This document shows positions 1 to 64,000 of a stretch of DNA of 64,000 bases, piece after piece. The stretch is from Alphaproteobacteria bacterium (lineage in GTDB: Bacteria > Pseudomonadota > Alphaproteobacteria > MPNO01). The stretch spans positions 1,376,001 to 1,440,000 of the forward strand of contig OZ219866.1 of assembly GCA_964291675.2 (NCBI GenBank). Direction: 5' to 3'. The stretch's first letter is position 1. Every line of letters starts with the position of its first letter. The position numbers and the translations under genes were made by a program. Under the pieces are notes generated by a model. It was not told where the DNA came from and searched no databases. It saw only the letters and a program-made list of their open reading frames with translations.

Positions 1-1196
1 AGGGCGTCGGGAATGCCCGGCCCGCCATCGGCGACGGCGATCTCGACCCGCTCGTCCAGCCCGCGCGCGGCGATCGCGACGGTGCCGCCGCCCGGCGAGA
101 ACTTGATCGCGTTGTCGAGCAGATTGGCCAGCGCCTGGAACAACAGGTCGCGGTCTCCCCCGATCCGCCCGGCGCCGCCGGGCTCGGCGTCGAGCGCGAC
201 CCCGCGCTCCTCGGCGAGCGGCGCGTAGAGCTCGGCGACGTCGCTCACCAGCAGGTCGAGGTCGAAGGACTCGACCTGCCCGGTCTCGACCCCGGCCTCC
301 AGCCGGGCGATGCGCAGCAGCGAGTTGAACGTCTTGAGCAGCGCGTCGGCCTCCTCGATGGTGCGGCCGATGGCGCGGCGATAGGCGTCCTCGTCGGCGG
401 GCTCGGCGAGCGCCAGCTCGAGCCGGCTGCGCAGCCGCGCGAGCGGGCTTCTCAAATCGTGCGCGATGTTGTCGCTCACCTCGCGGACGCTGGCGACGAG
501 CTGCGCGATGCGGTCGAGCATGTCGTTGAGATTGGCCGCCAGCCGGTCGAACTCGTCGTCGGTGCCGCGCGCCGGGATGCGCCGGTCGAGCGCGCCGGCC
601 ATGATCTCCCGGCTGGCCTGGTTGATCGCGTCGATGCGGCGCAGCATGGGCCGGCTGACCAGCACGCCGCCGGCGATGCTGAGCACCAGCGCCAGCGCGA
701 TCCCCCAGCCGATGGATTCGCGGAACCGGGCGTCGATCTCCAGCCTCTCGCGGATATCGCGCCCGACCAGGAGGCGGAGCCCGCCGGTGAGCTCGAAGAT
801 GCGGGCGCGGCCGAGGTCCACCGCGCCGCGCCGGTCGGCGTATTCGAGCTCGAAGGTGATCCAGCCATCGGGGCCGGGTGCCTCGCGGGGCCAGGCGCTG
901 AGATTGCCGGCGAGCGGGCGCAGGCTCGAATCGGTCAGCAGATAGAGCCCGCGGCTCGCCCGCGCCCGCGCGGTGCGGCGGTTGAGCGCGCGCACCAGGC
1001 CGATCGTGCCGAACTGCGAATACTGCTCGCCGAGCCCGCGGATCTCGGCCTCGATCGCCGCGTCGGTCTGGCGCGCCATGAAGCCGGCGGTGGACCAGTA
1101 GAGAAACCCGACCAGGACGACCGCCGAGACGCCGAACAGCCCGAAATAGATCAGGGTGAGGCGGAACGTCGTGCTGCGCAGGAGCCTAGCGCGCAT
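1..1196 (-). CDS. Sensor histidine kinase (HAMP, HisKA, HATPase), 3' end runs off the window
   Basis: Translated by hand (absent from the ORF track): MRARLLRSTTFRLTLIY..., H-box DNIAHDLRSPL, N-box LANLLDNAIKF; downstream of the response regulator. Confidence 0.92.
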   Translation of the reverse strand, partial: MRARLLRSTTFRLTLIYFGLFGVSAVVLVGFLYWSTAGFMARQTDAAIEAEIRGLGEQYSQFGTIGLVRALNRRTARARASRGLYLLTDSSLRPLAGNLSAWPREAPGPDGWITFELEYADRRGAVDLGRARIFELTGGLRLLVGRDIRERLEIDARFRESIGWGIALALVLSIAGGVLVSRPMLRRIDAINQASREIMAGALDRRIPARGTDDEFDRLAANLNDMLDRIAQLVASVREVSDNIAHDLRSPLARLRSRLELALAEPADEDAYRRAIGRTIEEADALLKTFNSLLRIARLEAGVETGQVESFDLDLLVSDVAELYAPLAEERGVALDAEPGGAGRIGGDRDLLFQALANLLDNAIKFSPGGGTVAIAARGLDERVEIAVADGGPGIPDA

Positions 1197-1242
1197 GTCT
1201 TACCAACGACTCGCGAAGAGCCCGCGCCTCTGCGGCCGAGGC

Positions 1243-1350
1243 CGTCCTTCGATACGCCCCCTTCGGGGGCTACTCAGGATGAGGAGAGCTTGGAATGCCT
1301 TTAGAGACCCCCTCATCCCGAGTAGGCGCGAAGCGCCGTATCGAGGGACG
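1243..1350. repeat. Family A REP/RIME-like inverted repeat element, copy 1
   Basis: CGTCCTTCGATACG..CTACTCAGGATGAGG, spacer, CCTCATCCCGAGTAG..CGTATCGAGGGACG; same motif recurs across the window. Confidence 0.9.
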
Positions 1351-1386
1351 CCATGCCGCATCGGTTCCATCCAGGACGGCCAGGCT

Positions 1387-2067
1387 CTATCCCGGCTCCG
1401 CGCGGAGCCGGTATCCCGCGCCGCGCACGGTCTCGATGAGCGGGCTCGCGGCGCCGGCATCGACCTTGCGCCGCAGCCTGGAGATATGGACGTCGATGAC
1501 ATTGGTCTGCGGATCGAAGCGGTACTCCCATACGTTCTCCAGCAGCATGGTCCTTGTCACCACCCGACCGGCATTCCGCATCAGGCATTCGAGGAGCTGG
1601 AACTCGCGGCGCTGCAGCTCGATGCGCCGCCCGCCGCGGGCGACGCGGCGGGCGAGCAGGTCCATCTCCAGATCGCCCACCCGGAGCACCGTGTCCCGCA
1701 GCGGCGCCGCACCGCGCCGGAGCAGCGCATCGACCCGGGCGCGCAGCTCGGAGAAGGCGAAGGGCTTGACCAGGTAGTCGTCGGCGCCGGCCCTGAGCCC
1801 GGCCACCCGGTCCCCGACCTCGCCCTTGGCGCTGAGGAACAGCACCGGGGTCTTGCGCCCGGCGCTCCGCATCGCCTCGACGATGGCGATCCCGTCGAGC
1901 TCGGGCAGCATGCGGTCGACCACCGCCACGTCGTAGTCGGTGCCGAGCGCCAGCACCAGCCCGTCGCGCCCGTCATGCGCCACGTCCACCGCGAAGCCGC
2001 CCTCGGAGAGCCCCTTGGCGATGAAGCCCGCGGTCTCGGCGTCGTCTTCGATGATCAATGCGCGCAT
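1387..2067 (-). CDS. OmpR/PhoB-family response regulator
   Basis: Receiver domain (IIEDD, VVDRMLP, GADDYLVKPF) and winged helix (TNVIDVHISRLRRK, TVRGAGY). Confidence 0.96.
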   Translation of the reverse strand: MRALIIEDDAETAGFIAKGLSEGGFAVDVAHDGRDGLVLALGTDYDVAVVDRMLPELDGIAIVEAMRSAGRKTPVLFLSAKGEVGDRVAGLRAGADDYLVKPFAFSELRARVDALLRRGAAPLRDTVLRVGDLEMDLLARRVARGGRRIELQRREFQLLECLMRNAGRVVTRTMLLENVWEYRFDPQTNVIDVHISRLRRKVDAGAASPLIETVRGAGYRLRAEPG

Positions 2068-2145
2068 GGCGGGACCGGCACGGCCGAAAGGCAGGAGCCG
2101 GGACCGCCCGCGCGGCCCCGGCCCCGACCGTCAGACCCTGCTACT

Positions 2146-3651
2146 CTACGCGTCGGCGAAGCGGACCGCCACGATGCGATCCTCGCCCTTGCGGTCGATG
2201 GTCAGCAGCACCGCCTTGCGGCCGTCCTTGCGGACCTGCTCGACCGCCTTGGCCGCCTCGGCGGCGGAGCCGACCGGGGTGTAGGTGACGCGCTCGATCA
2301 CGTCGCCCGCCCGGATGCCGCGCGCCCAGGCCGGGCTGTCGCTCTCGACATGGCGGATCAGGGCGCCCTTGGCCGCCTCGTCGAGCCCGAAGCGGGACCG
2401 CGCGGCGGGGTCGATATCGGCCACCGTGATGCCGGTGCCGGCGAGCCCCTCCCTGGCGGGCTTGGCGGGCGCGCTCGCCATCTTCTGCGCGGTCGGCATC
2501 AGCCCGGTGGTGACCTTGAGCGTCATCGGCTTGCCCTCGCGAAGGATCGCGAGCTCGACGACCTTGCCCGCCTCGGTGCCGGCGACGAGGCGCGGCAGGT
2601 CGCGGAACTTCTCGACCGCGGCGCCGTCCCACTTGGCGATGATGTCGCCCTGCTTGAGGCCGGCGTCGCGCGCCGGGCCGGTCTCGACCACCGAGGCGAC
2701 CAGCGCGCCGGTCGCGTCCTTCATGCCGAGGCTCTCGGCGATGTCCGGCGTGACCGGCTGGATCTGCACGCCGAGCCAGCCGCGCTCGATCTTGCCGTCG
2801 GCCTTGAGCGCGGCGATCACCCGCCTGGCGTCGTTCGACGGGATGGCGAAGCCGATGCCGACATTGCCGCCGGTGGGCGAGTAGATCGAGGCGTTGACGC
2901 CGATCACCTTGCCGGTCGCGTCGAAGGCGGGTCCGCCGGAATTGCCCTGGTTGATCGGCGCGTCGATCTGCAGGAAGTCGACCAGCGAGCCGCCCCTGAG
3001 ATCGCGTCCCCGCGCCGACACGATGCCGGCGGTCACCGAGCCGCCGAGGCCGAACGGGTTGCCGATGGTCATCACCCAGTCGCCGGCGCGGATGCGGTCG
3101 GAGTCGCCGAACTCGACGAAGGGAAGCGGCCGGCCGGCGTCGATCTTGAGCAGCGCGAGGTCGGTCTTGGCGTCGCCGCCGACCAGCTTGGCGTCGAAGG
3201 TGTCGCCGTCATGCAGGCGGACGCGGATCGAGCGCGCGCCGGCGACCACGTGGTTGTTGGTCACCACATGGCCGTCCTTATCCACGATGAAGCCGGAGCC
3301 CACGGCCGACATGCGGTGGTCGGGGCGCATCGGCCCGCCGAAGCGGAAGTCCGGCATGGACCGACCGAAGAAGCGCTCCATGAACTCGCGGAACTGCCCC
3401 TCGGGCCGGTTGGAGAAGGGGCTGAACTCGGGCATCTGCCCGGGCTTTTCGAGCATCGCCGGGGCGGTGCCGCGGTCGGTCGCGATATTGACCACGGCGG
3501 GTCCGACGCGGGCGGCGATGTCGGCGAAGCTCTCCGGCGCCGGGCGCGCATGCGCGATGCCGGACGCCGCGGTCGCCATCGCCGCGGCCAGCGCGCCGGG
3601 CAGGATCACCCGGTGCAGGACACGCTTGTCGAGCGTCAATGAGGCAGTCAT
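2146..3651 (-). CDS. degP: DegP/DegQ (HtrA) periplasmic serine protease with two PDZ domains
   Basis: Signal peptide, GSGFIV, TNNHVV, GNSGGP catalytic motif, RGWLGVQIQ. Confidence 0.93.
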   Translation of the reverse strand: MTASLTLDKRVLHRVILPGALAAAMATAASGIAHARPAPESFADIAARVGPAVVNIATDRGTAPAMLEKPGQMPEFSPFSNRPEGQFREFMERFFGRSMPDFRFGGPMRPDHRMSAVGSGFIVDKDGHVVTNNHVVAGARSIRVRLHDGDTFDAKLVGGDAKTDLALLKIDAGRPLPFVEFGDSDRIRAGDWVMTIGNPFGLGGSVTAGIVSARGRDLRGGSLVDFLQIDAPINQGNSGGPAFDATGKVIGVNASIYSPTGGNVGIGFAIPSNDARRVIAALKADGKIERGWLGVQIQPVTPDIAESLGMKDATGALVASVVETGPARDAGLKQGDIIAKWDGAAVEKFRDLPRLVAGTEAGKVVELAILREGKPMTLKVTTGLMPTAQKMASAPAKPAREGLAGTGITVADIDPAARSRFGLDEAAKGALIRHVESDSPAWARGIRAGDVIERVTYTPVGSAAEAAKAVEQVRKDGRKAVLLTIDRKGEDRIVAVRFADA

Positions 3652-3740
3652 GGCTTACTCTCCCGAATTTGTCGTCGCCCGAGAGATAGCGCAGCCGCCT
3701 GAAGCGGGTCTTACCGGAACATGAAACTTGCGTAAGGTGG

Positions 3741-3836
3741 GCCCTTCGATACGCCCCCTTCGGGGGCTACTCAGGATGAGGGCGCAATGAAAGATCCTCA
3801 TCCCGAGTAGGCGCGCCAGCGCCGTATCGAGGGACG
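3741..3836. repeat. Family A inverted repeat element, copy 2; overlaps the amidohydrolase 3' end
   Basis: GCCCTTCGATACG...CTACTCAGGATGAGG / CCTCATCCCGAGTAG...GTATCGAGGGACG. Confidence 0.9.
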
Positions 3837-5347
3837 CCGACATAGCGCTCCATGCCGATATCGGTCTCCCAGCTCTTGCGCCAGGCCTCGGCGAGCCAGG
3901 GGCGGAGGGTCTCGAACCGGGCGGCGACCTCGCGCTGGTCGGCGCGCAGGCCGCCGATGACCGCCTCGACGGAGCGGGCCAGCGCATCGGCGTCGATGGT
4001 CGCGAGCCTGCCGCCCTCGACCACCACCCGGCCCTCGACGATCGCGGTGTCCAGCGCCGAGCCGGTCTCGGTATAGACCATCTGGCGGGCGGCGCTGTTG
4101 AGCGGCAAGAGCGTCGGCCGGTCGAGGTCGTAGAGGCAGAGATCGGCCCGCATGCCGGGGGCGATGGCGCCGATCTCGCCGGCAAGCCCGACCGCCGCCG
4201 CCCCGCCGAGCGTGGCCGCGCGCAGCGCCTCGGCCGCGTCCGGCGTCTCCAGCGCGATGTCGCTGATCGCCGCCAGCCCGCAGAACAGCTTCATCGCCTG
4301 GAACATGTTCTGCACGTCGGAGCAGGCGCAGTTGTCGCAGCCGAGCGCGATCCCGACCCCGGCCTCGCGGTAGTGCCGGATCGGGGCGACGCCCGACTTG
4401 GACTTCATGTTGCTCGCCGGGTTGAGCACCACCCGCCCGCCGGCCTCGGCGAGCGCATCGATCTCGCCGCGGGTGAACCAGATCGAGTGGGCCAGCGCGA
4501 GCCTCGGGCCGAGCAGCCCGCAGGCGCGCATGTACTCGATCTGCGAGCCGCCATGCGCGCCGAGATGGGTGCGCGAGGCGATCACCTCGGGGCGCGATTC
4601 GTACATGTGGCTCAGCACCGGGAGCTCGTGCCGGTCGGACAGCTCGGCGATGCCGGTCAGCAGCTCGGGCGAGGACATGATCGCGCTGGTCGGGCCGAGC
4701 GCCCAGGAGAAACGCTCGCGGACCAGCCCGACCCGCTCGATCTGCCGGCGCACCGTCTCCAGCGGGGGCTCGCCGCCGACGCCGATCGGCGAGCCGAGCC
4801 AGGCGTGGTACGTCTCGGGCACCAGCTCGCGCCAATGCGGGATGCGGTCGACCGCGCGCCGGTCGCCGATCTGGAGCGAGAGCACGGTGCGGATGCCGGC
4901 CTCGTCATAGGCGTCGAGCACGGCATCGAGCAGCGAGTCGTCGAACGGGTAGAGCGTCGCCATGTCCTGCACGGTGGTGATGCCGGCGAGCAGGCATTCG
5001 GCGGCGCCCAGCAGGGTGCGGGCGCGCACCTCTTCGGCGCTCCGCATCGGGTATTGCGGCGGCAGCGCGTTGACGAACCACATTTGCAGCGGCATCGGCT
5101 CGAAGATGCCCTTGAGCAGCACGTCGTGCGAGTGGTAGTGGGCGTTGACGAAGCCGGGGACGACGAGCCGGCGGCTGGCGTCGATCGTCCTGTCGGGTAC
5201 GGCGTCGCCGAGCGCGGCGCGCAGATCCGGCTCGACGCGGGCGATCCGCGCCCCCTCGATCAGGATGTCGCGCGCCGCCGGGCGGTCGGTATCGCCGTCG
5301 TGGTCGTAGACCAGCCCGCCCTCGACGAGAATCCGGGTCTCCGCCAT
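3767..5347 (-). CDS. Metal-dependent amidohydrolase (AtzA/TrzA/MTA-SAH deaminase-like)
   Basis: PGFVNAHYHS, SHMYES, LAHSIW, LGCD motifs; last ~25 aa are encoded by the family A repeat. Confidence 0.9.
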   Translation of the reverse strand: MAETRILVEGGLVYDHDGDTDRPAARDILIEGARIARVEPDLRAALGDAVPDRTIDASRRLVVPGFVNAHYHSHDVLLKGIFEPMPLQMWFVNALPPQYPMRSAEEVRARTLLGAAECLLAGITTVQDMATLYPFDDSLLDAVLDAYDEAGIRTVLSLQIGDRRAVDRIPHWRELVPETYHAWLGSPIGVGGEPPLETVRRQIERVGLVRERFSWALGPTSAIMSSPELLTGIAELSDRHELPVLSHMYESRPEVIASRTHLGAHGGSQIEYMRACGLLGPRLALAHSIWFTRGEIDALAEAGGRVVLNPASNMKSKSGVAPIRHYREAGVGIALGCDNCACSDVQNMFQAMKLFCGLAAISDIALETPDAAEALRAATLGGAAAVGLAGEIGAIAPGMRADLCLYDLDRPTLLPLNSAARQMVYTETGSALDTAIVEGRVVVEGGRLATIDADALARSVEAVIGGLRADQREVAARFETLRPWLAEAWRKSWETDIGMERYVGVPRYGAGAPTRDEDLSLRPHPE

Positions 5348-5351
5348 GCCC

Positions 5352-5783
5352 TCAGCCGCGCACGATGTAGTCGCGCAGCGCGTCCGCCTCGGCCATCACC
5401 CCGTCGATGCGGCTCTTGACCACGTCGCCGATGCTGACGATGCCGATCAGCCTGCCGTCCTCGACCACCGGCAGATGGCGGAATCTGCGGTCTGTCATCA
5501 GCGCCAGGATCTCGCGGTCGCCGTCGCCGGGCGCGCAGGTCTCGACCGGGCTCGCCATGCAGTCCTCGACGAGGCAGTCGAGGAAGGCCGCGCCCCGCTC
5601 GGCGAGGCCGCGCACGATGTCGCGCTCGGAGACGATGCCGACCAGAGCGCCCTCCTCGTCGGTCACCACCAGCGCGCCGATCATGCGCTCGGCGAGCTCG
5701 GCCACCGCGGCGGCGATGGTGGTGCGGGGCGGCACGGTCGCGACCTCGCTGCCCTTGGCCCGGAGAATCCCGCGCACATCCAT
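5352..5783 (-). CDS. CBS-domain pair protein
   Basis: MDVRGILRAKG..., GIVSERDIVR, RFRHLPVV, GIVSIGDVVK; start chosen at ATG 5783 after GGGAGG. Confidence 0.92.
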   Translation of the reverse strand: MDVRGILRAKGSEVATVPPRTTIAAAVAELAERMIGALVVTDEEGALVGIVSERDIVRGLAERGAAFLDCLVEDCMASPVETCAPGDGDREILALMTDRRFRHLPVVEDGRLIGIVSIGDVVKSRIDGVMAEADALRDYIVRG

Positions 5784-5915
5784 GATCGCCTCCCTGCAAA
5801 TCCGACACGCCGATGGTGGAAATATCGGGCCGCCGGCGCCCCGAGTCCAGACGCGGCAGGTCCAGACGCCGCGGCGGGTGACACGGCGCCCGCATTGGCG
5901 TTGAATGGGGACGCC

Positions 5916-6593
5916 TTGGCCCAGAGCATCACATTGACCGCCACGGACGGGCACGCGCTCGATGCCTGGCACGCCGCGCCCGCGCGGCCTGCGGGCGGCA
6001 TCGTCGTGCTGCACGCGATCTACGGCCTGACCCCGCACATGGCGGATGTCTGCGACCTCTACGCGGAGGCCGGGATCGCGGCCATCGCGCCCGCCCTCTA
6101 CGACCGCTCGGGCCGCAACATCGTGTTCGGCTACGGCGCGGACGGGCGCGAAGCCGGCATGGCGCAGCGCGAGACCCTCGCCGAGGCGATGGTGCTGATG
6201 GATGTCGAGGCCGCGCTCGCGGCGCTGCGCGCGGCCGGGAAGGTGGCGGTGCAGGGGTTCTGCACCGGCGGCACCTGGGCGTGGATCGCCGCCGCCCGCC
6301 TCGCCGTCGACGCGGCGGTGATCTATTACGGCAGCGACGTCGATGCCCATCTCGGCCTCGCCCCGTCCTGCCCGGCGATCCTGCATTACGGCGACCGCGA
6401 CGCGGTGGTCCCGTTCGACCGGGTCGAGGCGATCCGCGCCGCCCATCCGGGGCTCGACTTCCACGTCTATCCCGGCGCCGACCACGCCTTCTTCAACCCC
6501 GAGCAGCCGAGCCACGACGAAGCGGCGGCGACCGCCGCGCACCGGCGCACGCTCGCCTTCCTGCGGGCCCGGTTCGGCGAGGCCGGGGGATGA
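5916..6593 (+). CDS. Dienelactone hydrolase family protein
   Basis: GFCTGG nucleophile motif, HYGDRD, YPGADHAF; TTG start assumed. Confidence 0.9.
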   Translation: MAQSITLTATDGHALDAWHAAPARPAGGIVVLHAIYGLTPHMADVCDLYAEAGIAAIAPALYDRSGRNIVFGYGADGREAGMAQRETLAEAMVLMDVEAALAALRAAGKVAVQGFCTGGTWAWIAAARLAVDAAVIYYGSDVDAHLGLAPSCPAILHYGDRDAVVPFDRVEAIRAAHPGLDFHVYPGADHAFFNPEQPSHDEAAATAAHRRTLAFLRARFGEAGG

Positions 6594-6610
6594 GCGGGGC
6601 GGCGAAGCGA

Positions 6611-7162
6611 TCAGGCGGATAGCGGCCGGTGGCGCCCGACCGACTGGGCGTACGCCGCCTGGCTGATCCAGTTGGCCAGCCTGAGGCGGAGCCAGGGGAT
6701 CGCGGGGCGGGGCCGGTCGTCTCCGAGAGAGCGCAGCAGCTCGTAGTGGCACAGCACGTTCAGAAGGTGGAGCACGGGAGGCTCGCTCGCCTCGATGCGC
6801 AGACGCTCGCGGGTCAGCTCCTCACGCTCCGCATCTTCGAGGTCGCGGCCATGCGCGAACTTCTGCTCCAGGGCGATGAACTGTCGCGCCAGGTCGCCGT
6901 GCTGGTCGGCGCGCTTCCCGGTGCCGACCGACAGGTCGATGGCGCCCAGCACCGCGACCGCGCCGGAAAACGCCACGGGCAGCCATTCCCAGGCCGGCTG
7001 CGAGAGGAACGCGGCCACCGCCGAGGAGCCTCCGACCGTCGCCGCTGCGACGGTCATGCAGTTCCAGATCTCGTAGAACCGGCGCCGCCGGTCGTGATAG
7101 CGGACCGAGCGCCGGACGCCGAAGAGGAGATCGTAGGTCCTGTCGTCAAGACTTTCGGTCAT
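6611..7162 (-). CDS. Two-TM hypothetical protein, SLATT-like effector
   Basis: LLFGVRRSVRYHDRRRRFY, two hydrophobic helices, HGDLARQFIALE, IEASEPP; family assigned from architecture. Confidence 0.6.
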   Translation of the reverse strand: MTESLDDRTYDLLFGVRRSVRYHDRRRRFYEIWNCMTVAAATVGGSSAVAAFLSQPAWEWLPVAFSGAVAVLGAIDLSVGTGKRADQHGDLARQFIALEQKFAHGRDLEDAEREELTRERLRIEASEPPVLHLLNVLCHYELLRSLGDDRPRPAIPWLRLRLANWISQAAYAQSVGRHRPLSA

Positions 7163-7367
7163 CGGGCTTCCCGGGGGTCTCCCTGGGCTTCGGTGGGCGC
7201 ACGGAGCGCTCGGGTGCGAGACTGTCCCTGACCTCGGCGGATCTCGCCGAACCGTGTTCTGTTGCCCGGTCGGGACACCCATCCTGCCATTTCTCCGGGA
7301 CCGCCTTTCCGTCCTTGTCCGCCTTGCTGGTCTTCCGATTCCGATCTTCCGGACCTTCGTTTCCCAT
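7146..7367 (-). CDS. Small hydrophilic, Pro-rich hypothetical peptide upstream of the SLATT-like gene
   Basis: MGNEGPEDRNRK...PPKPRETPGKPDDRKS; stop overlaps the start region of the next gene. Confidence 0.35.
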   Translation of the reverse strand: MGNEGPEDRNRKTSKADKDGKAVPEKWQDGCPDRATEHGSARSAEVRDSLAPERSVRPPKPRETPGKPDDRKS

Positions 7368-7481
7368 ACAAGACGATCCGTACGCTTCCTGTCGCGGACT
7401 GGACACAACCGATCCCAAGCGCGTCACTATGGCAAAATGTAGCACACCGGCTGCCCGCCGCACGCCTTCTGGTTGATAAAC

Positions 7482-8915
7482 ATGAACGCCGATCCCGCAA
7501 CCAGAGATTCGGAGCGAAGCGAGCGCACCGGCTGGCTCGAGCTGGTGCGCGGCGGGCGGGGGGTGTTCACGGTGCTGCTCAACCTCGCGGTGATCGTGCA
7601 CGGGGTGAACACCTTCGTGCTGTCGACCGTGATGCCCTCGGTGATCGCCGATATCGGCGGCGCGGCGTATTACGCCTGGCCGGCGATGGTCTATCTGATC
7701 GGCACCATCGTCGGCGCCTCGGGCGGCGCGCCGGTCCGCGCGGCGCTCGGCAGGCGCCGCGGCTATGTGGCGTCGGGGCTGGTGTTCGTCGCCGGCAGCG
7801 CGGTCGCGGCGCTGGCGCCGTCGATGGCGATCCTCCTCGCGGGCCAGCTCCTGCAGGGGTTCGGCGGCGGGCTGCTGCTATCGCAGTCGATGGCCCTGGT
7901 GCGCGAGATCTATCACGGCGCGCTGCGCGGCCGGGCGCTCGCGGTGATCAACGCGGCCTGGGTCGCGGCGGCGATGATCGGCCCGGCCGAGGCCGGGTTC
8001 TTCGCCGCGATCGACTGGTGGCGGGGCGCGTTCTGGGCGGCGATCCCGGTCGCCGCCCTGGTCTGCGCCCTCGCCTGGCGCTATGTCGGGGCGTCCGGCG
8101 ATCCCGGCAGGCGCTCGGGCTTCCCGCTGCGCAGGCTGGCGCTGATCGCCGCGGCGGTGATGTGCGTCGCCGCGGCGGGGCAGATCGACTCGGTGCCGGC
8201 GGGGATCGCGCTGGTCATCGCCGCCTGCCTGCTGGTGCGGTTCACGCTCGGGCTCGACGCGCGATCCGACAACCCGATCTACCCGAGGCGCGCGCTGTCG
8301 CCGTTCGCCGATATCGGCGCCGCCTACTGGATGTTCATGATGCTCGCTTTCACCCAGGTGGCGCCGGCGATCTTCCTGCCGCTGCTGCTGGGCGTGCTGC
8401 ACGACGTGCCGGCGCTGTGGCTCGGCTACTACAACATGCTGATGTCGATCGCCTGGTCGGCGGGCTCGCTCGCGGTCGCCCATGTGACCCATCGCGGCAC
8501 GACGCGGTGGGCGATCCTCGCGGGCTTCGCGATCTCGACAATCGGGCTCGCCGGCATGGCGGCGGGCGTGGCCGCGCATCCGCTGTGGCTGCTGGCAATC
8601 TGGTCGATCGTCATCGGGTTCGGGATCGGGGTCTCCAACGTGCTCGCGATCACCTGGACGATGTCGATCGCGGCCAGGGGCGAGGAGAGCCTCGCCGCCT
8701 CGGCGATCCCGGCGCTGCGCTCGCTCGGGCTCGCCTTCGGCGCGGCGGCGACCGGGCTGGTCGCCAACGCCGCCGGGCTCGGCGACGCCACCGATCCCGG
8801 CAACGTCACCCGCGCGCTCACCGCCGTGTTCGCGTTCTGCGCGCTGGCGCCCGCGGTGGGGCTCGTGATGACCGTGCTCTCCTTCGCGGCGAATGCCAGG
8901 CGCGTCAGCGGATGA
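7482..8915 (+). CDS. MFS transporter (DHA2-like)
   Basis: Many TM helices, TVMPSVIADIGG, GQLLQGFGGG. Confidence 0.92.
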   Translation: MNADPATRDSERSERTGWLELVRGGRGVFTVLLNLAVIVHGVNTFVLSTVMPSVIADIGGAAYYAWPAMVYLIGTIVGASGGAPVRAALGRRRGYVASGLVFVAGSAVAALAPSMAILLAGQLLQGFGGGLLLSQSMALVREIYHGALRGRALAVINAAWVAAAMIGPAEAGFFAAIDWWRGAFWAAIPVAALVCALAWRYVGASGDPGRRSGFPLRRLALIAAAVMCVAAAGQIDSVPAGIALVIAACLLVRFTLGLDARSDNPIYPRRALSPFADIGAAYWMFMMLAFTQVAPAIFLPLLLGVLHDVPALWLGYYNMLMSIAWSAGSLAVAHVTHRGTTRWAILAGFAISTIGLAGMAAGVAAHPLWLLAIWSIVIGFGIGVSNVLAITWTMSIAARGEESLAASAIPALRSLGLAFGAAATGLVANAAGLGDATDPGNVTRALTAVFAFCALAPAVGLVMTVLSFAANARRVSG

Positions 8916-8932
8916 GCGTCCCGCCGCGGCGC
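8826..8932 (+). repeat. 107-bp direct repeat, left copy, flanking islet 1
   Basis: Matches 10404-10510 with 3 mismatches. Confidence 0.95.
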
Positions 8933-9150
8933 AACGCTCCCACGCCGTTTCGGCCGGAGCCGTGCCCAGCGCGGCGGAGCGGAGACTCTAACGGACTTAA
9001 GTAGAGATCCCGCGGGCGAACCCGGCTGACGAGGAGTCCGGCGCTTCACGGAGGCGCGACGGCCTCTGTTGCCGGGGTAGCGTCATGCCTATATCGTGCG
9101 ATGGAATGCGATGAGTGTCCATGGGATTCGCTGAGCTAGGGAGGCGAGCT

Positions 9151-9330
9151 ATGGGAAAGCCTACCGGCGGAACGCCGTCGGCCACGCACCTGCCGACCCA
9201 GGCCGAGATGGAGCGAATGATCGTCTTCGACGGCACGCCTCACGAGATCTCAACTGCTGTGCTGCGCGGTGGTGCAGTGGGCGGAGAACCTGCGATCTTC
9301 CGAAACGCGGATCCAAAAAAAGTCGGCTGA
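9151..9330 (+). CDS. Small hypothetical protein (islet 1)
   Basis: GGGAGG RBS before ATG 9151; 59 aa. Confidence 0.4.
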   Translation: MGKPTGGTPSATHLPTQAEMERMIVFDGTPHEISTAVLRGGAVGGEPAIFRNADPKKVG

Positions 9331-9340
9331 GGGCGTTCAG

Positions 9341-9592
9341 ATGGCATATCGCAAGAGTAGGCCCCACCCTCAGACTGGGGAGCTACAAAATGGCACCGTA
9401 CTGGAAGTCGTCGATTCTAGCGAGCCGATGATTCGTCTCAAGCTGGAGGACGGAACGCTCGTCCGAATGAAGATATCGATCATCGAGATCATGCGAATGG
9501 ATGAACCGGGTACGGACGGAAAGACCGCCTACGACATCAACGCGAGTTTGGCAGCGACCTTCGTTTCACCGGAGGAGCTGCTGGATGATTGA
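9341..9592 (+). CDS. Hypothetical protein (islet 1)
   Basis: MAYRKSRPHP...IRLKLEDGTLVRMK; globular-looking; stop overlaps the next start. Confidence 0.65.
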   Translation: MAYRKSRPHPQTGELQNGTVLEVVDSSEPMIRLKLEDGTLVRMKISIIEIMRMDEPGTDGKTAYDINASLAATFVSPEELLDD

Positions 9593-10280
9593 TATGTTGG
9601 CTGCTTCCGCTCAAAGCACCCTGGAAAGGGGGGTCGCGGAGACAATCCGGTCGTTCGCGAAGCTGCCGGACGGATGGCATTATGGCACCGGCACGGGCGC
9701 CGTCGATGCTGCGGTGGACACTGCGCTCTATGTCAATTCGCTGCTGATCGACTACGGCGCTCGGAACATCGAAGCTTTCCCCGCTGTCGATGGCGGGATA
9801 TTGGTCTCCGGTTATCACGACCGCGACACTCTGGAAGTTCTCTGTCGCCCGGACGGTGGGATGGATTTTATCCATGAGGTCGACGACGATCTCGTGAACG
9901 AGCAGGACAGCGTTTCGACTAACGAGATCGAGGAGTTTCTGGGAGGCTTGGAGTGGTTGCCACAGAACTTATTCGCCCACTGCACCCAATCTATTTCAGT
10001 AAAGAAAGGGGACGCTTCACTAGTATGGCCTTCCAGCCCTCATCCACAGACGGGGGGATATCAGTATTCGAGACAGAATGCGCCGTTGGCCTTAGTGGAT
10101 GCGAATGTCGCCATATTCATCGCTTCTACCGAAGCGTCGTTGGATTTCCTTATGTCTTCTGGCGGATCGATCCTGATGTTCTCTCAGGGGATTGCCGGCT
10201 CACCTGTGAGCCATCAACGACAGGCGACCCCTGCCACCGGAATATCCATGGATTGGGAAATAATCGACGCAGGAACATGA
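9585..10280 (+). CDS. Hypothetical protein (islet 1), N-terminal LPDGWHYG domain
   Basis: GGAGGAG RBS before ATG 9585; C-terminal part overlaps the next ORF. Confidence 0.6.
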   Translation: MIDMLAASAQSTLERGVAETIRSFAKLPDGWHYGTGTGAVDAAVDTALYVNSLLIDYGARNIEAFPAVDGGILVSGYHDRDTLEVLCRPDGGMDFIHEVDDDLVNEQDSVSTNEIEEFLGGLEWLPQNLFAHCTQSISVKKGDASLVWPSSPHPQTGGYQYSRQNAPLALVDANVAIFIASTEASLDFLMSSGGSILMFSQGIAGSPVSHQRQATPATGISMDWEIIDAGT

Positions 10281-10393
10281 TGAGGAATCTGAAAGTCGAA
10301 GAGCTGGAGATTTGCGACGGCGAATCCCACAGGCCCTTGACGATTGCGGATATAGAGCTGTTCGGCGCCAAACCGTCAGCGCTGCCGCTCTAG
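9953..10393 (+). CDS. Hypothetical protein (islet 1), possible toxin-like enzyme
   Basis: GGGAGG RBS before GTG 9953; SMAFQPSSTDGGISVF and DPCHRNI motifs. Confidence 0.6.
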   Translation: MVATELIRPLHPIYFSKERGRFTSMAFQPSSTDGGISVFETECAVGLSGCECRHIHRFYRSVVGFPYVFWRIDPDVLSGDCRLTCEPSTTGDPCHRNIHGLGNNRRRNMMRNLKVEELEICDGESHRPLTIADIELFGAKPSALPL

Positions 10394-10403
10394 TTTCCCA
10401 CCG

Positions 10404-10510
10404 GTGTTCGCGTTCTGCGCGCTGGCGCCCGCGGTGGGGCTGGCGATGACTGTGCTCTCCTTCGCGGCGAATGCCAGGCGCGTCAGCGGATGAGCGTCCC
10501 GCCGCGGCGC
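10404..10510 (+). repeat. 107-bp direct repeat, right copy, flanking islet 1
   Basis: Matches 8826-8932; contains the DMT gene stop. Confidence 0.95.
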
Positions 10511-11358
10511 TCCTCGCGCCAGGTGTTGTACCAGGCGGCGGCGAAGATGATCGCAGCCCCGATCAGGATCGGCAGGTCGAAGGCCTCGCCGAACAGCACG
10601 ATTCCGAGCCCGACCGAGAGCGGCAGGCGCAGGAAGTCGAACGGCACCACGAAGCTCGCATCCGCCGCCGCCATCGCCCTCGTCACGCAGTAATGCACGG
10701 CGTAGCCGGCGACGCCGAGCCCGGCGATCGCCGGCAGGTCGGCGAGCTCCGGCGTGCGCCAGACGAACGCGGCCGGGATCGCCGAGAAGACCAGCACGAA
10801 GACGCTCATGTAGAACACGACGACATTGCCGGATTCGCTCGCCGCCAGCCGCTTTGTGGCGATGAAGGCGGAGGCGTAGAAGAACGCCGCGGCGAGCACC
10901 ACAAGCGGGCCGATGCCGAAGCCGAGCCCGGAAGGGCGGACGATGATCAGCGTGCCGGCGAACCCCGCCGCGACCACGGCGATGCGGGCGAGGTCCACGC
11001 GCTCGCCGAGCACCAGGACCGCCATGACGACGACGAAGATCGGCATGGTGAACTGGAGCGCCGACAGCTCGGCCAGCGTCACCATGGTGACGCCGAAGAA
11101 CCACGCCACGTTGCCGGTATAGAGCAGCCCGTTCCTGAGCCCGTGCAAAGCGAGGCGCTCGGTGCGGATCTCCGCGGCGCCCTGGCGCAAGATCCATGGC
11201 GCCATCAGGCAGAGATTGACCACGCTCCTGAGGAAGATCAGCTCGAGCACGTGGTAGTCGGGGGCGAGCAGGCGGACCAGCAGCGCCATCGCGACCAGCG
11301 ACGACGCCGCGCCGATCATGAACAGCGCGCCTTCGATGCGCTTGGAGACGATGGCCAA
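10483..11358 (-). CDS. DMT/EamA family transporter
   Basis: About ten TM helices, LVLGERV, IIVRP, VVPFDFLRLP. Confidence 0.92.
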   Translation of the reverse strand: MAIVSKRIEGALFMIGAASSLVAMALLVRLLAPDYHVLELIFLRSVVNLCLMAPWILRQGAAEIRTERLALHGLRNGLLYTGNVAWFFGVTMVTLAELSALQFTMPIFVVVMAVLVLGERVDLARIAVVAAGFAGTLIIVRPSGLGFGIGPLVVLAAAFFYASAFIATKRLAASESGNVVVFYMSVFVLVFSAIPAAFVWRTPELADLPAIAGLGVAGYAVHYCVTRAMAAADASFVVPFDFLRLPLSVGLGIVLFGEAFDLPILIGAAIIFAAAWYNTWREERRGGTLIR

Positions 11359-11377
11359 GGCCGGAAGGCGCGCGGGG

Positions 11378-11917
11378 CTACGCGGTCTGCGGTTCGAGCA
11401 CCCTGACCGCGCTGTTGGCCGGGTCGTAGCGGTAGCGCCGCGTGCGGTCGAGGTCGCAGCCGGTCACCCGCACCAGCCGGGTCTCCAGCGGCCGGTCGAG
11501 CGAGTGGATCACGCCCTCGTTGTAGACATGCGCCTCGCCCTCGCCGAGCACGTATCGGCGCTCGACCTCGAGCTCGGCATGGCCCGGCCGCGTGCCGTCG
11601 TCGAGCCGGCGCCACTCGGTCATCGCGACGTGGTTCATGGCCATGCCGTAGACCACCCAGGACGGGCCGTGGCAGTGCGGCGTGTTGTTCGACGGGCCGC
11701 GGTTGGTATGCGCCATCACGCGGAAGCCGTGCTTCCCGTCGACATGGATGGTCTCCGCCCCGGACGGCTTGTCGGGGCCGAGATGGGCGGCGACGAAATC
11801 GGCATCGACCAGCAGCTTTTCCAGATGGCGCGCGACGGCCTCGCGGCCCGCCGGGCCGGGATCGGCGTCGAGCGCGGCGCTGGCATCGGCGCAGAAGTCT
11901 TCCAGCGTGTAAGCCAT
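11378..11917 (-). CDS. Cupin / cysteine-dioxygenase-like protein
   Basis: MAYTLEDFC..., PHCHGPSWVVYG, GVIHS; start at ATG 11917 after GGAGG. Confidence 0.75.
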   Translation of the reverse strand: MAYTLEDFCADASAALDADPGPAGREAVARHLEKLLVDADFVAAHLGPDKPSGAETIHVDGKHGFRVMAHTNRGPSNNTPHCHGPSWVVYGMAMNHVAMTEWRRLDDGTRPGHAELEVERRYVLGEGEAHVYNEGVIHSLDRPLETRLVRVTGCDLDRTRRYRYDPANSAVRVLEPQTA

Positions 11918-11943
11918 CGGCATCCCTCCGCGAAGCCGCGCGG

Positions 11944-12936
11944 TCAGCCCGCCCGGGCGCTCTCCGCGACGCCCCATCTGAGCCCCATCCCCTTGAGCCA
12001 GCGGCGATAGGCGACGGAGAACTTGTCGGCGCGGATGTGCAGCTCGTCCTTCAGGTCGAGCGGAATCTCGGCCGGGCGCTGGCTCTCGACGATCCACTTG
12101 TCCTGGCTGAACACCTTGTCCTGGCGCTCGACGATCTGCTGCTCGGTGACCTGGTCGCCGAAATTGATCGCCACCAGCAGCCACACCAGGCAGTCGTCGG
12201 GGGCCAGCGGGGTGACCGTCAGCATCATGCAGAACATGTTGTCGTCGCCGGTCTCCTTGGCGAAATAGGCCGTGGTCGGGCGGAAGCAGCGATAGGTGTA
12301 ATGCGTCATCGCCGGCACCCCGCGGTGGTCGGCGAAGGGCTGCCAGATCGGCACCCGCCCGGTGCCGATCCCGTCCTCGTCCTCGAACACGTCGTAGTCC
12401 TCGACGATGTCGGGTTTCGACGGATCGCCGTTGATCATCGGGTGGACGAAGGGGAAGTGCGGGATGTCGATGAAGTTCTCGACGGTGCGGAACGGGTTGG
12501 CGCGGAAATTGTAGGGGCCGACGATCTGCTTGCGGTAGGACTCGTCGGTCCATTCCGGGAAGGGCGGCACGTCGCGCTCGGGCTCGCCCATCGACACCCA
12601 GAGGAAGCCATAGGCCTCGCGCGCGCGGTAGGTCTCGGCGCGGGCGCCCGCCGGCGGGGTGAGGTCGGGCATCGCCGGGATGAAGGTGCAGCGGCCCTTC
12701 TTGTTGTAGTGCCAGGCGTGGTAGGGGCAGGTGAGCTGGCCGTCCTTGACCGCGCCCAGCGACAGCCGGGTGCCGCGATGGGCGCAGTAGTCCTTCCAGG
12801 CCATCACCTCGCCGCCCGACCGCCACAGCACCAGATCGGTGCCGAACAGCCGCGCCGCCATCACCCCGCCCTCGTCGAGGTCGGCCGACCGCCCGACCGC
12901 CTGCCAGTCGTGCTTCAACACCGGATCGTCGATCAT
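11944..12936 (-). CDS. Rieske non-heme iron oxygenase alpha subunit (VanA/Ndm-like)
   Basis: CAHRG...CPYHAW Rieske motif, ENFIDIPHFPFVH iron site, SQDKWIVESQ. Confidence 0.93.
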   Translation of the reverse strand: MIDDPVLKHDWQAVGRSADLDEGGVMAARLFGTDLVLWRSGGEVMAWKDYCAHRGTRLSLGAVKDGQLTCPYHAWHYNKKGRCTFIPAMPDLTPPAGARAETYRAREAYGFLWVSMGEPERDVPPFPEWTDESYRKQIVGPYNFRANPFRTVENFIDIPHFPFVHPMINGDPSKPDIVEDYDVFEDEDGIGTGRVPIWQPFADHRGVPAMTHYTYRCFRPTTAYFAKETGDDNMFCMMLTVTPLAPDDCLVWLLVAINFGDQVTEQQIVERQDKVFSQDKWIVESQRPAEIPLDLKDELHIRADKFSVAYRRWLKGMGLRWGVAESARAG

Positions 12937-12986
12937 CGCGCCATTCTGCCGCCGGGCGCCCGGCGCGTCCACGGGCGTTTGGCGGG

Positions 12987-13097
12987 CGTCCCTCGATACG
13001 GCGCTGGCGCGCCTACTCGGGATGAGGATTAAGTTTGCGGGAAGCCGCAAGCCAATCCCTCATCCTGAGTAGCTCGCCGCAGGCGGGCGTATCGAAG
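12987..13097. repeat. Family A inverted repeat element, copy 3
   Basis: CGTCCCTCGATACG..CCTACTCGGGATGAGG / CCTCATCCTGAGTAG..GCGTATCGAAG. Confidence 0.9.
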
Positions 13098-13132
13098 CAG
13101 ACGCCGCCGCCCGGCTACGGCATCATTGGGGC

Positions 13133-13900
13133 ATGGAGCCGTCCTTTCTCGGCGTGCCGGGCGTCGATGGCTGGGTGTTCGGCGGGCTTGCCGCGTTCTC
13201 CTTCGTCAGCGCCTTCGTCGCCGCCACCATCGGCACCGCGGGCGGGCTGATCCTGCTCGCGGTGATGGCGATCTTCTTTCCCCCCTCGGTGCTGATCCCG
13301 GTGCACACGGTGGTGATGCTGGGCTCGGCGTCGAGCCTGGCCGTCATGCGCTGGCGCTACGTGCTGCGCGGCACGCTGCTTCCCTTCGCGCTCGGCGCGG
13401 CGCTCGGCGCGCTGGCCGGGGCGCAGATCTTCGTGACGCTTTCGAGCGTCGTCCTGCAGGGCATTCTCGGCGTCTCGATCCTGGCGCTCGCCTGGCTTCC
13501 CAAGTTCACCCGGTTCGGGCCCGAGCGGGGGCGCTTCGCGGTGCTCGGCGTCGTCATGACCTTTCTCGGCATCTTCGTCAGCGCGACGGGCAGCCTGCTC
13601 GCCCCGTTCGTCGCCGGCGCCACCGAGGACCGGCGCTACATGCCGCCGACGCTCTCCATGCTGATGACCGTCGTCCACATCGCCAAGCTCGCCGCCTTCG
13701 GCGCGGTCGGGCTCGGCGTCGGCGCCTATCTGCCGCTGATCGGGGCGATGATTGCGGTCTCGATTCTGGGCAATCTCGTCGGCAGCCGCACCCTCGACCT
13801 GGTGCCGGAGCGCGCCTTCCGCATCGCCCTCCAGGTCGTGCTCACCGGGCTCGGCCTCCGCCTGCTCTGGGTCACGGCGATGGAGGCGGGGCTGGCCTGA
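13133..13900 (+). CDS. TauE/SafE (TSUP) family membrane transporter
   Basis: GTAGGLIL, LIPVHTVV, GIFVSATGSLLAPF; about eight TM helices. Confidence 0.85.
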   Translation: MEPSFLGVPGVDGWVFGGLAAFSFVSAFVAATIGTAGGLILLAVMAIFFPPSVLIPVHTVVMLGSASSLAVMRWRYVLRGTLLPFALGAALGALAGAQIFVTLSSVVLQGILGVSILALAWLPKFTRFGPERGRFAVLGVVMTFLGIFVSATGSLLAPFVAGATEDRRYMPPTLSMLMTVVHIAKLAAFGAVGLGVGAYLPLIGAMIAVSILGNLVGSRTLDLVPERAFRIALQVVLTGLGLRLLWVTAMEAGLA

Positions 13901-13933
13901 GCGCCCGATTTCCAGCAGGGACATTCGACGACC

Positions 13934-15496
13934 ATGACTTCGACGATTTCCAAACGCGAATTTCTCCAGGCCCTCGGCGCCGCCGCCGGGGTGGGCGCGG
14001 TGTGGCGCGGCATGGAGGCGCTCGGCCTCGCCCGGTCAGGGGTCGCAAGCGCGGCGCCGCCCGAGCTGGCGCCGGGCTCGGGCGCGGGAAGGAGCGTCGC
14101 GATCCTCGGCGCCGGCATCGCCGGCATGGCGGCGGCCTACGAGCTCGCCCGGGCGGGCTGGCGCTGCACCATCCTCGAAGCCACCGGGCGCGCCGGCGGG
14201 CGCAACCTCACGGCGCGGGCGGGCGACACGCTGGAGGAGATCGACAGCCGCCAGCGCGTGCGCTTCTCGCAGGGGTCGCATCTCTACGCCAATCTCGGCG
14301 CGGCGCGCATCCCGCACCACCACCGGACCGTGCTCTCCTACTGCAAGGCGTTCGGCGTCGAGCTCGAGGTCTTCACCAACGACAACCGGGCCGCGCTCTA
14401 CCACGACCCCGAGCGCTTCGGCGGGCGGCCGGTGACGGCGCGCCGGACGGTCAGCGACATCCGCGGCTATATCGCCGAGATGCTCGCCAAGGCGGTCGAC
14501 GCGGCCTCGCTCGACTCGGGCCTGACCGCGAGCGAGAAGAAGCTTTTGGGCGAGATGCTGGCCGATTACGGCGATCTCGACGACGACGGCCGCTACCGGG
14601 GCAGCGCGCGCGGCGGCTATCGCGGCCGGGTGAATGCGGGGCTCCGGCGGGGCGTACCGGAGGACAGGCTGGATTTCGCCGAGCTGCTGCAAAGCCGCTT
14701 CTGGCGCCACGGGCTGCGCACCGCGGAATCGCTCAACCAGAACCCGACCCTCCTGCAGCCCGTCGGCGGCATGGATGCGATCGCGCGCGCGTTCGAGGCG
14801 CGCGTGGGCGGGCTCATCCGCTTCGGCCGGGTGGTCGAGCGGATCCAGAGGACCGGGCGGGGGGTGCGCATCGTCCACCGCGCCGCCGGCTCGGGCGCCA
14901 GGGCGGCGCTGGAGGCCGATTTCGCGATCTGCACCCTCCCGGCGCCGGTGCTCAAGGACATCGCCAGCGACTTCGCGCCGGAGACGCGCGCGGCGATCGC
15001 CTCGGCCGCCTTCGGCGGCGCGGTGAAGATCGCCTTCCAGACGCGGCGGCGGTTCTGGGAGGACGATCTCGCGATCTATGGCGGCATCTCCTGGACCGAC
15101 CAGGACATCGCCCAGATCTGGTACCCGCCCTACGGCTACCACCGCGACCGGGGGGTGATCCTGGGCGCCTATATCTGGGGCGGGAAGCCCGGCCTGCGCT
15201 ACCAGGCGATGCGCCCGGAGGCGCGGCTCGCGGCGGCGATCGCCGAGGGCGGGCGGATCCACCCGGGCTATGCCGGCGAGATCGAGGCGGGCGCGAGCCG
15301 GGCCTGGGGCAAGGTGCCGTTCCAGAAGGGGGCGTGGCCCGAGGCGGGCGAGGCGCCGGACGCGCTGCAACGCCCGGACGGCGCGGTCCATTTCGCCGGC
15401 GACCAGGCGAGCGCGCTGCCCGGCTGGCAGGAGGGCGCCGTGCTGTCCGCCCATGCGGCGGTGGCCGCGATCGCCCGGCGCGCCGCGGAACGGTAG
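13934..15496 (+). CDS. Flavin monoamine oxidase / L-amino acid oxidase, Tat-like signal
   Basis: SKREFL signal, ILGAGIAG FAD motif, RAGGRN, GAARIP, WQEGA. Confidence 0.92.
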   Translation: MTSTISKREFLQALGAAAGVGAVWRGMEALGLARSGVASAAPPELAPGSGAGRSVAILGAGIAGMAAAYELARAGWRCTILEATGRAGGRNLTARAGDTLEEIDSRQRVRFSQGSHLYANLGAARIPHHHRTVLSYCKAFGVELEVFTNDNRAALYHDPERFGGRPVTARRTVSDIRGYIAEMLAKAVDAASLDSGLTASEKKLLGEMLADYGDLDDDGRYRGSARGGYRGRVNAGLRRGVPEDRLDFAELLQSRFWRHGLRTAESLNQNPTLLQPVGGMDAIARAFEARVGGLIRFGRVVERIQRTGRGVRIVHRAAGSGARAALEADFAICTLPAPVLKDIASDFAPETRAAIASAAFGGAVKIAFQTRRRFWEDDLAIYGGISWTDQDIAQIWYPPYGYHRDRGVILGAYIWGGKPGLRYQAMRPEARLAAAIAEGGRIHPGYAGEIEAGASRAWGKVPFQKGAWPEAGEAPDALQRPDGAVHFAGDQASALPGWQEGAVLSAHAAVAAIARRAAER

Positions 15497-15497
15497 G

Positions 15498-15603
15498 CGT
15501 CCTTCGATACGCGGCTTCGCCGCTACTCAGGATGAGGGAATTTGTTGGAGCCACGCCAACCCCCTCATCCTGAGTAGCCCCCCGGAGGAGGCGTATCGAA
15601 GGG
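15498..15603. repeat. Family A inverted repeat element, copy 4
   Basis: CGTCCTTCGATACG..CTACTCAGGATGAGG / CCTCATCCTGAGTAG..GCGTATCGAAGG. Confidence 0.9.
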
Positions 15604-15704
15604 GGCTTACAAAGATAAGTTGACGAACGGGAGGCCAACGACACCTCTTCCGTCATGCCCGGTCGCCGGAACGAGCCGGGGGGTGTCGGCGCTTCCCCAA
15701 CCAC

Positions 15705-15794
15705 GTCATGGCCGGACTTGATCCGGCCATCCACGCGGCCTCTCCACCCGCACGACGGTCCGGCGGGACGGGTGGCGGCGCCCATGGATGCCCG
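15705..15794. repeat. Family B REPIN-like element, left part, interrupted by IS110 copy 1
   Basis: GTCATGGCCGGACTTGATCCGGCCATCCA...TGGATGCCCG; resumes as GATCAAGTCCGGGCATGAC at 17156. Confidence 0.9.
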
Positions 15795-15873
15795 ATGGAG
15801 TGGACGCCCCCTCCGACGGCATCTGTGTGCCAAAGTGGCGGTGTCATCAACCCACTTGGAGGAGGGAGCATCC

Positions 15874-16905
15874 ATGGCCGAGGTTAGCATGATCGGGATC
15901 GATCTTTCGAAGCGGAGTTTTCAGCTGCACGGGATGTGCGCGGACGGCTCGGTGGGTTTCCGCCGGACGCTGAGCCGCGGCAGGCTGCTCGCCTTTGTGG
16001 CGCGTCAGCCGCGCTGCGTGGTGGCGATGGAGGCGTGCGGGGGTGCGCATCACTGGGGTCGCGAGATCCTCGATCTGGGCCATGAGGTGCGGCTGGTGCC
16101 GCCGGTCTATGTGAAGCCCTTCGTGAAGCGCCAGAAGAACGATGCGGCGGATGCGGCGGCGATCTGCGAGGCGGCGTCGCGGCCGACCATGAGCCTGGTT
16201 GCGGTGAAGACGGCCGAGCAGCAGAGCCGCGGCATGCTGTTCCGGGTGCGCGATCTCCTGGTGCGCCAGCGCACCCAGGCGCTCGACGCGCTGCGCGGCC
16301 ATCTGGCGGAGTTCGGGCTGGTGGCGCCGAAGGGTCCGGCGAGTGTCGGCAAGCTCGCGGTGGCGCTGGAGGCTGCGCGGGCCGGTCTGCCGGACCGGGT
16401 GGGCGAGCTCGCCGGGGTGCTGCTGGAGCAGATCGCCGGGCTGGACGAACAGGTCGCCGAGCTCGACAAGGAGCTGCGCGCCGAGGCGCGGCGGGATGCG
16501 GATGCGCGCCGGCTGATGACCATACCGGGGGTCGGGCCGGTCACCGCGATGGCGATCCAGGCCTTCGCGCCGCCGCTCGACGGGTTCCGCCGCGGGCGCG
16601 ACTTCTCGGCCTGGCTCGGGCTGGTGCCGCGCCAGCACACGACGGCCGGCAAGCCGCGGCTGGGCAGGATATCGAAGATGGGCCAGCGCGATCTCAGGCG
16701 GCTCTTGGTGCTCGGCGCCATGTCGGTGGTCCGCAGCGCCGGGCGCCACGACACGGTGCGCGACCCGTGGCTGGCCGGGATGCTGGCCACCAGGAAGCCG
16801 AAGAAGCTGATCGCCGTGGCGCTGGCCAACCGCACCGCGCGCATCGCCTGGGCGATGACCACGAGACAGCAGAGCTACCGGGCGCCCGCGCCGAACACCG
16901 CCTGA
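15874..16905 (+). CDS. IS110-family DEDD recombinase/transposase
   Basis: IGIDLSK, VAMEACG, KNDAADA, IPGVGP, AWLGLVP, VALANR; GGAGG RBS. Confidence 0.97.
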   Translation: MAEVSMIGIDLSKRSFQLHGMCADGSVGFRRTLSRGRLLAFVARQPRCVVAMEACGGAHHWGREILDLGHEVRLVPPVYVKPFVKRQKNDAADAAAICEAASRPTMSLVAVKTAEQQSRGMLFRVRDLLVRQRTQALDALRGHLAEFGLVAPKGPASVGKLAVALEAARAGLPDRVGELAGVLLEQIAGLDEQVAELDKELRAEARRDADARRLMTIPGVGPVTAMAIQAFAPPLDGFRRGRDFSAWLGLVPRQHTTAGKPRLGRISKMGQRDLRRLLVLGAMSVVRSAGRHDTVRDPWLAGMLATRKPKKLIAVALANRTARIAWAMTTRQQSYRAPAPNTA

Positions 16906-17138
16906 GCGCGGCGGATGCGGGCCGCCGTCGGCAGTGCGGGCGAGGTCTGAGGACGGGTAAGGACAAACGGTCGATGAGACGGGATCGGGAAAACCAGTTT
17001 GATCCGGCGCGCCGAAGAGCACGCGTGCCCGTATGCCATACAGGCCCGCGGCGCCGCATAGGCCGCAAGCAGAGGCCGCATAGACGACAGCACCTGACCG
17101 CACTGTCCGAACCGTTCGAAAAAAAACCTTGCACCGCC
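16906..17138 (+). ncRNA. Putative bridge/seek RNA region of IS110 copy 1 (18-nt deletion in the target loop)
   Basis: Guides TTTGATCCG (16998-17006), GTGCCCG (17025-17031), CATAGACG (17079-17086); exact RNA ends unknown. Confidence 0.7.
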
Positions 17139-17300
17139 GGGGGCGTCCATAGACGGATCAAGTCCGGGCATGACGAGGGAGGGCCGGGGGCGACGGCGGC
17201 ATGCGACGACGCGTTGCGCGTGTCGCGATCCGTGTCCCGATCCGGCGGATGGGCCGGAAATCCGCGCGTACCGAGGCTTTGCGCCCGGTCCAGCTCATCC

Positions 17301-17390
17301 AAACCGGACAGCAGTGGCCTCGATCCGGGCATCTCCCTCCGCCGACTCTCTTGCGGGCCGCATGGATGGCCGGATCAAGTCCGGCCATGG
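17301..17390. repeat. Truncated family B element joined to a 17-bp conserved end
   Basis: AAACCGGACAGCAGTGG-CCTCGATCCGGGCATC...TGGATGGCCGGATCAAGTCCGGCCATG. Confidence 0.75.
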
Positions 17391-17421
17391 CGGGTGGAGG
17401 AACACGGCGCCGACGGGCGCC

Positions 17422-18258
17422 TCACCGGGGGCGGCGGTTGATCGCGTACTCGCCTTCGCCGCGCCGGAAGGGCTGGATCAGCATGTTGTGCAGATGCAGC
17501 TCGGCGCCGTCGCGGAAGGCGTCGAGGCCGATGGTCATGTTCTCGTGCCCGAGCCCGGGCTGCGCCCGGTAGGTGCCGAACAGGCGGTCCCACCAGGGCA
17601 GGTTGAAGCCGAAATTGCTGTTGGTCTCGGCCGGGATGTCGGAGTGGTGCACGCGGTGCATGTCGGGCGTGACGATCGCCCAGCGCAGCACCCGGTCGAG
17701 CGCCGGCGGCAGGCGCAGATTGCCGTGGTTGAACATCGAGGTGCCGTTCAGCAGCACCTCGAAGACCAGGACCGCCACGGCCGGCGGGCCGAGCAGCGCG
17801 ACGGCGGCGAGCTTCAACAGGACCGACAGGAAGATCTCGATGGGGTGGAAGCGCGACCCCGTCGTCACGTCGAAGTCGAGGTCGGAGTGGTGCATGCGGT
17901 GCAGCCGCCAGAGCGCCGGCACGGCGTGGAACATGACGTGCTGCAAATAGATGACCAGATCGAGGACGAGAACCGCGATCACGATGTCGAGCCAGAGCGG
18001 CAGCGCGACCAGGTTGAGGACGCCCCAGCCGCGCTCCGCGGCGATCGCGGCCAGCGCGACCGGAAACAGGGGAAAGATCAGCCGCACCGCCACGGTGTTG
18101 AAGACGACGATCCCGATATTGGCGTACCAGCGCAGCCAGCGCGGCCGGGAGAGCGCCCGGCGCGGCGCCGCCAGCTCCCACAGCGCGACCGCGGCGAAGA
18201 TGCCGAGGAAGCAGCCGACCCTGATCGCCGGTTCGTTTGCGCTGATGAACTCCGGCAT
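17422..18258 (-). CDS. Sterol desaturase / fatty acid hydroxylase family
   Basis: His boxes QHVMFH, HRMHHSD, RFHP, HRVHHS; NSNFGFNLPWWDRLFGTY. Confidence 0.93.
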   Translation of the reverse strand: MPEFISANEPAIRVGCFLGIFAAVALWELAAPRRALSRPRWLRWYANIGIVVFNTVAVRLIFPLFPVALAAIAAERGWGVLNLVALPLWLDIVIAVLVLDLVIYLQHVMFHAVPALWRLHRMHHSDLDFDVTTGSRFHPIEIFLSVLLKLAAVALLGPPAVAVLVFEVLLNGTSMFNHGNLRLPPALDRVLRWAIVTPDMHRVHHSDIPAETNSNFGFNLPWWDRLFGTYRAQPGLGHENMTIGLDAFRDGAELHLHNMLIQPFRRGEGEYAINRRPR

Positions 18259-18398
18259 GTCTCGATCCCGGGGAGCGGGTTCCGCGCCGCGGCGATGCTA
18301 GCACGGGAGCCCTCCGGCCGTCGCGCCGCTTGCCCGCGGAACCGACGGCTGGCACGCTGGACGGGCGAGGGAAGCCGGAATTGGGGAGAGACGCCGCC

Positions 18399-19520
18399 AT
18401 GCGACCGGGAAAGCCGCCGTTTCGCGCCGACCACATCGGCAGCCTGCTGCGCCCGCCGGAGCTGCAGCGCGCGCTGGAGGCCCACGAGCGCGGCGAGATT
18501 AGCGGCGAGGCGCGGCGCGAGATCGAGGACCGCTGCATCCGCGAGGTGGTGGCGCTGCAGGAGGAGACCGGCATCCCCACCGTGACCGACGGCGAGTTCC
18601 GCCGCTACGAGTTCCACACCCCGATCCTGACCCGCATCCAGGGCGTCGAGCTGACCGGAAGGGTCGAGTTCCACTTCCACTACGAGGACGAGGACATCGA
18701 ATACGCCCCGCCGGTGCTGGAGGTGACCGGCCGTCTGGGACATCCGCCGGGCGGGCTCGTGGTGGAGGATTACAGGTTCACCAGCGCGCTCACCGACCGC
18801 ACGGTCAAGATGTGCATCCCCTCGCCCACCTACATGTATGCCCGCGGCGGCTGGGCCGGGATCGACAGGGCGCTGTATCCCGACAAGGACGCGCTGATCG
18901 CCGGCCTCGCCGAGGTCTACGACGCCGAGCTGCATGCGCTGTGGCAAGCGGGCTGCGACTTCGTGCAGATCGACGACACCAACTTCGCGCATATGTGCGA
19001 CCCCAAGTTCCACGACCGCTACCGGCGCATCGGCGAGGACCCGGACGCGCTGCCTAGCTTCTATGCGAAGATCATCAACGCCTGCATCCGCAACCGGCCC
19101 GCCGGCCAGCGCGTCGGGCTGCATATGTGCCGCGGCAACGTGCGCGGCGCCTGGGTGGCGGAGGGCGGCTACGAGCCGGTCGCCGAGGCCTTGCTGAACG
19201 AGCTCGAAGTCGACGCCCTGTTCATGGAGTACGACGAGCCGAGGGCCGGCGACTTCACGCCGCTGCGCCATCTCGAACGCGACGACAAGCTGGTCGTGCT
19301 CGGGCTGATCACCACCAAGAAGGCGGCGCTCGAGCCCAGGGACGCGCTGAAGCGCCGCATCGACGAGGCCGCCCGCTACGTGCCCATGGAGCAGCTCGCG
19401 CTCAGCCCGCAATGCGGCTTCGCCAGCATCTACCAGGGCAACCCGATCGCCGAGGCCGACGAGATGGCGAAGCTCCGCCTCGTCGTCGACGTGGCCGGCG
19501 AGGTGTGGGGCGACGATTAG
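18399..19520 (+). CDS. Cobalamin-independent methionine synthase II family (short MetE-like)
   Basis: FRADHIGSLLRP, TDGEFRR, HMCRGN, LSPQCGFAS. Confidence 0.92.
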   Translation: MRPGKPPFRADHIGSLLRPPELQRALEAHERGEISGEARREIEDRCIREVVALQEETGIPTVTDGEFRRYEFHTPILTRIQGVELTGRVEFHFHYEDEDIEYAPPVLEVTGRLGHPPGGLVVEDYRFTSALTDRTVKMCIPSPTYMYARGGWAGIDRALYPDKDALIAGLAEVYDAELHALWQAGCDFVQIDDTNFAHMCDPKFHDRYRRIGEDPDALPSFYAKIINACIRNRPAGQRVGLHMCRGNVRGAWVAEGGYEPVAEALLNELEVDALFMEYDEPRAGDFTPLRHLERDDKLVVLGLITTKKAALEPRDALKRRIDEAARYVPMEQLALSPQCGFASIYQGNPIAEADEMAKLRLVVDVAGEVWGDD

Positions 19521-19630
19521 CCGTCCTTCGATACGCGGCTTCGCCGCTACTCAGGATGAGGGAAAGGTCTTGGGCCGCCCGCCCCACCCTCATCCTGAGT
19601 AGCCCCCGAGGGGGGCGTATCGAAGGACGG
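19521..19630. repeat. Family A inverted repeat element, copy 5, between convergent genes
   Basis: CCGTCCTTCGATACG..CTACTCAGGATGAGGG / CCCTCATCCTGAGTAG..GCGTATCGAAGGACGG. Confidence 0.92.
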
Positions 19631-19637
19631 GCCGGGC

Positions 19638-20453
19638 TCAGGCGATCCTGGCGTAGCCCGCGTCCTCGGCGGCGCGCTCGCGCTCGATCAGCGTGTCGAA
19701 CACCTCGCCCGACACCGGCTCGAAGCGGCTGAGCAGCAGCGCGTCGCGCGTCGCCGCCATCTCGGGCGCCGCGCCGAAGGCGAGCAGCGCATCGACCAGC
19801 CGCTGCCGGTCGGCGTCGCCCGCGGCGAGCGAGGTCACCATGGGCGGGATCGGCGCCGCCTCGGTGGTGGCGACCACGCGCACGCGGCCCGCCGAGTCCG
19901 GCTCGTGGTGGCGCAGGAGATCGAGCGCGAAGCCGTCCACCGCGGCGATTTCCGCCTCGCCCGCAGCGAGCGCGTCGAGCACCGCGCCCTGGCGCATATA
20001 GGGCCCGAGGACCGCGCCGAACAGCGCCGGCCGGTCGGCCGTCCGCCAGCCCAGCAGATGGTAGCGCGCCGCGTTGTAGCCCGATTGCGAGTGCTCGGTG
20101 GAGTAGGCGAAGCGGTGGCCGAACGTGTCTTCCAGGGTCTCGAACGGGCTGTCGGCGGGCACCACGAAGTCGCTGACATAGACCGCCCGGTCGCCGTAGC
20201 GCGGCGGCGCCGGCACCGGGGCGGCGAGCAGGCGCGGCGGCTCCGCGGCCAGCGCCCACGGGTAGCCGCACATCGCGACGCAGCCCATGTCGCCGCGCGC
20301 CCACAGCTCGTCGAGCCCCATCGGCACGTCGCGCGGGATGATCTCGTAGGCGACGCCGGCGGTCTCGCTCACCCAGCGCAGCAGCTCGCCCCAGGCGGTT
20401 CCGAGGCCGGGCGACCATTCGTAGAGCCGGGCCGAGCCGATCAACCCATCCAT
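19638..20453 (-). CDS. PhnD/SsuA/transferrin-family substrate-binding-like protein
   Basis: MCGYPW, YVSDFVV, HSQSGYNA, AAVDG motifs. Confidence 0.82.
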   Translation of the reverse strand: MDGLIGSARLYEWSPGLGTAWGELLRWVSETAGVAYEIIPRDVPMGLDELWARGDMGCVAMCGYPWALAAEPPRLLAAPVPAPPRYGDRAVYVSDFVVPADSPFETLEDTFGHRFAYSTEHSQSGYNAARYHLLGWRTADRPALFGAVLGPYMRQGAVLDALAAGEAEIAAVDGFALDLLRHHEPDSAGRVRVVATTEAAPIPPMVTSLAAGDADRQRLVDALLAFGAAPEMAATRDALLLSRFEPVSGEVFDTLIERERAAEDAGYARIA

Positions 20454-20567
20454 CGCGACACCTCCCCGCGGCCGGACGGCGGCGCGCGACCGGCCACCGT
20501 CTTGCATGCGTTTTTCGGGCGCCGCTAAACTGAATCAGGTTACCGCAAATCGGCGGGGAGGACATCC

Positions 20568-21851
20568 ATGCAGCCTGACGCCTACGGGCTTTCGCTCGCG
20601 ACCGACTCGCGGGACGCCGCGCAGGCCTTCGACCGGGGGGTGAAGGGGCTGTTGTCCTGGGACGCCCGGTCCGTGGGCTTCTTCCGCGACTCGGCCGCCG
20701 GGGATGCCGGTCTCGCCGCCGCCCATGCCGGTCTCGCCGTGGCCCATTTCGTCGAGGAGGAGTTCGCCGAGGCGCGGGACGCGATGGCGGCGGCCCGGCA
20801 AGCGGCCGCACGGGGTTCGGAGCGCGAGCAGAGCCTGGTGGCCGCGCTCGACCGCTATGTGAACCTGCGCGCGCGCGATGCCGAGGCGGCGATGCGCGCC
20901 CATCTCGGCGCCTGGCCGACCGACCTGATGATCGCCCAGCGGCTCTATCTGATGTGGTTCTTCCAGGGTCGCTTCGCCGACATGCGGGAGCTGTCGGAGA
21001 CATTGCTCGTCGCGCTGCCCGACGACGCCTTCGTGCACGGCTTCCTCGCCTTCGTCCTGGAGGAGCAGGGCGAGGGCGAGGAAGCCGTGCGCTGGGCCGA
21101 GCGCTGCATCGCGCGGAACCCGGAGGACACCTGGGGCGTGCACGCGCTGACCCATGCGCTCTACGACCTGGAGGCCTATGACGAGGCGCTGGAGCGGGTG
21201 CCGCCGGCGCTCGATGCCTGCGTCCACATGAACTACTACCGCAACCACATGCTGTGGCACCTGGTGCTGTTCCGCATCGCGGTCGGCGGCTACGAGCAGG
21301 CCTCCGATATGTGCCGCGACTGGTTCGAGGCCGAGCCGTCGGCGCGCGGGCTCGACCTGCGCAACACGGTCTCCACGCTGTGGCGGTTCGAGCTGTTCGG
21401 CATGGAGCCCGGCGAGCGCTGGCAGCCCTTCGTCGATATCCTCAAGCGCCAGCTCGACCGGCCCGAGGACTCGCCCTTCCACCACGCCCATGTCGGCATG
21501 GCGCTCGCCGGCGGGCGCGACTGGGACGCGGCGGAGGCGCATCTCGACATATTGCGCGCGCGCGGCCGGGCATCGGGCAACGACATCTGGGAGCGGGTGG
21601 TGATCCCCCTCAACGAGGCGCAGCACGCCTTCGTCCGCGGCGAGTGGGATCGGGCGGTCGCGAAGACCGAGCCGATCTGGGACGAGATCGTCCGGCTCGG
21701 TGGCAGCAAGACCCAGCGCGACGCGTTCCACGACACCCTGCTGGAGGCGGCGCTCAGGGCGGGCGATGCCGGCCGCGCCAGGCGCTGGCTCGACGAGCGC
21801 CTGACCCGCCGCGCCGAGCATTTCTGGAGCAACCGCCGGCAGCACGCGTAG
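20568..21851 (+). CDS. TPR protein, TTC38-like
   Basis: GFLAFVLEEQG, DTWGVHALTH, NHMLWHL, RLGGSKTQRD. Confidence 0.82.
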   Translation: MQPDAYGLSLATDSRDAAQAFDRGVKGLLSWDARSVGFFRDSAAGDAGLAAAHAGLAVAHFVEEEFAEARDAMAAARQAAARGSEREQSLVAALDRYVNLRARDAEAAMRAHLGAWPTDLMIAQRLYLMWFFQGRFADMRELSETLLVALPDDAFVHGFLAFVLEEQGEGEEAVRWAERCIARNPEDTWGVHALTHALYDLEAYDEALERVPPALDACVHMNYYRNHMLWHLVLFRIAVGGYEQASDMCRDWFEAEPSARGLDLRNTVSTLWRFELFGMEPGERWQPFVDILKRQLDRPEDSPFHHAHVGMALAGGRDWDAAEAHLDILRARGRASGNDIWERVVIPLNEAQHAFVRGEWDRAVAKTEPIWDEIVRLGGSKTQRDAFHDTLLEAALRAGDAGRARRWLDERLTRRAEHFWSNRRQHA

Positions 21852-21886
21852 GCGTCTGGCGTATCCGGGCCGGCGTCCCCTTGGCG

Positions 21887-22624
21887 ATGACCCAGACCAA
21901 CGATCCCTGGTGGAGCCCCTGGCGCGAGGTCGAGGGCGCGACCGTCCTTCGCGTGGACCTCGCCCCGGACGCCGGCCGGGAGGCGGAGGCCGCCTCCCTG
22001 CTCGACGACGCCGAGAGGGAGCGCCGGCGCCGCTTCCTGTCGCAGCGCGCGCGGCGCGAATTCGCGCTCTGCCGGGCGGCGCTCCGCGTCAGCCTGGCCG
22101 AGCGTCTGGGCTGCGCCGTCCGACAGCTTTCCTTCGACCGGCTGGAGCACGGCAAGCCCCTCGCCAGGGTGGCCGGCCGGCCCGTCGACGCGGCGTTCAA
22201 TGTCAGCCACAGCGGCCGCCACGGGCTGATCGCGATCGCCGGGCGCGGCTGTCTCGGCGTCGACGTGGAGGAGCGCATCGCGCAGCGCGATTTCCTTGGC
22301 ATCGGCGGCCTGGTCTACGGCGCGGCGGAGCGGCGGTTGCTGCGGGATGCCGCGGGGCGGGAGAGGGTGCATCTGTTCTATCGGCTGTGGAGCATGAAGG
22401 AGGCGCTGATCAAGGCCCTCGGCACCGGGTTTTCGCTGAGCCCGGCCGGTTTCCAGCTTCCCGCGCCGATGCTGCGCGGCGCCCGGTCGGGCGTGTTTCG
22501 CTTCCCGCATCTGCCGTCGGAGAGCTGGCGCCTGCTGGATCTGGGCGAGCCGCGCTTCGCCGCCGCGCTCGCCTACAGGCTGCCGCCTCCGTCCGGCGCG
22601 GACCCGGCGCCGCCCGGCGCGTGA
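21887..22624 (+). CDS. 4'-phosphopantetheinyl transferase (Sfp type)
   Basis: HGKP, FNVSHSG, LGVDVE, FYRLWSMKEALIKALGTG. Confidence 0.93.
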   Translation: MTQTNDPWWSPWREVEGATVLRVDLAPDAGREAEAASLLDDAERERRRRFLSQRARREFALCRAALRVSLAERLGCAVRQLSFDRLEHGKPLARVAGRPVDAAFNVSHSGRHGLIAIAGRGCLGVDVEERIAQRDFLGIGGLVYGAAERRLLRDAAGRERVHLFYRLWSMKEALIKALGTGFSLSPAGFQLPAPMLRGARSGVFRFPHLPSESWRLLDLGEPRFAAALAYRLPPPSGADPAPPGA

Positions 22625-22648
22625 GCGCGGCGGCGCCAAACGCCCCTC

Positions 22649-22890
22649 CCCTGATCCCGGCTACGCCGCGCAGGGGCCGTATCGAGGAACGGGCCGGGCC
22701 GCCCGGCCATCGCCGCGTGCCGCCCGTTGCGGGAAACGACGCCGGCAAGGAAACCCCCGAACGTCGGCAGCATCGAGAGATCGAAGGCCGCTTCGATGCG
22801 GCTCGGGCGCGGCCGGGAAGCGGCGCATCGCGAGCCTGCCCTGAGCTTGTCGACGGCGACGCCTCCGCCGCATCGGTTCCATCCGAAACG
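22649..22890. repeat. Degenerate family A repeat fragments
   Basis: CCCTGATCCCGG...CCGTATCGAGGAACG, plus tail GCCGCATCGGTTCCATCC shared with 1355-1372. Confidence 0.55.
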
Positions 22891-22978
22891 GGTACGCCCC
22901 GTCCCCGGGGGACGCGGGAACCGGCAGTTCCCGCGACCGGACGGCGCGGGACTCACCGGTCAGGGACTTGGCGCGCGG

Positions 22979-23034
22979 TCTTCGCGCGATGGATAGGTCA
23001 ACAATGTTGACCGATGTTTCACATGAAACATTAG
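22979..23034. promoter_or_regulatory. 56-bp element with a parS-like site (23015-23030) and palindrome GGTCAAC-N3-GTTGACC (22996-23012)
   Basis: TGTTTCACATGAAACA is one mismatch from the parS consensus; inverted copy at 29355-29410. Confidence 0.85.
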
Positions 23035-23041
23035 GCCCGCG

Positions 23042-23998
23042 TCACTCGGCGGCGGCGGGCTCGTGGAGGTCGTCCTCGACCAGATGCGGCTTGTGGGCGC
23101 CGTGCGAGACGGCGCCGGCGATCAGCTTCTTCGGTTTCTGCACCGTCGCCGGGTCGGCCGCCGCGACGCCGGCCGGGCGCGTGCCCTTGATCGTCACCCG
23201 GTCCATGATCCGCGTCGCCGGCCAGTAGTCGTGCACCGCGTAGTGCTGCACCGAGCGGTTGTCCCACAGCGCCAGCGTGTGCGGGCGCCAGTGCAGCCGG
23301 TACTGGAGCTCCGGGATCAGCGCCTGGTGGAACAGCGTGTCCAGCAGCGAGGCGCTCTCGCGCTCGTCCATGTCCTTGATGCGGATGGTGAATTGCGGGT
23401 TGACGAACAGCACCCGCCGGCCGGTCACCGGGTGGATGCGGACCACCGGGTGGGTTATCGGCGGGTAGATCGCCTCGAAGCGCCGCAGCTGCTCGCGGTC
23501 CTCCGGCGTGTCCTCGAAGATCTGCTTGAACGGCTTCATGTCGTGGATTGCCTGGAGCCCGTCGATCAGCCCGCGCAGGCGCGCGCTGAGACCCTCATAG
23601 GCGGCCGACATCGAGGCGAACACGGTGTCGCCGCCGATTTCCGGCACCACCTTGGCCGAGAGCGCGGTCGCCATCGGCGGGGCGGCGCGGAAGGTCTCGT
23701 CGGAATGCCACACATCGGTGCCGAAGGGCGGCGTGTCGGCGTCGTTCTCGAAGCGGATCAGCGCCGGCGTGTCCTCGACATGCGGCGCGAAGGGGTGGAC
23801 CGAGAGCTCGCCGAAGCGCTCGCCGAAGGCCATCAGCTGGTCCGAGTCGATCTCCTGGCCGCGGAAGATCAGCAGCTGGTGCTCGGCGAGCCCGTCATGG
23901 ATCGCATCGCGCGCCGCGTCGTCGAGGGGCCGGGCGAGGTCGACGCCCTCGACCTCGGCGGCCAGGCTGGCGCCCACCCGGCGGAAGGAAATGCCCAT
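23042..23998 (-). CDS. TauD/TfdA family Fe(II)/2-oxoglutarate dioxygenase
   Basis: WHSDETF, GGDTVFAS, HPVVRIHPVTGR, WDNRSVQHYA. Confidence 0.95.
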   Translation of the reverse strand: MGISFRRVGASLAAEVEGVDLARPLDDAARDAIHDGLAEHQLLIFRGQEIDSDQLMAFGERFGELSVHPFAPHVEDTPALIRFENDADTPPFGTDVWHSDETFRAAPPMATALSAKVVPEIGGDTVFASMSAAYEGLSARLRGLIDGLQAIHDMKPFKQIFEDTPEDREQLRRFEAIYPPITHPVVRIHPVTGRRVLFVNPQFTIRIKDMDERESASLLDTLFHQALIPELQYRLHWRPHTLALWDNRSVQHYAVHDYWPATRIMDRVTIKGTRPAGVAAADPATVQKPKKLIAGAVSHGAHKPHLVEDDLHEPAAAE

Positions 23999-24041
23999 CG
24001 CGGCCTCCCCGGTTTCCCGTCCCAGACTAGCGGAGATCGCC

Positions 24042-25364
24042 TCAGTCGGCCAACAGCGCCGGCATCACCAGGGTGAGCGCCGGGAAGACCACGATCAGCA
24101 CCACCCTCAGCGCATCCGAGGCGAGGAACGGGACCACCCCCTTGAAAGTCTCGATCATCGGCACGTCGCGCGCCATCGAGTTGATGACGAACACGTTGAG
24201 CCCGACCGGCGGGGTGATCAGCCCGACCTCGACGACGATCAGGGTGATGATCCCAAACCACAGCTTGGTCTCCTCCGGGCCGAGGCCGTAATCGAGCCCG
24301 GCGATGATCGGCCAGAAGATCGGCACCGTGAGGAGGATCATCGAGAGCGAGTCCATCACGAAGCCGAGCACGATGTAGAGCACCACCATGCCGGCGAGCA
24401 CGACCAGCGGCGCCAGCCCCGAGTGCTGGAAGTAGTCGGCGGCGAAGATCGGCAGCTGGGAGAAGCCGAGAAAGGCGTTGAACACCGCGGCTCCCAGCAG
24501 GATCAGGAAGATCATCGCCGTCGTCGTCGCGGTGCCGAGCAGCGCCTCGACGGTCCCTTCGACGCGCATCCGCCCCTTGGTGACGGCGATCAGGAAGGTG
24601 CCGACCGCGCCCACCGCCGCCGCCTCGGTGGGGGTGAAGATGCCGGCATAGATGCCGCCCATCACCAGCAGGAAGATCACCAGCACCGGCCAGATGTCGA
24701 CCAGCGCCGCCCATTGCTCGGACGCCGCCGCCCTGATGCCGGCGGGGCCGGCCTCCGGGTTGACCCGCACCACGATGGCGATCGCCAGGATGTAGCCGAT
24801 GGCGGCCAGCACGCCCGGGATGAAGGCCGCCTGGAACAGCGTCGCCACGTTGGCCTCGACCATCACGGCGTAGATGATCAGCACGATCGAGGGCGGGATC
24901 AGGATGCCCAGCGTGCCGCCGGCGGCGAGCGCCCCGGTGGCGAGCGAGCCGGCGTAGTTGTAGCGCCTGAGCTCGGGCAGCGCGACCTGGCCCATGATCG
25001 CCGCGGTGGCGAGCGAGGAGCCCGAGATCGAGGCGAAGCCGGCGCAGCCGCCCACGGCGGCCATGGCGATGCCGCCGCGCCGGTGGCCGAGCCACGCATT
25101 GGCGGCGCGGAACAGCGACTGGCTGATCCCCGCCTTGGCGGCGAACTGCCCCATCAGCAGGAACAGCGGCACCACCGAGAGGTCGTCGTTGGTGAAGCGC
25201 CAGTAGGTCTCGGTCTTGAGGTAGGAGAGCAGCGCCGAGGAGCCGGCGATCGACACGTAGCCGACGACGCCCACGCTCAGCATGGCGACGCCGATCGGGA
25301 TGCGGAAGGCGAGCAGCAGCAGGAGCGCCGCGAAGCCGATCCCGCCGATCGCCAGCCCGCTCAT
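24042..25364 (-). CDS. dctM: TRAP transporter large permease
   Basis: SGSSLATA, GGTLGILIPPS, FTPTEAAA, GLITPPVGLN. Confidence 0.95.
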   Translation of the reverse strand: MSGLAIGGIGFAALLLLLAFRIPIGVAMLSVGVVGYVSIAGSSALLSYLKTETYWRFTNDDLSVVPLFLLMGQFAAKAGISQSLFRAANAWLGHRRGGIAMAAVGGCAGFASISGSSLATAAIMGQVALPELRRYNYAGSLATGALAAGGTLGILIPPSIVLIIYAVMVEANVATLFQAAFIPGVLAAIGYILAIAIVVRVNPEAGPAGIRAAASEQWAALVDIWPVLVIFLLVMGGIYAGIFTPTEAAAVGAVGTFLIAVTKGRMRVEGTVEALLGTATTTAMIFLILLGAAVFNAFLGFSQLPIFAADYFQHSGLAPLVVLAGMVVLYIVLGFVMDSLSMILLTVPIFWPIIAGLDYGLGPEETKLWFGIITLIVVEVGLITPPVGLNVFVINSMARDVPMIETFKGVVPFLASDALRVVLIVVFPALTLVMPALLAD

Positions 25365-25368
25365 CGCC

Positions 25369-25914
25369 TCAGCCGTCCTCGCCGTCGAGGAAGCGGCCCG
25401 CGCGCATCTCGCGGACGCTGCGCCAGACGGTGTAGGCGGTGACCGCGATCAGGAACCCCATCAGAGCCACCGAGACCGGGAAGGTGGTCCAGCGCGGGAA
25501 GTTGAGCGTGATCGAGAGCTCGTTGTACTGGCGCATGTCGATCCCGCCATAGACCATGCGCCAGGTGAGCAGCGCGCCGAGAGCGACATAGAGCATGCCG
25601 CCCACGGCGTCGCACAGCGCCTTGGCGCGCACCGGCGCCCGGTCCATGAAGAAGTCGACGATGACGTTGCCGCGGGTGAGCTGGCACCACGGCAGGAAGG
25701 CGAAGACGGCGATCCCGGTGCCGATGGCGACGATCTCGAAATCGCCGCGGATCGGCGCCGAGAACGCGGCCCGGCCGGCGATGCTGACCGCCGTCAGCAG
25801 GGCCATCGCCGACAGGATCGCCCCGCCCAGGATCGCCAGCCAGCGGGCGGCCGCGTAGAGCAGCCGGCCCACCGCGTCGGTGGGCCGGCCGGCGCCTTCA
25901 ACCGGCTCCGCCAT
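25369..25914 (-). CDS. dctQ: TRAP transporter small permease
   Basis: Four TM helices, GDFEIV, RGNVIVDFF; lies between dctP and dctM. Confidence 0.92.
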   Translation of the reverse strand: MAEPVEGAGRPTDAVGRLLYAAARWLAILGGAILSAMALLTAVSIAGRAAFSAPIRGDFEIVAIGTGIAVFAFLPWCQLTRGNVIVDFFMDRAPVRAKALCDAVGGMLYVALGALLTWRMVYGGIDMRQYNELSITLNFPRWTTFPVSVALMGFLIAVTAYTVWRSVREMRAGRFLDGEDG

Positions 25915-25932
25915 CGTCGGCGGCGGCGGGTG

Positions 25933-26979
25933 CTACTTCGCGTACTTGTCGATCAGCGCGCGCGCATCGGCCAGCAGCGCCGGGCCGTCGACGCCGATCT
26001 TCTTCATCGAGGCGAACCACTGGTCGAACACCGGCTTGGCGGCGGCCTTCATCTTGGCCACCTCGTCGGCCGGGATGGTGTAGAACTTGTTCTTCTTGCG
26101 CGCCTGGATGACCTTGAGCCCGGGCTCCTCGATATCGACCCAGTTCTGCCCGGCCCATTGCGCGATGTTGCGCCCCGCATTGTCGTCGATCGCCTTCTTC
26201 ATCTCCTTGGACAGCTTGTCGTAGCTCTTCTTGTTCATCAGGAAGGTGAAGATGCTGGTGCTGAGCCTGGGCCGGTCGCCGGCGAGCACCGAGAAATGGC
26301 TTACCAGGTCCTGGGTCTTGACCGCCGGCGCGATCTCGTAGGGCAGCGTCACCCCGTCGATCACCCCCTTGGACAAAGCGGGCGGGATGCGCGGCAGCGG
26401 CATCCCGAGACCGGCCGCGCCGAACGCCTCGAGAAGCTGGACCGTGCTGCGCGTGGCGGCGCGGATCTTGAGCCCCTTGAGGTCGGCCATCGAGCGGATC
26501 GGCTTCTTGGTCTGGAACATGAAGCCCTGGTGCACGTGCACCAGCAGCGGGTGGTAGTCCTTGAGGTCGGTGTCGACGAGGTGCTTGTCCCCGTAATCCT
26601 GCAACGCCAGCGTGGTCGACAGCGCGTCCTTGTGGACGAAGGGCAGCTCGAACGGCTCGACCCTCGGCATCCGCCCGGGCGTGTAGCCCGGCAGCGTCCA
26701 GCCGATGTCGACCACCCCGTCGCGCACCTGGTCGAGAAGCTGGGTCGGCTTGCCGCCGAGCTGCATCGACCAGAAGATCTGCACCTTGAGCTTGCCGCCC
26801 GAGGACTCGCTCACCTTCTCGGCCCAGGGCTTCATGAAGGTCTTGGACGGGTTGGCGACGGGCGGGATGAAGGTGTGCATGCGGAGCGTCACCTCGGCCG
26901 CCCCGGCCTGGCCGCCGAGGCCGAGCAGCGGCAGCACGATTGCCGCGGCGACGGCCGCGGCGAGTCCTGATCTGTTCAT
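25933..26979 (-). CDS. dctP: TRAP transporter substrate-binding protein
   Basis: Signal peptide, QLGGKP, DGVVDIGWTLPGYTPGR, DLKGLKIR. Confidence 0.94.
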   Translation of the reverse strand: MNRSGLAAAVAAAIVLPLLGLGGQAGAAEVTLRMHTFIPPVANPSKTFMKPWAEKVSESSGGKLKVQIFWSMQLGGKPTQLLDQVRDGVVDIGWTLPGYTPGRMPRVEPFELPFVHKDALSTTLALQDYGDKHLVDTDLKDYHPLLVHVHQGFMFQTKKPIRSMADLKGLKIRAATRSTVQLLEAFGAAGLGMPLPRIPPALSKGVIDGVTLPYEIAPAVKTQDLVSHFSVLAGDRPRLSTSIFTFLMNKKSYDKLSKEMKKAIDDNAGRNIAQWAGQNWVDIEEPGLKVIQARKKNKFYTIPADEVAKMKAAAKPVFDQWFASMKKIGVDGPALLADARALIDKYAK

Positions 26980-27013
26980 TGTTCGCTCTCCCGTGGTTTC
27001 TTGCGTGAAGCCG

Positions 27014-27424
27014 TCAGTCGGCGCGACCGGCCAGCGCCAGCAGCGCGTCCTCCCAGTCGCCCCGGCTGAAGGTCATGATGCGCAGCGGCTCGCCCGGCGT
27101 CCAGCAGATGTCGAAGGCGACCAGCGGCGGCGCCACCGTCAGCCGGTAGGCGCCGCGCCAGCCGGGGTCCTTCGGGATCTCGGTCGGCAGCACGGTCTCG
27201 GCCGGGATCGCGGCCGGCAGGTCGGGACCGGCGCAGCTTATCTCGAAGTCCTGGCCGTCGGAGGTTGCGGTCTGGAAGCGCCAGCCCGCCGCCGCCCGCT
27301 CGCCGTCGCGCGCCAGCGCCGCGAGCGCCGCCTCGGCGAGCCGGGTCAGCGCCGGGGCGGTCGGGGTCGCCGTCCCCTCGGCGTCGATATGGCGGTAGGA
27401 GCGGGCGCTGGAGCTACCGCTCGC
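27014..27424 (-). CDS. Hypothetical protein (~136 aa) with no canonical start codon near its 5' end
   Basis: Open frame with host-like G/C third positions filling the gap: ..RSYRHIDAEG...WRGAYRLTVAPPLVAFDICWTPGEPLRIMTFSRGDWE..; absent from the ORF track. Confidence 0.65.
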   Translation of the reverse strand, partial: ASGSSSARSYRHIDAEGTATPTAPALTRLAEAALAALARDGERAAAGWRFQTATSDGQDFEISCAGPDLPAAIPAETVLPTEIPKDPGWRGAYRLTVAPPLVAFDICWTPGEPLRIMTFSRGDWEDALLALAGRAD

Positions 27425-28340
27425 CCTTGGGGGTCTTATAGCCCTCCTCCTTGCGGATCTTCATGTATTGGCGGAACACGTCGCGCTTCTCCGCGTCGCC
27501 GTTCTCCTTGTAGATGTAGGGGCAGACATCGACGCAGATATGGCAGTAGGACTCGCGGAAGCGCGAGATCGGGTAGCACTTGTCGATGTCGGTCAGCCAG
27601 CGCTTGATGCCGTCGGTGGTGATATAGCCGTCCGGGATCGCATCGCCCGGGCAGTTGTTGCGGCAGAGATTGCACGACATGCAGTAGTCCTGCACGCCGA
27701 ACTCGTAGGGCTCGTCATAGGCGACCGGCAGGTCGGTGGTGACGAAGCCCGGGCGGAAATTGGCGCCGAGCTCGGGGTGGATCAGGCTGCCGTGCCGGCC
27801 GAGCTCGCCGAAGCCGACCGCGTAGAACACCGGGATCGCCTGGATCTGGAACGACCCGTTGTGGTGCGCGACGGCGGGGTAGCCGAGCTCCTCGCGGATC
27901 TGGCGGGCGAGCTCGGTGGCGATGTCGGCGCATTTGGCATAGGTCGACATCGCCTCGAGGTCGACCGCGTCGGGGCTCTCGATCGACTTGCGGTAGTCCT
28001 CGTAGCAGATCGTCGCGATGACGTTCCTGTGCTCGATCTCGGCGCCGAGCTCGACGAACTCGGGGCGGAGCGCGCACATCCCGACATCCGCCGCGCCGAG
28101 CGCCCGGGCGCGCCGCTTGATGTCGGCGGCCATCGCCGCCTCGTCGGCGACTTCGACCCGCTCCGGGTTGACCGGCCCGTCGCGCAGCGGCACCAGGTCG
28201 TTCCAGTGCTTCATCGCCGCGTCGCGCTCGGGGAAGGAGCGCTGCCAGAGCGGCACGTCCTCCATGTCGCGGTCGCGAAGCGCGGCGCAGAGCAGCGCGT
28301 CCTGCATGCCCTGCTCGCGTATCCAGCTCGTGCCCTTCAC
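27414..28340 (-). CDS. Reductive dehalogenase/QueG-like cobalamin and 2x[4Fe-4S] protein
   Basis: IKRRARALGAADVG, GFGELGRHGSLIHPELG, VTTDLP, CxxCxxCxxxCP and C..CxxCxxxCP motifs. Confidence 0.82.
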   Translation of the reverse strand: MKGTSWIREQGMQDALLCAALRDRDMEDVPLWQRSFPERDAAMKHWNDLVPLRDGPVNPERVEVADEAAMAADIKRRARALGAADVGMCALRPEFVELGAEIEHRNVIATICYEDYRKSIESPDAVDLEAMSTYAKCADIATELARQIREELGYPAVAHHNGSFQIQAIPVFYAVGFGELGRHGSLIHPELGANFRPGFVTTDLPVAYDEPYEFGVQDYCMSCNLCRNNCPGDAIPDGYITTDGIKRWLTDIDKCYPISRFRESYCHICVDVCPYIYKENGDAEKRDVFRQYMKIRKEEGYKTPKGER

Positions 28341-28462
28341 CGCGCCCCCCCGTGGTTCCAGGCCGAAGTCTGGCGCAGATGGCGGGGCGCGACAAGCGGA
28401 GCCTGAGCTTGTCTCGCCGCCGCCGGCCCCACAGAATGCCCGCCGAGAGGGAGGGCAGGGAA

Positions 28463-29341
28463 ATGGCCGAGGCGATCTACCGCGACTTCCGCGACAGGGA
28501 CTCGCTCTACGCGCAGTACGACAACCGGAGCATGATCGCGGCCGAGGCGCTGGAGGCGATCAAGGCGCGCCAGGCCGAGCGGTCGGATGCCTGCCGCGCC
28601 GGCGCGGGACGCTCGGCGCTCGACCTCGCCTATGGCGCGCACCGGCGCGAGCGGCTCGACCTGTTCCTGCCCGCGGCCGACGGCGCGCCGCTGTTCGCCT
28701 TCATCCACGGCGGCTACTGGCAGTGGAACGACAAGGAGCCCTTCGCCTTCCTCGGCGAGCGCCTGGTGCCGGCGGGGGCGGCCTTCGCCAACATCGAATA
28801 CGCGCTCTGCCCGGCGGTGACGCTGACCGAGCTGACCGCGCAGATCCGCCGCGCCGTGGCCTATCTGTGGCGCGAGGCCCCGCGCTTCGGCTACGACCGC
28901 GAGCGCATCGTGGTCTCCGGCCATTCGGCGGGCGGGCATCTGACGGCGATGGCGATGGCGACCGACTGGCCCGCCTTCGCCGACGACCTGCCCGCCGGGG
29001 TGGTGGCGGCGGGCCTGCCGATCAGCGGCGTCTACGACATCGAGCCGCTGCGCCACACCCCGCTCAACGACGCCGTGCGCATGGACGCGGCGGAGGCGCG
29101 CGCGTTGAGCCCGATCTTCCTCGATCCCGCGACGACGGCGCCGATGGCGGTGGTGGCGGGCGGCGAGGAGTCCGACGAGTTCCGCCGCCAGGCGCGCGAC
29201 TTCGCCGCGGAATGGGCGGGGCACGGGGTCGAGGCGGAGGTGCTGATCGTCCCCGGCACCGACCATTTCACCGTGCTCGACACCCTCGCCGAGCCCGGCC
29301 ATCCGACCCTTGCCGCCGCGCTGAGGCTGCTCGGGATCTGA
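28463..29341 (+). CDS. Alpha/beta hydrolase (kynurenine formamidase-like)
   Basis: FIHGGYWQ, SGHSAGGHL, ISGVYD, ESDEFRRQ, DHF. Confidence 0.9.
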   Translation: MAEAIYRDFRDRDSLYAQYDNRSMIAAEALEAIKARQAERSDACRAGAGRSALDLAYGAHRRERLDLFLPAADGAPLFAFIHGGYWQWNDKEPFAFLGERLVPAGAAFANIEYALCPAVTLTELTAQIRRAVAYLWREAPRFGYDRERIVVSGHSAGGHLTAMAMATDWPAFADDLPAGVVAAGLPISGVYDIEPLRHTPLNDAVRMDAAEARALSPIFLDPATTAPMAVVAGGEESDEFRRQARDFAAEWAGHGVEAEVLIVPGTDHFTVLDTLAEPGHPTLAAALRLLGI

Positions 29342-29354
29342 CGCGGCGGCGCGG

Positions 29355-29410
29355 CTAATGTTTCACGTGAAACAATGGTCAACCTTGTTGACCTATCCAT
29401 CGCGTGAAGA
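29355..29410. promoter_or_regulatory. 56-bp element with a perfect parS (29359-29374) and palindrome GGTCAAC-N3-GTTGACC (29377-29393)
   Basis: TGTTTCACGTGAAACA; inverted relative to 22979-23034, 5 mismatches in 56 bp. Confidence 0.9.
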
Positions 29411-29485
29411 GCTTGCCGCAAACCGTAAGGAGTGCGGGAGAAACCGCGGCTCGGCCCGGATCCGGCGCCGCGTCCCCCGGGGTCG

Positions 29486-30226
29486 CTACCCGCCCGGCAG
29501 CAGCGCCCGTTCCACGGCGCGCCGCAAGCGCCGCGTCCACGGCGCCTCGCCCGCGCCCATGCGCCCGAGCGCGTGCCGGGCGTATCGGTTGCCCTGCCGG
29601 GCGGCGCGGCGGAACCAGCCGATCGCCGCTTCCCGGTCGGGCGGCACGCCGCGGCCGCGGGCGTAGCAGTATCCGAGCCCGGCCTGGGCGTCGGCGTCGC
29701 CCTGCTCGGCGGCGCGGCGGAACCATCCGACGGCCGCTTCGTCGTCGCGCGCCAGCCCCATGCCGTGCAGGTACATGCCGCCGAGCTGGAACTGCGCCCT
29801 GGCGAAGCCCTGCTCGGCGGCGCGCCGGAACCACCTTGCGGCCTCGGCCGCGTCGCGCCGCACCCCGGCGCCCCGTCCGTATAGCCGCGCCAGGTTGTAC
29901 TGCGCCTTGTACAGCCCGCGATCCGCGGCCCGGCGGTACCACGCCGCGGCCCGGCGCGGATCCGCGGCGACGCCCCGGCCGAGCTCGTACATGATTCCGA
30001 GCCGGTTCTGGGCGTCGGGCTCGCCCGCCTCGGCGTGCGGAGCGAGCAGGTCGAGCGCCGCGGCGTAGTCGCCGCGCTGCAACGCGGCGCGGCCCTTTTC
30101 CAGCGTCCCCGCCGGGCCCTCCGACGCCGCCGGCAGGCGCACCGCCGCGAGCAGCAGCAGCGCCGCCGCCGCCACATACGGCCAGGCGGCCGGCCGCCTC
30201 GACCCTCCGTGCCGCTCGTCTTCCAA
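29486..30226 (-). CDS. Sel1-like repeat protein with N-terminal hydrophobic segment
   Basis: Four repeats such as AQNRLGIMYELGRGV and WFRRAAEQG; start uncertain. Confidence 0.9.
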   Translation of the reverse strand: MEDERHGGSRRPAAWPYVAAAALLLLAAVRLPAASEGPAGTLEKGRAALQRGDYAAALDLLAPHAEAGEPDAQNRLGIMYELGRGVAADPRRAAAWYRRAADRGLYKAQYNLARLYGRGAGVRRDAAEAARWFRRAAEQGFARAQFQLGGMYLHGMGLARDDEAAVGWFRRAAEQGDADAQAGLGYCYARGRGVPPDREAAIGWFRRAARQGNRYARHALGRMGAGEAPWTRRLRRAVERALLPGG

Positions 30227-30435
30227 CCGCGCCTCCCGGGCTGCCGAACCGCGTGCGCCGCCGGTGCGCCACGGGCGGCGGCAGTCCTACCGCGTTTCGC
30301 GAATCCGCGCCCGCCTTCCGCCGCCCCGGGGCGATATGCCGCAGCGCCCGCCCGGCGGCGACCGGTCATGCTCGAAGCGCGCGGGGCGGGACTCCCCGGC
30401 GTGCCGGGTCGATGGACAGCGGGAGAGGACGAGCG

Positions 30436-32250
30436 ATGGAACGGAGGCCGCCAGGGAACCCGGCGGGCGGGATGAACGGCGGGCGCCGCCTTCCCGCGGC
30501 CCGGCTCGCGGCGCTGCTCGCGCTGGCCCTCTGGGCGGGGGACGCGAGGGCGCAGTCGACCGCCCAGGTCGGCAATGTGGGGCAGACCGAAAGCGCCGCC
30601 AGCGGTCTCGATTCGCTGGACGTCGCCCAGAAGTTCACCACCGGGCCGAACGTCGGGGGCTACACCCTGACCGGCGTCGATCTGCGGCTTGCCGCGCTTA
30701 CCGGCCAGGCCACCGACTCCGCCGCCCCCCGGGTGACGGTGGTCCGGGGGGCGCCCGCGGGGGCCGGCTCGGTCGTCGTCGCCACGCTCGCCGCCCGGAC
30801 GCCGGCGGTATCCGACGGCACGAGCGCCACCTACAGCTTCGCGGCGCCGGCGAACACCCCGCTGCGTCCGTCGACGGACCACTGGGTGGTGGTCGAAGCG
30901 GCGACCCGCGGAGGCGGCGATGTACAGGTCTCCGCCACCGCCTCGGATGCGGAGGACGGCACCCCCGCGGCGGGCTGGAGCGTGGGCGACGGCGCGTTGA
31001 CCCGAAGCCGCCTCTCGACCGGGGCCTTCGACGCGCAAACCCATTCCTTCATGATCCGCGTCAACGGCAGCACCAGGACCAACACGCCCGCCACCGGCAA
31101 GCCGGCTGTCTCGGGCCCCGCGGCCCTGGGCCGCCGCCTGGAGGCGGACCGGGGCAGCGTCGCGGACCGCGACGGGGTGCCGGCCGCGTTCGCCTACCAG
31201 TGGGTCCGGGTCGACGGAACGGTCGAGTCCGATATCCCGGATGCGACCTCGCGCGCCTACCGGCTGGAGGAAGCCGATGTGGGCAAGACGGTCAAGGCGA
31301 GGCTGTCCTTCACCGACGATGCGGGAAACATGGAGTCGCGCACCAGCGACGCGTTCCCGGCGGCCGGGACCGTCCGGCCACCGCCGCCGCACGGCCTCGC
31401 GGGCCGGGCGCTGGTCGGCAATCTGGGACAGGCCGGGGCCGGCTCCGACGTCTTCGCCGCTTACGACATGGCCCAGAAGTTCACCACCGGCGCGAACGGC
31501 GCGGGCTACGCCCTGACCGGCGTCCTGCTGCGGCTGACCGCCGCCGGGTTCGACCGCGCGCCGCCCGCGGCGCGCGTGGTCGCCGGGGCGCCGGCGGGCA
31601 GCGACTCGGTGGCGGTCGCCACGCTCGCCGCCCGGACGTCGCCGGTGCCCGGCAGCGCGACATCCAACATCGCCTACGCCGCGCCGCCGGACACCGTGCT
31701 GGACCCGTCGACCGACTACTGGGTGGTGGTCGAAGGGGGCGGCGCCGGCGCGGACTACCTGTCGTTCCAGCTCACCCTCTCGGACTCGGAGGACTCCGGC
31801 TCCGCGGCCGGCTGGAGCGTCGACGACGCGGGGTCGAGACGAGCCGCCGGCTCCGCCGGCGGCTTCGCCCGGAGATCGCACGGCGCCTCCTACATGATCG
31901 GCATCTTCGGCACCGCCCGGACCGCGCGCACCCGCCCCGCCCCGCCCCGCGTCGCCGGGCCGCCCACCGCGGCGGACGCATCGGTGCGCATCCGCGCGGG
32001 CGCCGCCTACGCGTTCCGGGCGGGCGACTTCAACTTCGCCGGGGCCCCCGGCCGCGGCCTCGCGAGCGTCAGGATCGAGACCCTGCCCGCCCCGGACCGG
32101 GGCGCGCTGACGCTCGGCGGCAACGCCGTCGCGGCGGGGCAGGAGGTCGCGCGCGGCGCCATCGACGCGGGCGATCTGCGATTCGTCCCGCCGGCGGGCG
32201 CCGCGCGCGAGGGCGCGGCGAGCTTCACCTTCAAGGTGAGCGACGGGAGC
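30436..32250 (+). pseudogene. Truncated paralogue of the downstream autotransporter (frame reads on through repeats to 32781)
   Basis: Colinear with 33015-37319 (signal peptide, two AQKFTTG domains, one Ig-like repeat); homology stops at FTFKVSDG; no beta-barrel. Confidence 0.8.
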
Positions 32251-32253
32251 GGA

Positions 32254-32900
32254 GATCCGGGCACCCACTGTCGCCACCGCGCCTCCCGCCCGTTCCCCCC
32301 CCTCGTCATGCCCGGACTTGATCCGGGCACCCATGCGGCCTATCGGCGCGCACGGCGGGCCGTGGGGAGGCGTGGCGGCGCCGGTGGGTGGCCGGATCAA
32401 GTCCGGCCATGGGTGCCCGGATCAAGTCCGGGCATGACGGGGTGGGGAGTAGCGGGGGAGTCGGTGGAGCAACGGGGAGAAGGAGCGGGGGCCGGACGCC
32501 ACGGGGGGCGGCGCGGTGGAACCTGCGGCGCGCCCACCGGCGACCCCCGGCGGCGCGCCCGAGCGCCCGAACGCTCCCCATGCTTCCATGCCTCCCCACC
32601 TCGTCATGCACCCCCCGCCCGTTCACCCCCCCTCGTCATGCCCGGACTTGATCCGGGCACCCATGCAGCCTCTCGGCGCGCACAACGGCCCGTGGGGCGG
32701 GTGGCGGCAGTGGGTGGCCGGATCATCCCCGGACTCGATCCGGGGACCGGCCATGGGTGCCCGGATCAAGTCCGGGCATGACGAGGGGGGTGCATGACGG
32801 GGTGGGGAGTAGCGGGAGTGTCGGTGGCGTAACGGGGAGATGGAGCGGGGGCCGGGCGCCACGGGGGCGGCGCGGTGGAACCTGCGGCGGGCGTGCCGGC
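32254..32900. repeat. Tandem pair of composite family B (REPIN-like) elements
   Basis: Units ~32284-32545 and ~32614-32900 share GTCATGCCCGGACTTGATCCGGGCACCCA, its inverse, and GGGGTGGGGAGTAGCGGG...GGCGCGGTGGAACCTGCGGCG. Confidence 0.9.
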
Positions 32901-33014
32901 GCCGATCATTCATATCAAATTCGCATGTTATGATGACTTTTCGGTGTGGCTGGTCTATGGATGACGGGGCCGGCTCGCCGGCGGATGCGCCACGACCGCG
33001 AGAGAGGACGAGAG

Positions 33015-36000
33015 ATGGGACGGATGCTTTTCGGCAACACCGCGGACGCGACGGGCGGCGGGCGCCGCCCCTCCCCGGCCTGGCTCGCGCCGCTGCTGGT
33101 CCTCGCCCTCTGGGCGGCGGACGCGAAGGCGCAGACGGTCGCGCTGGTCGGCAATGTGGGGCAGTCCGGGACCGAGGGCGTCAGCCTCGGCGTCTGGGAC
33201 CTTGCCCAGAAGTTCACGACCGGAACGAACAGCGCCGGCTACGACCTGACCAGCGTCGAAGTACATCTGTTCACCAACGCCAACCTGGGTACCGACACCG
33301 CCGCCCCCCGGGTGCGCGTGGTCCGCGGGGCGGCGACGGGAACCGGCTCGGAGCCGGTCGCGACGCTGACCGCCGCGACGACGACGCTACCTGCCACCGC
33401 GCGGGCCAACTACACGTATACGGCGCCTACGCCGCCGCAGGGCATCGTGCTGCGCGCGTCGACCGACTACTGGGTGGTGGTCGAAGCAGCCTCCAGCGGC
33501 GGCGGCGACGTACACTTCTTCAACACCAATTCGAATGCGGAGGACGGCACCCCCGCGGCGGGCTGGAGCATCGACGATAGCGGGTTGCAACGAGCACACG
33601 ATTCGACCGGTGGCTTCGGCGCGGAAGATCGCGCCTACATGATCCGCGTCAACGGCAGCGTCAGGACCAACGTCCCCGCCACCGGCAAGCCGACGATCAC
33701 GGGCGTCGCGACCGTGGGCCGCCTGCTGCAGGCGAGCCGGGGCACCATCACGGACACCGAGGGGCTGCCCGCCGCGTTCGACTATCAGTGGATCCGGGTC
33801 GACGGGGCGACCGAGACCGACATCCAGGGCGCGGACTCGTCCACCTACCGGCTGGTCGACGCCGATGAGGGCAAGACGGTCAAGGTGAGGATGTCCTTCA
33901 CCGACCTTCGGGGCGGCATGGAATCGCGCACCAGCGACGCGTTTCCGTCGAGCGGGACCGTCCAGGCCGCGCCCGTCATCGTCGGCGGTCTCCATGTGAC
34001 CAATCTGGGGCAGGCCCGGGGCGGCGCCGACACTTTCGACCGGTTCGATGCCGCCCAGAAGTTCACCACCGGCACCAACGCCGGCGGCTACACGCTGAGC
34101 AGCGTCGACCTGCGGCTGGAGGTCGCCTCTCCCAATGTCTCGCACCCCGCGGTGAAGGTGGTCAAGGGGGCGCCGGCGGGCGAGGACTCGGAGGATGTCG
34201 CCACGCTCACCCCCCGGAGCAGGAACTTGATTGCGCATGCGGCCAACTTCGCCAGCTTCGGCGCGCCGCCGGGCATCAGGCTGGACCCGTCGACCGACTA
34301 CTGGGTGGTGGTCGAACGCAGCGGCGGCGACGCCATCCATCTGGCCTTGTCGGTCACCGCGTCGGATGCGGAGGACGGCAGCTCCGCGGCGGACTGGAGC
34401 ATCGCCGACACGGCCTTGTGGCGGGCCGCCGACTCCACCGGCGCGTTCGAGCGGAGGGTTCGCGGCGTGTCCTACATGATCCGCGTCGACGCCGTCGCCG
34501 GGGCCGCCGCCGGCGCGCCGACCGCCGCCGACGGCTCGGTGCGCACCCGCCCGGACACCGCGTACGCCTTCAGGGTGGACGATTTCGGCTATTCCGATCC
34601 CGACGGCGACGCGCTGGCGAGCGTGAAGATCGAGACCCTGCCCGCCTCCGGCAAGGGCGCGCTGACCCTCGACGGCAACGCCGTCGCCGCGGGGCAGGAC
34701 GTCGCCCGCGGCGACATCGAGGCGGGCGACCTGCAATACGCGCCGCCGGCGGGCGAGGCGGGCGAGGACTTCGCGAGCTTCACCTTCCGGGTGAACGACG
34801 GCACCGCCGACAGCGCGAACGCCGCCACCATGACCGTCCATGTCTCGACCGTCCAGGTCGAGAACGCGCCGCCGGTCGCCGCCGACGGCTCGGTGCGCAC
34901 CCGCCCGGACACCGGGTACGCCTTCAGGGTGGGCGATTTCGGCTATTCCGATCCCGACGGCGACGCGCTGGCGAGCGTGAAGATCGAGACCCTGCCCGCC
35001 TCCGGCAGGGGCACGCTGACGCTCGACGGCAGCGCCGTCACCGCGGGGCAGGCCGTCGCCCGCAGCGACATCGAGCTGGGCCGGCTGGAATACGCGCCGC
35101 CGGCGGGCGCGGCGGGCGAGAACCTGGCGAGCTTCACCTTCCGGGTGAGCGACGGCACCGCCGACAGCGCGAACGCCTACACCATGACCGTCCATGTCTC
35201 GACCGTCCGGGTCGAGAACGCGCCGCCGGTCGCCGCCGACGGCTCGGTGCGCATCGGCGCCGACGCCGAGTACGCCTTCAGGACGGGCGATTTCGGCTAT
35301 TCCGATGCCGACGGCGACGCGCTGGCGAACGTGAAGATCGAGACCCTGCCCGCTTCCGGCAGGGGCACGCTGACGCTCGGCGGCAGCGCCGTCGCGGCGG
35401 GGCAGGCCGTCGCCCGCAGCGACATCGAGGCGGGCAACCTGCGATACGCGCCGCCGGCGGGCGCGGCGGGCGAGGACTTCGCGAGCTTCACCTTCCGGGT
35501 GAGCGACGGGACCGTCGACAGCGCGGACGCCTACACCATGACCGTCCATGTCGGCAACCGGGCGCCGGTCGCCGCCGACGGCTCGGTGCGGATCGGCGCG
35601 GACACCGAATACGCCTTCAAGGTGGGCGATTTCGGCTATTCCGATGCCGACGGCGACGCGCTTGCCGGGATCGCGATCCGCACGCTGGCCGGCCTGCCGG
35701 CGGGAAGCGCGCTGCGGCTCGACGGCGCGCCGGTGAGGCCGGGCCAGGCCGTGACCCGGGCGCAGCTCGAGGCGGGCGGTCTGGTGTTCGTCCCGGAAGC
35801 GGGCGGGACGGGCAGCCCCTACGCGACGTTCTCCTTTACCGTGAGCGACGGGTTCGCGGACAGCGCGCCGGCCACGATGCGCGTCCATGTCGTCGGGCCG
35901 GGCGGCGAGCGGGCGGTCGGCGCCTGGGTGTCGCGCTTCGGGCGCACGGTGGCGGACCAGGTCGTGGCCGCGGTCGAGGGAAGGATGCGCGCCGCGCGGC

Positions 36001-37319
36001 GGCCGCAGGCGGAGGTGAGCCTCGCCGGCGGGCGGATCGGCCTGTTGCCGCCCCCGGGCGACGCCCGGGCGCCGGATCCCGGGGCGGAGCCCGCGCGGGC
36101 CGGCGCGACCCGGACCATGAGCGGCGGCGAGCTGCTGCTGGGCTCGTCCTTCGCGCTGACCGGCGCGGCGGCGGATGGCGGCTCGGCCGCGTTCTGGGGC
36201 GGCGCCGCGGTAACCCGCTTCGACGGGCGCGAGGACGGGCTCGCGGTCGACGGCGAGGTGACCGGCGCCATGCTGGGCGCCGACTGGCAGCGGGGAAGCT
36301 GGACCACCGGGCTCGTGGTCGCGCACAGCCAGGGCGAGGGCGGCTACCGCGAGGGCGGCGGCGGCGCGGCGCGCGGCTCCGTCGAGGCGACGCTGACCGG
36401 GCTCTACCCCTGGCTGCGGCTTGCGCCGGACGACCGGCTGGAGGCCTGGGGCGCGGCGGGCTACGGCGCCGGCGGGCTGCGGCTGGTGCCGGACGGCGGG
36501 GCGGCGACCCGCACCGACCTCGCCGCCTGGATGGCGGCGGCGGGGCTGCGCGGGGCGCTGCTCGACCCGGGCGGCGCGGGGCTGAGGCTGACCGCGAGGA
36601 CGGACGCCCTGTTCGCCGGCGCGTCGACCGACGCGGCGGGCTCGGGCGCCGGCCGGCTGGCGGCGGTCGAGGCCAGGGTCGCGCGGCTGCGGCTCGGGCT
36701 GGAGGGGGCGCTGCCGATGCGCCTCGGGCCGGGCTCGGCGCTGACGCCGGGGTTCGAGCTCGGCGCGCGCCATGACGGCGGCGACGCCGAGACCGGGCTC
36801 GGGGCGGATATCGGCGCGAGCCTCGCCTGGACCGACGCCGGGAGGGGGCTCTCGATGGAGCTCAGCGGGCGCGGGCTGCTGTCCCACAAGGCGAAGGGAT
36901 TCCGCGAGCGCGGCGTGTCGGCCGTCCTCCTGTGGCAGCCCGGGACGGACGCGCGCGGGCCGCGCCTCAGCCTCGCCCAGAGCCTCGGCGGCGCGTCGGC
37001 GGGCGGCGCCGCGGCGCTGCTCGGACGGACCACGCCGGCGACGCTCGCCAACCCCGGCGGGGGGGAGCTGAAGCGCCGCCGGCTGGAGGCGCGGCTGGGC
37101 TACGGCTTCGCCGCCTTCGGCAGCCGCTTCACCCTCACGCCGGAGGCCGGGTTCGGGCTGTCGCAGGCGGCGCGCGACTACAGGATCGGCTGGCGCCTGG
37201 CGCGGCGCCCCGGGCCGGGGCCCGGCTCGGCCGAGCTCTCCCTCGACGCGCGCCGCCGCGAGAGCGCCGCCGCGCCGCCGGTGCACGAGGGCAGGGTCCG
37301 GCTGACGGCGCGGTTCTGA
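33015..37319 (+). CDS. Autotransporter-like adhesin: two choice-of-anchor-R-like domains, four cadherin/Ig-like repeats, C-terminal beta-barrel
   Basis: Signal peptide, AQKFTTG..GY.L motifs, DFGYSDxDGD repeats, WVSRFGRTVA, LGARHDGGDAETG, terminal RF. Confidence 0.88.
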   Translation: MGRMLFGNTADATGGGRRPSPAWLAPLLVLALWAADAKAQTVALVGNVGQSGTEGVSLGVWDLAQKFTTGTNSAGYDLTSVEVHLFTNANLGTDTAAPRVRVVRGAATGTGSEPVATLTAATTTLPATARANYTYTAPTPPQGIVLRASTDYWVVVEAASSGGGDVHFFNTNSNAEDGTPAAGWSIDDSGLQRAHDSTGGFGAEDRAYMIRVNGSVRTNVPATGKPTITGVATVGRLLQASRGTITDTEGLPAAFDYQWIRVDGATETDIQGADSSTYRLVDADEGKTVKVRMSFTDLRGGMESRTSDAFPSSGTVQAAPVIVGGLHVTNLGQARGGADTFDRFDAAQKFTTGTNAGGYTLSSVDLRLEVASPNVSHPAVKVVKGAPAGEDSEDVATLTPRSRNLIAHAANFASFGAPPGIRLDPSTDYWVVVERSGGDAIHLALSVTASDAEDGSSAADWSIADTALWRAADSTGAFERRVRGVSYMIRVDAVAGAAAGAPTAADGSVRTRPDTAYAFRVDDFGYSDPDGDALASVKIETLPASGKGALTLDGNAVAAGQDVARGDIEAGDLQYAPPAGEAGEDFASFTFRVNDGTADSANAATMTVHVSTVQVENAPPVAADGSVRTRPDTGYAFRVGDFGYSDPDGDALASVKIETLPASGRGTLTLDGSAVTAGQAVARSDIELGRLEYAPPAGAAGENLASFTFRVSDGTADSANAYTMTVHVSTVRVENAPPVAADGSVRIGADAEYAFRTGDFGYSDADGDALANVKIETLPASGRGTLTLGGSAVAAGQAVARSDIEAGNLRYAPPAGAAGEDFASFTFRVSDGTVDSADAYTMTVHVGNRAPVAADGSVRIGADTEYAFKVGDFGYSDADGDALAGIAIRTLAGLPAGSALRLDGAPVRPGQAVTRAQLEAGGLVFVPEAGGTGSPYATFSFTVSDGFADSAPATMRVHVVGPGGERAVGAWVSRFGRTVADQVVAAVEGRMRAARRPQAEVSLAGGRIGLLPPPGDARAPDPGAEPARAGATRTMSGGELLLGSSFALTGAAADGGSAAFWGGAAVTRFDGREDGLAVDGEVTGAMLGADWQRGSWTTGLVVAHSQGEGGYREGGGGAARGSVEATLTGLYPWLRLAPDDRLEAWGAAGYGAGGLRLVPDGGAATRTDLAAWMAAAGLRGALLDPGGAGLRLTARTDALFAGASTDAAGSGAGRLAAVEARVARLRLGLEGALPMRLGPGSALTPGFELGARHDGGDAETGLGADIGASLAWTDAGRGLSMELSGRGLLSHKAKGFRERGVSAVLLWQPGTDARGPRLSLAQSLGGASAGGAAALLGRTTPATLANPGGGELKRRRLEARLGYGFAAFGSRFTLTPEAGFGLSQAARDYRIGWRLARRPGPGPGSAELSLDARRRESAAAPPVHEGRVRLTARF
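34527..35890 (+). repeat. Intragenic tandem repeats, 354/354/339-bp periodicity
   Basis: GCCGACGGCTCGGTGCG recurs at 34527, 34881, 35235 and 35574. Confidence 0.92.
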
Positions 37320-37327
37320 CCGTCGGC

Positions 37328-37436
37328 CGTCCTGCGATACGGCGCTACGCGCCTGCCCGGGATGAGGGCGGGGTCGAGCGGTCCGGGAAACTCCCCTCAT
37401 CCCGGGCAGCGCCCGCGGGGCGCGTATCGCGGGACG
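37328..37436. repeat. Family A variant with matched changes in both arms
   Basis: CGTCCTGCGATACG..CCTGCCCGGGATGAGG / CCTCATCCCGGGCAG..GCGTATCGCGGGACG. Confidence 0.85.
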
Positions 37437-37974
37437 CCGGCCGGTAAAACCCCTGCGCCTCGACCAGGAACGCGCGGTTGAGCCGGGCGCGGTAGTTCTC
37501 CATCGCCGCGGTGGCGGCGAGCTCGACGAGCTGGGCCTCGGAGAAGTGCGTCGCCGCCTCCGCGTAGACCGCGTCCGGCACCTCGGCCGGGGTTTGCGTG
37601 ATTCCCTCGGCGACGGCGAAGGCGGCCTTCTCGGCGGCGTCGAACAGGTCGCTGTCGCGCCAGGCGGCGACGGCGGCGATCTTCTCGTCGGTGCTTCCGG
37701 CGGCGCTGCTCCCGGCAGCGTTGGTGTCGATTCAGAACGGGCACTGGACGATCTGCGCGACGCGGACGCAGATCAGGTAGCGCAGATCGGCCGGCAGGGT
37801 GCCGCTGCGGGAAGGTGCCGCGCCGAGGATTTGCCCCGCCTTGAGGATCGGCGGGCAGCGCGCCTGGATTCCGGCGGTCGTCGTCGGCGCGCCCAACGCG
37901 CGGGCGGCCCGGTCCATCGCCTCGCGCGCCTCCCCGGGCGCCTCGTCGCGGGCCAGCGGCTTCAGTCTCGGCAT
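37345..37974 (-). CDS. AhpD/carboxymuconolactone-decarboxylase-family selenoprotein (CxxU; TGA at 37732-37734)
   Basis: One 630-nt frame: ..RVAQIVQ-C-P-F-TGA-IDTNAA..EKAAFAVAEGIT..HFSEAQLVEL..ENYRARLNRAF; hairpin 11 nt after the TGA. Confidence 0.85.
37704..37720 (-). promoter_or_regulatory. Putative bacterial SECIS hairpin
   Basis: CGCTGC-CGGGA-GCAGCG starting 11 nt 3' of the TGA, G among the first two loop positions. Confidence 0.7.
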
Positions 37975-38126
37975 GGCGGTCCCCCTCGCGGATGGCGGGG
38001 AGGATGGTAGAGCCCATGCGTCGTGGATGGAACCGCGGCCGCCCTTCGATAGGGGCTTATATGGATGGGTTGACGGGCGGTCGGCTGGCGCAGACCGCCG
38101 ACGGGAACGCCGCCCCGCCCCACCCC

Positions 38127-38147
38127 GTCATGCCCGGACTTGATCCG
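38127..38147. repeat. Family B half-site at the right end of IS110 copy 2
   Basis: GTCATGCCCGGACTTGATCCG; continues as GGCACCCA at 39526. Confidence 0.9.
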
Positions 38148-38162
38148 TCTATGGACGCCCCC

Positions 38163-38412
38163 GGCGGTGCAAGGTTTTTTTCGAACGGTTCGGACAGTGC
38201 GGTCAGGTGCTGTCGTCTATGCGGCCTCTGCTTGCGGCCTGTGTGGCGCCGCGGGCCTGTATGGCATACGCGGATCGGGTCCAAATCGGGCACGCGTGCT
38301 CTTCGGCGCGCCGGATCAAGCTGGTTTTCCCGATCCCGTCTCATCGACCGTTTGTCCTTACCCGTCCTCAGACCTCGCCCGCACTGCCGACGGCGGCCCG
38401 CATCCGCCGCGC
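38163..38412 (-). ncRNA. Putative bridge/seek RNA region of IS110 copy 2
   Basis: Stem GGATCGGG/CCCGATCC encloses guides CTTGATCCG (38320-38312) and GTGCCCG (38293-38287); second loop with CCAT and CATAGACG (38221-38214); exact RNA ends unknown. Confidence 0.82.
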
Positions 38413-39444
38413 TCAGGCGGTGTTCGGCGCGGGCGCCCGGTAGCTCTGCTGTCTCGTGGTCATCGCCCAGGCGATGCGCGCGGTGCGGTTGGCCAGCGCC
38501 ACGGCGATCAGCTTCTTCGGCTTCCTGGTGGCCAGCATCCCGGCCAGCCACGGGTCGCGCACCGTGTCGTGGCGCCCGGCGCTGCGGACCACCGACATGG
38601 CGCCGAGCACCAGGAGCCGCCTGAGATCGCGCTGGCCCATCTTCGATATCCTGCCCAGCCGCGGCTTGCCGGCCGTCGTGTGCTGGCGCGGCACCAGCCC
38701 GAGCCAGGCCGAGAAGTCGCGCCCGCGGCGGAACCCGTCGAGCGGCGGCGCGAAGGCCTGGATCGCCATCGCGGTGACCGGCCCGACCCCCGGTATGGTC
38801 ATCAGCCGGCGCGCATCCGCATCCCGCCGCGCCTCGGCGCGCAGCTCCTTGTCGAGCTCGGCGACCTGTTCGTCCAGCCCGGCGATCTGCTCCAGCAGCA
38901 CCCCGGCGAGCTCGCCCACCCGGTCCGGCAGACCGGCCCGCGCAGCCTCCAGCGCCACCGCGAGCTTGCCGACACTCGCCGGACCCTTCGGCGCCACCAG
39001 CCCGAACTCCGCCAGATGGCCGCGCAGCGCGTCGAGCGCCTGGGTGCGCTGGCGCACCAGGAGATCGCGCACCCGGAACAGCATGCCGCGGCTCTGCTGC
39101 TCGGCCGTCTTCACCGCAACCAGGCTCATGGTCGGCCGCGACGCCGCCTCGCAGATCGCCGCCGCATCCGCCGCATCGTTCTTCTGGCGCTTCACGAAGG
39201 GCTTCACATAGACCGGCGGCACCAGCCGCACCTCATGGCCCAGATCGAGGATCTCGCGACCCCAGTGATGCGCGCCCCCGCACGCCTCCATCGCCACCAC
39301 GCAGCGCGGCTGACGCGCCAGAAAGGCGAGCAGCCTGCCGCGGCTCAGCGTCCGGCGGAAACCCACCGAGCCGTCCGCGCACATCCCGTGCAGCTGAAAA
39401 CTCCGCTTCGAAAGATCGATCCCGATCATGCTAACCTCGGCCAT
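38413..39444 (-). CDS. IS110-family DEDD recombinase/transposase
   Basis: Same protein as 15874-16905 except one V/L difference seen. Confidence 0.97.
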   Translation of the reverse strand: MAEVSMIGIDLSKRSFQLHGMCADGSVGFRRTLSRGRLLAFLARQPRCVVAMEACGGAHHWGREILDLGHEVRLVPPVYVKPFVKRQKNDAADAAAICEAASRPTMSLVAVKTAEQQSRGMLFRVRDLLVRQRTQALDALRGHLAEFGLVAPKGPASVGKLAVALEAARAGLPDRVGELAGVLLEQIAGLDEQVAELDKELRAEARRDADARRLMTIPGVGPVTAMAIQAFAPPLDGFRRGRDFSAWLGLVPRQHTTAGKPRLGRISKMGQRDLRRLLVLGAMSVVRSAGRHDTVRDPWLAGMLATRKPKKLIAVALANRTARIAWAMTTRQQSYRAPAPNTA

Positions 39445-39523
39445 GGATGCTCCCTCCTCCAAGTGGGTTGATGACACCGCCACTTTGGCACACAGATGCC
39501 GTCGGAGGGGGCGTCCACTCCAT

Positions 39524-39713
39524 CGGGCACCCACTGGCGCCGCCGCCCCTCTCGTCGGACCGTCGTGCGGGCGGAGAGGCCGCGTGGATGGCCGGATCAA
39601 GTCCGGCCATGACGTAGGGGTGACAGCGGGAGCGGAGATGCAGATGCTCACGGGCGCGGAGCCCGCGTCGAAGGCTAAACCGGACAGCAGTGGAACAAGT
39701 CCGGCCATGACGG
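39524..39713. repeat. Family B element remainder plus a second truncated arm with the 17-bp conserved end
   Basis: CGGGCACCCA...TGGATGGCCGGATCAAGTCCGGCCATGAC; AAACCGGACAGCAGTGG-AACAAGTCCGGCCATGAC. Confidence 0.85.
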
Positions 39714-39737
39714 CTTGGCGGAATGGACCGACCCGGC

Positions 39738-40505
39738 CTAGATCGCCCGGTAGCCGCCGTCGGCCATGACGATGCCGCCGGTGACGTAGCCGGCGAGGTC
39801 GGAGGCGAGGAAGATGGCGGGGCCCACGATGTCCTCGGGCTTGCCGGTGCGCCCGAGCGGGGTGTGGTCGAGGAAGAGTTTTACGAGCTCCGGGTTGCGC
39901 GCCCGGGCGGCGGCGTTCAGCGGGGTCTCGATCAGCCCGGGGCCGATCGCGTTGACCCGCACCCCGTCCTTGCCGAGCTCGGCGGCGAGCGCGCGGGTGA
40001 AGCCGAGCACGCCGTGCTTGGAGGTGGTGTAGGCGATGCTGTTGGGCGTCCTGACATGCAGGAAGGACTGGATCGAGCCGATATTGACCACCCGCCCGCG
40101 ATTGGCGCGGAGCTGGCCGAGGAAGGCCCGGGTGACGTTGAACACGCCGTCGAGGTTGACCCGCATGATGTCGTCCCAATCGCCCGCCACCGCCGCTGCA
40201 TCGCCGGTGACCGGGTTGCGCCGGTTGATGCCGGCGTTGTTGACCAGGATCGAGATCTCGCCGATGGAGCCGGCGATGTCCGCGGCGGCCGCCACGCAGG
40301 CGGCGCGGTCGCGCACGTCGAGCGTCATCGCATGCGCGGCGTGTCCGGCCCCGGCGATCTCGTCCCGCACCGCTTGCGCCGCCGCGCCGTCGATGTCGAG
40401 CACGACCACCTCGGCGCCCTGATCCGCATAGCCCAGCGCGATCGCGCGGCCGATCCCGGAAGCGCCGCCGGTGACCGCGGCGCGGTGTCCTTCGAGCAGG
40501 TTCAT
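39738..40505 (-). CDS. SDR family oxidoreductase
   Basis: TGGASGIG, NNAG, YTTSK, VNAIGPG. Confidence 0.95.
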   Translation of the reverse strand: MNLLEGHRAAVTGGASGIGRAIALGYADQGAEVVVLDIDGAAAQAVRDEIAGAGHAAHAMTLDVRDRAACVAAAADIAGSIGEISILVNNAGINRRNPVTGDAAAVAGDWDDIMRVNLDGVFNVTRAFLGQLRANRGRVVNIGSIQSFLHVRTPNSIAYTTSKHGVLGFTRALAAELGKDGVRVNAIGPGLIETPLNAAARARNPELVKLFLDHTPLGRTGKPEDIVGPAIFLASDLAGYVTGGIVMADGGYRAI

Positions 40506-40556
40506 TCGGTTTCCTTTCGATCCGCTGTCCGCTTGCGGAGACCTCTCGAGACCGGA

Positions 40557-41111
40557 TCACCCGCGCGGCGGCGGTACGGCGGCGACTGCCGCAGCCGCCC
40601 AGTCCGGAAGAACTTCTGCGGTCCACCATGTCCCGGCCATGAATATGGCAACCTCGCGGTGGGGCAAGTCCGGGTCGGTGTTGTCGTAAAGCAAGACCTC
40701 GTCGGCCCGCGCAATCGCGACAGGGAGGTTCTCCAGCGATCGCGCAAATCGCCGCCGCACGTCCGATTCCGGAACGTCATGGCCGCCGAGCGCGACCCGA
40801 TTGCGGATGCGGTCGAGTGACTGGTCGGGGGATTCGACACACACATAATGCAGAACGACGCGATAACCGGCGCTTCGTGCCGTCTCCATGAGACGTAGGG
40901 GGCCGGAACCGGCGAGAGTGGTCTCGACCGCGAGTGTTCGGCCTTCCGCGATCGCCGTCCGCCGGCGCCTCAACGCTTCGCGGCCCGCCGCGCCGGGGGC
41001 GTCGGCCAAGGCGTCGGGATCGATCACCTCTACCCCGTGGAACCACCGGGTGCGCGTCAGGGTCGATTTTCCGCACCCGTTCGGTCCGGCGACGACAACG
41101 AGCGTCGGCAC
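40557..41111 (-). CDS. Zeta-toxin/AAA_33-like P-loop protein
   Basis: AGPNGCGKST, ETTLAG, RVALGGHDVP, YDNT. Confidence 0.88.
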   Translation of the reverse strand: MPTLVVVAGPNGCGKSTLTRTRWFHGVEVIDPDALADAPGAAGREALRRRRTAIAEGRTLAVETTLAGSGPLRLMETARSAGYRVVLHYVCVESPDQSLDRIRNRVALGGHDVPESDVRRRFARSLENLPVAIARADEVLLYDNTDPDLPHREVAIFMAGTWWTAEVLPDWAAAAVAAVPPPRG

Positions 41112-41135
41112 GGCGGAAAACCCAGACAGGTGGAT

Positions 41136-41339
41136 TCAGGCGGACTTGCCGGCAGGCGGCCGGATCACCCGGTCGCCATGCTTGGTTCGAGCGATATAGG
41201 CGCCGTCCGAGCGAACGCCGTACAGCGTGCCTCCGGCGTCGAGCTGAGCCGCGAGGTCTGCCTTGATCTGCTCACGCCAGTCCTTGGGGCGCCCGGGCAC
41301 ATCCGGCATCGGCCCCACCGTTTCCTTGCGCTTCAACAT
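41136..41339 (-). CDS. Small hypothetical protein, candidate partner of the P-loop protein
   Basis: MLKRKETVGP...LYGVRSDGAYIART; directly upstream and co-oriented. Confidence 0.55.
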   Translation of the reverse strand: MLKRKETVGPMPDVPGRPKDWREQIKADLAAQLDAGGTLYGVRSDGAYIARTKHGDRVIRPPAGKSA

Positions 41340-41398
41340 GCCAGTCAATCTAGGTCCGATCCACCCGGCATTCAATACGTTGCGACTGGACTCGCCGC

Positions 41399-41884
41399 CT
41401 ACCAGAACCCCTCGTGGACCCGCGCCGACTCCGCCTCCAGCAGCGGCCCCACGACCTCGACCTCGCGCTGGCCGGCGGCGAACACGGTGCGGCAGGGGAG
41501 GTCGAGGGTGAGGTTCTCGGGGTGCGGGCCGATCAGCGCCTTGAGCGCCTGCTCGCTCATCCCATGCACCACCCGGCCGATGCCCGCCCAGTAGGCGGCG
41601 CCGGCGCACATCGCGCAGGGCTCGGCGCTGGCATACATGGTGCAGCGCGCCAGGAAATCGGCGCCGTGGGCGATCGAGGCCCGGGTCATCAGCGTGCGCT
41701 CGGCATGGCCGGTGGCGTCGCCGTCCACGCCGAAGGCGTTCATCGCCTCCATCAGCACCGCGCCGTCGGGCCCGACCAGGATGGCGCCGAAGGGGTGGTT
41801 GCCCGCGCGCCGCGATTTCTCCGCCACGTCTATGGCAAGGCGCAGGAAATGCTCGTGGTCGAGGTCGGGGAGTCCCCCGCTCAC
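41399..41884 (-). CDS. Nucleoside deaminase (cytidine/guanine deaminase family)
   Basis: PFGAIL, HAE, EPCAMC; GTG start overlaps the upstream TGA. Confidence 0.93.
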   Translation of the reverse strand: MSGGLPDLDHEHFLRLAIDVAEKSRRAGNHPFGAILVGPDGAVLMEAMNAFGVDGDATGHAERTLMTRASIAHGADFLARCTMYASAEPCAMCAGAAYWAGIGRVVHGMSEQALKALIGPHPENLTLDLPCRTVFAAGQREVEVVGPLLEAESARVHEGFW

Positions 41885-42933
41885 GCCCGCCGTTCCTCGC
41901 CGTAGAGCCGGCGGACCATGCGCCGCATGCGGAGCAAGGGCTCGTCGGCCGGGATGGTGCCGCGCGGGTTCACGTCCTCGCCCTTCGTCTCGGGGTCGAG
42001 GTCGATCGCCCGCTGCTGCGCCTCGTAGACCGCGAGGTCCTCGGCCAGCACGCCCATCATCTGCTCGGTGAACGTCGCCTCCATGCGCGGCGGCACCATC
42101 GAGCGGTGACCCGCCACCGCGTAGAACTGGTGGGTGGTGGTCTCGGTCTCGGGCGTCAGCGCGTGGTAGACCACGAAGCCCCAGCGCCCCTGGCTCGACG
42201 GGCGCTGTTCCTGCGGCAGCCCCTCGCCGGCCGGGGTCGAGCCGTTGCAGATGTCGATATAGGACGGCGGGATGTATTTCGAGACCTGCCAGCGGTCGAT
42301 CGGCCCGTCGTCGCCGGTGTACTGGACGAAGGCCGGCGCCGGCGGGATGCCCTCCATCCAGCGGGTGACGCGGACGAAATCGTCGCCGTCCTCGACGATC
42401 AGCGTCGCCTCCTCCGCCAGAGCACGGTTGCCGGTGGTCGACGAATGGACGTAGGTCAGGTGCGAAAGGTCGAGCAGATTGTCGAGCACCAGCCGGTAGC
42501 CGCCCTTGACCAGCGTCTGGCCGGTGACGGCGTACCAGTCGGGATCGGCGAGCTTCGCGTGGTAGTCGGGCACCAGGTCGGGGTCGGCGTCCGCCGGATC
42601 GCCCATCCAGACGAACACCCAGCGGTCGCGCTCGGCGACCGGGTAGGCCTTCACCCTTGCCCAGCCCGGCACCTCCTGCTGCCCGGGCACGTGGGTGCAG
42701 ACCCCGTCGCGGCCGAACACCAGCCCGTGATAGCCGCACTCGATCTCGTCGCCGTCGAGCCGGCCTTCCGACAGCGGCAGGTTGCGGTGCGCGCAGCGGT
42801 TCTCCAGCGCCACCGGCACCCCGTCGAGGCCGCGGAACAGCATCACGTAGTCGCCGAGCAGCACCCGGGCGAGCGGCGTCCGGCCGACATCCTCCGACCA
42901 GGCCGCGACGTACCAGTGGTTTCTCAAGAGCAC
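41881..42933 (-). CDS. Rieske oxygenase alpha subunit (VanA-like)
   Basis: LRNHWYVAA, CAHR...CGYHG, DNLLDLSHLTYVH, ALTPET. Confidence 0.94.
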   Translation of the reverse strand: MLLRNHWYVAAWSEDVGRTPLARVLLGDYVMLFRGLDGVPVALENRCAHRNLPLSEGRLDGDEIECGYHGLVFGRDGVCTHVPGQQEVPGWARVKAYPVAERDRWVFVWMGDPADADPDLVPDYHAKLADPDWYAVTGQTLVKGGYRLVLDNLLDLSHLTYVHSSTTGNRALAEEATLIVEDGDDFVRVTRWMEGIPPAPAFVQYTGDDGPIDRWQVSKYIPPSYIDICNGSTPAGEGLPQEQRPSSQGRWGFVVYHALTPETETTTHQFYAVAGHRSMVPPRMEATFTEQMMGVLAEDLAVYEAQQRAIDLDPETKGEDVNPRGTIPADEPLLRMRRMVRRLYGEERRA

Positions 42934-43103
42934 CGCGTCTTCCCCCCAGCACCGTGGAGCGCGAAAACCCTAGGGGCGGCGCGGCGAGAGTGTCAACAAG
43001 CCGCCCGACTCGGGTGACATCGGGACGGTTGCGCGGCCGCGGTTCGACGGGGCGCCGAAATGGGTTAGTCTCGCGGCAGCAGGAAACCGGACGGGAGAAG
43101 GTC

Positions 43104-43478
43104 ATGTCGCTGGTCGCGCTTGCCACCAAGGGGAACTACTTCCACGTCTACGATTTCCGGGTGAAGCCGGGCACCGGGGACGAGTTCATCGAGAAATTCG
43201 ACACGTTCGACTATTCCGACGACAACCCGATGCACAAGTCGCCGGCCCAGGTGAAGGACGGGGTGCTGTGCCGCGACACCGAGGACCCGGACCACTTCTA
43301 CCTGATCGGCGAATGGTCCGACATCGATGTGCACGCGAAGATCCGCCGGCAGCTCGCCGCCATGAACCTCGAATTCGTCACCCTGATCGAGGACCTCGAC
43401 AAGGGCGCGTTCGTGCCGACCTATGCCGAGATCGTCTCCTCGACGCCGCAGAGCGTGCTCGATTCGGCGGCGGAGTAG
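43104..43478 (+). CDS. Antibiotic-biosynthesis-monooxygenase-like (dimeric alpha/beta barrel) protein
   Basis: FRVKPG..DEF, LCRDTEDPDHFYLIGEW. Confidence 0.7.
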   Translation: MSLVALATKGNYFHVYDFRVKPGTGDEFIEKFDTFDYSDDNPMHKSPAQVKDGVLCRDTEDPDHFYLIGEWSDIDVHAKIRRQLAAMNLEFVTLIEDLDKGAFVPTYAEIVSSTPQSVLDSAAE

Positions 43479-43560
43479 GGCGCCGGCCGCGCGTCTGTTC
43501 GCGCCGTTTCGGCTCCGCTACACTCCCGCCGACCAACCGGCCGATGCAAGGGAGGACAAC

Positions 43561-44640
43561 ATGCGTTTCGGAACCACCGCGACGGCGGCGCTCGCGGGCG
43601 CGGCGCTCGCCGTTCTGCTCGCGGCCCCCGCCGCCAATGCCCAGAAGACGATCTCGCTCACCGCGGTCGACGGCTACCCGCCGCGCGCGCTGCAGGTCAG
43701 GACCTTCCTCAGCTTCCTGATTCCCGAGGTCGACAAGCGGCTCGCCAAATCGGGCGAGTACAAGATCGACTGGAACAAGGCCTTCGCCGGCCAGATCGTC
43801 AAGGTCCGCCATGTCATGACCGGCATGCAGAAGGGGCTCGGCGATATCGGCGTGGTCACCAGCGTGTTCCACCAGGACAAGGTGCCGATGCAGGCGGTCG
43901 CCTATGTGACGCCGTTCGTCACCGCCGATCCGGTGCTGCTGTCGCGCAGCGTCGACGAGCTCGCCGAGACCTTCCCGGCGATGAAACAGGCCTGGATGAA
44001 GTACAACCAGGTGCTGCTGTCGAGCTTCTCGGTGATCGACACCTACCAGATGTTCTTCCGCAAGCGGATCACCAAGCTGGAGCAGTTCAAGGGGCTCAAG
44101 ATCGCCGGCGCCGGGATCAACATGCGCTACCTCACGGGGACGGGCGCGACGCCGGTGATCGGCTCGATGGTGCACTACTACAACAAGTTCAAGACCGGCG
44201 CGATCGACGGCTCGATGCTGTGGACCGACGCCGCCGTGGCCTTCAAGCTGGTCGAGGGCGCGAAGTTCATGCTCAAGGCCGATATCGGCACCGCCAACTC
44301 CAAGGCGCTGACCATGAACGCCAAGGCCTACAAGCGGCTGCCCGCCGCGGTGCGCGACGTGATCCACGCGGTGTCCGCCGATTACCGCGACCACACCGCG
44401 CAGCAGTCGATCGACGACGCCGACAAGGCCTACGCGAACTACAAGGCCAAGGGCGGCGAGATCATCCAGATGTCGCAGGCCGCGCGCGAGAACTGGGCCA
44501 AGACGATGCCCAATATCGCCAAGGACTGGGCCGGCAAGCTGGACGCGCAGGGGCTCCCCGGGACCAAGCTGCTGATGGCCTATATGGACAAGATGCGGGC
44601 CGCCAAGCAGCCGATCATCCGGCACTGGGACAAGGAGTAG
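43561..44640 (+). CDS. dctP: TRAP transporter substrate-binding protein
   Basis: Signal peptide, GLGDIGVV, FKGLKIAGAG; followed by dctQ and dctM. Confidence 0.9.
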   Translation: MRFGTTATAALAGAALAVLLAAPAANAQKTISLTAVDGYPPRALQVRTFLSFLIPEVDKRLAKSGEYKIDWNKAFAGQIVKVRHVMTGMQKGLGDIGVVTSVFHQDKVPMQAVAYVTPFVTADPVLLSRSVDELAETFPAMKQAWMKYNQVLLSSFSVIDTYQMFFRKRITKLEQFKGLKIAGAGINMRYLTGTGATPVIGSMVHYYNKFKTGAIDGSMLWTDAAVAFKLVEGAKFMLKADIGTANSKALTMNAKAYKRLPAAVRDVIHAVSADYRDHTAQQSIDDADKAYANYKAKGGEIIQMSQAARENWAKTMPNIAKDWAGKLDAQGLPGTKLLMAYMDKMRAAKQPIIRHWDKE

Positions 44641-44645
44641 ACGCG

Positions 44646-45200
44646 CTGGCGGATAGCGCGCCGCGCGCCGGGAAGGACCGTCCCCGGGGCGCGGCGTTGC
44701 GCGCCTTCTCCGCGCTGGTCGGCGGCATGAACGCCGCCGGCTCGTGCTGGATCGTGGTGCTGATGCTGCTGATCAACGCCGAGGCGATCAGCCGCTCGGC
44801 GTTCAACGCGCCGATCATCGGCGTGATCGAGATGATCGAGATCTCGATCATCGGCATCGTCTTCATGCAGCTCGCGGATTCGCTGCGCCGCGGCGTGCTG
44901 ACCCGCTCGGACGGGCTGTTCAACCAGGTGATGCGGCGCCGCCCGAAAGCGGGTCACGGCATGGCCGTCGCGACCTTTCTGCTCGGCACAATCTTCATGG
45001 GGCTGATCATCTGGGGCAGCGTGCCGTTCTTCTTCGAGTCCTGGGAGAACGATTACTATATCGGCGTCGAGGGCATGTTCACCGCCCCGGTCTGGCCGGT
45101 CGCGCTGATCATCGTCATCGCCGTGGTCGTCACCATGGTGCAGTTCGCGATCATGCTCGCCGACCACTGGCGTGCCATGACCGGCCGGGCGCGGGGCTGA
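44646..45200 (+). CDS. dctQ: TRAP transporter small permease (start CTG 44646 or ATG 44727)
   Basis: Four TM helices, FNAPIIGVIE, FTAPVWP. Confidence 0.88.
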   Translation: MADSAPRAGKDRPRGAALRAFSALVGGMNAAGSCWIVVLMLLINAEAISRSAFNAPIIGVIEMIEISIIGIVFMQLADSLRRGVLTRSDGLFNQVMRRRPKAGHGMAVATFLLGTIFMGLIIWGSVPFFFESWENDYYIGVEGMFTAPVWPVALIIVIAVVVTMVQFAIMLADHWRAMTGRARG

Positions 45201-45206
45201 GGCGCG

Positions 45207-46520
45207 GTGGGCGTCGAAGTCGGGATCGCCTCGGTCGTCGCCATCCTGGTGCTGATCTATGCCGGCATCCACGTCGCTGTCGCGCTCGGCCTGGTCTCCT
45301 TCATCGGGGTCTGGATCTATCGCGGTTCCATCGACGTGGCGATCAACCTGCTGGCCGCGGCCACCCACGACACCATCGCGCACGCGGTGTTCGCCAACAT
45401 CCCGCTCTTCGCCCTGATGGGGATCGTCGCCGCCGAGATCGGGCTCGGCGCCGACGTCTACCGGGTGGCCGACCAGATGTTCCGCCGGGTGCGGGGCGGG
45501 CTCGGCATGGCGACGGTGGCGGCGAACGCGCTGTTCGCCTCGATCACCGGCTCGTCGATCGCCTCGGCCTCGGTATTCACCCGCATCGCGGTGCCGGAAA
45601 TGCGCCGCTTCGGCTACACGCGGCAGTTCTCGGTCGGCGTGGTCGCCGGCTCCTCGGTGCTCGGCATGCTGATCCCGCCGTCCTCGATGCTGATCATCTA
45701 CGCCATCGTCGCCGAGGTGTCGGTCGGGCACATGTTCATCGCCGGCTTCATCCCGGGTGTCATCCTCTCGATCGCCTTCATCCTCGGCATCGTGCTGATG
45801 GCCCGGGTCCTTCCCAAATTCATCTCCGAGGAGACGCTGGTCGGCGTCGTCGACGAAGGCGAGACGATGAGCCTGCTGGAGATGTGCTGGCTGCTGCTGC
45901 CGGTCGCCTTCCTGGTCGTCCTCGTGCTGGGCGGGATCTACACCGGCTGGTTCTCGCCCGAGGAGGCGGGCGCGGCGGGCTCGGCCGGCGCGCTCGCCAT
46001 CGGCGTCTTGAAGCGGCGGCTGACCTGGCGCGGGCTCTGGCGGGTCCTCGTCGAGACCGGGCAGATCACCGCCGCCATCCTGTTCCTGATCATCGCCGCC
46101 TCGATGTACAGCCGCATGCTGGGCGTAGCCGCGCTGCCCACCCAGTTCAGCGACTGGCTGGCCAGCATGAATTTCGACATGGTCGGGCTGATGGCGATCT
46201 ACGTGATCCTGATGGTCCTGCTGGGGACCATCATCGAGACCGCCTCGATCATCCTGATCGTGGTGCCGCTGTTCCTGACCTCGGTCGAGGCGCTCGGCGG
46301 CAACATCGTCTGGTTCGGCATCGTCACCGTGATCGGCGCCGAGATCGGCCTCTTGACCCCGCCGCTCGGCATCTCGTGCTTCACCATCAAGAGCACGATC
46401 CGGGACAAGTCGATCACGCTCGCGCACATCTTCACCGGCGCGTTCCCCTTCGCCTTCATCATGCTGCTGGTGCTGATCCTGATCATCGCCTACCCGGTGC
46501 TCAGCCTGGCGCTGCTATAG
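45207..46520 (+). CDS. dctM: TRAP transporter large permease
   Basis: TGSSIASA, SSVLGMLIPPS, GLLTPPLG. Confidence 0.95.
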   Translation: MGVEVGIASVVAILVLIYAGIHVAVALGLVSFIGVWIYRGSIDVAINLLAAATHDTIAHAVFANIPLFALMGIVAAEIGLGADVYRVADQMFRRVRGGLGMATVAANALFASITGSSIASASVFTRIAVPEMRRFGYTRQFSVGVVAGSSVLGMLIPPSSMLIIYAIVAEVSVGHMFIAGFIPGVILSIAFILGIVLMARVLPKFISEETLVGVVDEGETMSLLEMCWLLLPVAFLVVLVLGGIYTGWFSPEEAGAAGSAGALAIGVLKRRLTWRGLWRVLVETGQITAAILFLIIAASMYSRMLGVAALPTQFSDWLASMNFDMVGLMAIYVILMVLLGTIIETASIILIVVPLFLTSVEALGGNIVWFGIVTVIGAEIGLLTPPLGISCFTIKSTIRDKSITLAHIFTGAFPFAFIMLLVLILIIAYPVLSLALL

Positions 46521-46564
46521 GGCGCGCGGCCGAGCGGAGAAATCTCGCCGCCATTGCCACACGT

Positions 46565-46628
46565 CGTCATGGCGGGACCGAGTCCGGCCATGACGGGCGG
46601 GGCGGCGGCGAAGCCGCGTATCGAGGGG
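46565..46628. repeat. Family B hairpin plus family A fragment between convergent genes (possible terminator)
   Basis: CGTCATGGC..GGCCATGACG hairpin, then GCGAAGCCGCGTATCGAGGG. Confidence 0.65.
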
Positions 46629-47321
46629 TCAGGCCAGCGCGTAGTCGTGCTCGTAATGCAGGAAGATGCCGTCGAAATAGAACCAGCGCATCACCGCGCT
46701 CTCGCGCGCCCAGTGGATCGCCTCGTCCTTCATCTCCCGCGTCGTGCAGTGCCGCTCCAGCGCCTCGAAGCCGCGGTCGCCGTGCTCGATGTCGACCTCG
46801 GCGTGGAGCCAGAAATGCTCGATCGCCGGCTCGGGATATTTGTAGATATCCCTGAGCGCCGGCAGCACCTTGGAATAGAGCATCGGCGACTGCGACTCGG
46901 TGCCGATGCGGAGCGCCGACACGCCGCAATGCCAGGGCTGCTCCCGGGCCACCCATTTGAGCCAGGCGACCCATGACCGCGTGGTCGGCAGCCCCCGCCC
47001 CGCCTTGACCGCGTTGAGATCGGCGCCGTTCTCCGCGGCGAAGCGCAGCACGATGTCGAGATGCGAATGCTCCGGGTCGGTCTCCTCGTGGAAGTTCTCC
47101 AGCTCCAGCTCGACCACGTCGGGCGGCGCCTTGGCGCAGATGCTGAACGAGGCCTCCTGCACCATGTTGGAGATCCAGTGCCAGTGCTCGACCGCCCAGC
47201 CCATGCAGGCGCGGCGCCCGAGCTCGCCCCTGGCCCATTTCTCGGTCATCGGATGGTTGGCGCAGTGGCGCTCCAGCACCGCCGCCTCCAGCTCCTCCCG
47301 GAACGCGGTTTTCGCGGCCAT
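46629..47321 (-). CDS. Heme-oxygenase-like (TenA/PqqC/CADD-type) putative diiron enzyme
   Basis: HP..W..G, ENFHEE..H, GTE, FWLHAEVDIEH. Confidence 0.85.
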   Translation of the reverse strand: MAAKTAFREELEAAVLERHCANHPMTEKWARGELGRRACMGWAVEHWHWISNMVQEASFSICAKAPPDVVELELENFHEETDPEHSHLDIVLRFAAENGADLNAVKAGRGLPTTRSWVAWLKWVAREQPWHCGVSALRIGTESQSPMLYSKVLPALRDIYKYPEPAIEHFWLHAEVDIEHGDRGFEALERHCTTREMKDEAIHWARESAVMRWFYFDGIFLHYEHDYALA

Positions 47322-47324
47322 CGT

Positions 47325-47723
47325 CTAGTCTCCCTGATCGTCCACCACCGCGATCCCCTGGATCTCCACCATCATCTCGGGCTGGGCGAAGCCGGCGCAG
47401 GTGATCAGCGCGCTCGCCGGGTAGCCGTCGGTGAAGAACTCCTTGCGGATCTCGGTGAATTCGGTGCCGTGGCGCGAATCGACGACGAACACGGTCATCG
47501 TCACCATGTCGTCGAGCTTGGCGCCGGCGCGCGCCAGCGTCTCGGCCAGCAGGCGGAAGGATTCGCGGGTCTGGGCGGCGAAGTCGCCGGCGAGCGACTT
47601 GCCCCCGGCATCGACCGGCGCGCCGTGCCCGGCGGCCCAGACCACGCGCCCGCCTCGCGTGGTCACGACGGGGGAGAACGAGCGGTTCTCCTGCCAGGTC
47701 CCCTTGTGGTGCTTGCGTTCCAT
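47325..47723 (-). CDS. RidA/YjgF family protein
   Basis: FSPVV, AQTR, IRKEFF..YPASAL, MVEIQGIAV. Confidence 0.92.
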   Translation of the reverse strand: MERKHHKGTWQENRSFSPVVTTRGGRVVWAAGHGAPVDAGGKSLAGDFAAQTRESFRLLAETLARAGAKLDDMVTMTVFVVDSRHGTEFTEIRKEFFTDGYPASALITCAGFAQPEMMVEIQGIAVVDDQGD

Positions 47724-47731
47724 CTTGCCCC

Positions 47732-48448
47732 CTATTCGGCCGCTTCGGCGGTTTCGATGCGCTGCATATGCGCCCAGATGTCGTCATACATCAGGTGCAT
47801 CACGTCGACCGTCGTCTGCACCGTGTCGACGACCAGCGCCAGATCCGCCTGGCTGGTGGCGAACTGGTCCAGCAGCTTCTTGCCGACGCCCGAATGCTCC
47901 TCGTCGGCGGTGTCGTGCACCCGCCAGTAGGCGACCCCCTTCTCGTCGAGCCCGAAGCGCGCCTTCAGCCGCTCGGCGATGCGCCCGTAGGTGCCCGGGA
48001 TCGGCGCCTCGCCGCCCAGCATGTGCGACGCCACCCCTTCGAGGAAGGTCTTGCCGCAGATATAGGAGAAATAGGCGAAGAAGGCGGTGGTGCCGGCGCA
48101 GTACTTGGTGGCGTACATCTCCTCCCTGGCGAGGCCGATGGCGGCGGCGTAGTTGAGGTAGAGCTTGTGGTGCGAGACGCCCTCGGCGTGCAGCCTGCCG
48201 GTCGCCTCCTCGTAGGTCACCTCGGCGATCTCTTCGCGCCACGCCGGGTCGGGGCAGATGACGTAGAGCCGGCCGTGATAGTTGTGGTTATTCAGCGGCA
48301 GAATGCCGTGCTGCTTGCAGAAATAGCGGATCTGCTCCAGCGAGTGGCTGTCGTCCAGCATCCCGGCCCACAGCGGATGGCCGTAGATCGGCTTCGCCTT
48401 GTGGATGCGGTCGATCTCGTCGAGGACTTTTTGGGCCGTCAGCGCCAT
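47732..48448 (-). CDS. Second heme-oxygenase-like (TenA/PqqC/CADD-type) putative diiron enzyme
   Basis: HPLW, YEEATG..SH, GGE, YWRVHDTADEEH. Confidence 0.85.
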   Translation of the reverse strand: MALTAQKVLDEIDRIHKAKPIYGHPLWAGMLDDSHSLEQIRYFCKQHGILPLNNHNYHGRLYVICPDPAWREEIAEVTYEEATGRLHAEGVSHHKLYLNYAAAIGLAREEMYATKYCAGTTAFFAYFSYICGKTFLEGVASHMLGGEAPIPGTYGRIAERLKARFGLDEKGVAYWRVHDTADEEHSGVGKKLLDQFATSQADLALVVDTVQTTVDVMHLMYDDIWAHMQRIETAEAAE

Positions 48449-48582
48449 GTCGCTCCCTCCTGCTTGCCATCGGATGATCGTCCACAGCGCCGCGCCTGTC
48501 CAGCCGCGCCCCGGTCTCGACCGGGGCCGCGCGCGCGGCTAGTTTCGCCCCGCCGCCGCCCCGGCGGCGAGAAAGCAGGACA

Positions 48583-49428
48583 ATGAAACCGGAAGACCTT
48601 TCCCAGGTCGTCGCCATCGTCACCGGCGCGGCCGGCGGCCTCGGCGCCGCGATGACCGAAGCCCTCGTGGACGGGGGCGCGCGGGTGCTCGCCGTCGATG
48701 TCGACGAAATCGCGCTCGACGCCCTCGCGGAGCGGCTGCCGGAGGGAAGGGTCGCGCCGCATGCGGCCGATATCCGCGACGCCGCCGCCTGCCGCGAAAT
48801 CGTCGCCCACGCGGTTGCCACGTTCGGCGCGGTCCATGCGCTGGTCAACAACGCCGGCATCGGCCAGTCGAGCATCCGCGCCAGCTACTACGTCGACCGG
48901 ATAAGATTCTGGGAAGTCGCGGACGAGCGCTGGCGCACCATCATGGACACCAACGCGATGGCGCCCTTCCTGCTGGCCAAGGCCGTGCTGCCGCATCTGA
49001 CCCGGGCCGGCTGGGGGCGGATCGTCAACGTGACCACCAGCCTCGATACCATGACCCGGCCGGGCTGGACCCCCTACGGCCCGTCCAAGGCGGCGCTGGA
49101 GGCCTGCACCGCGATCTGGGCCGGCGACCTCGACGGCAGCGGGATCACGGTCAACGTGCTGATCCCGGGCGGTCCTGCCAACACGGCGATGGTGCCGCCC
49201 GACTCATCGCCCGACCGGGCGGCGATGATCCAGCCCGAGGCGATGGCCGCGCCGATCCGCTGGCTGCTCGACCCCGCCTCCGACGGGGTGACGGGGCGGC
49301 GCTTCCTCGGCGTCCGCTGGGATCCGTCGCTGCCGCCGGCGGAAGCGGCCGGGGCGGCCTCGGCGCCCGCCGCCTGGCCCGGGCTCGGACAGCAGGCGCG
49401 ATGGCCCGGACAAGCCGGGGGTGAGTGA
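48583..49428 (+). CDS. SDR family oxidoreductase
   Basis: TGAAGGLG, NNAG, YGPSK. Confidence 0.94.
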   Translation: MKPEDLSQVVAIVTGAAGGLGAAMTEALVDGGARVLAVDVDEIALDALAERLPEGRVAPHAADIRDAAACREIVAHAVATFGAVHALVNNAGIGQSSIRASYYVDRIRFWEVADERWRTIMDTNAMAPFLLAKAVLPHLTRAGWGRIVNVTTSLDTMTRPGWTPYGPSKAALEACTAIWAGDLDGSGITVNVLIPGGPANTAMVPPDSSPDRAAMIQPEAMAAPIRWLLDPASDGVTGRRFLGVRWDPSLPPAEAAGAASAPAAWPGLGQQARWPGQAGGE

Positions 49429-50299
49429 ACCCGCGGTCACCGCGCGCGACATCCGCATCGGCATCCTCCTGGTGCTGGGCGGCACCGCGCTGTTCGGCTG
49501 CGGCGAGAGCGTGGTCAAGCTGCTGGCGCGGCACTACGACACGGCGCAGATCGTCTGGGGCCGCTACGTCTTCCACGCCATCGTGTTCATGGCGATCTTC
49601 GCGCGCAGCGGGATCGCCGCCCAGATGCGCACCGCCCGCCCCTGGCTGCAATTCTCCCGCTCGGCGATCCTGCTGCTGGGCACGCTGCTGTTCTTCACCG
49701 CGCTGCGCTATCTCCCGCTCGCCGATGCGGTGGCGATCAACTTCTTCGCGCCGCTGCTGGTGACCGCCTTCTCCATCCCGATCCTCAAGGAGCAGGTGGG
49801 GATCCGGCGCTGGATCGCCATCCTGGTCGGCTTCGCGGGGGTGATGGTGATCATCCGCCCGGGGCTCGGCGTCATGCACTGGGCGGCGATCCTGCCGCTC
49901 GGCACCGCGGTGTGCTACGCGCTCTACCAGGTGCTGACCCGCATCGCCGGGCGTACCGACCACGCGCGCACCAGCCTGTTCTGGTCGGCCGCCGTCGGCA
50001 CGGTGGCGATGTCGTTTCTCGTCCCCTTCCGCTGGACCGCGCCCGACGCCTGGGGCTGGATCATGATGGCGGCGACGGGATGCCTGTTCGGGCTCGGCCA
50101 CTACCTCCTGATCAAGGGGCTCGAACGCGCGCCGGCCTCGGTGCTGTCGCCGTTCATCTACAGCCAGCTCATCTGGGCGGCCACGCTGGGCCTCCTGGTG
50201 TTCGGCGACTTCCCGGACGGCTACTCCATCCTCGGCGCCTTGATCGTCACCGGCAGCGGGCTTTATGTCTGGCACCGCGAGACACGGAGGACGAGATGA
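49421..50299 (+). CDS. DMT/EamA family transporter
   Basis: About ten TM helices, ILKEQVGIRRW, IIRPG, APASVLSPF. Confidence 0.93.
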   Translation: MSEPAVTARDIRIGILLVLGGTALFGCGESVVKLLARHYDTAQIVWGRYVFHAIVFMAIFARSGIAAQMRTARPWLQFSRSAILLLGTLLFFTALRYLPLADAVAINFFAPLLVTAFSIPILKEQVGIRRWIAILVGFAGVMVIIRPGLGVMHWAAILPLGTAVCYALYQVLTRIAGRTDHARTSLFWSAAVGTVAMSFLVPFRWTAPDAWGWIMMAATGCLFGLGHYLLIKGLERAPASVLSPFIYSQLIWAATLGLLVFGDFPDGYSILGALIVTGSGLYVWHRETRRTR

Positions 50300-51348
50300 G
50301 CGAGCGTTTCGCGGCCGGCGAGCTCGAACGCTTCATCGCCGGGGTGCTGACCCGCGAAGGCCTGCCCGCGGGGGACGCGGCGGATGTCGCGCGCCTCATG
50401 GTGGCCGCCGACCGCACCGGGTTCGACGCGCACGGGATCTTCCGGCTGCCGGACTATCTGAAACGCATCAGGGGCGGCGGAATCAACCGGACCCCGAAAA
50501 TTGCAATCCTGCGGGAGACCGCCTCGATCGCACTCGTCGACGGCGACAACGGCATGGGGCATCTCGCGGTCGAACGCGCGGCCCGGACGGCGATCCAGAA
50601 GGCCGCGGAGACCGGCATCGGCTGGGCCGGCACGCGCAACGGCAACCACGCCGGCGCGGCGTCGGTCTATGCCGCGATGCCGCTGGCGCGGGGCATGATC
50701 GGCATCTACGGCGCGGTCGGCGGCGGCAACCAGATGCCGCCCTGGGGCGGCACCGATCCGCTGCTCAGCACCAACCCGCTCGCGGTCGCGATCCCGGCCG
50801 GGGACGGCACCCCGGTGGTGATGGATTTCGCGACCAGCGTCGCCTCGATGGGCAAGATCAGGACCGTCGCGCAGCGCGGCGAAGCCATGCCCGAGGGCTG
50901 GATGGTGGCGCGCGACGGCACCCCGCTCACCGATCCGGCGCGCGCCCCGGAAGGGCTGCTGCTGCCGATGGGCGGCTACAAGGGCTATGCGCTCGCCCTC
51001 GTCATCGGGCTGCTGGCGGGCACGCTCAACGGCGCGGCGATGGGCGGGGAGCTCGTCGACTACGCCGCCGACATCGACCGCGCCGCCAATACCGGGCAGT
51101 TCATCTGCGCCCTCGACCCGGCGGCGTTCGGCGATGCGGCGGCGATCAGGGGAGCGGTCGGCCGGGTGGCCGGCGAGATGCGGGGCTCGGCGACGATGCC
51201 GGGCGTCGAGTCGGTCCTCGTGCCGGGCGACGGCCGCGCGGCGCGCCTCGCCGACCGCGAGGCTAACGGCATCGCCGTCCCGGACGCGCTGCGCGACGTG
51301 CTCGACGGCATCGCCGAAGAGACCGGCGTCGCGCCGCTCGGAAACTGA
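50296..51348 (+). CDS. Ldh_2 (malate/L-lactate/ureidoglycolate dehydrogenase-like) oxidoreductase
   Basis: HGIFRL, DGDNGMG, NHAGA, TNPLA, GGYKGYAL. Confidence 0.93.
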   Translation: MSERFAAGELERFIAGVLTREGLPAGDAADVARLMVAADRTGFDAHGIFRLPDYLKRIRGGGINRTPKIAILRETASIALVDGDNGMGHLAVERAARTAIQKAAETGIGWAGTRNGNHAGAASVYAAMPLARGMIGIYGAVGGGNQMPPWGGTDPLLSTNPLAVAIPAGDGTPVVMDFATSVASMGKIRTVAQRGEAMPEGWMVARDGTPLTDPARAPEGLLLPMGGYKGYALALVIGLLAGTLNGAAMGGELVDYAADIDRAANTGQFICALDPAAFGDAAAIRGAVGRVAGEMRGSATMPGVESVLVPGDGRAARLADREANGIAVPDALRDVLDGIAEETGVAPLGN

Positions 51349-51373
51349 CGACAACACAGGCAAGGAGAGAGAC

Positions 51374-52147
51374 ATGGCGGGCGAGGCGTTTGCGCTCACG
51401 GACAAGACGGTCGTGATCACCGGCGGCGGGCGGGGGCTGGGCCAGGCCTATGCGCTCGCGGCGGCGGAGCTCGGCGCGAAGATCGTCGCCGCCGACGTGA
51501 TCCCGACCGCGGACACGGTCGCCCGGGTCGAGGCGATGGGCGGCGCGTGCGTCGGCGTCGCGCTCGACGTGCGCGACGAGGAGTCGTGCCGGGCGATGGC
51601 CGGGGCGGCGGTGGAGGCGTTCGGCGGGATCGACGGGCTGATCAACAACGCCGCGCTCTACGGCGCGCTGACCGGCGGGCGGTTCGACGCGATCGACCCC
51701 GGCGAGTGGGACGACGCCATGGCGGTCAACGTCAAGGGCATCTGGAACTGCTGCAAGGCCGCGGTGCCGGCGATGCGCGAGCGCGGCGGCGGCTCGGTGA
51801 TCAACATCGCCTCGCTCGCCGCCCGCTTCGGCATGCCGTATGCGCTGCACTACACCACCTCGAAGGCGGCGGTGGTCGGGCTCACCCGCGGGCTGGCGCG
51901 CGAGATCGGGCGCGACAACATAAGGGTCAACGCGATGGCGCCGAGCGCGGTGATCACCGAGGGCACGCGCGAGTTCTTCGCCGCCAAGCTCGACAACGCG
52001 CTCGACGTGATCAGGAACGGCCAGATCATCCGCCGCAGCATGACCCCCGACGACGTGATCGGCACCGCGATGTGGCTGCTCTCGGATGCCAGCGCCTTCG
52101 TCACCGGCCAGACGATATCGGTCGACGGGGGGACGGTGCTGGCGTAG
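51374..52147 (+). CDS. SDR family oxidoreductase
   Basis: TGGGRGLG, NNAA, YTTSK, TGQTISVDGG. Confidence 0.95.
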   Translation: MAGEAFALTDKTVVITGGGRGLGQAYALAAAELGAKIVAADVIPTADTVARVEAMGGACVGVALDVRDEESCRAMAGAAVEAFGGIDGLINNAALYGALTGGRFDAIDPGEWDDAMAVNVKGIWNCCKAAVPAMRERGGGSVINIASLAARFGMPYALHYTTSKAAVVGLTRGLAREIGRDNIRVNAMAPSAVITEGTREFFAAKLDNALDVIRNGQIIRRSMTPDDVIGTAMWLLSDASAFVTGQTISVDGGTVLA

Positions 52148-52257
52148 GGCCCGGCTCCTCCCGCAGCGCCCTCCGCGTCACCCCGGACCGGGCCCGCCGG
52201 TGCCCGGTTTGGATTTTCGACGCGTGGGAAAAATGCGGCCGGCCGGGCCCGGGGGGG

Positions 52258-52560
52258 TCAGTGCCCGGCGGCGGCCTGGGCCGCCTTCATCGCCTCGACC
52301 TGCTCCGGCGTCGCCTCTTTCTGAAAGCGGGTCTTCCACTCCGAGTACGGCATGCCGTAGACGATCTCGCGCGCGTCCTCGTAGCCCATCTCGATGCCGC
52401 GCTCTTCCGCCGCCGCGCGATACCACTTGCTGAGGCAGTTGCGGCAGAAGCCGGAAAGGTTCATCAGGTCGATGTTCTGCACGTCGGTGCGTTCGCGCAA
52501 GTGGCCGACGAGCGTCCGGAAGGCCGCCGCCTCGAGCTCGATCCGCGTCTGGTCGTCCAT
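52258..52560 (-). CDS. DUF1244 family protein
   Basis: ELEAAAFR, VQNIDLMNLSGFCRNCLSKWY, YGMPY..WK. Confidence 0.9.
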   Translation of the reverse strand: MDDQTRIELEAAAFRTLVGHLRERTDVQNIDLMNLSGFCRNCLSKWYRAAAEERGIEMGYEDAREIVYGMPYSEWKTRFQKEATPEQVEAMKAAQAAAGH

Positions 52561-52620
52561 GCCGTCCTCCAGTCTCCGTTGGTCCGATATTGGCCAAACC
52601 GGCGGCCAAGTCCAGCCCGC

Positions 52621-53757
52621 TCAGGGCGGGCTCAGCGTCTCCTCGACCAGCAGATCGACCACGCCGCGGAGTGCCTCGTCGGGGCTCCTGCCTGCTTCGA
52701 GGGCGGCCTGCCAGGCGGCGCGCTGGCGATGCGCCCCGGTGCCGCGGGCAAGCACGCTGCGCGCATGCGCGACCTCCTGGACGCAGCCGAAATGCTCGGC
52801 GTCCTCCTCGACCAGCACCAGGATCTCCTCCAGCAGACCGGCATAGGGGACGACCTCGCCGCGGCCGAAATCGACCAGCCCGCGGTCGAAGCCGTAGCGC
52901 TGCGCCCGCCAGCGGTTCTCGTTGACCAGGGTGCGCGAATAGATCCGCCAGCGCTGGTTGTCGCGCCTGAGCCGCCACAGCATGCGGCACAGGCAGCGGA
53001 AGATGGCGGCGATCGCAAGCCCGTCCTCGGCATAGGTGCAGATGTCGGCGATGCGCATCTCCAGCGTCGGGAAGCGGGCGGACGGGCGGATGTCCCACCA
53101 CAGCTTGGTCGCGTCCTCGATCAGCCCCGCGCCGGTCATGATGTTCACCGTACGCTCGTAGTCGCTGAGCGTCTGGAAACGCTCGGGAAGCCCGGCGCGC
53201 GGCAGCTCGTCGATCACCGCCAGCCGGTAGGACATCAGCCCGGTCTCCGCCCCGCCCCAGAACGGCGAGGAGGTCGAGAGCGCCAGCAGATGCGGCAGGA
53301 AATAGACCGCCTGGTTCATCAGGTCGATCCGCAGCTCGGGATCCTCGATCCCGACATGGACATGCATGCCGCAGGTGAGCAGCCGCCTGGCGACGAGCTG
53401 AAGGTCCTCGTCGATCTGGATGTAGCGCTCGCCCTCGGTCGGCTTCTGGTCGAGCCAGTCGGCGAACGGGTGGGTCGAGGCGGCGACCGGGGCGCAGCCA
53501 AAGCCGGCGGCGATCTCGCCGAGCCCGCCGCGCAGCCGCGCGATATGGTGCCGCGCCTCTCCGGGGGTGGTGCAGACCGGGGTGGCCACCTCGATCTGGG
53601 AGCGCAGGAACTCCGGCGCGACGGCATCGCCGAGCCGGTCCCGGCAGGCCTCCATCATCTCCGGCCGGGGCTCGGCGACCAGATCCCGGCTGTCGCGGTC
53701 GACGAGGAGGTATTCCTCCTCGATGCCGAAGGTGAAGGACGGCTCGGCGATCTGCAT
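52621..53757 (-). CDS. ybdK: Carboxylate-amine ligase (glutamate-cysteine ligase GCS2 family)
   Basis: FGIEEEYLLVD, CGMHVHVG, SSPFW, WWDIRPS, ENRWRAQRYG. Confidence 0.93.
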   Translation of the reverse strand: MQIAEPSFTFGIEEEYLLVDRDSRDLVAEPRPEMMEACRDRLGDAVAPEFLRSQIEVATPVCTTPGEARHHIARLRGGLGEIAAGFGCAPVAASTHPFADWLDQKPTEGERYIQIDEDLQLVARRLLTCGMHVHVGIEDPELRIDLMNQAVYFLPHLLALSTSSPFWGGAETGLMSYRLAVIDELPRAGLPERFQTLSDYERTVNIMTGAGLIEDATKLWWDIRPSARFPTLEMRIADICTYAEDGLAIAAIFRCLCRMLWRLRRDNQRWRIYSRTLVNENRWRAQRYGFDRGLVDFGRGEVVPYAGLLEEILVLVEEDAEHFGCVQEVAHARSVLARGTGAHRQRAAWQAALEAGRSPDEALRGVVDLLVEETLSPP

Positions 53758-53770
53758 CTCCGGTCTCCGC

Positions 53771-54532
53771 TCAGCCCGCCGGGAGCTGGGCGAGCACCGT
53801 CTCCAGCGCGCCGGCGAGGATGTCGACATAGCGCGCCGCGCCGTTCGAATCCGCCACCTGGTCGGCGCGGATCTCGATCAGCGCGTGCGGCGTCCCGGTC
53901 TGCGAACCATGCACCTTGATGGTGTGGCCATGCCGGTTGCGCCCCGAATAGGGCTGGTTGTCGCCGACCTCCAGATCGCCGCGCCGGCGCAGCGCCGCCA
54001 GCAGCGGCACCGGAACCCGCGGGTCGTAGCCCCAGAGCACCGAGACCTGCCACGGGCGCGGCGTGCCGGCGAGCACCGGGGTGAAGCTGTGGACCGCGAT
54101 CAGCACCGGCATCCGGCCGCGCCCGCGCACCCCCTCCAGCACCCCGGCGAGCGCCGCGTGATAGGGATCGAACAGGACCCGCTTGCGCGCCGCGCGCGCC
54201 GCCTCCGAGATGCCGACATTGCCCGGCACCGCGGTCCCGTCGCTCACCTCGGCGATGGAGGTTTCGTGCTCCGGGGAGCGGTTGCAGTCGATCACCAGCC
54301 GGGAATAGCCGGCGAGCACCGCCGCCGCGTCCAGCCGCTCGGACAGACCGCGCGTCACCTCCGCCGCGCCCTGGTCCCAGGCGATGTGGCGGTGCAGCTC
54401 GCGCTCCACCAGCCCGAGCCCCTTGAGCGCGCGCGGCACCAGATTGCTGGCATGGTCGCAGGCGAGCACGATCGGGCTCGCCCCGCCGGGGTTCTCGACG
54501 GTGAAAGGCGGCGGTTCGCTCTCGGTCAGCAC
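53771..54532 (-). CDS. N-formylglutamate amidohydrolase family
   Basis: CDHASN, HIAWD, SRLVIDCNR, HSFTP, IEIR; start uncertain. Confidence 0.9.
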   Translation of the reverse strand: MLTESEPPPFTVENPGGASPIVLACDHASNLVPRALKGLGLVERELHRHIAWDQGAAEVTRGLSERLDAAAVLAGYSRLVIDCNRSPEHETSIAEVSDGTAVPGNVGISEAARAARKRVLFDPYHAALAGVLEGVRGRGRMPVLIAVHSFTPVLAGTPRPWQVSVLWGYDPRVPVPLLAALRRRGDLEVGDNQPYSGRNRHGHTIKVHGSQTGTPHALIEIRADQVADSNGAARYVDILAGALETVLAQLPAG

Positions 54533-54632
54533 GCTCTCGGCCTCGTCTCTCGGTGGGCGCGCGGCGACTATAGACGATCGGGCCCGCGCGGGGACGGTTT
54601 GGGGGCGCGCCGCCATCCGATATAAGGCGCCG

Positions 54633-55904
54633 ATGGCGACCGATCCCCGGAAAACCCTCAGAACCCTGTTCGATGCCGCGCTCGCGGCGGTCTCGCCCCG
54701 CCTCGTGCTGCCGCCGCATCTGCCCCAACCGCCGCGCGGGCGCACCGCGGTGCTCGGCTTCGGCAAGGCGGCGGCCGAGATGGCGCGCGCGTTCGAGGCG
54801 CACTGGCCTTCCCCCTTCGAGGGGTTCGCGGTCACCCGCTACGGCCACGCCGCCCGGTGCCGGACGATCGAGGTCATCGAGGCGGGCCATCCCGTGCCCG
54901 ACGCCGCCGCGCTCGTCGCCGCCGACCGCGCGCTCGCGCTCGCCGCCGGGCTCGGCGCGGGCGACCTCCTGCTCTGCCTCGCCTCGGGCGGCGGCTCGGC
55001 CCTGCTCGCCAAGCCGGCCCCCGGCATCGCCCTCGCCGAGAAGCAGGCGCTCACCCGCTCCCTGCTCGCCTGCGGCGCGGCGATCGGCGAGATCAACTGC
55101 GTGCGCAAGCATCTGTCCGCGATCAAGGGCGGCAGGCTGGCGGCGGCGGCCGCGCCGGCCGAGGTGCTGACGCTGGCGATCTCCGACGTCCCCGGCGACG
55201 ATCCCGCGACCATCGCCTCGGGCCCCACCGTCGCCGATCCGACCGACGCGTCGGAAGCCCGCGCGATCCTCGCACGCTACGGCATCGAGACCGGGGAGGC
55301 GGCGGCCGCGGTGCTTTCCGGGCCGGCGGGGGAGACGCCGGACCGGCTCGCCAATGCGCGGTTCGCGATCGTCGCCCGCGCCCGCGACGCGCTGGAAGCC
55401 GCCGCGCGGGAGGCCGGGCGCCAGGGGATCGCCGCGCGCATACTCGGCGACGATCTCGCCGGCGAGGCACGTGCGCTGGGCGCCGCCCATGCCGCGCTCG
55501 CCCGCGAGACCGCGGCCGGTGCCGGACCGGTCGTGCTGCTCTCCGGCGGCGAGACCGAGGTGACGCTGCCGCGCCCCGGCTTCGGCAGGGGCGGGCGCAA
55601 CACGGAGTACCTGCTGGCGCTCGCCGCCGGGCTCGACGGCGCGCCGGGGATCTGGGCGATCGCCTGCGACACCGACGGTATCGACGGCACCGAGGATGCC
55701 GCCGGCGCGGTCCTTGCCCCGGACAGCCTCGCCCGCGCCGCCGATTCCGGGCTCGACGCCCGGGCCGCGCTCGCCGCCCACGACAGCTACGGCTACTTCG
55801 CCGCGCTCGGCGATCTCGTCGTCACCGGACCGACGCGAACCAACGTCAACGATTTCCGCGCCATTCTGATCGGCGCTGGCGCGGGTCAGCCGGCGCCTCT
55901 ATAG
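54633..55904 (+). CDS. ttuD: Glycerate 2-kinase (MOFRL family)
   Basis: GKAAAEMA, SGGGSAL, ISDVPGD, GGETEV, GGRNTE, TNVNDFR. Confidence 0.92.
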   Translation: MATDPRKTLRTLFDAALAAVSPRLVLPPHLPQPPRGRTAVLGFGKAAAEMARAFEAHWPSPFEGFAVTRYGHAARCRTIEVIEAGHPVPDAAALVAADRALALAAGLGAGDLLLCLASGGGSALLAKPAPGIALAEKQALTRSLLACGAAIGEINCVRKHLSAIKGGRLAAAAAPAEVLTLAISDVPGDDPATIASGPTVADPTDASEARAILARYGIETGEAAAAVLSGPAGETPDRLANARFAIVARARDALEAAAREAGRQGIAARILGDDLAGEARALGAAHAALARETAAGAGPVVLLSGGETEVTLPRPGFGRGGRNTEYLLALAAGLDGAPGIWAIACDTDGIDGTEDAAGAVLAPDSLARAADSGLDARAALAAHDSYGYFAALGDLVVTGPTRTNVNDFRAILIGAGAGQPAPL

Positions 55905-55971
55905 ACAGCGCCGGAGACGGGGGACCATGCGCCGCCACAGGCGAACCAAGATCGTGACCACGCTCGGGCCG
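55836..55971 (+). repeat. 136-bp direct repeat, left copy, flanking islet 2
   Basis: Matches 56682-56817 with 1 mismatch. Confidence 0.96.
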
Positions 55972-55994
55972 TCGAATTGTCCCCTTCCCCTCCC

Positions 55995-56022
55995 TTGACG
56001 GGCCCGGACATGAGCCTAACAT
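55995..56022 (+). promoter_or_regulatory. Candidate sigma70 promoter of islet 2
   Basis: TTGACG-N16-TAACAT. Confidence 0.35.
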
Positions 56023-56163
56023 GTTGGTATCCATCCACATGGGAGGTTTTCTGTGATGTCTTCAACACTTTCCGATGCCGGCCGGTGCCGCAAAGGTTGG
56101 GGCGGACCAAAACGCTGATCCCGCGTGCCCTCTCAAGTTCCAACGGGGAATGGCTGCGACACG

Positions 56164-56667
56164 ATGATCGTCGCAGCCATTCTTCTTTCCGCTGGCATCG
56201 CGGCCTTCATCGCCTTGGTAGTCGTCGCCAAACAAAGGCTCGCAAGCAAGCGGAGATACGCCTACGAACTCGCCGCCGAACTTCTTGAGCCGGACTTTGA
56301 GGAGTTGACGAGGGCATTCCAAGAAGTCTCGGAGGCAAATGCCTGGAACATCATCCTCAAACCGTCCACCGACGAAGAACTCCGAACCCAGATAAGGGTC
56401 GCTCGCTACCTGAATCGTCTGGAGCTGGTTTGCCTCGCCGTGAGGACGAACATTGTCGACGAGAATGTCCTCAAGACGCTAATTGGAGATGCCTTGGTGA
56501 GCCGACTCGGGAACGCCATGCCGCTGATCGCCATGATCCGCAATGACGAGAACGATCAAGGGTTCTTCCAGCACTTCGAGCACATCGGCAGCCGATGGCA
56601 GCAAGACCCGGAGGTCCGCGAAACATTCATCGTCTGGGCCATCGTCCGAGAGATCTTCCGCATCTGA
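56164..56667 (+). CDS. DUF4760-like single-TM protein (islet 2)
   Basis: N-terminal TM, YLNRLELVC..IVDENVLK, FQHFE..RW; lower GC than the flanks. Confidence 0.7.
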   Translation: MIVAAILLSAGIAAFIALVVVAKQRLASKRRYAYELAAELLEPDFEELTRAFQEVSEANAWNIILKPSTDEELRTQIRVARYLNRLELVCLAVRTNIVDENVLKTLIGDALVSRLGNAMPLIAMIRNDENDQGFFQHFEHIGSRWQQDPEVRETFIVWAIVREIFRI

Positions 56668-56681
56668 GGAAGTGCGAAGCA

Positions 56682-56817
56682 CGAACCAACGTCAACGATT
56701 TCCGCGCCATTCTGATCGGCGCTGGCGCGGGTCAGCCGGTGCCTCTATAGACAGCGCCGGAGACGGGGGACCATGCGCCGCCACAGGCGAACCAAGATCG
56801 TGACCACGCTCGGGCCG
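56682..56817 (+). repeat. 136-bp direct repeat, right copy, flanking islet 2
   Basis: Matches 55836-55971; contains the pyk RBS and start. Confidence 0.96.
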
Positions 56818-58191
56818 GCGAGCGCCACGCCCGAGGCGGTGCGCGATCTGTTCGAGGCCGGCGCCGACATGTTCCGCCTCAATTTCAGCCACGGCACGCA
56901 TGAGGGCCACGCCGAGCGGGTGCGCTGGATCCGCGAGGTCGAGCGCGCCGCCGACCACCCGATCGGCATCCTGATGGACTTGCAGGGCCCCAAGCTGCGC
57001 ATCGGCGCGATCGCCGGCGGCGAGGCGGTGCTGGAGGCCGGCGCCGCCTTCCGCCTCGACCTGTCGCCCGAGCCCGGCGACGGCGCGCGGGCGCCGCTGC
57101 CGCATCCCGAAGTGTTCGAGGCCATCCGGCAGGGCACCGAGCTGCTGATCGACGACGGCAAAATCCGCCTCGCGGTGCGCGAGTGCGCGGCCGACCATGC
57201 GGTCACCGAGATCCTGTTCGGCGGAAGGCTGAGCGATCACAAGGGGGTCAACATCCCCCACGCGGTGCTGCCGATCTCGGCGCTGACCGGCAAGGACCGG
57301 CGCGACCTCGACTTCGCCCTCACCCTCGGCATCGACTGGATCGGGCTGAGCTTCGTGCAGCGCCCCGACGACGTGGCGGCGGCGCGCCGGATCATCGGCG
57401 GCAAGGCCGCGGTGATGGCGAAGCTGGAAAAGCCCGCCGCCATCGAATGCCTGGACGAGATCCTCGCCCTGTCCGACGGGGTGATGGTGGCGCGCGGCGA
57501 TCTCGGCGTGGAGCTGCCGCCCGAGGACGTCCCCAGCATCCAGAAACAGGTCGTCCGGCGCTGCCGCGAGGCCGGCAAGCCGGTCGTCGTCGCGACCCAG
57601 ATGCTGGAATCGATGATCGCCGCGCCGGCGCCGACCCGGGCCGAGGCGTCGGACGTCGCCACCGCGGTCTATGACGGCGCCGATGCGGTGATGCTGTCGG
57701 CCGAGACCGCGACCGGCGCCTATCCGCTCGCGGCGGTCTCGATGATGAGCCGGATCGTCACCCGGGTCGAGCGCGACGAGACCTTTCGCGCCATCATGGA
57801 CGCCGTCCACCCCGCCCCCGAGCGGACCGCGCCCGACGCGATCAGCGCCGCCGCCGCAAGGGTGGCGGAGACCGTCAGGGCGGCGGCGATCGTCACCTTC
57901 ACCAGCTCGGGCTCGACCGCGCTCCGCGCCGCGCGCGAACGCCCCGCCGTGCCGCTCGTGGCGCTGACCGCGCTGCGGGCGACCGCGCGCCAGCTCTCGG
58001 TCGCCTGGGGGGTGCACTGCGTGGTTTCCGCGGACGTCAAGGATTTCGCGGAGATGGTGGAGATCGCCTGCGAACGCACCGTCGCTGCGGGGTTCGCCGA
58101 GACCGGGCAGCGCCTGGTGATCACCGCCGGGGTCCCGTTCGGCACGCCCGGCGCGACCAACATCCTGCATATCGCCTGGATCGCCGGCTGA
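56773..58191 (+). CDS. pyk: Pyruvate kinase
   Basis: TKIVTTLGPAS, RLNFSHG, DLQGPK, MVARGDLGVE, ATQMLESM. Confidence 0.98.
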   Translation: MRRHRRTKIVTTLGPASATPEAVRDLFEAGADMFRLNFSHGTHEGHAERVRWIREVERAADHPIGILMDLQGPKLRIGAIAGGEAVLEAGAAFRLDLSPEPGDGARAPLPHPEVFEAIRQGTELLIDDGKIRLAVRECAADHAVTEILFGGRLSDHKGVNIPHAVLPISALTGKDRRDLDFALTLGIDWIGLSFVQRPDDVAAARRIIGGKAAVMAKLEKPAAIECLDEILALSDGVMVARGDLGVELPPEDVPSIQKQVVRRCREAGKPVVVATQMLESMIAAPAPTRAEASDVATAVYDGADAVMLSAETATGAYPLAAVSMMSRIVTRVERDETFRAIMDAVHPAPERTAPDAISAAAARVAETVRAAAIVTFTSSGSTALRAARERPAVPLVALTALRATARQLSVAWGVHCVVSADVKDFAEMVEIACERTVAAGFAETGQRLVITAGVPFGTPGATNILHIAWIAG

Positions 58192-58278
58192 CGTCGGCCG
58201 CTGCCGGCAAGTCCCGCGCGAACGGTTGCGCAACATACCACTTTTACTAGTATATCGAGCTCGTTTCTATCGTTCAGG

Positions 58279-59805
58279 ATGCCGCCCATGATTGTACGGT
58301 GTGGGCGGATTGCGGCGGCGCTGGCGATTTTGACGGTGTACCCGCCCGATCGCGCCGGTGCCGAGAGCAGGAGCGACTTCGTGTCCGGGCCGTGGGTCGG
58401 GCGTGCGATGTTCGACGACAGCAATCACCGGTTCCGCGGATGCGGCGCTTTCGTGCCGAGCGGCGACGATCCCACGCTGTTCTGGATCCGTTGGCACGAC
58501 CGCGAGCGCCCGGAAATAAGAATCCGCAACCCGCCCTGGGCCGTGCGCGAGGACCAGCGCTTCGAGGCGACGCTCTCGGTCGACGATGGCTGGCGCGCCG
58601 TCGCGCCGGTCAGCGTCGGGGTCGGGTCCGGCGCCTCCCAGCCGCTGTACCTGTCGATCCATGGCGATGGCGTCCAAGCGGTTGCCAGGGTCGCCGCCGG
58701 GGGCCGGACGCTGACCGTCGAGAGGGCCGGGGAGAAGCCGCTTTCCTTCTCCCTGTCCGGCGTCGGGGAGATGATGGAAAGCCTCGATCGGTGCCACAGC
58801 CGGGGGATCGCGCTCCAGCGAAGGGCGGACGAGGACGATCTGAGGGCGGTCGATTTCTTTGTCGCGCAGCAAGACGACGAGAAATTCGCGCAATGGTCGA
58901 ACAGTCTGTCAAGACTGGCCCATGCGGGGGTTACCATCATCGGTCTGGGCGACGGTGTCTGCCGTACCGTCGAACGGCTCTCCACCGGCCGGTACGATCT
59001 GCAGTTCGCAAATTTCGCGCTCGGCCTGGCGATAACGCCAGCGTCCAAGGCTCTCGGGACGGTGCGGAAGAACTTCGCGGATCTGGACGTCTTCGATCCC
59101 GCCTCCGGCGATCCGGGCATCGGCGTCGTGCTGCGGACGGCGATGGAACGGCTCCTCGTACAGGCAGAGACGGTGGTACATGCCTCCCAGGCGCTGATGT
59201 CGGCTATCTCGCAGGGCGACGACGCGGAGAGGGACCGGCTCTACGCCGCCATCGCCCGGCATTCCCATCTCAGCTATGCCGGCGACAACCTCTATCTAAC
59301 GATCAGGAACGCCTCGCGCAGCGAAGCGGACATGGAATATCACCTGAACCGGGCTTCGCGGAGCATCAACCTGATGAACGCCAAGCTGGTGAGGTCGATA
59401 TTGTTCCTGTCCGACGATGCGCTGGCCGAGAGATTGCCGGCTCTGATCGCGCTCTCCAGGGACCGCATACGGGACGCGCGCCGCTGGACCGCCGGCGGGC
59501 GCAAAATCATGACGGACCGGCTCGCGGATGCCATGTTCAAGCAGGAGCCCGAAGTCTCGCGGGAAAGGATGGCGCTGTTCAAGGCCTATGAACGATCGAT
59601 GCAGGCGGAAGATGCGCTTGCCGACCGGTTCGAGGCGGCGCTGGACGAGGTCGAGGTCGCCATGCGCCGCCGCGCGCCCCTGTCGGACACCGGGTATTTG
59701 AGCCTGGTTCATGGCGGGGAGCGAACGGCGGCGGCGCTGCTGCAGGAACGCTTCGCGCACCGACTCGAGCGCGGCGCGGCCTACGAGGCGCTCCAGGGTC
59801 GATGA
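58279..59805 (+). CDS. Hypothetical exported protein
   Basis: Signal-peptide-like N-terminus, beta-rich then helical region, atypical codon use; start uncertain. Confidence 0.65.
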   Translation: MPPMIVRCGRIAAALAILTVYPPDRAGAESRSDFVSGPWVGRAMFDDSNHRFRGCGAFVPSGDDPTLFWIRWHDRERPEIRIRNPPWAVREDQRFEATLSVDDGWRAVAPVSVGVGSGASQPLYLSIHGDGVQAVARVAAGGRTLTVERAGEKPLSFSLSGVGEMMESLDRCHSRGIALQRRADEDDLRAVDFFVAQQDDEKFAQWSNSLSRLAHAGVTIIGLGDGVCRTVERLSTGRYDLQFANFALGLAITPASKALGTVRKNFADLDVFDPASGDPGIGVVLRTAMERLLVQAETVVHASQALMSAISQGDDAERDRLYAAIARHSHLSYAGDNLYLTIRNASRSEADMEYHLNRASRSINLMNAKLVRSILFLSDDALAERLPALIALSRDRIRDARRWTAGGRKIMTDRLADAMFKQEPEVSRERMALFKAYERSMQAEDALADRFEAALDEVEVAMRRRAPLSDTGYLSLVHGGERTAAALLQERFAHRLERGAAYEALQGR

Positions 59806-59994
59806 CGCGGGGATCGGCCGACGGCGGCCCCGTCGCGCGGCCTCTCGCCTGCCAGCCCCAGACAAAGCGCCCGCCGACCGTTCTGGAGGCCAAGGTCGTC
59901 GTACCGGACGAAATCTTCCAGCCGATGCCCCCCGACCGCCGGCGGATGCCGCGACGGCATGGACCTTGCGCCATCCAGCCGTAAGGAACGCGCG

Positions 59995-60948
59995 CTACTT
60001 GAACAACTCCTCGCCCTTCATGCCCTGGTAGAGATGGGCGACCTGCTCGGCATAGCCGTTATAGAGCAGGGTCGGCACCCGCTTGCCGGTGCCGAGCTGG
60101 CGCTCGGTCGCCTGGCTCCAGCGCGGGTGGTCGACCTCGGGGTTCACATTGGCCCAGAAGCCGTATTCCTGCCCCGCGATCTCCTCCCAGAAGCTCACCG
60201 GGCGCTTGTCGGTGAAGCTGAAGCGGGTGATCGACTTGATCGACTTGAAGCCGTATTTCCACGGCACCGCCAGACGCAGCGGCGCGCCGTTCTGCTTGGC
60301 GATCTCCTTGCCGTAGGCGCCGGTCGCGATGAAGGCGAGCTCGTTGGTCGCCTCCGCCATCGTCAACCCCTCCACATAGGGCCAGGGATACCAGGACTGG
60401 CGTTGCCCGGACGCGACCGAGGTGTCGTGGAAGCCGTGCATCTCCACGTATTTCGCGCCGGCCAAGGGCCGCGCCAGGGCGACCAGCGCCGCCAGCGCAA
60501 AACCGCTCCACGGCACCGCGATCGACCACGCTTCGACGCAGCGGTGGCGGTACAGGCGCTCTTCCAGCGGCAATTTGCGGACCAGCGCGTCGGCGTCGAT
60601 CGTGAAGGGCTTCTCCACCATGCCGTCGACAGTCACCGTCCACGGCCGGGTCTTGAGCTTCTGCGCCGCCTTCCAGATCTGCTTGTGCGAGCCGAATTCG
60701 AAGAAATTGTTGTAGGTGGTGACGATCTTCTCGTCGGTCAGCGGCCGGTCGAGGGTGTAGCGGGGGTTGCGTTTCGCCGGGTAGAGCCCGGTCGCCGCCC
60801 CCGCGGCGCTTGCGAGTCCGAGCCCGGACAGCGCCAGAATCGGGCCGGCGGCGAGCGCCTTCACCAGCTCCCGCCGCTGGCGGAAGCGGTCTTCCGGCGT
60901 GGCCTGCCGCTCCGGCAGCTCCCAGCCGCGCTTGCTCCTGACGATCAT
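59995..60948 (-). CDS. msrP: Periplasmic methionine sulfoxide reductase catalytic subunit
   Basis: Tat RR motif, YNNFFEFG, YRHRCVEAWS, PWKYGFKSIK, HPRWSQATER. Confidence 0.96.
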   Translation of the reverse strand: MIVRSKRGWELPERQATPEDRFRQRRELVKALAAGPILALSGLGLASAAGAATGLYPAKRNPRYTLDRPLTDEKIVTTYNNFFEFGSHKQIWKAAQKLKTRPWTVTVDGMVEKPFTIDADALVRKLPLEERLYRHRCVEAWSIAVPWSGFALAALVALARPLAGAKYVEMHGFHDTSVASGQRQSWYPWPYVEGLTMAEATNELAFIATGAYGKEIAKQNGAPLRLAVPWKYGFKSIKSITRFSFTDKRPVSFWEEIAGQEYGFWANVNPEVDHPRWSQATERQLGTGKRVPTLLYNGYAEQVAHLYQGMKGEELFK

Positions 60949-60970
60949 GGTTCCTCCCCGGCGTCGTCGC

Positions 60971-63001
60971 CTAGTTCGCCTCGTCGGCCTCCTTGCGGGC
61001 CTCGATCACCTGGTCGGCGAGGCGGCCGGTCAGCTCCTGCAGGCGGTCGAAAGACGAGCGATAGGTCGCAACGCCCTGGCTCAGCGAGCGCAGCTCGACG
61101 ATCAGGTCGACGATATCGGAGGACGGGATATTGGCCTCCACCGTGTCCCAGCCCTTCCAGCCTTCCTTGGGCGTGAAGCCGAGGATCTGGCCGCGGCGTC
61201 CGCTGATCAGCCCGTGCACCTTGCTGGTGGCATCCGCCGGCACGTCGATCTCCACCCGCGAGATCGGCTCGAGCAGCACCGGACCGCATTTGGGCATGCC
61301 CTCGGTCATCGCCACCCGGGCGGCCAGCTTGAAGGACATCTCGTTGCTGTCGACCGAGTGGAACTGCCCGTCGGTCAGCCGCACCGCGAAATCGACCACC
61401 GGGAAGCCGAGCGGCCCGCGCGCGGCGAACTCCTTGACGCCCGCCTCGACGGCCGGGATGAACTGCTTGGGGATGGCGCCGCCGACGATCTTGTCGGTGA
61501 ACTCGAACCCCTCGCCGCGCGGTCGGGGCGAGATGTCGACATGGACGTCGCCGAACATGCCGTGACCGCCGGTCTGGCGCTTGAAGCGGCCGTGCTGGGA
61601 GACCGTCTTGCGGATGGTCTCCTTGTAGGGAACGCTCGGCGGGGCGGCCAGCGCGGAGACGTTGTAGCGGCCCTTGAGCTTTTCCAGCGCGACCTGGAGG
61701 TGGATCTCGCCCTGGCCCCACAGCACCATCTCGCGGGTGTCGGGGTTCTGCTCGTAGCTGACCGAGGGGTCCTCCTCGTTGAGGCGCTGCAACGCGCCGG
61801 TGAGCTTCACCTCGTCGTTGCGGTTCTCCGGCGATATGGCGCGGGCATAGACCGGCACGATGGGATCCGGCCAGTCGGCGCCGTCGGCCGGGTCGCCGTC
61901 GTCGCCCAGCAGGTCGCCGGTCCTGACCGAGTCCATGCGCCCGAGAGCGGCGACCGCGCCCGGCCCAGCGTCGGCGATCTTGTTCTGCTGTCCGCCCATC
62001 AGCGACAACAGGCTGCCGACGCGTTGCCCGTTCAGGGTCATGCCCTCCCTGACGGTCCCCGACAGCACCCGGGCGAGCGACAGCTTGCCGGCATGCTGGG
62101 CGTGGTAGGTCTTGAACACCTGCGCGGCGGTCCCGTTGCCGGCCTCCACCCCGAGGCGCTCGATCATGGCATCGAGACCCGGCACCTCGTGGCGCAGCGC
62201 CTTGAACAGCCGCCTGACGCCGTAATCCTGCTCCGCCGAGCCGATCAGCACCGGCACCACATCGGCCGCCCGCACCCCGTCGGTCAGATAGCCGTAGATC
62301 TCCTCGATATCGGGGACCTCGTCCTCGAGCAGCTTCTCCAGCAGCTCGTCGTTGAAATCGGCCAGCGCCTCCAGCATCGACTCCCGCGCCGTCTCGTACT
62401 CGTCGGCCACCGAGTCCGGCGTGTCGATGCGCTCGGAACCGGCGCCGGCGGTGTATTCGTAGGCCCGCCCGCTGATCAGATCGACATAGCCCGATACCGT
62501 CTCGCCCTCGCGGATCGGGATCTGGCGCAGTACCAGCGGCGCCTGCTCCACCGAACGCAGAGCCTCGTATACCGCCGAGACCGGCTCGGTAATGGTGTCG
62601 ATCTTGTTGATGAACACCATGTGCGGGATGCCGCGGTCGGCGAGGAACTTGAACAGCGGCGCGAGAGTCATCGCGCGCTCGGTCGAGGGCTCGTAGACCA
62701 CCACCGCGAGGTCGGCGACCATCAGCGCGTTGAACGCCTCCTGGCGCATCTCGATCGAGCCCGGGCAGTCGAGGAAGCTCCACGGGTCGTCCAGATAGTC
62801 GGTCGAGCCCACCGAGACCTCGACCGACATCTGACGGGCGCGCGCCTCGGGCGCGGAGTCGCCGACCGAGTTGCCTTCCTTGACCGAACCCTTGCGGTGG
62901 ATGCCGCCCGACACCGAGAGCAGGCTCTCCATCAGCGTCGTCTTGCCGCTGAGATAGGGTCCGACTAGTGCCACGCAGCGTGGCCCGGAAGCGCTCGCCA
63001 T
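60971..63001 (-). CDS. fusA: Elongation factor G paralogue (EF-G2)
   Basis: GPYLSGKTT, DCPG, NKID, KRQTGGHG, HSVDS, LRSLSQG; not in a ribosomal operon. Confidence 0.9.
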   Translation of the reverse strand: MASASGPRCVALVGPYLSGKTTLMESLLSVSGGIHRKGSVKEGNSVGDSAPEARARQMSVEVSVGSTDYLDDPWSFLDCPGSIEMRQEAFNALMVADLAVVVYEPSTERAMTLAPLFKFLADRGIPHMVFINKIDTITEPVSAVYEALRSVEQAPLVLRQIPIREGETVSGYVDLISGRAYEYTAGAGSERIDTPDSVADEYETARESMLEALADFNDELLEKLLEDEVPDIEEIYGYLTDGVRAADVVPVLIGSAEQDYGVRRLFKALRHEVPGLDAMIERLGVEAGNGTAAQVFKTYHAQHAGKLSLARVLSGTVREGMTLNGQRVGSLLSLMGGQQNKIADAGPGAVAALGRMDSVRTGDLLGDDGDPADGADWPDPIVPVYARAISPENRNDEVKLTGALQRLNEEDPSVSYEQNPDTREMVLWGQGEIHLQVALEKLKGRYNVSALAAPPSVPYKETIRKTVSQHGRFKRQTGGHGMFGDVHVDISPRPRGEGFEFTDKIVGGAIPKQFIPAVEAGVKEFAARGPLGFPVVDFAVRLTDGQFHSVDSNEMSFKLAARVAMTEGMPKCGPVLLEPISRVEIDVPADATSKVHGLISGRRGQILGFTPKEGWKGWDTVEANIPSSDIVDLIVELRSLSQGVATYRSSFDRLQELTGRLADQVIEARKEADEAN

Positions 63002-63130
63002 AATCCTCTCCCCTGGCCGAGATGCGTTCTCGGACTTTGTCCGCGCCGCCGCACGGTCGCCCCGTTCATCCTCGAACGCCGTAATGTTTCAGCGCGGCCC
63101 CGGCGAATCAAGACCCTCCCCGGCGCCGGG

Positions 63131-64000
<870 letters not shown>

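Follow-up and report, generated by a model that had tools for sequence, protein, structure and literature searches.

A REP-targeting insertion sequence of the IS1111 group with a conserved downstream RNA that very probably acts as a bridge RNA

RNA-guided recombination by IS110 and IS1111 elements, with REP targets, two-nucleotide cores and transposases of ~340 residues, has reportedly been in print since 2024. In the passages of the literature on which we draw, members of the IS1111 group have subterminal inverted repeats (7-17 bp) bordered by short extensions at the termini and carry their longer non-coding region downstream of the gene, and IS4321 and IS5075 are treated as IS1111-family members in seekRNA and bridge RNA papers. 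The parts of Siddiquee et al. 2024 (PMC11187229) used here report that an RNA from the downstream non-coding region of IS1111-family elements co-purifies with the transposase (330-350 aa in this family) and is essential, that two short segments of this RNA match the two target strands, with the top-strand-complementary segment lying 5', and that the seekRNA exists in two forms, a long one (145-170 nt) and a short one (70-100 nt). For ISEc11, an 82-nt short RNA sufficed in assays and the role of the long form was left open, according to the same parts of that paper (PMC11187229). The corresponding sections of Durrant et al. 2024 (PMC11208160) predict that 93% of IS1111 entries carry a bridge RNA in their right end, and that in many IS1111 elements the donor guides are located in a multi-loop. 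A junction promoter has been described for ISEc11, judging by the discussion sections and reference lists of these papers.

The locus analyzed here lies on the minus strand of a 64,000-nt stretch of DNA, which we refer to as the window. We conclude that it is very probably a member of the IS1111 group of the IS110 family in which a structured RNA of ~165 nt, located downstream of a DEDD transposase gene, acts as a bridge RNA (or long seekRNA). The element belongs to a known class, and it is a clear example of the mechanism described in 2024 that introduces no new principle.

The element, its transposase and its insertion sites

The host genome (two contigs, 4.8 Mb in total, ~69% G+C) contains four copies of the element, A to D, which have identical ends. 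Copy A, an IS110-family element of the IS1111 group, spans 1376 bp when the flanking CG cores are excluded (Table 1), copy B is located at 328342-329717 on contig C2, and copy D is the other one that lies in the window; C and D each share 98% identity with copy A. Alignment of the four copies together with their flanks places the ends at ...GGGTGCC-CG/ATGGAGT...CCATAGA/CG-GATCAAGTCC, and the element reads from ATGGAGT-GGACGCCCCC at the left end to GGGGGCGTCC-ATAGA at the right, where it is followed by the flank CG-GATCAAGTCCGGGCATGACG. The subterminal inverted repeats form a perfect 10-bp match and are set 7 nt and 5 nt from the tips. Non-coding sequence amounts to 265 nt on the 3' side of the transposase gene compared to 79 nt on the 5' side.

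Table 1. Features of copy A, its target and its second copy in the window (positions are those of the window)
Feature	Position	Strand	Basis
Whole IS element (copy A)	38148..39523	-	four-copy alignment, exact motif positions and uninterrupted target copies
Transposase gene, 343 aa + stop	38413..39444	-	ORF; Pfam, NCBIfam, structure alignments
Left end: 7-nt extension ATGGAGT + subterminal inverted repeat GGACGCCCCC	39507..39523	-	copy alignment
Right end: subterminal inverted repeat GGGGGCGTCC (38162-38153) + 5-nt extension ATAGA (38152-38148)	38148..38162	-	
Target left half + core: GTGCC (39530-39526), CG (39525-39524), in 5' arm of REP stem	39524..39530	-	
Core CG (38147-38146) + target right half GATCAAG (38145-38139)	38139..38147	-	
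3' non-coding region, 265 nt	38148..38412	-	sequence read on minus strand
Conserved 165-nt RNA core (probable bridge RNA or long seekRNA), GTAAGG to 3' strand of outer helix	38197..38361	-	39-RNA alignment, consensus fold, covariance model
Outer helix P1: GGTCG (38349-38345) with TGACC (38205-38201)	38201..38349	-	consensus fold, pair counts
Target-binding loop module: basal stem P2, GGATCGGG (38336-38329) with CCCGATCC (38279-38272), enclosing both target guides; P2b, CC/GG; apical hairpin P3, GCGC/GCAC (38309-38296), alternatively GCGCG/CGCGU	38272..38336	-	
Right-target guide CTTGATCCG, complementary to top strand CGGATCAAG	38312..38320	-	motif match, shuffles, covariation
Left-target guide GTGCCCG, identical to top strand, complementary to bottom strand	38287..38293	-	motif match, shuffles, covariation
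Left-end donor guide remnant CCAT (weak)	38261..38264	-	orthologues CTCCAT = reverse complement of left-end ATGGAG
Second hairpin: P4, GGCC (38257-38254) with GGCC (38226-38223); P5, GCGGC (38252-38248) with GCCGC (38238-38234)	38223..38257	-	
Right-end donor guide CATAGACG = right-end tip CATAGA + core CG	38214..38221	-	motif match, shuffles, covariation
TTGCAC, possible -35 box; promoter would be completed only in circle	38167..38172	-	inference
Copy D, second copy in window, 1359 bp	15795..17153	+	genome search, copy alignment

Two Pfam models match the transposase, PF01548 (DEDD_Tnp_IS110) with E 1.4e-12 and PF02371 (Transposase_20) with E 2.6e-22, and the NCBIfam equivalog NF033542 ('IS110 family RNA-guided transposase') gives a score of 319 bits relative to a cut-off of 140. 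Significant matches to solved structures are seen in the C-terminal domain only, with ISCro4 (9t56, E 8.6e-13) and IS621 (8wt6, E 1e-10). In the N-terminal alignment, residues D10, E53, D90 and D93, which lie in IGID, AMEA and KNDAAD, stand opposite IGID, IEA and KTDxxD of IS621 and ISCro4, and we take these four residues to be the catalytic residues of the DEDD transposase. Over residues 1-337, the protein shares 39-40% identity with annotated IS4321 and IS5075 family transposases, and the best match in a plasmid collection, with 66.6% identity, is annotated as an 'IS110 family transposase' on a Methylocystis plasmid. The nucleophile motif of relatives, GL-P----S/T-G, reads GLVPRQHTTA in this protein, in which T257 is kept and A258 replaces glycine. 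An S/T-G pair is found in 41 of 45 unique relatives, other residues are present at the regex match in two more, and one has no match; among the orthologous proteins examined, TA at this position is confined to this genome's two protein variants.

The element flanks are two parts of a single REP hairpin, and the insertion lies at a CG inside the REP stem. Uninterrupted, the exact 14-mer GTGCC-CG-GATCAAG occurs 67 times in the genome, and all but one of these copies (66 of 67) carry the full 20-mer; with four of 71 perfect sites occupied, 67 perfect targets are empty. Copies C and D sit in a larger composite repeat, of which three unoccupied paralogues are also present, with flanks that overlap by exactly CG. 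All four copies are inserted at the same CG in the same orientation, and the empty sites share exactly CG, which means that insertion is precise and orientation-specific, taking place at the CG core without any other duplication. A preliminary description, made from the sequence alone, had called this locus a 343-aa IS110/IS1111 recombinase with a CG core, a REP target and an RNA encoded 3' of the coding sequence as in IS1111. The recombinase assignment is upheld by the Pfam and NF033542 matches and the 39-40% identity over the full length to IS4321 and IS5075 proteins, the core and target are borne out by the four copies, the 67 free 14-mers and the three empty paralogues, and the element ends that it had deduced are those given by the four-copy alignment. 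The placement of the RNA agrees with the 265-nt 3' region and with its conserved fold, to which we now turn.

Guide segments and conserved fold of the downstream RNA

Every string quoted in the preliminary description is present on the minus strand where it was placed. The left half of the target plus the core is identical to the left-target guide, which is followed in the RNA by AT, the first two bases of the left end, and the core plus the right half of the target is the reverse complement of the right-target guide. Chance was assessed using 20,000 dinucleotide-preserving shuffles of the non-coding region minus its last 22 nt, which were left out because they match the junction trivially. 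The core-anchored 9-mer matching the right half of the target (CTTGATCCG) was reached in 11 of the 20,000 shuffles and the core-anchored 7-mer matching the left half (GTGCCCG) in 870, and none of the 20,000 contained both. The claim that CTTGATCCG corresponds to one target strand and GTGCCCG to the other, each as far as the CG core, stands. As for the donor matches claimed at the same time, the 8-nt match of CATAGACG to the right-end tip and core, which was reached in 62 of 20,000 shuffles and recurs in 38 of 39 RNAs, is upheld, but the CCAT match is not above chance; it has only 4 nt and stops short of the core, and core-anchored matches of at least 4 nt are so common in shuffles (14,711 of 20,000) that CCAT alone is no evidence.

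A scan using one genome per species gave at least 536 confirmed relatives among 599 candidate stretches, and the orthologue analysis employed the best 80 of these at least 536 relatives (58-75% identity), which come from Alphaproteobacteria, Vicinamibacterales, Longimicrobiales, Binatia, Nitrospinota and other groups and are represented mostly by metagenome-assembled genomes. Orthologue ends were located by a script that searched for the core, AT(G/A)G plus three bases and the repeat, mirrored at the right end. No recognisable end pair was present at 14 of the 80 loci, and four more were without a right repeat within two mismatches. The end search yielded 66 elements, including this genome's four copies, of which we kept the 59 that have a non-coding region of 240-310 nt and no more than one mismatch between the repeats, and dropped seven (L042, L046, L055, L063, L084, L087 and L107). 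The 59 elements contain 41 distinct non-coding regions, which align along the whole conserved core, and the variable blocks of this alignment coincide exactly with the four matching segments of copy A. Indels of 1 and 2 nt between orthologues rule out the possibility that the region is coding sequence.

For fold prediction, the 165-nt core of copy A was aligned with those of 38 orthologues, copies B and C being omitted. RNAalifold applied to these 39 RNAs, which come from several phyla, gives 28 pairs in six helices (P1, P2, P2b, the 4-bp P3, P4 and P5), and pair counting shows that 98.4% of cells are paired and that 13 of the 28 pairs have changed on both sides; one pair in P1, for example, has gone from G-C to A-U on both sides in 10 sequences. 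In controls, none of 500 shuffles reached any of five measures, and partners slid by 1-3 columns pair in only 19-47% of cases. The target guides are located in an internal loop between P2b and P3, and the donor-matching segments both lie in a multi-loop that is closed by P1. Moreover, P2 has many G.U pairs, which would be C.A on the other strand, and this pattern fits an RNA read from the transposase strand. Pair 58/69, the second pair of P3, is C.A in this genome's copies, for which an alternative 5-bp pairing, GCGCG/CGCGU, can be drawn.

A covariance model built from the alignment finds exactly four hits in the genome, which are the four IS copies, and gives no free-standing RNA gene in that scan. 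Copies A and B score ~155 bits (154.8 for copy A) and copies C and D score 100.5. An 18-nt deletion in copies C and D removes the 3' strands of P2b and P2, with the result that the target loop of these two copies is unable to close, and RNA would have to be supplied to them by copy A or B. Copies A and B have identical genes and show four differences in their non-coding regions, one at the first base of the right-target guide and the others in the P5 loop. The first base of this guide is C in copy A, giving full complementarity to the target, and T in copies B, C and D, giving a G.U pair. Folded as single sequences, the whole non-coding region (z = -1.34; 15 of 200 shuffles fold as well) and the 165-nt core (z = -1.92; 10 of 200 shuffles are as good) are both only weakly better than shuffles; some pairing between the two guides is predicted by such folding for the free RNA. 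The 60 nt that follow the in-frame TGA of the neighbouring gene fold no better than shuffles (z = -0.13). Searching positions 37900-39800 against Rfam 15 with E values up to 1 placed no RNA family over the region, and a hit to ASdes inside the transposase gene is at chance level, with 21 bits where the gathering score is 40.

Covariation of guides with targets and element ends

Target guides were compared with flanks in 46 unique guide/flank combinations obtained from the 59 events, after two events with flanks that are too short had been dropped. The score was the longest word common to a guide block and the matching flank, which we preferred to a fixed register because subgroups differ, by 1-2 nt, in the register of the right-target guide; in one of these, the guide is shifted by 1-2 nt and the first core base is left unpaired. 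For each guide, the longest cognate match has a median of 7 nt compared to 3 nt for non-cognate combinations, and the summed guide/target score is reached by none of 10,000 target permutations. One choice, made for element L062, in which the right end is duplicated, favours the guide reading: use of the flank beyond the distal copy raises its score from 3 to 8. Further support is provided by near-identical elements that show single-base guide differences matching their own flanks, namely L031 (GTAAGCG) and L034 (GTAACCG), L040 (AAGTCCG) and L070 (AAGTGCG), and L073 (TTGAGCCG) and L075 (TTGATCCG), the last two being present in one genome. In addition, elements with a TG core have TG and CA at the corresponding guide positions. 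Covariation of guides and targets across orthologues, which the preliminary description had put forward as a check on its reading, is thus found.

The right-end donor guide behaves in a similar manner. In 38 of the 39 RNAs, the 7 nt that follow the second hairpin repeat the final 5 nt of the right end together with the core. This segment occurs as 10 distinct sequences, the core dinucleotide within it (CG or TG) always agrees with that of the target guides, and its identity to the right end and core was reached by none of 10,000 permutations. The segment before the second hairpin is almost invariant, being CTCCAT in most RNAs, and one subgroup of four has CGCCAT together with ATGGCG. For this left-end donor guide, the family-wide permutation result is not significant (1009 of 10,000), and the copies of this genome have lost 1 nt from it and match at four of six positions. 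On balance, we lean slightly towards the view that the 165-nt long form in this IS1111 subfamily is a true bispecific bridge, in which the donor guide has been selected to pair with the right-end tip and core, making donor recognition RNA-programmable. Were this the case, donor recognition would not be left to protein reading of the subterminal repeats, contrary to what the sufficiency of the short seekRNA suggested.

Proposed mechanism, alternatives and related elements

The anatomy and boundaries of the element, its free targets, the conserved fold and the covariation of the guides with targets and right end are directly supported by these data. Production of the RNA, its binding by the transposase and the chemistry of recombination would be as in the published relatives. 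On this model, the element would excise as a circle joining ...CCATAGA-CG-ATGGAG..., and a promoter at the circle junction would yield a transcript carrying both transposase and RNA. The guides in the internal loop would each pair with one REP strand, both ending at the CG core, and this core end of the target guides would set the site and orientation of insertion. The multi-loop segments would in turn match the joined ends of the circle, the right-end tip and core strongly and the first bases of the left end weakly in this copy, and the RNA-bound transposase would then recombine the circle junction with the REP by strand exchange at CG.

A junction promoter is suggested by TTGCAC-17 nt-GACGAT, which spans the predicted junction; the second hexamer consists of the core with two bases of the right-end tip before it and two of the left-end tip after it. 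TTG[CT]NN is located exactly 17 nt upstream of the junction hexamer in 33 of 41 unique orthologues, and such a box would become part of a promoter only once the element is circular. A scan of positions 38050-39650 found neither sigma-70-like promoters nor intrinsic terminators. In two sponge metatranscriptome runs, about a tenth of the sampled words are present, and run X2 has an exact 88-nt contig over 38321-38408 together with three contigs that stop where the guide begins and hence derive from relatives with other guides. We do not count the metatranscriptome contigs as expression because their depth is low (2.7-4.9) and DNA carry-over is possible; they also tell neither strand nor ends, and stretches that they leave uncovered were given no weight. 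In run X3, a joint that skips the element was considered as an empty allele and rejected, since it has one differing letter and a side of 25 nt and most likely represents another REP copy.

Three other explanations need to be weighed against this model. The locus might be a member of the class whose copies in this genome are decaying and immobile on their own, with an RNA that is a relic or works weakly, and we regard this as rather unlikely. The T257-A258 pair in place of S/T-G would be consistent with decay, and the S-G pair is required in the related Piv invertase, as stated in the parts of PMC11187229 that we have used, but the same source describes TA as an occasional natural variant found in genuine IS1111 members. 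The C.A mismatch in the 4-bp apical stem is likewise a possible lesion, with the alternative 5-bp pairing counting against it. The nucleotide lost from the left-end donor guide, the two of four copies that are without 18 nt of the target-loop stems, and the 67 perfect targets that are still empty also point to decay, and against these stand four intact reading frames that are 98-100% identical and the identity in gene of copies A and B at unrelated loci, which suggests recent movement.

Alternatively, only the target loop might guide, as in a short seekRNA, with the protein reading the ends through the subterminal repeats; the tip sequence repeated inside the element would then be a second protein-binding DNA site or have some other role. 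We consider this distinctly improbable even though an 82-nt RNA sufficed for ISEc11 in the portions of PMC11187229 consulted, so that donor segments are perhaps dispensable, and the left-end donor guide is without significant covariation. An identical direct repeat would, we infer, covary under protein recognition too; the tip repeat, however, occupies the same position throughout in a conserved multi-loop whose closing helix covaries, and in every case contains the core, CG or TG, that the target guides also carry, and it is these features that favour RNA pairing over double reading by the protein. Donor guides in a multi-loop are, in addition, those predicted for many IS1111 elements in the text of PMC11208160 cited above. 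It is extremely improbable, finally, that the matches act at the level of DNA, like the single-strand guides of IS200/IS605, or are due to chance or to REP leftovers within the element, even though the host is rich in REP copies and REP-like words are common in its genome. The protein is a DEDD enzyme of the IS110 family rather than an HUH enzyme, the scaffold is found in other phyla with unrelated, non-REP targets that the guides follow, the G.U pairs in the helix would be C.A on the other strand, and no shuffle among 20,000 gave both anchored matches.

The subfamily is a clean natural data set for IS1111, the less studied branch, in which a 165-nt scaffold has been kept across several phyla with at least 46 distinct guide/target pairs, 10 donor-guide variants, a variable register of the right guide and a CG or TG core. 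These data bear on a point that is open in the literature, namely the role of the long seekRNA and of its donor-matching segments, and could guide the choice of IS1111-type enzymes for engineering. The subfamily also shows natural retargeting by single bases within one genome, and its RNA-deleted copies would depend on RNA supplied in trans. The preliminary description overstated the novelty of the system, however: readable guides are usual for the published class, as are a REP target, a CG core and a protein of 343 aa. This subfamily may already be included in the supplementary tables published with Durrant et al. and Siddiquee et al.

Among described elements, ISPpu9 and ISPpu10 of Pseudomonas putida resemble the present element in being IS110-family members that reside in REP sequences, some copies having a downstream small RNA gene, as described in the parts of Pares-Guillen et al. 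2025 (PMC12288879) used here. In that account, the sRNA downstream of ISPpu9 is not required and moves separately, whereas free-standing RNA copies are absent from the genome studied here. IS621, as presented in the passages of PMC11208160 on which we draw and in structure 8wt6 and related entries, has a bispecific RNA with guides for both strands of target and donor, to which the RNA proposed here would correspond; it shares with our element a 2-nt core and DEDD and Tnp domains, and it also targets a REP, to judge by a title in a reference list. It differs from our element, within those passages, in that here the RNA is at the 3' and not the 5' end, the guides come in the opposite order, the subterminal repeats are long, and the donor guides lie in a multi-loop rather than in an internal loop. 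There is also a likeness in organization to ISEc11, ISPa11, ISKpn4 and ISPst6, the seekRNA elements of PMC11187229, which, in the sections of that paper drawn on here, have a transposase of ~340 aa, subterminal inverted repeats and a long downstream non-coding region. Relative to those elements, this one has a distant transposase, a different REP, a CG core and TA at the nucleophile motif. Nevertheless, in both cases two segments of the RNA match both target strands and overlap at the insertion point, with the top-strand-complementary segment on the 5' side, the conserved core, at 165 nt, falls within the 145-170 nt published for the long form, and relatives of the seekRNA elements of that source show natural retargeting, as do those in this subfamily.

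Guide and core variation among orthologous elements

Two copies of one orthologous element within the same metagenome-assembled genome (L073 and L075) carry right-target guides, the RNA segments that match one strand of the REP target up to the core, that differ by a single base (TTGAGCCG versus TTGATCCG, respectively), and the matching REP variant adjoins each copy. This pair is a case of natural single-base retargeting inside one genome. Variation is also seen in the core, with L059, L061, L067, L080 and L089 having CA at the right junction versus CG both at the left junction and in the donor guide (the RNA segment equal to the right-end tip plus core). At these loci the element may have inserted into a target whose core was mismatched. 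In L059 and L061, moreover, UG is present at the core position of the right-target guide, which would pair with CA or, via wobble, with CG. The right end of L062, comprising the repeat, the tip and CG, is duplicated at a spacing of 30 nt, and a guide match is found only in the flank beyond the distal copy.

REP targets, element copies and other genes in the host genome

The host genome contains a large, genome-wide REP family composed of GTCATGCCCGGACTTGATCCGGGCA and its variants. Sequences matching the IS flanks number more than 100, often occurring as inverted pairs separated by about 50 nt and in arrays, and the exact 14-nt IS target occurs in 67 REP copies. In the second IS copy of the window (copy D), the two basal helices of the target loop have lost their 3' strands to an 18-nt deletion, and the identical deletion is found in copy C, which is located elsewhere in the genome. 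Copies C and D are each inserted in a composite repeat of approximately 270 bp, of which three further examples are unoccupied. Another locus, L005, is 67% identical to part of the IS transposase gene and is probably a second, more distant IS110-family element.

Directly downstream of the IS lies an AhpD-like gene of the carboxymuconolactone decarboxylase family, in which an in-frame TGA occupies the second cysteine position of a C-P-F-x motif. On read-through, the Pfam CMD domain extends across this TGA (residues 57-123, E 2e-13), and the genome encodes a tRNA-Sec adjoined by selB (455.7 bits versus a cut-off of 242). The gene is probably a selenoprotein gene rather than a broken one; folding of the hairpin located 3' of the TGA is not better than that of shuffled sequences. 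Within a very long open frame of 1457 aa, a unit of about 100 aa recurs several times almost unchanged (…VAADGSVR…DFGYSDPDGDAL…), and the C-terminal part of the frame looks like an outer-membrane anchor.

Coordinates of features in the window and elsewhere
Feature	Location	Strand
Copy D	window 15795-17153	plus
1457-aa open frame	window 32946-37319	plus
AhpD-like gene	window 37343-37974	minus
REP example	window 38100-38147	
REP example	window 39560-39720	
L005	G000:C2:1586610-1586936	
tRNA-Sec	C2:2837312-2837407	
Duplicated right end	L062:2780-2840	

Possible horizontal spread of the element type

Loci L031-L110, the best 80 of at least 536 relatives, include near-identical RNA scaffolds and transposases of 66-75% identity in genomes whose assignments span several phyla. 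Sponge metatranscriptome contigs (runs X1 and X2) also contain related guide variants. Taken together, these observations suggest horizontal spread of this IS type within one habitat.
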